Of a stretch of 16,210 bases of DNA, positions 1 through 16,210 are shown piece after piece. Positions within the stretch are counted from its first letter, which is position 1; every line of letters starts with the position of its first letter. The notes beneath the pieces were generated by a model. It was not told where the DNA came from and made no database searches. It was given only the letters and a program-made list of their open reading frames with translations. A program made the position numbers and the translations under genes. The DNA comes from a virus (Duplodnaviria; Heunggongvirae; Uroviricota; Caudoviricetes), in IMG/VR virus record IMGVR_UViG_2534681773_000025. One strand, given 5' to 3'.

Positions 1-7723: not shown

Positions 7724-7743
7724 AAAAACCCGCCGAAGCGGGT
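7724..7743 (-). terminator. Rho-independent terminator with a UUCG tetraloop, copy A (3' end of the hok transcript)
   Basis: Minus strand: CCCGC-UUCG-GCGGG then UUUUU. Same 20-bp sequence as 5888..5908. Confidence 0.6.
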
Positions 7744-7812
7744 TAAGTGCGGGTGCGTTGAGGATGCCTGGCACATCAGAGGTGGCGGGAGATTACTCCC
7801 CCGCCGGGTCTC

Positions 7813-7968
7813 TTACTCCTCAGGTTCGTAAGCTGTGAAGACAGCGACCTCCGTCTGGCCGGTTCGGATTCGTACCTCGCAGAGGTCTTTCCTCGTTACC
7901 AGTGCCGTCACTATGACGGTTAAACAGATGACGATCAGGGCGATTAACATCGCCTTTTGCTGCTTCAT
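7813..7968 (-). CDS. hokD: Hok/Gef-family type I toxin (small membrane peptide)
   Basis: 51-aa ORF MKQQKAMLIALIVICLTVIVTALVTRKDLCEVRIRTGQTEVAVFTAYEPEE, the canonical Hok sequence; I recall it as matching the Qin hokD/relF product. AAGGAG ribosome-binding site upstream. Confidence 0.9.
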   Translation of the reverse strand: MKQQKAMLIALIVICLTVIVTALVTRKDLCEVRIRTGQTEVAVFTAYEPEE

Positions 7969-8025
7969 AGCCTGCTTCTCCTTGCCTTTCGGCACGTAAG
8001 AGGCTAACCTACGTGTGTAGAGCAT
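7813..8025 (-). CDS. mok: mok-like in-frame leader reading frame covering hok
   Basis: 70-aa ORF starting at ATG 8025 and continuing in frame through hok, as in mok/hok loci where translation is coupled. Confidence 0.5.
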   Translation of the reverse strand: MLYTRRLASYVPKGKEKQAMKQQKAMLIALIVICLTVIVTALVTRKDLCEVRIRTGQTEVAVFTAYEPEE

Positions 8026-8100
8026 AGATATGGCCTCAGATTAATGTTAAGCGTCTTGCCGGACGCGTAATGTTAACTGGGGCTTTTCTCTATCTGCCTT
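8000..8100 (+). ncRNA. Expected position of a Sok-like antisense RNA (not resolved)
   Basis: Inferred from hok/sok architecture: the antisense RNA overlaps the mok translation-initiation region from the opposite strand. A weak promoter-like TTGCCT - 17 nt - TAACCT lies at about 7982..8010; no clean terminator identified. Confidence 0.2.
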
Positions 8101-8118
8101 TGGTGTTGATGCCCGAGG
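8085..8118. repeat. Perfect 10-bp inverted repeat (CTATCTGCCT ... AGGCAGATAG) with a 14-nt loop in the hok leader region
   Basis: Read directly from the sequence; probably a structural element of the hok mRNA leader. Confidence 0.5.
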
Positions 8119-8710
8119 CAGATAGCCTCAAGCACCCGCAGCAATTCTACTTAACTACCGTTACCTCGCCAATATGAAATCAATCAGAAAGGTGATCCAT
8201 AAGAACAACAGCAAGACAATAAATTGCCATTACAGCAGCAATAGCCAGCGCACATTTGAGAACCAGCACCACAACCTCCTGTATTGGACGTACACCAGTC
8301 CTGATAAATATGAGGCTGTCTCGTCAGTGATTCAATACAACTACTGGGTATAGTTTCTATGATTTTGTTCTGTGGAAATGGAAAACAGCAACCAGTCACC
8401 ACCAGCACTTCTTTAAACATGCCAAGTCACACGCAAGCCAACATTATAGTTCCCTTTGAGCGAGCAGATGAAGCTAGCAAAAATATTGATCACTTAGGAT
8501 GCATTACTAACGTTGCTATGTGTTAACGAACAGGGAGTGGGTCATCAGCATAAATATTTATGCAGTAGGTTTCTTTTAGGACTAGATTAATCAAAAACAT
8601 TTAGATAAAATTATAAAATCAAGAAATTGGTGGCAATTAATCTTTAATTGTGCCAGCTGAATTTCGTTATTATAGAAGATTAGCTTTTTTTTGAGTGTTT
8701 GGAGAGTAAA

Positions 8711-9406
8711 ATGTTAGAACCACCAAAGAGTTATAATGAAATGTTGCCTATGCTCCATAAGGCGACTTTTATTACTACATTTATATTTTACCTATCATTA
8801 GTCATTTATGGCTACATGCCATTGGTTGGCATTAATGCCAAGTATATCCCCCCCGTTAAAGACTACGAGGAATTTATTAAATGGATATTAACCTTTGGCA
8901 TATTACCAATTGCATCTTCAGTTTTTTGGTCAGTAATTAGTGGAGCTTTAGATCTACATAATAATGTAGCAAAAATTATTGGAATAAGGAAGATGTGGGA
9001 TAGTCATTTAATTATTAAACCATTAGCAAAAATTGCAGGCGTTACGAGAAAATTAACTACTGATGAATCTCACAAGGTAATGAGTAAACTGTATTACCCA
9101 GAAGTTAAAGAGTTAAAAGACAAACATTACGTTGAACTTTTCTGGAACAAAGTTTATTACTTTTGGGTTTTCTTTGAACATACAGTAATCGCATTTGTTA
9201 CTATTTTAATAATAAGTATCGCCAAATTAACAAATATATTCTCTGTTACTGGCTCTTTAATTAATCTTTGGTTGTGGATTATTTCTCTTGTCGCATTTGA
9301 CTTCCTTATTTTCATAGCATCAGTTAAACCAAGAACAGAAAGCCAAGTAAGACAAATACCTGATAGCAAAATAAAAGAATTCTTTAACAATAACAATATT
9401 TTTTAA
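8711..9406 (+). CDS. Hypothetical integral membrane protein with four predicted transmembrane helices, AT-rich
   Basis: ATG 8711 with GGAGAG ribosome-binding site (the track start at 8699 is TTG). Hydrophobic stretches ATFITTFIFYLSLVIYGYMPLVGI, FIKWILTFGILPIASSVFWSVISGAL, YYFWVFFEHTVIAFVTILIISIAKL and LINLWLWIISLVAFDFLIFIASV. The region is much lower in GC than its flanks. Confidence 0.7.
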   Translation: MLEPPKSYNEMLPMLHKATFITTFIFYLSLVIYGYMPLVGINAKYIPPVKDYEEFIKWILTFGILPIASSVFWSVISGALDLHNNVAKIIGIRKMWDSHLIIKPLAKIAGVTRKLTTDESHKVMSKLYYPEVKELKDKHYVELFWNKVYYFWVFFEHTVIAFVTILIISIAKLTNIFSVTGSLINLWLWIISLVAFDFLIFIASVKPRTESQVRQIPDSKIKEFFNNNNIF

Positions 9407-9418
9407 ACGAGGTTGATT

Positions 9419-10072
9419 TTGAATTACAAAATAAATGGAATAAACATACGTTCAGAAAATGCAGCGAAACCGCACACTATGCCATCTAACTATCTCTGTA
9501 AACAGATTGAAAGCACTAATAAAAATGGCAATGCCCTTGATTTTGGATGTGGAAAACTTAGATATTCAGAACAATTAGTAAATAAATTTGAAACTGTGAC
9601 ATTTTTAGATTCCAGAAGACAACTAGAAAGAGTGCAAATTATCAGAGGTGTACAAACCACGATTCCAGATTACGTGATAAATAACTATAAGAATGCTAAT
9701 ATTGTTTCTTATGAAAATATAGATAAAATAACAAATCATTATGATTTCATACTTTGCGCAAACGTGCTTTCCGCAATTCCATGTGAATCCACAATTCACA
9801 AAGTCCTCAGTGCGATTAGAGAATTATTAAAGAGTGATGGTGAAGCACTGATTGTCAATCAATACAAAAGTTCTTATTTCAAGAGGTACGAGAGCGGTAT
9901 TAAACATTTGCATGGGTATATATACCAAAACTCTCGCAATGCTTTCTACTATGGTTTATTAGATGTGGATACTGTAAGTAAAATATGCTCAGATAATAAT
10001 TTAGAAATAATAAAATCATGGAGCAAAGCAGGTAGTTCATATGTGGTTGTTGGTAAACATATACATATTTAG
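9419..10072 (+). CDS. Class I SAM-dependent methyltransferase-like protein (small-molecule/RNA type, not a DNA methyltransferase)
   Basis: Motif I ALDFGCGKLRY. Start is TTG at 9419 (GAGG 6 nt upstream) or TTG at 9413, 7-13 nt after the membrane protein stop, indicating an operon. No DPPY/NPPY motif. Confidence 0.65.
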   Translation: MNYKINGINIRSENAAKPHTMPSNYLCKQIESTNKNGNALDFGCGKLRYSEQLVNKFETVTFLDSRRQLERVQIIRGVQTTIPDYVINNYKNANIVSYENIDKITNHYDFILCANVLSAIPCESTIHKVLSAIRELLKSDGEALIVNQYKSSYFKRYESGIKHLHGYIYQNSRNAFYYGLLDVDTVSKICSDNNLEIIKSWSKAGSSYVVVGKHIHI

Positions 10073-10386
10073 TTTATTTCAACAAATTATTAGAAAGAGT
10101 GATTTGCTTGTTAATTATTAGCTCGGCAGTGCCGGATCAACATGACCCTGCCACTTAGGCCATTGCCGGTTTACCTACTTTTGTAAGGTTCAGCATGAAG
10201 TTTTTATATACTCTTCCTAATATCAATAGTGATGCTCGCTTATGTTAGCTGCTTCTTGTACATAGTAGCCTTCTCCGACAGTACTGCAATGAGCGGAGAG
10301 TAAAAGTCGATAAACAATAAGGAGGTTCACAATAAATATTTCTCGGTGAAACTTTCAAAGCATTCTCTGTTTTGCTAAATCGACAA

Positions 10387-11286
10387 TTATAAATCAACAA
10401 CATTTAGTGTTATATCAATATTATTTAGCCTTGCAATCTCTGATGAATCACTTGCTATTTTAGCTTTTAATTTATCAATATTAATCATATCTTCATGGCT
10501 TATATAAACCATATCACCTTGGTTAACTTTAGATTTGTTCACTATGGCTTGAATAACAGACAAATCATCCATTACACCTCTCATAAATTTCACCATGCTT
10601 TGATCTTTGAAGTCAGATATCGATTTTGAACGTTGCTTACGTTGAATTGTTCCTTTTGTAATTACTTCATTAATTTCTTTTAAACCAGTGAGCATATCAG
10701 ACAGACTGCCTTCGCAACTCATCCGATGTTTTATTGCATTGCGATTAATAATATTGAGTATAATTTCGAGTGAATCTTTATCACTCCATGGATGTAATGA
10801 TGTATAATCATGATGGCGTCGAATGGCGTCAATCATATCCTGGACCATATCTTCATCTGCTTTATCGCAAAGTTCATTCACGAAATAGCTGGGGTCGATT
10901 ATTTTACAATAACTTGGAGTTAGGTATCTTGAGGCTTTACAAAAACCAAAAATATATAAAGTAGAGTATTTATCTTTCAGACTCTCTCCTATTTCATTTA
11001 TTTTCTCAAAAGATTCGATAGTTTTTTTAATTTTTGCTGGACTTGCATTCGTAGTAACTTGAACTGCTATCATGTTTTTATTATCAGCTAAATCAATGGC
11101 GGGAAAATTAACTTTAATCTGATTCATGTTTACCAGTTCACCCATTTTCAGCGCGCGAAACATAAAGATGGTCAATGACTCAATTATTCTTTCCATGTCA
11201 TGAAAGCCTGCCTGTTTGCGTTGCGCGATATAAAGCTGGAGTAGTGCAATATCACTCTGTAAGTTTCTAATAAGTGGATCAATCAT
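10387..11286 (-). CDS. Hypothetical 299-aa cytoplasmic protein, AT-rich, convergent with the membrane/methyltransferase operon
   Basis: ATG 11286 with AAGGA ribosome-binding site. N-terminal block NFPAIDLADNKNMIAVQVTTNASPAKIKKTIESF resembles PD-(D/E)xK-like or SMEK-type N-terminal modules, but this is unverified. Confidence 0.65.
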   Translation of the reverse strand: MIDPLIRNLQSDIALLQLYIAQRKQAGFHDMERIIESLTIFMFRALKMGELVNMNQIKVNFPAIDLADNKNMIAVQVTTNASPAKIKKTIESFEKINEIGESLKDKYSTLYIFGFCKASRYLTPSYCKIIDPSYFVNELCDKADEDMVQDMIDAIRRHHDYTSLHPWSDKDSLEIILNIINRNAIKHRMSCEGSLSDMLTGLKEINEVITKGTIQRKQRSKSISDFKDQSMVKFMRGVMDDLSVIQAIVNKSKVNQGDMVYISHEDMINIDKLKAKIASDSSEIARLNNIDITLNVVDL

Positions 11287-11322
11287 AGCTAATAATCCTT
11301 TTCAATGAAGCTGGAGGTGTGT

Positions 11323-11337
11323 TTAACTATTAGTTAA
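11323..11337. promoter_or_regulatory. Perfect palindrome TTAACTA-t-TAGTTAA upstream of the 299-aa gene (candidate operator)
   Basis: Read from the sequence, about 35 bp upstream of the start codon. AT-rich context, so chance occurrence is possible. Confidence 0.3.
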
Positions 11338-11547
11338 ATTTCTATTTTTATAGAAACAAGCTTTACAACTTCATCAAAGTTTCTCAAATCCTAATCCACT
11401 TTGCAAATCCACTAACCATGCTGAATGCTTTCTGTTGTTAAACATATCCGCTGCTGGCACCAAGCAGACAAACACACTAACTCTACCCTACTCCACAAAA
11501 GAGCCAATCAATATCTGAACTAATAAACTTTAATCTCATCACTTCAA

Positions 11548-11552
11548 TAAAT
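11548..11552. repeat. IS2 target-site duplication, left copy (TAAAT)
   Basis: Identical 5-bp TAAAT directly flanks both ends of the IS2 element (second copy at 12884..12888). Confidence 0.85.
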
Positions 11553-11563
11553 TGGATTTGCCC

Positions 11564-12469
11564 CTATATTTCCAGACATCTGTTATCACTTAACCCATTA
11601 CAAGCCCGCTGCCGCAGATATTCCCGTGGCGAGCGATAACCCAGCGCACTATGCGGATGCCATTCGTTATAATGCTCGAACGCCTCTGCAAGGTTCTTTG
11701 CTGCCGTTAACCCGTCTGGTTTGGGCATGATACTGATGTAGTCACGCTTTATCGTTTTCACGAAGCTCTCTGCTATTCCGTTACTCTCCGGACTCCGCAC
11801 CGCCGTGTTCTTCGGTTCAAGTCCCAACATCCGGGCGAACTGGCGTGTTTCATTAGCCCGGTAGCATGAACCATTATCCGTCAGCCACTCCACTGGAGAC
11901 GACGGAAGATCGTTGCCGAAGCGGCGTTCCACCGCTCCCAGCATGACGTCCTGTACTGTTTCACTGTTGAAGCCGCCGGTAGTGACCGCCCAGTGCAGTG
12001 CCTCACGATCACAGCAGTCCAGCGCGAACGTGACACGCAGTCTCTCTCCGTTATCACAGCAGAACTCGAACCCGTCAGAGCACCATCGCTGATTGCTTTC
12101 TTTCACGGCCACTCTGCCTGTATGTGCCCGTTTCGATGGCGGTACAGCAGGTTTTCGCTCAAGCAACAGCGCATTCTGGCGCATGATCCGGTAAACACGT
12201 TTGGCATTGATCGCAGGCATACCATCAAGTTCTGCCTGTCTGCGAAGCAGCGCCCATACCCGACGATAACCATACGTGGGCAGCTCTCCGATAACATGGT
12301 GTATACGGAGAAGCACATCCGTATCATCAGTGTGACGACTGCGGCGGCCATCCATCCAGTCATCGGTTCGTCTGAGAATGACGTGCAACTGCGCACGCGA
12401 CACCCGGAGACAACGGCTGACTAAGCTTACTCCCCATCCCCGGGCAATAAGGGCGCGTGCGCTATCCAC
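11564..12469 (-). CDS. insD: IS2 transposase OrfB (InsD); expressed as an OrfAB fusion by -1 frameshift
   Basis: 301-aa [33 protein letters not shown]... with a DDE transposase/integrase core. Confidence 0.9.
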
Positions 12470-12792
12470 TTTTTTGCCCGTCCATATTCAACGGCTTCTT
12501 TGAGGAGTTCATTTTCCATCGTTTTCTTGCCGAGCAGGCGCTGGAGTTCTTTAATCTGCTTCATGGCGGCAGCAAGTTCAGAGGCAGGAACAACCTGTTC
12601 TCCGGCGGCGACAGCAGTAAGACTTCCTTCCTGGTATTGCTTACGCCAGAGAAATAACTGGCTGGCTGCTACACCATGTTGCCGGGCAACGAGGGAGACC
12701 GTCATCCCCGGTTCAAAGCTCTGCTGAACAATTGCGATCTTTTCCTGTGTGGTACGCCGTCTGCGTTTCTCCGGCCCTAAGACATCAATCAT
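12427..12792 (-). CDS. insC: IS2 OrfA (InsC) HTH regulator/transposase N-terminal part
   Basis: 121 aa from ATG 12792 ([26 protein letters not shown]...). The 136-aa track ORF starts further upstream inside the inverted repeat. Confidence 0.9.
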
Positions 12793-12880
12793 CTGTTCTC
12801 CAATGACTAGTCTAAAAACTAGTATTAAGACTATCACTTATTTAAGTGATACTGGTTGTCTGGAGATTCAGGGGGCCAGT

Positions 12881-13297
12881 CTATAAATATCGAGCATTTC
12901 CCTGATAGAATGCTAGTATGCGCTGCATAACTTCACTCTTCCGGCACTCGCGACAGATTATGTTCTGACGCCTGTCGTAGCGACGTATTTCTCCGTCAGG
13001 TAATGACCAGATAAGGTCCGGATCAACCGCAGATGGTTCCTTCAGCTTTGCCCTTGAGAGCTTTTTACGGGCATTTTGCCAGTCCTTACGCGCCTGTTCA
13101 GACGGGAATAACCCGTAACCAGAGTTGTATACATCGCCGCTGGCAACCAGCTCTCTTGCGAGAACGCTCATCAGATATCTTGTCGCACCTGTCTTGACTT
13201 CCAGTTGCCGTAACGTCTCACGCCCACTCCGGCGTACGAGTTCAACAACCTGCCCTTTAATTTTTTCCCGCTCTTCTTGTGTAAAAACTTTTGCCAC
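12881..13297 (-). CDS. Hypothetical 138-aa protein downstream of the replication initiator; its stop codon is supplied by the IS2 end
   Basis: GTG start with AGGAGG ribosome-binding site. The present stop TAG is the terminal CTA of IS2. The reconstructed pre-insertion sequence would end ...RYLLK-stop, so the insertion trims two residues. Confidence 0.6.
12884..12888. repeat. IS2 target-site duplication, right copy (TAAAT)
   Basis: Matches 11548..11552. Confidence 0.85.
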
Positions 13298-13337
13298 AAG
13301 CCCTCCTGAAAATTACCTCATGACCAGAAATTAACAC

Positions 13338-14303
13338 TTACCCCCTGAAGCCCGGCGGAATTTCGGTATCCGGCTCAGAAATATGATTCACACAACGCTG
13401 TACAGACGAACGCCCCAGGCGGATAACCAGTTCATCCCATTTTTCGCGAAGCTTTGACGGACTCATGATATTTTTTACCCAGAATGGATCCCGCTGCACC
13501 CGACCAAACATTTCACAAATTTGTCTGTGAGTTCTGCCATCCAGCATCCGCATTGTGCGCACGTCGTTGGCCCATGCGGTCCAGTTGGGTTCTTTCGGTC
13601 GCGAAATCTCGCCATCATCGCTGGCGGCCTGCTCGTAAAGACTCACGATTCGCCCCCAGATCCACTGCGCACACGCCAAATCTTCCTGGCTGCCCCACTG
13701 GCGTTTTTTCGCACTGAACACAACCGCGTCAGGGTGTCGGGTTAAAAAATCCTGTTCAACCGTCTGCGGGTCCGGTTGCGAAGCTTCCGGACGAGAAGTC
13801 TTTTTATTCTCTGTAGTAATCTCTGTTGTATTCTCTGTAAGATCATCAGGCCATTTTGACCCGATGACATTGAGTCGTTTTGAACCAATGGAGCGTTTCA
13901 TTTTGACCTCTTCCATCGTGTCATTTTGACCTGATGGAGCGGCGCATTTTAAACCGATGGATTCGCTCAATTTGCCACCATCTAAAAGCTCGCTCCCGTA
14001 GTTGATCGTGTAGAAATTGGTCATATCGCGCTTTGATTTATTGAGCTTTTCACAACGCAAAAGCCCCAGCGTTTTCAGACTTGCAAACGCGCGCTTTAAC
14101 GTTGACTCTGACCAGAATGGGAACTGTTCCAGCCATTGTTCCGTTGTGTTATAAATCCAGCGAACACCATCACATTCCATGCCGGAGTTGGTATCTCTCA
14201 ACCAGTAGTGCAGTTGTTGCAAAACAATGGCTTCGTTTAAGCCAATTTTCATTGCCAGCTGCGTGTTTATAACCAGTGGGCGTTCAGCAAAAAGAAGACT
14301 CAT
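13338..14303 (-). CDS. Phage replication initiator (lambda O-like replisome organiser) with ori iterons inside the gene
   Basis: The track ORF starts at TTG 14357; the likely start is ATG 14303. N-terminal winged-helix-like region (...WSESTLKRAFASLKTLGLLRCEKL...), a central repeat-encoding linker (IGSK repeats, TENTTEITTENKK) and a conserved-looking C-terminal domain. Family assignment is by architecture, not by search. Confidence 0.65.
   Translation of the reverse strand: MSLLFAERPLVINTQLAMKIGLNEAIVLQQLHYWLRDTNSGMECDGVRWIYNTTEQWLEQFPFWSESTLKRAFASLKTLGLLRCEKLNKSKRDMTNFYTINYGSELLDGGKLSESIGLKCAAPSGQNDTMEEVKMKRSIGSKRLNVIGSKWPDDLTENTTEITTENKKTSRPEASQPDPQTVEQDFLTRHPDAVVFSAKKRQWGSQEDLACAQWIWGRIVSLYEQAASDDGEISRPKEPNWTAWANDVRTMRMLDGRTHRQICEMFGRVQRDPFWVKNIMSPSKLREKWDELVIRLGRSSVQRCVNHISEPDTEIPPGFRG
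13851..13990. repeat. Origin-like iteron array (about six ~23-bp repeats, core TTTTGACC-n-GATGGA) next to an AT-rich stretch (13800..13850)
   Basis: Repeats read from the sequence: cattttgacccgatgaca, gttttgaaccaatggag, attttgacctcttccatcg, attttgacctgatggag, attttaaaccgatggat, aatttgccaccatct. Layout resembles lambda ori inside O. Confidence 0.6.
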
Positions 14304-14805
14304 AATTCCATCCAGCTTTTTGTTGGTATTGCTGTCGATACGCAAGCTTGAAAGCAATTGCTTTTTCTATAAGTTCGTCAGTTTCACGATCTACAACGGC
14401 AGGATCTGCAAAAAGCAGTCCGGATTCCACCACATCGCCATATTCTTTATTTAACCCGGCGATCATGTACGTAATACTTTTTCCATCACTGATCTCACGA
14501 TACAACCTGAAATCACTAATCCGGATAGCCTCCATAATCGCAGGCACTAGCGCCGTGAACTTTTCACGCTTATCCCTGGTGTCGATAGCCTTCCAGCGTT
14601 CGAATATCTTCACTCGATTAACGCCAAGCGCTCGCTGATCAACCGCGCCACCTTCATCTGTGACACGCTGAACATCGATGTTCGGGCGCTCTTTCAAAGC
14701 CCAGAATGCTTCAGTGATTAATATCGTCGCCTGCTCCTGTGTCATTCCTGGTCGACATATCCAGGCATCCAGAGCCTCACGAGCCTGTTCAGGAGTGATT
14801 TTCAT
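14284..14805 (-). CDS. Hypothetical 173-aa protein in the cII position (between the cro-like dicC and the replication gene); possibly YdaT-like
   Basis: ATG 14805 overlaps the dicC 3' end by 17 bp and its stop overlaps the O-like start. The YdaT-like suggestion is by position only. Confidence 0.55.
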   Translation of the reverse strand: MKITPEQAREALDAWICRPGMTQEQATILITEAFWALKERPNIDVQRVTDEGGAVDQRALGVNRVKIFERWKAIDTRDKREKFTALVPAIMEAIRISDFRLYREISDGKSITYMIAGLNKEYGDVVESGLLFADPAVVDRETDELIEKAIAFKLAYRQQYQQKAGWNYESSFC

Positions 14806-15019
14806 TGTTCAACCGCCCCGCCCGCTTCGTCTTACGATATTCATCATAAACTTTGGGATCATACTGAAGCTCCCCGCCAGATGCCTCCTGTAGACGCATC
14901 GCGCGACCTTCGGGAACTAAATCCCCTTTCCAGCTATAAAGCGAAGCCAAACGAATACCTGCTGCTTGTGCAAGTTTTGTTTTTGAACCGAAATACAAAA
15001 GAGCGTCAGTTTTAAGCAT
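14789..15019 (-). CDS. dicC: DicC, Cro-like regulator of the Qin immunity region
   Basis: 76 aa MLKTDALLYFGSKTKLAQAAGIRLASLYSWKGDLVPEGRAMRLQEASGGELQYDPKVYDEYRKTKRAGRLNNENHS, divergent from dicA. Confidence 0.85.
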   Translation of the reverse strand: MLKTDALLYFGSKTKLAQAAGIRLASLYSWKGDLVPEGRAMRLQEASGGELQYDPKVYDEYRKTKRAGRLNNENHS

Positions 15020-15042
15020 TTAAAACACCTTTATTGTTAGTC

Positions 15043-15096
15043 ATAACTAACAAAATAGATGTTAACAAAAACATAGTCAATACGATTTAGCATTAG
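15043..15096. promoter_or_regulatory. dicA/dicC divergent promoter region with two operator-like palindromes
   Basis: TTGTTAGT-cata-ACTAACAA (15043..15062) and TTAGC-atta-GCTAA (about 15083..15096) share the half-site TTAG(C/T). Confidence 0.5.
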
Positions 15097-15102
15097 CTAA
15101 CT

Positions 15103-15510
15103 ATGGAAACAAAAAATTTAACTATCGGCGAACGCATTAGGTATCGTCGGAAAAACCTCAAACACACCCAAAGGTCTCTTGCTAAAGCCCTGAAAATCTC
15201 CCATGTGTCTGTATCACAATGGGAACGGGATGATAGTGAACCTACAGGGAAGAACCTTTTTGCCCTCAGCAAAGTATTGCAATGCTCACCAACATGGATT
15301 CTATTTGGCGATGAAGACAAGCAACCAACACCACCTGTTGAGAAGCCAGTTGCCTTATCCCCCAAAGAACTAGAGCTCCTTGAGCTGTTTAATGCACTGC
15401 CAGAATCAGAACAGGATACCCAGCTCGCCGAAATGCGAGCTCGAGTAAAAAACTTCAATAAACTCTTTGAAGAATTACTAAAAGCCCGTCAGCGGACAAA
15501 TAAAAGATAA
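15103..15510 (+). CDS. dicA: DicA, cI-like HTH repressor of the dicB cell-division-inhibition operon
   Basis: 135 aa METKNLTIGERIRYRRKNLKHTQRSLAKALKISHVSVSQWERDDSEPTGKNLFALSKVLQCSPTWILFGDEDKQ..., matching E. coli DicA as I remember it. Confidence 0.92.
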   Translation: METKNLTIGERIRYRRKNLKHTQRSLAKALKISHVSVSQWERDDSEPTGKNLFALSKVLQCSPTWILFGDEDKQPTPPVEKPVALSPKELELLELFNALPESEQDTQLAEMRARVKNFNKLFEELLKARQRTNKR

Positions 15511-15544
15511 CATCATCAATGAGTTATCTTTTACCACATCAATC

Positions 15545-16210: not shown

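Follow-up and report, generated by a model that had tools for sequence, protein, structure and literature searches.

The hokD-like gene of the window (the whole stretch of 16,210 nt of viral DNA analysed here) is most likely part of a hok/mok/sok type I toxin-antitoxin module that is complete, belongs to the hokD/hokW subtype, carries promoters of its own and is situated in the early region of a Qin-like lambdoid prophage. We assign this reading a probability of about 0.86. The position of the module relative to the prophage is that of hokD in K-12 Qin. It spans about 7722..8172, a near-exact match to the interval 7724..8180 given by the initial annotation, which had been made from the DNA letters. 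The locus is already known, and RefSeq annotates hokD. The discovery value is small: annotations of complete hokD/hokW-type lambdoid modules go back to the 933W genome, large-scale surveys of them exist, and experiments have characterised one close homologue. There is, however, a correction to be made: because K-12 hokD is truncated and atypical, it is unsuitable as a template for judging the hokD loci of other strains.

The hok and mok reading frames and the hok mRNA

The hok CDS (7813..7968, minus strand) encodes 51 amino acids plus a stop codon, and its product is the same as K-12 HokD/RelF (51/51 residues identical, E 1e-30 in tblastn). The peptide matches Pfam PF01848 HOK_GEF with 81.6 bits at a cut-off of 22, and the full profile 1-42 is covered. 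The mok ORF (7813..8025, minus strand) has 70 codons, starts with the ATG at 8025..8023, about 57 nt upstream of the hok ATG, and consists of 19 leader codons followed by Hok in the same frame. This in-frame arrangement is also annotated for mokC/hokC of K-12 and mokW/hokW of 933W. The initial description of a hok/mok type I toxin locus with a peptide matching HokD was correct. The mok Shine-Dalgarno sequence GAGG (8034..8037, minus strand) is located 8 nt upstream of the mok ATG and is invariant in 7 of 7 aligned loci; that of hok, AAGGAG (7978..7983, minus strand), is invariant across all aligned loci. The Tyr47 codon region of hok reads TACG (7830..7827, minus strand), the motif for A-to-I editing by TadA, and editing of hokD mRNA by TadA at this motif has been reported (PMC5630033, PMC12214031). 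The overexpressed HokD peptide is toxic (bioRxiv 10.1101/2025.08.07.668861).

The predicted hok/mok promoter (8144..8172, minus strand) has the -35 hexamer TTGGCG (8172..8167), a 17-nt spacer and the -10 hexamer TAGAAT (8149..8144), and it scored 9/12 in the promoter scan. Its -10 and start region are kept in 933W, Rac and K-12 hokC. The transcript probably starts with the G at 8137, which is aligned with the first position of the Rfam sok model. The promoter scan also called another promoter-like site on the minus strand within the leader (8050..8021), which was treated as a chance match. At the other end, the terminator scan found an intrinsic terminator, AACCCGCUUCGGCGGGUU plus a U-run (7722..7744, minus strand), which is identical in K-12 hokD. 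Taking the ends from homology and from this terminator, the full-length hok mRNA is predicted to cover 7722..8137 (minus strand, about 416 nt), of which 7969..8137 is the leader containing the antisense sok gene. The genes next upstream of hok are on the opposite strand. With a promoter and a terminator of its own, the locus is autonomous as judged from these signals.

All elements known to govern such a messenger are present at their expected places and are conserved. The 5' end of the hok mRNA is formed by tac, the translational activator element GGGUGCUUGAGG (8126..8137, minus strand). The upstream complementary box ucb, the anti-Shine-Dalgarno element of mok, reads AAGCCCC (8079..8085, minus strand) and its position is homologous to that of the R1 ucb (PMC9841398). 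The downstream complementary box dcb, GCCUC (8000..8004, minus strand), is predicted to pair with the mok Shine-Dalgarno region in the open form. It was assigned by position relative to R1 (PMC9841398), is invariant in the homologues, and its stem is part of the Rfam consensus structure. In the 3' UTR, the hairpin GGCGGGGGAG-UAAU-CUCCCGCC (7784..7805, minus strand) is the positional counterpart of the terminal hairpin in processed R1 hok mRNA, and by this position it is probably equivalent (PMC9841398). Downstream of it lies fbi, the fold-back inhibition element CCUCAACGCACCC (7751..7763, minus strand), which is complementary to tac over 12 bp, interrupted by a single bulge.

A perfect 10-bp inverted repeat had been noticed upstream of hok and placed at 8085..8118. 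The repeat exists, but its arms are 8090-8099 (CTATCTGCCT) and 8116-8125 (AGGCAGATAG). It is the conserved 5' hairpin of the hok mRNA (8090..8125, minus strand, with arms 8125..8116 and 8099..8090), and the 10 bp are the core of a 21-nt imperfect repeat (8079-8099 / 8116-8136). Among 2000 shuffles of 7700-8200, only 22 contained a perfect 10-bp inverted repeat whose loop did not exceed 40 nt. Compensatory changes keep the pairing of the hairpin at alignment columns 15/63 (A-U, but U-A in R1 and G-U in hokC), 21/57 and 27/51.

The same upstream region had been called non-coding. This is correct for proteins: the small upstream ORFs have no Pfam match and RefSeq annotates nothing there, and a Cys-rich 78-aa ORF (8184..8420, minus strand), considered as a candidate gene, likewise has neither. 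For RNA the term is misleading, since the leader, sok and the hok promoter are located there.

The antisense gene sok and the predicted pairings

A cis-encoded antisense gene, sok, with a predicted promoter and terminator, overlaps the translation start of mok. The sok promoter (7982..8010, plus strand) was placed by homology with sokW and R1. It consists of the -35 hexamer TTGCCT (7982..7987), a 17-nt spacer and the -10 hexamer TAACCT (8005..8010), all of which are identical to the sokW promoter of 933W. The generic consensus scan did not call it, because its -10 hexamer has only 3/6 matches to the sigma-70 consensus. In sokW, a promoter-less mutant (primers YO-421/422) in which the -10 hexamer is altered frees the toxicity of HokW (PMC8621323). 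As -35, spacer and -10 match those of sokW, whose -10 was mutated experimentally, the doubt over a sok promoter raised by the initial annotation is largely resolved at sequence level. That annotation had left it open whether the toxin is controlled by Sok or silent; the sequence favours the former. The alignment to characterised hok/sok loci which it proposed placed the sok promoter, fbi, tac and ucb alike.

The predicted Sok antisense RNA ('sokD') covers 8017..8087 (plus strand, 71 nt), with coordinates transferred from the annotated sokW of 933W; the K-12 sokC annotation places the 5' end at the same point. Its single-stranded 5' tail (8017..8031) has complementarity to the mok start region and is followed by a long stem-loop (8032..8084) and a U-run; the predicted fold has -29.7 kcal/mol (z = -5.3). 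The Rfam family RF01794 (sok) matches in full length at 8137..7963 with 114 bits, compared with a gathering score of 59 (E 9e-26). In a low-threshold Rfam search of 7600..8800, sub-threshold chance matches were the only hits besides sok.

Folding of the full-length hok RNA gave an MFE of -174.7 kcal/mol (z = -8.1 relative to shuffles), in which the 5' end and the 3' fbi are paired. The tac-fbi pairing occurs in both the MFE and the centroid structure, with pair probabilities of 0.73-1.0 across fbi and of about 1.0 for tac in the full-length RNA. It is further indicated by compensating changes relative to R1, where tac GGCGC corresponds to GGGUGC here and fbi GCGCC to GCACCC. As R1 reference, we used an IncFII plasmid whose Hok is 100% identical to R1 Hok. 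In nascent as well as full-length RNA, C56/C57 of ucb pair with G104/G103 of the mok Shine-Dalgarno sequence at a probability of 0.97-0.99. Once the 3' end is trimmed to 352-360, tac is predicted to pair with ucb at a probability of 0.3-0.8, a value that shifts with the assumed 3' end; these ends were picked by position relative to +361 of R1. When folded, an RNA cut at 7762 does not give the open form: a second stretch, CCAGGCAUCC, can still pair with tac, and the predicted 5'-3' pairing stays. Applied to 7 diverse loci, R1-type and hokC among them, RNAalifold recovered both the stem of tac with ucb and the inner hairpin, and the stem is also present in the Rfam structure. A Klebsiella-type plasmid hok was dropped because ISKpn8 abuts its leader.

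Comparison with K-12 hokD and other hok/sok loci

In K-12 Qin, relB, relE and hokD are consecutive genes on the minus strand, as the initial annotation had stated. Its observation that no RelE- or RelB-like ORF lies upstream of hok also held: a tblastn search with K-12 RelE and RelB in all frames of the whole 16 kb window found neither (best E-values 0.44 and 1.7). The relBEF operon arrangement does not occur here, and the position of K-12 relE is taken by the hok leader, sok and the hok promoter. The prophage neighbourhood is shared with K-12 Qin, with dicA/dicC 98.6% identical and ydfU/rem about 81%.

K-12 shares only 7723..7982 of the window; besides the hok CDS and the 3' UTR, this part takes in 14 nt ahead of the ATG. 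Over these 260 nt, including the 3' hairpin, fbi and terminator, the identity is 98.5%. K-12 hokD lacks the hok promoter, tac, the 5' hairpin, ucb, the Shine-Dalgarno sequence and start of mok, dcb, the sok -10 hexamer and the Sok RNA. It keeps the hok Shine-Dalgarno sequence only in part, as the similarity to the window ends at 7982. The 155-nt leader that is absent in K-12 and present here has homologous counterparts in R1, hokC and hokW. Because leader and sok are missing, K-12 hokD is read through from the relBE promoter and escapes antisense control, in contrast to the autonomous locus in the window. Published accounts describe K-12 hokD as a 'rearranged' form (PMC12214031, PMC5630033, bioRxiv 10.1101/2025.08.07.668861). 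As far as sequence comparison can tell, K-12 hokD is thus a truncated, atypical version and the locus in the window is the ordinary, complete copy.

Of 5426 complete E. coli genomes, 1166 have the K-12 relE-hokD junction, and about 3500 others carry hokD-like genes which diverge from K-12 at the same point. A locus covering at least 80% of a 601-bp segment of the window is present in 2021 of the 5426 genomes; at least 19 E. coli chromosomes contain the segment with 100% identity, and each of these has a hokD annotation. To describe hok as retained without relBE, with the K-12 operon as the reference state, is therefore the wrong way round, since K-12 lacks leader, mok and sok and its junction is the minority state. 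Strains FORC 064 and SLK172 both match the window with 100% identity over 7650..8250. For the identical locus of strain FORC 064, RefSeq annotates the hokD CDS alone. As mok and sok are unannotated, readers of the gene table would miss the antitoxin.

The closest characterised relative is hokW-mokW-sokW of 933W / VT2-Sakai (Sp5), with 94.6% identity over 405 nt and the same order of promoter, tac, 5' hairpin, ucb, in-frame mok, dcb, hok Shine-Dalgarno sequence, 3' hairpin and fbi. Both loci are in lambdoid prophages; hokW lies near the phage genome end, whereas the locus in the window occupies the early region, with the replication genes on one side and the Q gene on the other. Downstream of fbi, the window carries the terminator of K-12 hokD type, which 933W does not. 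The Hok C-termini differ (...FTAYEPEE in the window, ...FVDYESEK in HokW). Sok and sokW match at 65 of 71 nt; stem-loop and terminator are identical, including an 18-nt hairpin extension, and all 6 differences are substitutions in the 17-nt 5' tail which are matched by changes in the mok start region. Hence, the two antisense RNAs are probably not interchangeable. Experimentally, hokW-sokW was established as a toxin-antitoxin pair of type I: mutation of the sok promoter causes toxicity, sokW supplied in trans relieves it, and both RNAs are seen on Northern blots (PMC8621323). HokW, which is nearly the same as HokD, is 44% identical to R1 Hok; after mitomycin C, it is made, lowers viability and doubles phage release (PMC8621323).

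The hok/mok/sok locus of plasmid R1 (parB), the paradigm for the mechanism, has the same element order and spacing, and its tac, ucb, dcb and fbi are homologous to the elements in the window, although the Hok peptides are distant. The Rfam family that the window matches with 114 bits was built around the leader of this type. In the R1-type IncFII copy, the ATGs of mok and hok are at +112 and +169, compared with +113 and +170 in the window. The mok ATG of this copy is thus 57 nt upstream of hok and in frame, while for R1 a distance of 58 nt follows from the numbering in PMC9841398, which places its mok one nucleotide out of frame, unlike mok of the window. The sok promoters occupy homologous positions (TTGCGC-17-TATCCT in R1, TTGCCT-17-TAACCT in the window), and the Sok terminator stem is 18 nt longer in the window than in R1. 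The R1 locus is plasmid-borne and its role in post-segregational killing is proven (PMC9841398 and references there).

In K-12 hokC/mokC/sokC (gef), mok is in frame and shares its stop codon with hok, and tac, ucb and the hairpin are conserved. The 5' end of sokC, 8 nt inside mokC, corresponds to 8017 of the window. The 18-nt hairpin extension is absent from the hokC leader. In K-12, this locus is regarded as inactivated; IS186 lies just downstream of the hokC stop, while the locus in the window has no internal IS.

Proposed mechanism and possible roles

Its homology to hok/sok of plasmid R1 and to hokW-sokW of phage 933W/Sp5 suggests how the module would be transcribed, processed and become toxic, and which role it might have; prophage stabilisation, a contribution to lysis and phage exclusion are candidates. 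Transcription from the promoter at 8172..8144 would yield the ~416-nt hok mRNA. As long as this mRNA is nascent or full length, ucb would hold the mok Shine-Dalgarno sequence and the 5' tac would be locked to the 3' fbi, so that the closed messenger would be neither translated nor bound by Sok. Slow trimming of the 3' end would remove fbi, after which tac would pair with ucb and open the ribosome-binding site of mok. Translation of hok would require translation of mok, which is in frame here. The unstable 71-nt Sok from the opposite strand (8017..8087) would bind the mok start region and thereby block mok and hence hok. The Sok-mRNA duplex would be degraded, as it is by RNase III in R1 and in a partly RNase III- and Hfq-dependent manner for sokW. 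When sok transcription halts, because the element is lost or because, as demonstrated with hokW, the prophage is induced, the stable processed mRNA would be translated and the 51-aa Hok would damage the inner membrane.

An intact sequence is no guarantee of activity, because chromosomal loci have failed in such tests: Pedersen & Gerdes 1999, in the account given by bioRxiv 10.1101/2025.08.07.668861, found neither post-segregational killing nor rifampicin activation for hokA (E. coli C), hokB (K-12) and hokC (ECOR24). In the alternative implied by the initial annotation, the gene would be an orphan or silent toxin, left over from relB-relE-hokD after loss of relBE, with no working Sok and no independent expression signals. 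The existence of that operon in K-12 and a sok promoter that is weak by consensus and missed by the scan point this way, but we consider such an origin highly improbable. The 155-nt leader with mok, sok, tac and ucb is present and homologous to those of R1, hokC and hokW, the locus has its own promoter and terminator, and its sok promoter is identical to the validated one of sokW (PMC8621323). Furthermore, the similarity to K-12 ends 14 nt upstream of the hok ATG, the relE-linked junction is a minority (1166/5426 genomes), and the window holds no trace of relB or relE. It is also quite unlikely that the module is intact but physiologically inert, a neutral prophage passenger in which both RNAs are made and single-copy Sok always wins. 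Single-copy chromosomal toxin genes may indeed be harder to activate (PMC1635323), but hokW-sokW, a homologue in a single-copy prophage, makes HokW after mitomycin C (PMC8621323). All regulatory elements are intact in thousands of genomes, which is unexpected for a neutral remnant, although recent phage spread could also explain it.

The molecular mechanism could be the same and the main role abortive-infection-type phage exclusion, within a defence island together with RosmerTA and low-GC cargo. The genes for RmrT/RmrA (RosmerTA) directly downstream of the hok terminator, an SMEK-domain protein and a methyltransferase upstream in a segment of 30-35% GC, and the lowered plating of T4 with R1 hok/sok on a high-copy plasmid (work cited in PMC8621323) are in line with this. 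Nevertheless, we regard this role as unlikely: the survey in bioRxiv 10.1101/2025.08.07.668861 found hok enriched in prophages and not beside defence systems, and in the one prophage copy that has been tested directly, hokW, the effect was to aid phage release and not defence. As the RosmerTA junction occurs in 232 of 5426 genomes and hokD-type loci are far commoner, the association is not general. Similarly doubtful is the idea that the hok terminator is a recurrent recombination boundary at which lambdoid prophages exchange defence cargo, with hok/sok as an addiction element that stabilises this cargo. The complete, Sok-controlled hok/mok/sok module remains the preferred reading.

Separately, we noticed that the 1.8-kb RosmerTA cassette, which comprises rmrT-rmrA (about 5909..7722), directly adjoins the hok terminator. 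A 20-bp stretch of the terminator, AAAAACCCGCCGAAGCGGGT, flanks the cassette as a direct repeat at 5889..5908 and 7723..7742. K-12 has one copy of this repeat and no RosmerTA cassette, and in most genomes the similarity to the window breaks precisely at 7723.

The hokD-type genes and their K-12 counterpart

The ORF listing gave a 70-codon ORF at 8025..7813 (minus strand), the final 51 codons of which read MKQQKAMLIALIVICLTVIVTALVTRKDLCEVRIRTGQTEVAVFTAYEPEE. With K-12 HokD as a query, tblastn returned 51/51 identity at 7968..7816 (-), in line with the HokD identity proposed in the initial annotation, and the peptide scored 81.6 bits against Pfam HOK_GEF. TACG at 7827..7830 (-), in the Tyr47 codon and known as a TadA A-to-I editing motif, is conserved at this locus.

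In K-12 MG1655, relB, relE, and hokD lie consecutively on the minus strand of Qin, in agreement with the operon order given in the initial annotation. RelE and RelB are absent from all frames of the 16 kb window (tblastn with K-12 queries; best E-values 0.44 and 1.7), as had been noted for the DNA upstream of hok. Taken together with the HokD match, the factual core of the initial annotation is therefore correct. Its interpretation, a toxin retained without relBE, is supported in part, with its direction reversed. The match of the hok locus to the K-12 Qin segment is confined to 7723..7982 (98.5%, BLAST) and stops 14 nt upstream of the hok ATG, beyond which K-12 carries relE. Hence, judged by this alignment, K-12 hokD is the truncated form, without promoter, tac, ucb, mok, and sok, and the window copy is the complete one. 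This agrees with the account in PMC12214031 and PMC5630033 (both citing Pedersen & Gerdes 1999) that K-12 hokD was inactivated when the genome was rearranged and canonical TA components were lost. Counts across genomes fit this view: of 5426 complete E. coli genomes, 1166 have the K-12 relE-hokD junction, and in the remaining ~3500 genomes with a match, similarity ends at the same K-12 breakpoint. The K-12 Qin flanks share the prophage framework of the window (dicA/dicC and neighbours 98.6%, ydfU-rem region ~81% identical; BLAST).

The mok ORF is in frame with hok and adds 19 N-terminal codons, as annotated for K-12 mokC/hokC and 933W mokW/hokW. In contrast, mok is out of frame in a Rac-type relative, owing to a 1-nt insertion, and in plasmid R1, where the published numbering implies a mok-hok distance of 58 nt (PMC9841398). 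The frame is uninformative, as hok needs mok to be translated only as far as the hok start (PMC9841398). In L008, the copy on the IncFII plasmid NZ_CP128973.1 (183..600), Hok is 100% identical to R1 Hok and the mok ATG lies 57 nt upstream of hok, i.e., in frame; copies, or versions of the sequence, may differ here by 1 nt.

Leader elements, Sok, and predicted RNA folds

Scanning the window against Rfam gave a full-length match to RF01794 (sok) at 8137..7963 (-), scoring 114 bits (gathering score 59; E 9e-26). This model spans the 5' leader of hok mRNA, antisense sok gene included, and it is this leader that makes up the upstream DNA described as non-coding. Element definitions from R1, as summarised in PMC9841398, were each placed by alignment with 933W hokW/mokW/sokW, a Rac-type prophage hok, K-12 hokC/mokC/sokC, P1-like plasmid copies, and an R1-type IncFII plasmid copy. 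On the minus strand, the hok promoter (TTGGCG-17-TAGAAT, 8172..8144) and the inferred +1 (G, 8137) are followed by tac (GGGUGCUUGAGG, 8137..8126), a 5' hairpin (8125..8090), ucb (AAGCCCC, 8085..8079), the mok SD (GAGG, 8037..8034) and ATG (8025), dcb (GCCUC, 8004..8000), the hok SD (AAGGAG, 7983..7978) and CDS (7968..7813), a 3' hairpin (7805..7784), fbi (CCUCAACGCACCC, 7763..7751), and the intrinsic terminator of hok (7744..7722). On the plus strand are the sok promoter (TTGCCT-17-TAACCT, 7982..8010) and a predicted Sok RNA of 71 nt (8017..8087), both ends of which were taken from the 933W sokW annotation, the 5' end agreeing with that of K-12 sokC. The comparison suggested earlier, with characterised hok/sok loci, located the sok promoter, fbi, tac, and ucb. 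The 5' hairpin is the perfect 10-bp inverted repeat noted in the initial annotation, which exists with a small coordinate correction: its arms are at 8090-8099 and 8116-8125, not 8085..8118. It sits within a 21-nt imperfect repeat, and when the region was shuffled 2000 times, just 22 of the shuffles contained such a repeat. Immediately upstream of the hok promoter is a 78-aa cysteine-rich ORF (8184..8420, -; ...GYCCCNGNLLSCCCSYGSPF), which is probably not a gene because it has no Pfam match and no RefSeq annotation.

A generic promoter scan made no call at the sok promoter, as TAACCT fits the consensus at only 3/6 positions. The -35, spacer, and -10 are, however, identical to those of 933W sokW, whose -10 was mapped and mutated by Takada et al. 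with primers YO-421/YO-422, which alter the complement of TAACCT (PMC8621323). There, the construct without the sokW promoter was toxic, sokW in trans rescued it, and Northern probes detected both hokW and sokW RNAs (PMC8621323). The window Sok differs from sokW at 6/71 positions, all in the single-stranded 5' tail. Hence, the question of Sok and its promoter, previously left open, is answered at the sequence level: as far as sequence can tell, the locus includes a Sok gene whose promoter is of the validated type. The predicted RNA has the canonical Sok shape in the folding model (-29.7 kcal/mol, z = -5.3): a free 5' tail of 15 nt leads into a long terminator hairpin.

Full-length hok mRNA is predicted to fold at -174.7 kcal/mol (z = -8.1 vs shuffles) with its 5' end paired to fbi; in the partition function, tac-fbi pairing has a probability of ~1.0 and mok-SD/ucb pairing one of 0.97. 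For the first 175 nt of nascent mRNA, a metastable 5' hairpin is predicted, with SD/ucb pairing at 0.99. The trimmed mRNA was ended just past the 3' hairpin, by analogy with the R1 +361 end. Here, the MFE structure for ends 345 and 352 is that of the tac-ucb stem, and at ends 352-360 its probability is 0.3-0.8 and SD/ucb pairing drops. Trimming no further than 7762 leaves the two ends held together by a second complementary stretch. The modelled closed-to-open switch on 3' trimming is therefore suggestive and depends on the assumed 3' end. RNAalifold recovered the tac-ucb stem and the inner hairpin from seven diverse leaders, with compensatory changes at three pairs, one being an A-U to U-A change between window and R1 inside the 10-bp repeat.

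Control of the module and neighbouring genes

In the standard and best-supported reading, the hok module would be repressed by Sok, with mRNA-fold control in addition as in R1. We assign a probability of about 0.86 to a complete, Sok-controlled module. An orphan or silent remnant is highly improbable. It is unlikely, to a lesser degree, that the module is intact and never fires. In the hokW system, sokW RNA disappears when the prophage is induced (mitomycin C, RecA-dependent), HokW is found in the inner membrane, and twice as much phage is released (PMC8621323). Post-segregational killing is described in bioRxiv 10.1101/2025.08.07.668861 as absent for three other chromosomal hok loci. A role in a defence island would be one version of the complete, Sok-controlled reading and is compatible with it. 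R1 hok/sok is mentioned in PMC8621323 as able to lower T4 plating.

The hok terminator is followed immediately downstream by a RosmerTA anti-phage gene pair (5913..7647, -), consisting of an RmrT-like protein of 216 aa (6997..7647, -; PADLOC PDLC03929, 4.6e-25) and an RmrA-like protein of 368 aa with HTH and Peptidase_M78 domains (5913..7019, -; PDLC03943, 6e-105). The cassette is flanked by a 20-bp direct repeat, AAAAACCCGCCGAAGCGGGT, corresponding to the hok terminator hairpin (5889..5908 and 7723..7742), whereas K-12 Qin has a single copy and lacks the 1.8-kb cassette. Of 5426 complete genomes, 232 have the junction between cassette and hok; in the others, similarity to the window ends exactly at 7723.

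Upstream of hok, 8400..11500 is of low GC (~30-35%) and forms a cargo segment followed by an IS insertion. It encodes a membrane-like protein of 235 aa (8699..9406, no Pfam match), a class I SAM methyltransferase (9413..10072), and an SMEK_N-domain protein (10387..11286; PADLOC Aga_REase-PNTD model, 1.4e-20), and is possibly a defence or moron island. The 1.3-kb insertion relative to FORC 064 (11553..12879) carries two overlapping transposase ORFs (136 and 301 aa), which we take to resemble IS2 (IS3 family; InsC/InsD), and adjoins DUF977/replication genes. In the prophage late region, 976..1492 (-) matches the STnc100 sRNA at 138 bits and includes three tRNA genes, as is usual for lambdoid phages downstream of Q.

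Distribution

Loci of this kind are known and widespread, and they have been annotated before. Among the 5426 complete E. coli genomes, 2021 have a locus that spans 80% or more of 7650..8250, and this 601-bp segment is 100% identical in at least 19 chromosomes, every one annotated hokD. Phages carry close copies too, in 110 records (Stx phages, Rac-type, P1), as do P1-like IncY plasmids. At the 100%-identical locus of strain FORC 064 (L001, 8164..8319), RefSeq annotates the hokD CDS alone, whereas the mok ORF and sok RNA, unannotated there, are both annotated in 933W. Record PP818812.1, "Actinobacillus phage vB_Apl-pPE4", has a hok locus 96.7% identical to that of the window, which is surprising for a Pasteurellaceae phage; the record may be mislabelled or may contain sequence from an E. 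coli prophage.

Follow-up and report, generated by a model that had tools for sequence, protein, structure and literature searches.

Phage lambda RexA/RexB and mycobacteriophage Sbash gp30/gp31 are modules in which a protein with four transmembrane (TM) helices has a cytoplasmic partner, and in the tehAB operon a membrane protein, TehA, which has 10 TM helices, is found with a methyltransferase. Closest in sequence to two of the genes described here is the ymfE-ymfD pair of the e14 prophage of E. coli K-12, for which the only phenotype reported in the literature we found is reduced early biofilm in a ymfD deletion. The third gene of our locus encodes a protein with a SMEK domain; in short pAgo and short Lamassu systems this domain is established as an effector nuclease (PMC10810196, PMC12205087, PMC12663957).

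The window (the whole stretch of DNA analysed here, 16,210 nt) comes from a Qin-like lambdoid prophage in which hokD/sok and the replication module flank an AT-rich block (Table 1). The GC content of this block (8545–11469) is 0.324, as compared to 0.521 for positions 1–5400 and 0.467 for 12884–16210, and in a sliding-window analysis GC was 0.29–0.36 over 8400–11500 and 0.42–0.58 elsewhere in the window, which upholds the AT-rich insertion in a GC-normal prophage reported by the initial annotation. The left border was identified by a Pfam HOK_GEF match (2.9e-23) and an Rfam match to sok RNA (RF01794, 7963–8137, 114 bits), and hokD is annotated by RefSeq in strain C7; the right flank holds DUF977, a 339-aa ORF with no family match, YdaT, and DicC/DicA-type genes. 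At the equivalent site of K-12 Qin the gene order is hokD-relE-relB, as had been suggested for relBE, and a RosmerTA defence pair located ~1 kb from the island in the window is absent from strain C7; both observations agree with the proposal of a variable-cargo site. The insertion at 11553–12883, with the ends TGGATTTGCCCC and GGGGGCCAGTCTA, is missing in strain C7 as well, and we take it to be IS2 by the sequence of its termini and the InsC/InsD proteins it encodes. The right limit of the island had been placed at 11552, which proved to be the edge of this insertion; the conserved mobile block ends at ~11469.

The block is collinear with regions of the Citrobacter koseri IncHI2A plasmid pK820-1 (L027, 88%) and of an E. 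coli ECO21 lambdoid prophage (L028, 83%), the end-points being identical in each case, and on the left the homology begins at 8545/8547 in these two and in a locus that has the operon pair only (L011). It is carried by 153 of the 5426 complete E. coli genomes, the pair allele and the SMEK gene each being present at 99% identity or more in 146 complete E. coli genomes, and in several enterobacterial settings the trio is found again as a block of 2.9 kb.

Table 1. Coordinates of the features of the AT-rich block and its borders in the window.
Feature	Position	Strand	Remarks
AT-rich composite mobile block, pair module + SMEK module	8545–11469	.	32% GC
Module 1, ymfE-ymfD-like operon	8547–10155	+	Span of homology with pair-only locus L011
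Conserved 5' region of ymfE-like operon	8547–8710	+	ATTATA promoter-like element; GGAGAG Shine-Dalgarno
YmfE-like inner-membrane protein, 231 aa, 4 TM	8711–9406	+	Homologue of K-12 YmfE
YmfD-like class I SAM-dependent methyltransferase, 217 aa	9419–10072	+	TTG start
3' tail of pair module	10073–10155	+	Homology to L011 ends at 10155
Module 2, single SMEK gene	10156–11469	-	Own conserved 5' region
Stand-alone SMEK-domain protein, 299 aa	10387–11286	-	SMEK_N
Conserved 5' region of SMEK gene	11287–11469	-	Kept in trio and solo loci
hokD-type toxin gene + sok antisense RNA	7813–8137	-	Left border of cargo site
Insertion, presumably IS2	11553–12883	-	TAAAT 5-bp target duplication; last DUF977 codons cut off

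All three ORFs of the island were found at the sizes originally claimed. The two operon proteins, which had been considered unplaceable in any named family, are homologues of K-12 e14 YmfE (b1138; 60% identity over 230 aa, E = 2e-108) and YmfD (b1137; 68% identity, E = 2e-113), K-12 YmfE itself matching the profile of its family at 2.6e-119. As K-12 YmfE and YmfD are themselves uncharacterised, this membership assigns no function. Hydropathy and charge analyses of the YmfE-like protein gave four hydrophobic helices, in agreement with the four-helix membrane protein first described, and a K/R-rich central loop of 65 aa; the predicted topology is N-in/C-in, which would make this helical loop cytoplasmic. 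The protein had no matches in Pfam, NCBIfam, PADLOC or PHROGs, and its AlphaFold2 model (pLDDT 87, pTM 0.81) had no significant match in the PDB or among viral structures. Alignments showed H83, R93, Y129, and W152 to be invariant in the family and E156 nearly so. The membrane protein belongs to a 4-TM superfamily not previously described, which has the signature KLHDRxSDxxGIRxxFD...WxWFWxxxE. One remote YmfE-like protein, from a single cluster, carries a fused C-terminal TIR domain (2e-20). Nine Pirellulales-type relatives from Planctomycetes stand alone among housekeeping genes, showing that the superfamily is not confined to conflict systems. In an upstream alignment the 5' region of the operon was conserved among enterobacterial alleles of different replicons, and its ATTATA sequence is a putative promoter element of the operon's own.

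The methyltransferase gene follows closely, its GAGG Shine-Dalgarno (9409–9412) coming directly after the ymfE-like stop codon (9404–9406) and inside the 12-nt gap between the two genes, an arrangement that, together with the conserved linkage of the pair, bears out the suggested translational coupling of a membrane protein and an enzyme. The YmfD-like protein scored above the Pfam cut-offs for Methyltransf_12 (35 bits, cut-off 30) and Methyltransf_23 (34.2, cut-off 27), and it has the invariant SAM-binding residues of motif I (LDFGCG) and of D66 after strand 2; it is apparently catalytically intact as judged from sequence. A regex scan of the 217 aa found none of the DPPY/NPPY, PCQ or ENV motifs of DNA methyltransferases, again as stated by the initial annotation. 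A Pfam TehB match just exceeded its cut-off (24.4 vs 20.4 bits) and was limited to the SAM-binding core; TehB matches are also recorded for many YmfD homologues. We rejected assignment as a TehB equivalog, the NCBIfam scores being 28–29 bits vs cut-offs of 218 and 303. The nearest solved relatives by profile were PKMT2, TehB, and UbiG (E 0.002–0.03), none of them close and all of them generic small-molecule or protein methyltransferases, and PADLOC 2.0 gave only a weak match to mad2 (9.7e-5) across the SAM core.

The convergent 299-aa protein had likewise been left without a family, and our searches revealed it to carry an N-terminal SMEK nuclease domain, with scores well over the curated cut-offs (79.9 vs 27 bits for PF21941 and 105.1 vs 30 for NF033859). 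The N-terminal part (residues ~1–130) is a Mrr-like nuclease domain, putatively of PD-(D/E)xK type, which matches in sequence an entry deposited as 'Mrr domain', and residues ~145–290 form a helical domain at the C-terminus. In the nuclease domain the core motif reads D65...Q76-x-T78, followed by K85, unlike the D...(Q/E)xK pattern. A PADLOC profile for short pAgo aligned to this protein at only 9–143 of its 463 positions, and none of the three proteins had a full-length match to a defence model in the PADLOC 2.0 run, which also called no complete system in the island. Upstream of the gene, where a palindrome had been noted, there are two, TTTCTATAAAAATAGAAA and TTTAACTAATAGTTAAA (~11352–11318); however they are specific to the window allele and not conserved in the upstream regions of SMEK homologues, and for that reason they are probably a chance product of AT-rich DNA.

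In every locus scanned, a YmfD relative lies directly beside a YmfE relative, and this pairing persists in Vibrio, Pseudomonas, and Microbulbifer, where the methyltransferases are only 41–46% identical. Among remote YmfE relatives 7 of 16 loci were paired (from Planctomycetota, Deltaproteobacteria, Paenibacillus, Colwellia, and Hellea), with the genes in either order, and the range of YmfE-YmfD takes in Gamma-, Alpha-, and Deltaproteobacteria, Planctomycetota, and Firmicutes. The pair adjoins the abortive-infection gene lit in e14, follows ogr in Enterobacter and Providencia P2-like prophages (a P2 defence hotspot), follows O/P or RepO/DnaB in lambdoid prophages, and lies at one site beside Hachiman HamA and its helicase; it also occurs on an IncHI2A plasmid, adjoining a DUF4145 protein and a recombinase, and on an element that also encodes a relaxase and a reverse transcriptase, and in Paenibacillus and Colwellia it is flanked by serine recombinases. 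A search of 50,697 sequenced phage genomes found no ymfE-ymfD pair. One homologue of the SMEK gene, a distinct gene of 301 aa, has a Lamassu-like operon on one side and AAA_15/AAA_21 genes on the other; further homologues were found beside a SLATT_5 protein and in integrase islands. The defence-cassette-like setting proposed earlier is matched by the defence and moron hotspots (Hachiman, lit, the ogr site, the plasmid) in which these genes reside, and as the modules occur in phage-defence hotspots of many mobile elements they are good candidates for new anti-phage genes; this context suggests a defence or abortive-infection role for the genes of the island.

A rival reading, which follows the picture of the initial annotation, takes the three genes, including the convergent SMEK nuclease, as one obligate three-component defence system. 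The collinear 2.9-kb block does have equal end-points in the Qin-like prophage, L028, and L027, persists despite Ks values of 0.2–0.66, is represented by several IMG/VR alleles of 84–91% identity, and in 151 of the 153 matching complete E. coli genomes has at least 80% of the whole island at one place; yet the pair occurs without SMEK in e14, in P2-like and other lambdoid prophages, in Vibrio, Pseudomonas, and Microbulbifer, and in distant phyla, while SMEK (45–79% identity) is found in at least six different contexts that lack the pair. Each also forms a cassette of its own, with attC repeats enclosing exactly YmfE and YmfD as a single integron cassette in V. cholerae and SMEK alone in V. parahaemolyticus. 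The conserved 5' region is separate for each module, and the pair-only locus L011 is homologous over 8547–10155 and not beyond. What stands of the grouping is the conserved membrane protein and methyltransferase pair, from which SMEK is mostly apart, and we consider an obligate trio quite unlikely. We attach very little weight to the reading of the island as foreign DNA that is decaying, non-functional and kept silent within a cryptic prophage. H-NS-silenced DNA does typically have a low GC content, some E. coli copies have IS1 insertions or a split SMEK ORF, and SOS induction of ymfD and ymfE was not seen in K-12; set against this, all three ORFs are intact in the window and in most copies, their Ka/Ks values of 0.09–0.35, over Ks up to >2, reveal purifying selection on all three genes, many residues are invariant across phyla in the alignments, and the modules have been mobilised repeatedly.

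An alternative that we regard as unlikely is that the pair is a TehA/TehB-like moron for small-molecule or lipid methylation (detoxification, export or membrane modification) and SMEK an unrelated neighbour. Integron cassettes and prophage morons also bring non-defence traits, the operon layout mirrors tehAB, and the Pfam TehB match of this protein and many homologues, the profile similarity to PKMT2, TehB, and UbiG, the strong conservation of YmfD across phyla, and the solo membrane-protein relatives in housekeeping contexts of Planctomycetes are all in keeping with it. It fits poorly with the equivalog scores and the restriction of the TehB match to the SAM core, with a YmfE of four TM helices that has no Pfam match, the TehA family included, with contexts that are mostly defence hotspots or genes (lit, Hachiman, RosmerTA, the post-ogr site), and with the YmfE relative fused to TIR. 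That the convergent methyltransferase and PD-(D/E)xK-type nuclease genes within one mobile block would be a restriction-modification-like pair is highly improbable: YmfD lacks the DPPY/NPPY and PCQ/ENV motifs and at 217 aa would have little room for a target-recognition domain beyond its core, its constant partner is instead a membrane protein, and SMEK is widely found with no adjacent methyltransferase, a situation that the host of a classical restriction enzyme would not survive.

We favour, at about even chances for the reading as a whole, an island of two self-contained, horizontally mobile modules in the variable site between hokD and the replication genes, both of them most likely anti-phage or anti-mobile-element conflict genes. 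More tentatively, and with a probability somewhat below one half, we speculate that YmfE-YmfD is an unrecognised, widespread two-component anti-phage or anti-mobile-element system and that the accompanying SMEK gene is a second, single-gene nuclease defence. In our favoured reading YmfE and YmfD would form a membrane-bound two-component complex, in which YmfD docks on the cytoplasmic helical domain of YmfE, rich in K/R, and methylates a conserved substrate, probably membrane-proximal or a small molecule; YmfE may serve as anchor or sensor in the membrane, or may itself be the executing membrane element, in broad analogy to RexA/RexB. SMEK would most likely be a nuclease that acts on its own and has its cleavage controlled or targeted by the C-terminal domain, either as a type IV-like enzyme or as a trigger-activated effector. 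That YmfD is so highly conserved from phylum to phylum speaks against a phage sensor under rapid evolution and agrees with a conserved chemistry, which might just as well be metabolic, and our literature search found no phage-resistance experiment on ymfED or the 299-aa SMEK protein. If the defence reading is true, the immune chemistry would be methylation of a non-DNA target at the inner membrane, a new 4-TM superfamily, fused once to TIR, would work with a dedicated SAM-dependent methyltransferase, and K-12 e14 would long have held a candidate copy of the system.

In comparison to known systems, the YmfE-like protein resembles SLATT proteins in being a small multi-TM module on mobile elements with one TIR fusion; however, we rejected this assignment, as there was no Pfam SLATT_1-6 match at E ≤ 1 for the window protein or at E ≤ 0.1 for its remote relatives, the YmfE profile did not cross-match the SLATT_5 protein, and the KLHDRxSDxxGIRxxFD signature differs. 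The window SMEK protein has an N-terminal nuclease domain in common with SPARDA-type SMEK-APAZ and the SMEK-type LmuA of short Lamassu (PMC10810196, PMC12205087, PMC12663957), but has no APAZ or LmuA C-terminal region, its C-terminal 150 residues forming a different helical domain. A short pAgo system was rejected based on the lack of APAZ and of any Argonaute-size ORF in the window and on the solo contexts of SMEK elsewhere, and Lamassu because the LmuA C-terminal domain and the LmuB/LmuC genes are not in the window. Argonautes are well above 400 aa, and the largest ORF of the window is 368 aa, so neither an Argonaute nor an SMC-like partner gene could be accommodated. SMEK is also like the type IV Mrr-like enzymes, being a solitary gene of defence islands for a nuclease putatively of the PD-(D/E)xK family, with no cognate methyltransferase, although the domain order is reversed, the nuclease of SMEK being N-terminal. 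Like TehA/TehB, the pair joins a membrane protein to a small class I SAM methyltransferase, for which the Pfam TehB match is marginal; it differs in its four-helix membrane protein, which lies outside all Pfam models, TehA included. RexA/RexB and Sbash gp30/gp31 are similar as two-gene prophage cargo in which an inner-membrane protein of four TM helices has its partner in the cytoplasm, but searches of the membrane model against the PDB and viral structures gave no fold relationship, and the Rex-type partner is a DNA-binding sensor whereas here it is a SAM methyltransferase. The e14 ymfE-ymfD genes are alike in gene order, sizes, and tight coupling, and both pairs are at a prophage cargo site; they share 69% DNA identity with the window pair and reside in another prophage at another site, and only in the window are they accompanied by SMEK.

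The AT-rich island consists of two autonomous cargo modules, a two-gene unit encoding a 4-TM membrane protein and a methyltransferase (YmfED; 8547–10155) and a single gene for a SMEK-domain protein (10156–11469), each with its own conserved 5′ region. The initial annotation considered that these proteins could not be placed in a named family, which was wrong, as all three can be named. The membrane protein is a homolog of YmfE (60% identity, E=2e-108) and the methyltransferase a homolog of YmfD (68% identity, E=2e-113) of the E. coli K-12 cryptic prophage e14, where the two genes abut in the same order as in the window, and the 299-residue protein has an N-terminal SMEK domain (79.9 bits in Pfam and 105 bits in NCBIfam). 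The methyltransferase also scored above the cut-offs of generic class I SAM methyltransferase models, one of its homologs carries the database name ymfD, and RefSeq names the three products "hypothetical protein", "class I SAM-dependent methyltransferase" and "SMEK domain-containing protein". The membrane protein had no matches in Pfam, NCBIfam, PADLOC or PHROGs and no structural relative was found for it in the PDB or among viral structures; a single-sequence search of the PDB with the methyltransferase returned nothing, a profile search identified solved relatives that were weakly similar and generic, and none of the three proteins had a full-length match to any PADLOC 2.0 defence model. A ymfD knockout is known to grow normally, YmfD not being the mRNA m6A methyltransferase (PMC12096079), and early biofilm was reduced in a ymfD knockout (PMC3105296); elsewhere in the literature that we found, ymfD and ymfE appear merely as list entries. 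Literature searches on the genes themselves, on defence by SMEK proteins and on defence systems that combine a methyltransferase with a transmembrane protein identified no functional study of these genes and no paper on a defence role of the pair or of the SMEK protein. Judged at the level of gene families by sequence comparison, the trio is a new allele of the named, functionally uncharacterised YmfE, YmfD and SMEK-domain families and is thus not categorically new as sequence.

The composition and gene content reported for the island were borne out: GC is 0.29–0.36 at about 8400–11500 versus 0.42–0.58 elsewhere in the window (32.4% for the block 8545–11469, 52.1% for 1–5400 and 46.7% for 12884–16210), and three ORFs of the expected lengths are present, with a GAGG Shine-Dalgarno of the methyltransferase gene at 9409–9412, right behind the stop of the membrane-protein gene. 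The view that this is a variable-cargo site was also correct, since K-12 Qin has hokD-relE-relB at exactly the same position. To the right, IS2 has disrupted the final codons of the DUF977 gene; the element is missing from E. coli C7, a strain that shares the prophage in other respects. C7 also has no counterpart to 5908–7723, which therefore looks like a separate cargo insertion adjoining hok; this region encodes a 216-residue protein matching PADLOC RmrT (4.6e-25) and a 368-residue HTH and ImmA/IrrE peptidase protein matching RmrA (6e-105). A phage-borne 352-residue N6/N4 DNA methyltransferase has no adjacent nuclease and looks like an orphan enzyme belonging to the late region of the prophage. 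A 78-residue cysteine-rich ORF (CCCNGNLLSCCCSYG..., 8184–8420, minus strand) lies between sok and the island; it has no Pfam match, is absent from the RefSeq annotation and may be spurious. Promoter and terminator scans gave sites no more numerous than in shuffled sequence. A perfect 16-bp palindrome (GCATAAATATTTATGC) at 8547–8562 coincides exactly with the left edge of the mobile block's homology; as it is degenerate in other alleles it is probably not a conserved site, and both it and the palindromes upstream of the SMEK gene were rejected as operators, being unconserved in homologous loci.

Features of the window and of comparison loci (L-numbers)
Feature	Coordinates or loci	Strand	Remarks
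Three tRNA genes (Arg-tct, Arg-tcg, Met-cat)	1243–1492		adjoining the 352-aa methyltransferase
N6/N4 DNA methyltransferase	1533–2591	-	352 aa; Pfam N6_N4_Mtase 6e-44; DPPY motif
RosmerTA-type toxin-antitoxin defence pair	5913–7647 (6997–7647 and 5913–7019)	-	
Left flank of island			Hok-family gene and sok RNA
YmfE-like ORF	8711–9406	+	231 aa
YmfD-like methyltransferase ORF	9419–10072	+	217 aa; TTG start
SMEK ORF	10387–11286	-	299 aa
IS2	11553–12883		right of island; 5-bp TAAAT target duplication
Right flank beyond IS2			DUF977, 339-aa ORF without family match, YdaT, DicC and DicA-type genes
300-aa gene, Enterobacter asburiae P2-like prophage	L002 9058–9960	-	convergent with YmfED, in SMEK's position
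Solo YmfE-like relatives	L069, L070, L072–L075, L077, L078		Pirellulales, other Planctomycetota, Terriglobia

A reading of the trio as one obligate three-gene system is contradicted by the independent distributions of the pair and the SMEK gene, even if the whole block does recur: 8545–11469 is collinear with a Citrobacter koseri IncHI2A plasmid at 88% and, at 83%, with another lambdoid prophage, from E. coli ECO21. The end-points are identical in both, so the two modules often move together in Enterobacterales, be it through synergy or simply through linkage at hotspots. Among the sampled loci of our context survey, the pair occurs without SMEK directly after ogr in P2-like prophages of Enterobacter asburiae and Providencia rettgeri, behind the O/P replication genes of an E. 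hormaechei lambdoid prophage, on a metagenomic element that also encodes a relaxase and a reverse transcriptase, in e14 adjoining lit, in Pseudomonas immediately behind Hachiman HamA and its helicase, and in Vibrio cholerae and Microbulbifer; the homology of a pair-only locus to the window is limited to 8547–10155. In an HMM scan of all fetched loci, each YmfE relative had a YmfD relative as its immediate neighbour, and in V. cholerae (L021) attC (VCR) repeats at 4160–4308 and 5647–5795 enclose exactly the two genes, so the pair there is one integron cassette. Two cassettes downstream in the same array, L021 has a tandem run (7191–7451) of ~7–9 copies of a 29-nt unit (GTAACGTGTTTATGTTACTTTTTCTAGTA). 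The SMEK gene is likewise found alone, e.g., enclosed by repeats in V. parahaemolyticus, and as homologs of 45–79% identity that lie in integrase islands, next to a SLATT_5 protein or, in one defence island, with a Lamassu-like operon on one side and AAA_15/AAA_21 genes on the other. Two apparent variants of the trio were rejected, as the Pseudomonas genes by a SMEK homolog (219 residues, and 232 residues with SLATT_5) are unrelated to the pair, and the 300-residue gene convergent with the Enterobacter pair is unrelated to SMEK; the latter has a weak nucleoside 2-deoxyribosyltransferase-like match (E=0.005) and may be another hotspot cargo gene. Of 5426 complete E. coli genomes, 434 carry the pair (window allele, 146; ~87% allele, 5; e14 allele, 283) and 152 carry SMEK. 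Both modules have been repeatedly captured by prophage cargo sites, plasmids, integrons and genomic islands, and established defence genes (lit, Hachiman and Lamassu-like genes, and RosmerTA in the window) are present in many of these contexts.

The membrane-protein family proved to be wide, with 39 clusters identified by a word-indexed search and 230 by an exhaustive profile search (E≤1e-3), the latter comprising proteins of ~230 residues with a common juxtamembrane signature, KLHDR[ILV]SDxxGIRxRFDxxxILxP, plus FYxY and WxW[FY]WxxxE; there was no copy in 50,697 phage genomes. A genome scan with these remote relatives yielded 16 loci. Seven of these, in Planctomycetota, a deltaproteobacterium, Paenibacillus, Colwellia and Hellea, have an adjacent YmfD-family methyltransferase (E-values of 1e-42 to 1e-94) placed either after or before the TM gene, and serine recombinases flank the Paenibacillus and Colwellia copies. 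The other nine, relatives of Pirellulales type, have no methyltransferase and stand by themselves among housekeeping genes (neighbours include a cyclase, DUF4252, VWA and a GntP permease), so there is also a stand-alone form of the superfamily, which may not be tied to conflict. One remote protein (P0386, 395 residues, a single cluster) has the YmfE-like TM module fused to a C-terminal TIR_2 domain (2e-20), which fits the predicted C-terminus-in topology. In YmfD, motif I (D43, G45, G47) and D66 are invariant, as are distinctive segments beyond the SAM core: SENAAKPH...S near the N-terminus, NVLSAIPC, and NQxxSSYFK...G...GY...YYG.

We infer that both modules are conflict or defence genes. That the island is decaying DNA is excluded by Ka/Ks values of 0.09–0.35 across all three genes, which are therefore maintained by selection, and a restriction-modification-like pairing of the methyltransferase with SMEK is excluded as well, since the former has no DNA-methyltransferase motifs, as was originally observed, and the distribution of the genes speaks against it. 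Less probably, the YmfED pair may be a TehAB-like detoxification or membrane-methylation moron, for which there is a marginal Pfam TehB match, but the TehB equivalog models fail. Our preferred model for the pair is a complex at the membrane, where the methyltransferase would act at, or be controlled by, the YmfE cytoplasmic domain: the strict co-inheritance of the two genes, in either order, argues that YmfE and YmfD form a physical or functional complex, the conservation of YmfD across phyla argues for a conserved chemistry and against a phage sensor that evolves rapidly, and the TIR fusion suggests that the TM module can serve as anchor or sensor for an enzymatic effector. In a Rex-like alternative the enzyme would sense and the membrane protein execute, and the present data do not separate this from the anchored-enzyme view.

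These comparisons show that ymfE and ymfD, long-standing K-12 y-genes of no known function, represent one allele of a two-gene module that is strictly coupled and self-mobilising, and that this module moves among known defence hotspots (prophages, plasmids, integrons and genomic islands) in several phyla. YmfED is thus a plausible candidate defence system, unusually easy to test because K-12 carries a copy, and the AT-rich island becomes a directly testable hypothesis in E. coli (Keio mutants, BASEL phage collection). Should the pair prove to act in defence, bacterial immunity would gain a methyltransferase chemistry not directed at DNA and a new superfamily of membrane proteins; if not, the pair would still be a widespread mobile membrane-methylation module. 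The SMEK protein is most likely a stand-alone nuclease, type IV-like or trigger-activated, with a C-terminal domain that would regulate or target it. In short pAgo (Argonaute) and short Lamassu systems, the SMEK domain is recognised as an effector nuclease (PMC10810196, PMC12205087, PMC12663957), and the SMEK gene, related to these effector domains, is a candidate for a nuclease defence encoded by one gene.

Follow-up and report, generated by a model that had tools for sequence, protein, structure and literature searches.

Classical polar insertions of IS2 in operons include those in gal and lambda r32. The curated IS2 of Escherichia coli K-12, 'insertion sequence:IS2A' (NC_000913.3 381260-382590), is 1331 bp long and is bounded by a left and a right inverted repeat (IRL and IRR). 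It encodes insC and insD with an A6G programmed −1 frameshift, carries a DDE (rve) integrase domain and makes a 5-bp target duplication, and all of these features are shared by the copy described here. IRL measures 42 bp and IRR 41 bp, and the role of A6G in frameshifting has been described (PMC3299598). Abutted IS2 ends form a junction promoter, Pjunc, which functions only with a 17-bp spacer, given by the 1-bp junction spacer (PMC3299598). An outward −35 in IRR gives rise to a fusion promoter only if a functional −10 is correctly spaced in the flank, and such IS2 fusion promoters are documented at ampC (Jaurin & Normark 1983), acrEF and neoR (PMC9330008).

The present copy was found in a window of 16,210 nt, by which we mean the whole stretch of DNA analysed. 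The window comprises the first 16,210 nt of the draft contig AIGZ01000019.1 (GCA_000250195.2), and the AIGZ accession is part of the E. coli DECA collection (PMC3558956). We take the locus to be, very probably, a near-neutral and strain-specific IS2 insertion, produced by one transposition into a lambdoid prophage of one E. coli clone. Ordinary IS2 insertion is already known biology, and the locus presents no new mechanism or element type.

The IS2 element

The element, the sole IS2 in the window, occupies positions 11553-12883 on the minus strand (1331 bp, read from the sequence with its ends extracted) and belongs to the IS3 family. When aligned to K-12 IS2A it is identical at 1329 of 1331 positions with no indels. 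The two substitutions fall at IS positions 32 (A32G, in IRL) and 606 (A606C), and both are common to many other E. coli IS2 copies that are 100% identical to the window copy. Such identical 1331-bp copies occur in many E. coli genomes, where RefSeq annotates them as 'IS3-like element IS2 family transposase, programmed frameshift'. Among complete genomes, the site of this copy is a new one.

Read on the minus strand, the element starts with TAGACTGGCCCCCTGAATCTCCAGACAACC (IRL) and ends with ...CTGGAAATATAGGGGCAAATCCA (IRR). IRL, at 12842-12883 on the minus strand (its length taken from PMC3299598), has the tip TAGACTGG at 12883 and begins TAGACTGGCCCCC..., starting with TA. IRR, at 11553-11593 on the plus strand, faces a gene for a SMEK-domain protein; its tip is TGGATTTG at 11553 and it closes ...GGGGCAAATCCA, ending with CA. 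The terminal 26-27-mers each occur once in the window and not at all in shuffles. A composite transposon was also considered and rejected, as only one IRL and one IRR are present in the window.

The two overlapping reading frames are complete. The first, insC (orfA), spans 12427-12792 on the minus strand (121 aa from its ATG, by transfer of the K-12 insC1 coordinates) and contains the HTH_Tnp_1 domain (PF01527, E = 2.4e-19) in a reading frame that extends over 12427-12792/12837. The second, insD (orfB), spans 11564-12469 on the minus strand (301 aa) and, by Pfam and alignment, contains HTH_21 together with rve and rve_3, the DDE integrase core. The A6G frameshift window (AAAAAAG) lies at 12469-12475 on the minus strand, corresponding to IS positions 409-415, and the alignment to IS2A shows both it and the two frames to be intact. 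Length, inverted repeats, orfA/orfB with A6G, DDE domain, 5-bp duplication and near-identity to the reference all agree, and the element is an intact IS2. Its intact sequence, in conjunction with its absence from the closest complete relative, suggests that this copy is probably competent for transposition.

Insertion at a module joint of a lambdoid prophage

IS2 is flanked by two copies of TAAAT, at 11548-11552 and 12884-12888, and a 32-nt junction sequence is CATCACTTCAATAAATTGGATTTGCCCCTATA. A sequence-only reading of this DNA had described an intact 1331-bp IS2 that arrived by simple insertion, with a perfect 5-bp target duplication, and had proposed a comparison with isolates lacking the element. 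That comparison bears the description out. The two flanks are contiguous in many E. coli chromosomes, in which a query of window positions 10300-14400 finds 2,765-bp places at 99.9-100% identity. The empty site of E. coli C7 (L001) and of the O111:H2 strain 12A (L002) reads ...CACTTCAATAAATATCGAGC..., with one TAAAT. Strain 12A, moreover, aligns with all of the 16.2-kb window at 100.0% identity save for 1,336 bp, which is IS2 plus one copy of the repeat. The TAAAT pair is hence a true target duplication, and the insertion took place without any rearrangement. We are dealing with a true simple insertion and not with a chance match of repeats.

RefSeq annotation of the IS2-free loci and family scans identify the host element as a lambdoid prophage with DicA/DicC immunity. 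The order on the minus strand is dicC, a YdaT-family gene in the cII position, an O-like replication initiator (PHROG 391), a DUF977 gene and the IS2 site. Beyond this site lies an AT-rich island, followed by hokD, an RmrT/RmrA-like pair, DUF968, RusA and a Q-like antiterminator gene (3164-3730, minus strand). The island (window 8500-11550) has a GC content of 30-35%, against about 50% on either side, and contains, after a minus-strand gene for a SMEK-domain protein, methyltransferase and hypothetical genes on the plus strand. IS2, DUF977 and SMEK all lie on the minus strand, so that IS2 is co-oriented with the early-right operon and, as the earlier reading had it, separates the DUF977 gene from the SMEK gene.

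The isolated phages PhiR42_1 and HannyBb possess the same module of cro, cII-like, O-like and DUF977 genes, with other genes afterwards. The similarity of many prophages stops at about 12896, 8 nt from the IS2 target; past this point the DUF977 proteins diverge in their last six residues and the downstream genes differ. The placement of the element at an island boundary is thereby confirmed in two respects, for IS2 falls exactly on the GC/AT step in composition and also on a mosaic joint in the prophage. The breakpoint can be drawn at approximately 12889-12896, and the O-like/DUF977 module on its near side is common to many E. coli prophages as well as to PhiR42_1, HannyBb and mEp460.

Several neighbouring genes deserve description in their own right. 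The first island gene, at 10387-11286 on the minus strand, encodes a 299-aa protein that matches Pfam SMEK_N (E = 2.2e-22) and is named 'SMEK domain-containing protein' by RefSeq. The recognised part is confined to the N-terminal ~140 residues, the C-terminal half having no family match. The protein also matches the PADLOC model 'Aga_REase-PNTD1-PNTD2' over profile positions 9-143 of 463 (E = 1e-20) and may be a candidate defence-type effector. A 235-aa hypothetical protein and a class I SAM methyltransferase are encoded on the plus strand at 8699-10072, convergent on the early-right operon. Further along, at 5913-7647 on the minus strand, a 368-aa protein with HTH_3 and Peptidase_M78 domains matches PADLOC RmrA (E = 6e-105), and the 216-aa product of a gene that overlaps it matches PADLOC RmrT (E = 5e-25). 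The prophage of E. coli C7, though collinear in other respects, lacks this RmrA/RmrT block (a 1.8-kb insert, 5909-7722), which suggests that a candidate defence or toxin-antitoxin cassette was acquired separately here, beside hokD. A cluster of tRNA genes at 1243-1492 on the minus strand, comprising tRNA-Arg(tct), tRNA-Arg(tcg) and a tRNA with a CAT anticodon (Met according to ARAGORN, Ile according to RefSeq in relatives), lies directly downstream, on that strand, of a gene for a 352-aa DNA methyltransferase (1533-2591). Past the end of the window, the source contig has a gene for a 201-aa protein where strain 12A and a further comparison locus (L007) have dicB/DUF1482, which suggests an additional difference of the source strain in the dicB region.

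The gene that abuts the element, at 12881-13297 on the minus strand, encodes a DUF977 protein (PF06163, E = 1.9e-30; PHROG 142, 'Ren-like exclusion protein') of 138 aa, compared with 140 aa when intact. Its 3' end is clipped by IS2, as had been read from the sequence, and its stop codon (TAG, 12883-12881) is indeed supplied by the element, being the first three bases of IRL. The extent of the damage had been overstated. The insertion was placed five codons from the end of the gene, with the terminal LLK replaced, whereas the TAAAT target lies six nucleotides ahead of the intact stop codon and only the two C-terminal residues, Leu-Lys, are lost. When the flanks are joined in silico, the product ends in ARYLLK and has 140 aa, the RefSeq length; here it has 138 aa and ends in ARYL. 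The Pfam DUF977 model is matched at positions 1-133 of 134, within residues 1-135, and the last six residues vary (ARYLLK, FQDVAQ, YREVML) even between homologues with 90% overall identity. Since the domain is fully kept and the tail is variable, loss of DUF977 function through the clip appears unlikely, although a role for the last two residues is possible. PADLOC returned no match for either the DUF977 or the O-like protein.

Transcription through and out of the element

IS2 adds 1.3 kb between the DUF977 and SMEK genes. A scan of 11200-13400 for intrinsic terminators found none on the minus strand, and DUF977 and SMEK may thus be co-transcribed during lytic growth in IS2-free relatives. As in the classical polar insertions at gal and lambda r32, a 1.3-kb IS2 lies here in a long operon, in this case a phage early operon, upstream of essential regulators. 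It is conceivable, if doubtful, that the element is polar and weakens early-right (pR-type) transcription on its way to the island, the nin-like genes and the Q-like antiterminator; late expression would then be reduced or blocked, which would help to lock the prophage in. The position of IS2 within a co-directional string between the O-like/DUF977 and Q-like genes is in keeping with such an effect. So is the translation of insD, which takes place only after a rare frameshift, so that about 900 nt of RNA would be naked; as the insD RNA in a read-through transcript would be largely untranslated, some polarity on downstream genes, including Q, is possible. Rho-dependent polar IS2 insertions are counted as classical in a reference cited in PMC12095673, and no outward expression was detected from promoters placed over 150 bp away from the end of an IS3 backbone (PMC12095673).

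Other features of the locus argue against strong polarity. A literature search yielded nothing usable on whether polarity belongs to the classical orientation I or II of IS2, and a comparison of C and G on the two IS2 strands serves as an indirect stand-in. By this measure, the strand transcribed here is G-rich (390 G against 318 C) and contains no C-rich rut-like 78-nt window (C/G > 1.5), whereas the opposite strand contains 234. Strong Rho loading and polarity are thus less expected in this orientation. This sets the locus apart from the classical polar insertions, in that its orientation gives a transcript free of C-rich rut-like stretches. The lack of a minus-strand intrinsic terminator weighs on the same side, and phage antitermination, if the prophage has any, would override Rho. 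In addition, transcription towards the Q-like gene must cross the two convergent plus-strand genes at 8699-10072 even without IS2, as it already does in IS2-free relatives. Of the possible functional consequences of the insertion, the likeliest is still that it is partly polar on the island and Q genes when the prophage is induced, though we hold even this one to be unlikely.

In a non-neutral history, uncoupling of the replication module from the island and the Q-like antiterminator, or else weak read-out from IRR, would alter expression of the SMEK gene (probably a defence gene) or cripple induction, and the insertion would have been kept by selection in an O111:H2-like subclone. We consider this quite improbable. 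Persistence of the insertion in several isolates fits neutrality and is also compatible with selection; a change in expression, for its part, is not supported by the sequence data.

Read-out from within the element is a very improbable source of such a change. IS2's own promoter, PIRL, might in principle be read past IRR and add constitutive transcription of SMEK, given that IS2 is co-oriented with this gene and that no terminator-like site occurs on the minus strand between insD and SMEK. PIRL is, however, weak and repressed by OrfA (PMC3299598), the transcript would have to be 1.5 kb long, and the failure of deep promoters in the IS3 backbone to give detectable outward expression (PMC12095673) also speaks against it.

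The sequence-only reading had instead proposed a hybrid promoter, directed outward from the IS2 end and altering expression of the AT-rich island. It had correctly placed an IS2 end about 265 bp from the 299-aa gene: the SMEK ATG is at 11286 and the gap measures 266 nt. It had, however, taken this end for the insD-distal terminus. The insD stop codon is at 11564, 11 nt from the IS2 end at 11553, and the end facing SMEK is consequently the insD-proximal IRR. This correction favours the proposal, for IRR is the source of the −35 of Pjunc (PMC3299598). The hexamer TGGAAA at 11574-11569, 16 nt from the IRR tip, faces SMEK and fits the geometry of a 1-bp junction spacer and a 17-bp promoter spacer; from that geometry, we infer that it is the outward −35. 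As at ampC, acrEF and neoR, where IS2 provides the precedents (PMC9330008), an IS2 end with an outward −35 faces a co-oriented downstream gene, and the AT-rich flank would ease DNA melting.

The flanking half of the proposed promoter is less convincing. At 17-bp spacing, the flank offers TTTATT (11551-11546), which has no A at position 2, and spacings of 16 and 18 nt give poorer hexamers, while Pjunc is reported to be non-functional unless its spacer is exactly 17 bp (PMC3299598). A strict sigma-70 scan, which requires an A at −10 position 2, found no promoter-like site on either strand of 11200-13400, compared with 2.7 expected in shuffles. A relaxed scan returned only weak 8/12 matches, which were the same with and without IS2 apart from one: TGGAAA-17-TTTATT (11546-11574, minus strand; 4/6 and 4/6) is the sole promoter-like string made by the insertion. 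In a reporter study, no promoter activity could be detected from the 150-bp right end of IS2 by itself (PMC12095673). The setting differs as well, for at ampC, acrEF and neoR a functional −10 is correctly spaced at the IS end and near the gene, whereas here the −10 candidate is TTTATT and the gene begins 266 nt away behind its own upstream region. That native AT-rich region (11287-11552, minus strand) is fully kept, being contiguous in the empty sites and 99.8% identical to C7 and 100% identical to strain 12A, and transcripts from the junction would start about 250 nt upstream of the ATG and ahead of it. A hybrid promoter is possible in principle but is not supported by the junction sequence, and we think it highly improbable that one raises transcription of SMEK and the island.

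Distribution among E. coli and significance

To gauge how widespread the insertion is, a reconstructed 300-nt empty site was used as the query, with at least 80% coverage. Of 5,426 complete E. coli genomes, 1,158 contained the uninterrupted site, and 137 records matched it at 99% identity or more. None of the same 5,426 genomes returned a match spanning either IS2 junction in a megablast search with 140-nt junctions. A search of GTDB species-representative genomes likewise returned no exact junction match, as expected where E. coli has a single representative, and in the phage collection the replication module and IS2 are each present but never joined. Four recorded contigs encode exactly the truncated 138-aa protein, and the three examined among the matches listed are the source contig AIGZ01000019.1 (GCA_000250195.2), one from GCA_036927775.1 and one from Logan ERR144903. 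In the latter two, the junction ...CGATATTTA followed directly by TAGACTGGCCCCC is present and the contig then breaks inside IS2; the flanks match the window without a difference over 2.5 kb and 1.9 kb, respectively. Identical junctions and identical flanks in three datasets point to one inherited event. The simplest reading is a single insertion passed down in a small clone; strain 12A, the complete genome nearest to that clone, has no IS2 at this site.

Strain 12A itself has about 20 places that match the IS2-containing query, against a median of 4-5 per genome, although these counts mix IS2 copies with other repeated prophage segments of the query. The lineage thus seems to be rich in IS2, and fresh insertions of the present kind are to be expected in it. 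That an IS2 repeat was merely misplaced in the assembly is vanishingly improbable, for despite the draft source and the multicopy state of IS2 in the lineage (21-23 matching places in strain 12A, including other repeated prophage segments), the 5-bp duplication is perfect at both junctions and the same IRL junction recurs in two other independent datasets with contigs ending inside IS2.

The favoured history is thus that of a near-neutral insertion. An active-looking IS2 would have entered the DicA/DicC-immunity prophage of one clone by a single copy-out-paste-in event, its target TAAAT lying where a conserved replication module meets an AT-rich island of variable cargo. In the lysogen, the insertion would be essentially neutral. 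At induction it would, most plausibly, act by partly disconnecting the island and Q genes from early-right read-through, and not by creating a new promoter.

The value of the locus lies mainly in annotation. The IS2 junction, absent from 5,426 complete E. coli genomes and present in a few draft or raw datasets, provides a clean clone-specific marker. The IS2-bearing DECA strain and strain 12A form a natural isogenic pair, and a comparison of the two could show whether induction, or expression of the SMEK cargo gene, responds to an IS2 placed at a module joint of a prophage.

Follow-up and report, generated by a model that had tools for sequence, protein, structure and literature searches.

Phage lambda carries its replication origin inside the gene of its own initiator, O, where ori-lambda combines four iterons, direct repeats at about 20–24-bp spacing, with an AT-rich region and an O-some. 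RepA_N-type initiators of plasmids and satellites likewise bind iterons that lie mid-gene, within their own coding sequence, and have a host-specific C-terminal domain. Among the replisome organisers of Gram-positive phages, SPP1 G38P (oriL) and 80alpha ORF20 are initiators that bind repeats inside their own genes; 80alpha ORF20 is not complemented in trans, and a putative origin inside the gene, with repeats and an AT-rich run, is marked in its record. The Stx phages 933W and P27 have six lambda-type iterons in the O gene (PMC7466680).

Here we analysed a window of 16,210 nucleotides, the whole stretch of viral DNA in IMG/VR record IMGVR_UViG_2534681773_000025. We report an array of 23-bp repeats with an adjoining AT-rich segment, which very probably form the replication origin of an E. 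coli prophage that is lambdoid, of the Qin/DicA-immunity type; they lie where the prophage's own initiator gene encodes the linker. This assignment is drawn from sequence comparison.

The initiator gene and its domains

The gene and its two folded domains are located as follows.

13338–14303, minus strand: O-like replication initiator gene, 321 aa (ATG at 14303, stop at 13338–13340)
13983–14303, minus strand: N-terminal domain (aa 1–107), presumed iteron-binding winged-helix domain; conserved family, AlphaFold model
13416–13757, minus strand: C-terminal helical domain (aa 183–296), homologue of the lambda O C-terminal domain (AlphaFold pLDDT 65–82)

The 321-aa reading frame matches PHROG 391, "replication initiation O-like" (E 4.5e-95), with residues 17–321 on profile positions 11–298 of 298. 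This bears out the earlier note, which had placed repeats and an AT-rich stretch inside the coding sequence of an O-like initiator. At the DNA level, the gene is 94% identical to its counterparts in PhiR42_1, annotated as "DNA replication protein O", and in HannyBb, annotated as "replication initiation O-like protein".

The N-terminal domain matched no Pfam family even at E<=10, Phage_rep_O (PF04492) included, against which lambda O scored 5.7e-36 in the same search. When the whole initiator was compared with Pfam and NCBIfam, no N- or C-domain family was found and only a DnaT-like tail scored (17 bits); a PDB sequence search with the protein and an N-domain profile returned this tail and one chance-level winged-helix match. 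The AlphaFold model (16 close homologues; confidence low overall, mean pLDDT 54) was used solely for domain boundaries and as a weak fold lead. In it, the N-domain is arranged as helix-helix-strand-helix-helix-wing (pLDDT 60–73), and its best, though weak, Foldseek match is the DNA-bound N-terminal domain of staphylococcal plasmid RepA (5kbj and 4pql, E 0.016, TM 0.49); the top matches 5kbj, 4pql and 4pt7 range over E 0.016–0.16 at a TM of about 0.49, for a model of moderate confidence. The linker encoded by the putative origin, aa 108–178, is predicted to be disordered (pLDDT about 25) and lies between folded segments 14–100 and 183–296. By BLASTP, aa 147–294 align with lambda O aa 135–270 (35% identity over 148 aa, E 4e-28), the sole region that aligns to lambda O. 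Judged from these searches, the initiator is outside the lambda O family by its N-domain, while its C-terminal domain is lambda-O-like.

The iteron array

The repeats follow directly on the N-domain in the direction of the gene.

13846–13985, minus strand: iteron array, five clear 23-bp repeats and one degenerate copy
13962–13985, minus strand: iteron 0 (degenerate), TTAGATGGTGGCAAATTGAGCGAA, in register with the array, 12/23 identical to iteron 2
13939–13961, minus strand: iteron 1, TCCATCGGTTTAAAATGCGCCGC
13916–13938, minus strand: iteron 2, TCCATCAGGTCAAAATGACACGA
13893–13915, minus strand: iteron 3, TGGAAGAGGTCAAAATGAAACGC
13870–13892, minus strand: iteron 4, TCCATTGGTTCAAAACGACTCAA
13846–13869, minus strand: iteron 5, TGTCATCGGGTCAAAATGGCCTGA

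Six imperfect direct repeats of ~23 bp had been claimed earlier; the repeats are real and spaced by 23, 23, 23, 23 and 24 bp, though unequal in quality, five being good and one degenerate. At the position of iteron 0, a clear copy is present in mEp460_4F5 (GAAGAGGTCAAAGTGAACGAA) and in Klebsiella ST147-VIM1phi7.2 (GATGAGGTCAAAGTGACCAAA). In gene sense the consensus reads TCCATCrGGTCAAAATGACnCGA, each repeat being a partial palindrome that contains an A-tract. Iteron 2 and the next 4 nt make up a 27-bp near-palindrome, TCCATCAGGTCA-AAA-TGACACGATGGA, and iteron 5 has the dyad CATCGGGTCA-AAA-TGGCCTGATG with 8/10 matches; good palindromes, with 7–8/10 matches, are confined to iterons 2, 4 and 5. 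As the earlier note had stated, the repeats differ from the lambda iteron, TCCCTCAAAACGAGGGA.

The 23-bp periodicity is not due to chance. In a scan with 140-nt windows and lags of 12–40, the lag-23 autocorrelation at 13856 (0.564) was the top value of the 16-kb window, compared with 0.478 for the runner-up and a maximum of 0.451 in 5000 shuffles. The plus-strand core given in the earlier note, TTTTGACCnnATGGA, has one exact match (iteron 2) and four with 1–3 mismatches in the array, all within 13854–13961; over the whole window it has 13 matches against 5.4 +/- 2.2 expected, a number reached by no shuffle. Four of the five window matches to GGTCAAAATGAC with <=2 mismatches fall in 13850–13931. 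No Rfam family of structured RNA overlaps the repeat site.

The AT-rich segment

Two further elements lie beyond iteron 5.

13800–13845, minus strand: AT-rich segment, presumed DNA-unwinding element, 46 bp, TGATCTTACAGAGAATACAACAGAGATTACTACAGAGAATAAAAAG
13770–13792, minus strand: GC-rich dyad GTCCGG-n11-CCGGAC with GAAGCTTC inside, just past the AT-rich segment; read from the sequence

The AT-rich segment contains three tandem 12-mers, TTACAGAGAATA, at 13805–13840. Its GC content is 30% at 13800–13839, compared with 40–65% in the flanks, and it includes the 41-bp duplex with the lowest stability in the gene (dG -45.6; gene mean -56.7, sd 3.9), which confirms the AT-rich stretch proposed beside the repeats. 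It directly adjoins the iterons on their promoter-distal side, in the order found in lambda. The succession of N-domain, iterons, AT-rich segment and C-terminal domain is indeed that of ori-lambda, and the lambda-ori-like layout suggested before has held up.

The codons of the AT-rich segment are 100% identical across the E. coli, Klebsiella and Pantoea relatives, and over 40 nt the segment is 97.5% identical to the same position in O genes of Stx1/Stx2 phages that have other iterons. Family-wide, CAGAGA/CAGATA repeats occur after the iterons at 2.62 per segment, compared with 0.29 and 0.12 in controls. These 12-mer repeats may be a specific motif for single-strand recognition, beyond plain AT-richness. 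The GC-rich dyad is possibly a boundary element; the Klebsiella and Pantoea relatives have another small dyad, GGTTGC-n3-GCAACC, at its position.

The repeats might instead be sites at which the initiator or another protein acts in autoregulation, copy control or exclusion of related phages, with replication starting elsewhere in the prophage. Iterons of plasmids have roles in control and in incompatibility as well, cloned fragments of lambda ori are inhibitory to related phages (PMC3349717, PMC4488673), and unwinding at 13800–13845 is something that we infer. Yet the repeats always directly precede the least stable, 12-mer AT-rich element, and the freezing of its codons even between E. coli and Pantoea phages fits an unwinding element better than a mere operator. 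Moreover, the layout is the one found in ori-lambda, a proven origin, and the autocorrelation scan scored no second iteron-like array across the 16-kb window. We regard a role as control sites as very unlikely and prefer the interpretation as an origin.

Selection at the level of DNA

The periodicity could also reflect a repeated peptide, or chance, with no cis-acting role of the DNA, and SIG(L/S)K and VIGSK do recur in the translation. However, 23 bp does not divide into whole codons, and the iteron core is read in all three frames (SIGLKC, SGQNDT, EEVKMK, SIGSKR, VIGSKW), giving unrelated peptides in a segment that is predicted to be disordered; the periodicity also exceeds that of all 5000 shuffles. 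Comparison with the folded N-domain points the same way. Amino-acid identity to relatives is lower in the iteron segment (0.64, against 0.75–0.78 in the N-domain), whereas nucleotide identity is higher (0.80–0.82 against 0.68–0.72). Among identical residues, identical codons are used at 26/28 positions in the iterons and 26/73 in the N-domain when the window is compared with the Klebsiella phage (Fisher p=1e-7), and at 24/27 and 36/74, respectively, when it is compared with mEp460_4F5 (p=2e-4). For the AT-rich segment the corresponding counts are 11/11 to 13/13 (12/12 for the Klebsiella phage). Because the core is read in three frames and synonymous codons are nearly frozen despite a less conserved, predicted disordered peptide, the iteron segment is, on this comparative evidence, selected as DNA and not as protein. 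A mere coding repeat, or chance, is thus extremely improbable, and we retain the interpretation as an origin.

Distribution of the layout

A first IMG/VR scan gave near-identical E. coli prophages only; the scans used here relied on Erwinia-first and Staphylococcus-first alignments. The N-domain is conserved, at 35–79% identity, across 139 records of phages whose hosts are Gram-negative or Gram-positive. At least three repeats with ~23-bp spacing (>=3 11-mers at 20–26-nt spacing) lie right after the N-domain in 69 of 77 dereplicated IMG/VR loci with the same N-domain, compared with 1/77 for control segments inside the N-domain and 2/77 for segments further downstream. The same layout is found in phages of Escherichia, Klebsiella, Pantoea, Erwinia, Hafnia, Pseudomonas, Staphylococcus, Bacillus, Listeria, Lactobacillus, Vibrio, Flavobacterium, Burkholderia and Stenotrophomonas. 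Gram-positive phages with the same N-domain include P954 (Staphylococcus), vB_BhaS-171 (Bacillus) and PLM34 (Listeria).

Across these phages the repeat arms change with the N-domain (GGTCAAAATGACC, GGGCAAATTGCCC, GGGACAAATTGTCC), while the C-terminal domain differs among relatives, being lambda-O-like, Phg_2220_C or DnaB_2. In this set of sequences, the repeat arms follow the N-domain and not the neighbouring genes or the C-terminal domain. Candidate recognition-helix positions that may vary along with the arms are 67 and 73, where S..F accompanies GGTCA and D..L accompanies GGGCA. Together with the missing Phage_rep_O match, this supports an initiator specificity of the origin's own, distinct from that of lambda, as the earlier note had suspected.

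Our literature searches yielded no report of binding or origin activity for any member of the N-domain family, and none describing such an origin type among work on lambdoid iterons, DnaT in lambdoid prophages and replisome organisers. The Eru replication types of Stx phages were rejected as a match, being different modules, and literature matches to pIGMS31 and BTP1 were irrelevant to this origin type.

The prophage neighbourhood

Two elements of the surrounding prophage bear on how the putative origin would be used.

15052–15080, minus strand: pR-like promoter TTGACT-17-TATTTT (consensus scan only)
11564–12880: IS2-like element, directly after the DUF977 gene and ~460 bp downstream of the initiator gene

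The pR-like promoter sits in the dicA-dicC intergenic region together with operator-like palindromes, and its predicted transcript runs through dicC/cro and a cII/YdaT-like gene into the origin. Next to the initiator is a DUF977/Ren-like gene and not a P-type or DnaC-type loader gene, and then comes the IS2-like element. The annotation of the complete 45-kb HannyBb genome has neither a loader nor a helicase, the O-like initiator being its only replication gene, and none is annotated beside the gene in the mEp460_4F5, Klebsiella, Pantoea, Hafnia and Tritos relatives.

The activity of the present copy of the origin is uncertain because of the IS2-like insertion downstream of the initiator gene. 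The origin structure might be real and yet an inactive relic in a defective prophage: many Qin-like prophages are cryptic, and the visible part of this one amounts to 16 kb. Nevertheless, the insertion interrupts neither the initiator nor the ori segment, the initiator reading frame is intact, and the protein is 97% identical to a protein cluster with 705 members. Other genomes have the ori segment at 100% identity, and 1886 of 5426 complete E. coli genomes contain it. Plaque-forming phages also operate with near-identical modules: HannyBb and PhiR42_1 have the same gene and iterons at 93–95% identity. A relic is therefore unlikely, and we keep the interpretation as an origin.

The DnaT-like tail

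The last residues of the initiator form a separate element.

13341–13406, minus strand: DnaT-like C-terminal tail (aa 300–321, SVQRCVNHISEPDTEIPPGFRG), which copies the last residues of host DnaT

Against the NCBIfam DnaT model NF002770 the tail scores 17.2 bits (cutoff 201), confined to model positions 158–179, and the PDB DnaT chains 2ru8, 6aep and 9zbt align with it at ...VNTVSEPDSQIPPGFRG. The last 17 residues are near-identical to those of E. coli DnaT (primosomal protein I), VNHISEPDTEIPPGFRG vs VNTVSEPDSQIPPGFRG, but only the tail is shared; the DnaT N-terminal domain, linker and three-helix C-terminal domain are absent from the initiator. The annotation "Primosomal protein I" of relatives is based on this tail alone.

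The tail recurs, at 95–100% identity, in initiators of enterobacterial phages whose DNA-binding and C-terminal domains are unrelated; in some the next gene is DnaC-like, as in the host dnaT-dnaC operon, and in others nothing of the kind follows. That the tail replaces a loader is an idea weakened by the tail-bearing initiators of Gifsy-2 and of the Shigella 75/02 Stx phage, which precede DnaC-like genes; since it also occurs there, the tail is not a simple loader substitute. A tentative suggestion, which we hold to be less probable than not, is a single-protein origin in which the tail, possibly with the C-terminal domain, plugs into PriA/PriB or DnaC-DnaB, so that DnaB is loaded with no phage loader. 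The behaviour of the tail as a portable module fits this suggestion. In its text, the 2026 preprimosome paper does not specify the PriA-contacting residues within the DnaT C-terminus.

Discussion

Altogether, these data suggest the following mechanism. Rightward early transcription from the pR-like promoter would yield the O-like protein and pass through the origin. Dimers of the N-terminal winged-helix domain would then occupy the 23-bp iterons, five or six in number and each partly palindromic (CATCnGGTCA-AAA-TGACCnGATG), and wrapping of the DNA would give an O-some-like complex, whose strain could open the adjoining 46-bp AT-rich element of 12-mer repeats. Host DnaB would be loaded next. 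As no phage P, DnaC or helicase gene is present, its recruitment would have to go through the initiator itself, most likely by the lambda-O-like C-terminal domain and the DnaT-mimicking tail, with host components of the restart primosome or of DnaC-DnaB as their targets. We infer that the initiator binds the repeats, that the AT-rich segment unwinds and that the origin fires, and likewise the route by which the helicase is loaded.

The initiator gene is mostly labelled "hypothetical protein" in RefSeq, and naming initiator and origin would fill a large gap in the annotation of prophages, considering the 1886 of 5426 complete E. coli genomes concerned. A simple rule emerges, namely a Pfam-absent N-domain, then ~23-bp repeats with a CAAAnTG centre, then CAGAGA-type repeats; it holds for phages of Gram-negative and Gram-positive hosts and could locate many origins. 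Furthermore, a one-gene module with a DnaT-like tail would be a tractable system to study helicase recruitment without a dedicated phage loader, and could show the contacts of the conserved DnaT C-terminus.

Among the known systems close to this one is ori-lambda. Both have direct repeats at similar spacing and an AT-rich segment on the promoter-distal side, and the C-terminal domains of the initiators are homologous (35% identity, E 4e-28). The ori-lambda palindrome surrounds an A-tract (TCCCTC-AAAAC-GAGGGA), as does that of the present repeats (CATCnGGTCA-AAA-TGACCnGATG). Unlike lambda, the locus described here has an N-domain of another family, an unrelated iteron sequence, five or six repeats instead of four, an AT-rich part built of 12-mers and no P gene next to the initiator, and its DnaT-like tail is absent from lambda O. 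The Stx phages 933W and P27 likewise have six iterons in the O gene, but with lambda-type O and iterons, plus P. A Stx1 phage O gene (LC567819) shares the AT-rich 12-mer block, yet combines it with an unrelated N-domain and unrelated GGGAAACC-type repeats, and is followed by a gene for a DnaB-type helicase.

The more distant systems are analogous in part. SPP1- and 80alpha-type phages encode a helicase loader and/or a helicase, unlike the phage described here, and 80alpha ORF20, considered as an experimentally supported relative, was rejected for lack of sequence similarity and kept as an analogue only. RepA_N-type initiators (RepA of pSK41/pTZ2162; 4pql, 4pt7, 5kbj) provide the weak best fold match of the N-domain, to the iteron-bound RepA N-terminal domain, but they belong to plasmid and not phage replicons, and the N-domain has no sequence match to Pfam or PDB profiles and a Foldseek E of only 0.016. 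In summary, the layout is the textbook lambda type, here in a version with its own N-domain and iterons.

Iterons and AT-rich element within the O-like gene

The O-like gene (13338-14303, minus strand; 966 nt, 321 aa from the ATG at 14303) encloses both an iteron array and an AT-rich element. In gene orientation the array extends over 13985-13846 in 23-bp units, the first and last of which measure 24 bp:

it0, minus strand, unit 0 of the array, 24 bp, degenerate in the window: TTAGATGGTGGCAAATTGAGCGAA
it1, minus strand, unit 1, clear copy: TCCATCGGTTTAAAATGCGCCGC
it2, minus strand, unit 2, clear copy, imperfect palindrome: TCCATCAGGTCAAAATGACACGA
it3, minus strand, unit 3, clear copy: TGGAAGAGGTCAAAATGAAACGC
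it4, minus strand, unit 4, clear copy, imperfect palindrome: TCCATTGGTTCAAAACGACTCAA
it5, minus strand, unit 5, 24 bp, clear copy, imperfect palindrome: TGTCATCGGGTCAAAATGGCCTGA
13845-13800, minus strand, AT-rich element directly abutting the array: TGATCTTACAGAGAATACAACAGAGATTACTACAGAGAATAAAAAG

An earlier note had described six repeats and an adjacent AT-rich stretch inside an initiator gene, and its coordinates and core motif proved correct. Five of the six repeats (units 1-5) are clear, while unit 0 is degenerate here and a good copy in relatives. Units 2, 4 and 5 follow the palindromic form CATCnGGTCA-AAA-TGACCnGATG. The AT-rich stretch is likewise where it had been placed: with a GC content of 30%, it consists of a 12-nt tandem repeat (13800-13845, minus strand; unit TTACAGAGAATA) and is the least stable 41-bp duplex of the gene (-45.6 kcal/mol vs a gene mean of -56.7, sd 3.9).

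The array stands out from chance. Allowing up to 3 mismatches, the core matches 13 times in the window vs 5.4 +/- 2.2 expected, a count reached in 0 of 200 shuffles, and 5 of the 13 matches are grouped at 13854-13961. Furthermore, the lag-23 self-similarity at 13856 (0.564) is the highest among all 140-nt windows of the 16 kb at lags of 12-40, compared with 0.478 for the runner-up and a maximum of 0.451 over 5000 shuffles.

Two side features deserve mention. The strand complementary to the 12-mers carries phased CTG triplets; CTG is the start site of E. coli primase, and a link between the two is pure speculation. Just past the AT-rich element lies a GC-rich dyad (13770-13792, minus strand; GTCCGG-n11-CCGGAC), and the Klebsiella and Pantoea relatives (L006, L007) have a small dyad, GGTTGC-n3-GCAACC, at the matching position. 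In phage lambda a palindrome lies on the right-hand side of the AT-rich region.

Constraint on the array acts on the DNA

A 23-bp period does not preserve the reading frame, 23 not being divisible by 3, and the core is read in all three frames, giving SIGLKC, SGQNDT, EEVKMK, SIGSKR and VIGSKW. We compared codons with two relatives that are ~78% identical, mEp460_4F5 (E. coli) and ST147-VIM1phi7.2 (Klebsiella). Across iteron codons 106-152, amino acid identity is 0.64 and nucleotide identity 0.80-0.82, with identical codons at 24/27 and 26/28 of the identical residues; the N-terminal domain shows 0.75-0.78, 0.68-0.72, and 36/74 and 26/73, respectively (Fisher tests, p=2e-4 and p=1e-7). In the AT-rich part every conserved residue keeps the identical codon, even in the Pantoea phage (11/11 to 13/13). 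Residues 108-178, which correspond exactly to the iteron and AT-rich stretch, are predicted by AlphaFold to be disordered (pLDDT about 25) between a folded N-terminal and a helical C-terminal domain. The constraint thus acts on the DNA, overlaid on a tolerant linker.

Initiator and repeats vary together

The gene product belongs to the PHROGs group "replication initiation O-like" (E 4.5e-95), and its residues 147-294 match the lambda O C-terminal domain (35% identity, E 4e-28), which bears out its designation as an initiator. No Pfam or NCBIfam model matched the N-terminal 107 residues, which are not the Phage_rep_O domain of lambda O, and a sequence search for solved structures found none. 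The predicted fold is winged-helix-like; its best structural match, a weak one, is the iteron-bound N-terminal domain of staphylococcal plasmid RepA (5kbj/4pql; E 0.016, TM 0.49). Some database entries (P0002-P0004) are 448-aa proteins fusing the upstream YdaT/CII-like gene with the O-like gene; since the two ORFs overlap by 20 nt in the window (14284-14303), frameshifts or gene-calling errors may account for them.

Across phages of many hosts, 139 records contain the N-terminal domain. The same gene with its repeats is present, at 93-95% DNA identity, in PhiR42_1, HannyBb and mEp460_ev081, all of them plaque-forming phages. In 16/16 relatives examined, from Escherichia, Klebsiella, Pantoea, Erwinia, Hafnia, Pseudomonas, Staphylococcus, Bacillus, Listeria, Lactobacillus, Vibrio, Flavobacterium, Burkholderia and Stenotrophomonas, 3-6 repeats with 22-25-nt spacing and a CAAAnTG centre come directly behind the domain, with CAGAGA/CAGATA-type repeats after them. 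The repeat arms change along with the domain: phages of E. coli and Klebsiella have GGTCAAAATGACC, those of Pantoea and Erwinia GGGCAAATTGCCC, a Hafnia phage GGGACAAATTGTCC and a Staphylococcus phage GGGACAAAATGGCCC. The C-terminal domain and downstream genes vary independently of both. These sequence comparisons support the distinct specificity suggested in the earlier note. Repeats were also counted systematically in 77 dereplicated IMG/VR loci with the domain, and 69 of them have the periodic array just after it.

Repeats in three segments of 77 loci (loci with at least 3 periodic 11-mers; CARANTG per segment; CAGAKA per segment)
Inside the N-terminal domain: 1/77; 0.14; 0.29
Just after the domain: 69/77; 2.09; 2.62
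Next 280 nt downstream: 2/77; 0.22; 0.12

In a Stx1 phage (LC567819) the O gene has an unrelated N-terminal domain and unrelated repeats, but the same AT-rich 12-mer block (L003 2501-2540, 97.5% identical over 40 nt). Nucleotide conservation of the 12-mers crosses initiator families, and the CAGAGA/CAGATA repeats reach Gram-positive phages. Such modular swapping is what an initiator-specific binding array beside a generic unwinding element would give. The segment 13790-13995 is present (at least 80% coverage) in 1886 of 5426 complete E. coli genomes, in up to 4 copies per genome, its gene nearly always labelled "hypothetical protein".

Genomic neighbourhood

The neighbours form a lambdoid early-right operon. 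After the pR-like promoter come dicC/cro, a CII/YdaT-like gene, the O-like gene and a DUF977/Ren-like gene. Beyond an IS2-like insertion, nin-region genes continue as far as a Q-like antiterminator. Mapped features, including RNA genes elsewhere in the window, are:

15103-15510, plus strand, dicA, first in order
15080-15052, minus strand, pR-like promoter between dicA and dicC
12881-13297, minus strand, DUF977 / "Ren-like exclusion" / LygF gene, in the place of lambda P and ren
11564-12880, minus strand, IS2-like element (orfA 12427-12837, HTH_Tnp_1; orfB 11564-12469, rve)
7963-8137, minus strand, sok antitoxin RNA of a hok/sok locus (Rfam/ARAGORN)
1243-1492, minus strand, three tRNA genes, Arg-tct, Arg-tcg and Met (Rfam/ARAGORN)
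976-1166, minus strand, sRNA STnc100 (Rfam/ARAGORN)

The IS2-like element sits right behind the DUF977 stop codon and is absent from the prophage of E. coli O111:H2 strain 12A, which is otherwise 100% identical to the window. A DUF977 family gene also follows the initiator of phage Tritos, whose N-terminal domain differs. Besides the promoter, the dicA-dicC intergenic region (15020-15100) holds an operator-like palindrome, TTAGTTATGACTAAC, and the second-highest periodicity of the window (lag 25, near 14996). In the nin-like region, genes at 5913-7019 (minus), 10387-11286 (minus) and 9413-10072 (plus) encode an HTH and ImmA/IrrE metallopeptidase protein, a protein with a SMEK domain and a class I methyltransferase; they may have accessory or defence roles.

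Discussion

The observation of an iteron array beside an AT-rich element is confirmed, and its interpretation as an origin is supported: very probably these are origin-type iterons and an unwinding element bound by the product of their own gene. By analogy with ori-lambda (PMC7466680; lambda record), the N-terminal domain would bind the iterons as dimers, the phased A-tract sites would wrap into a nucleoprotein complex, the neighbouring 12-mer element would melt, and host DnaB would be loaded.

This last step cannot take the lambda route, since no P, DnaC or helicase gene follows the initiator in the window or in close relatives; the whole HannyBb genome has no annotated replication gene besides the initiator. 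At its end, however, the protein carries SVQRCVNHISEPDTEIPPGFRG, which is nearly identical to the C-terminus of host DnaT (13341-13406, minus strand; VNHISEPDTEIPPGFRG vs DnaT VNTVSEPDSQIPPGFRG). This tail accounts for "Primosomal protein I" annotations. It recurs in 45 phage records, where the initiators have otherwise unrelated domains; among them are Tritos, Gifsy-1/2, Shigella 75/02 Stx, POCJ13, SPN1S and, weakly, Rac YdaU. A DnaC-like gene lies downstream in Gifsy-2 and Shigella 75/02 Stx and is missing in SPN1S and Tritos. A recent preprimosome paper describes docking of the DnaT C-terminal domain on PriA. Our hypothesis is that the tail serves as an adaptor, linking the initiator to primosome or loader proteins of the host.

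Whether the window's own prophage copy is active is uncertain, because of the nearby IS2 and because only part of the prophage is seen. The origin is ordinary in principle, yet widespread, unannotated and cleanly defined, and the locus raises the more interesting question of how one initiator, equipped with a DnaT-like tail, would load a helicase.

Our literature search found no paper describing these iterons or testing this origin, although PHROGs already groups the protein as "O-like". Its DNA-binding domain places it outside the lambda O family, and the locus is not a lambda O/P module. The internal array is nevertheless the same in kind as the classic lambdoid arrangement. It has analogues in SPP1 G38P/oriL, in the putative origin inside the gene of 80alpha ORF20, a protein with no homology to the O-like protein, and in the origins of RepA_N plasmids.
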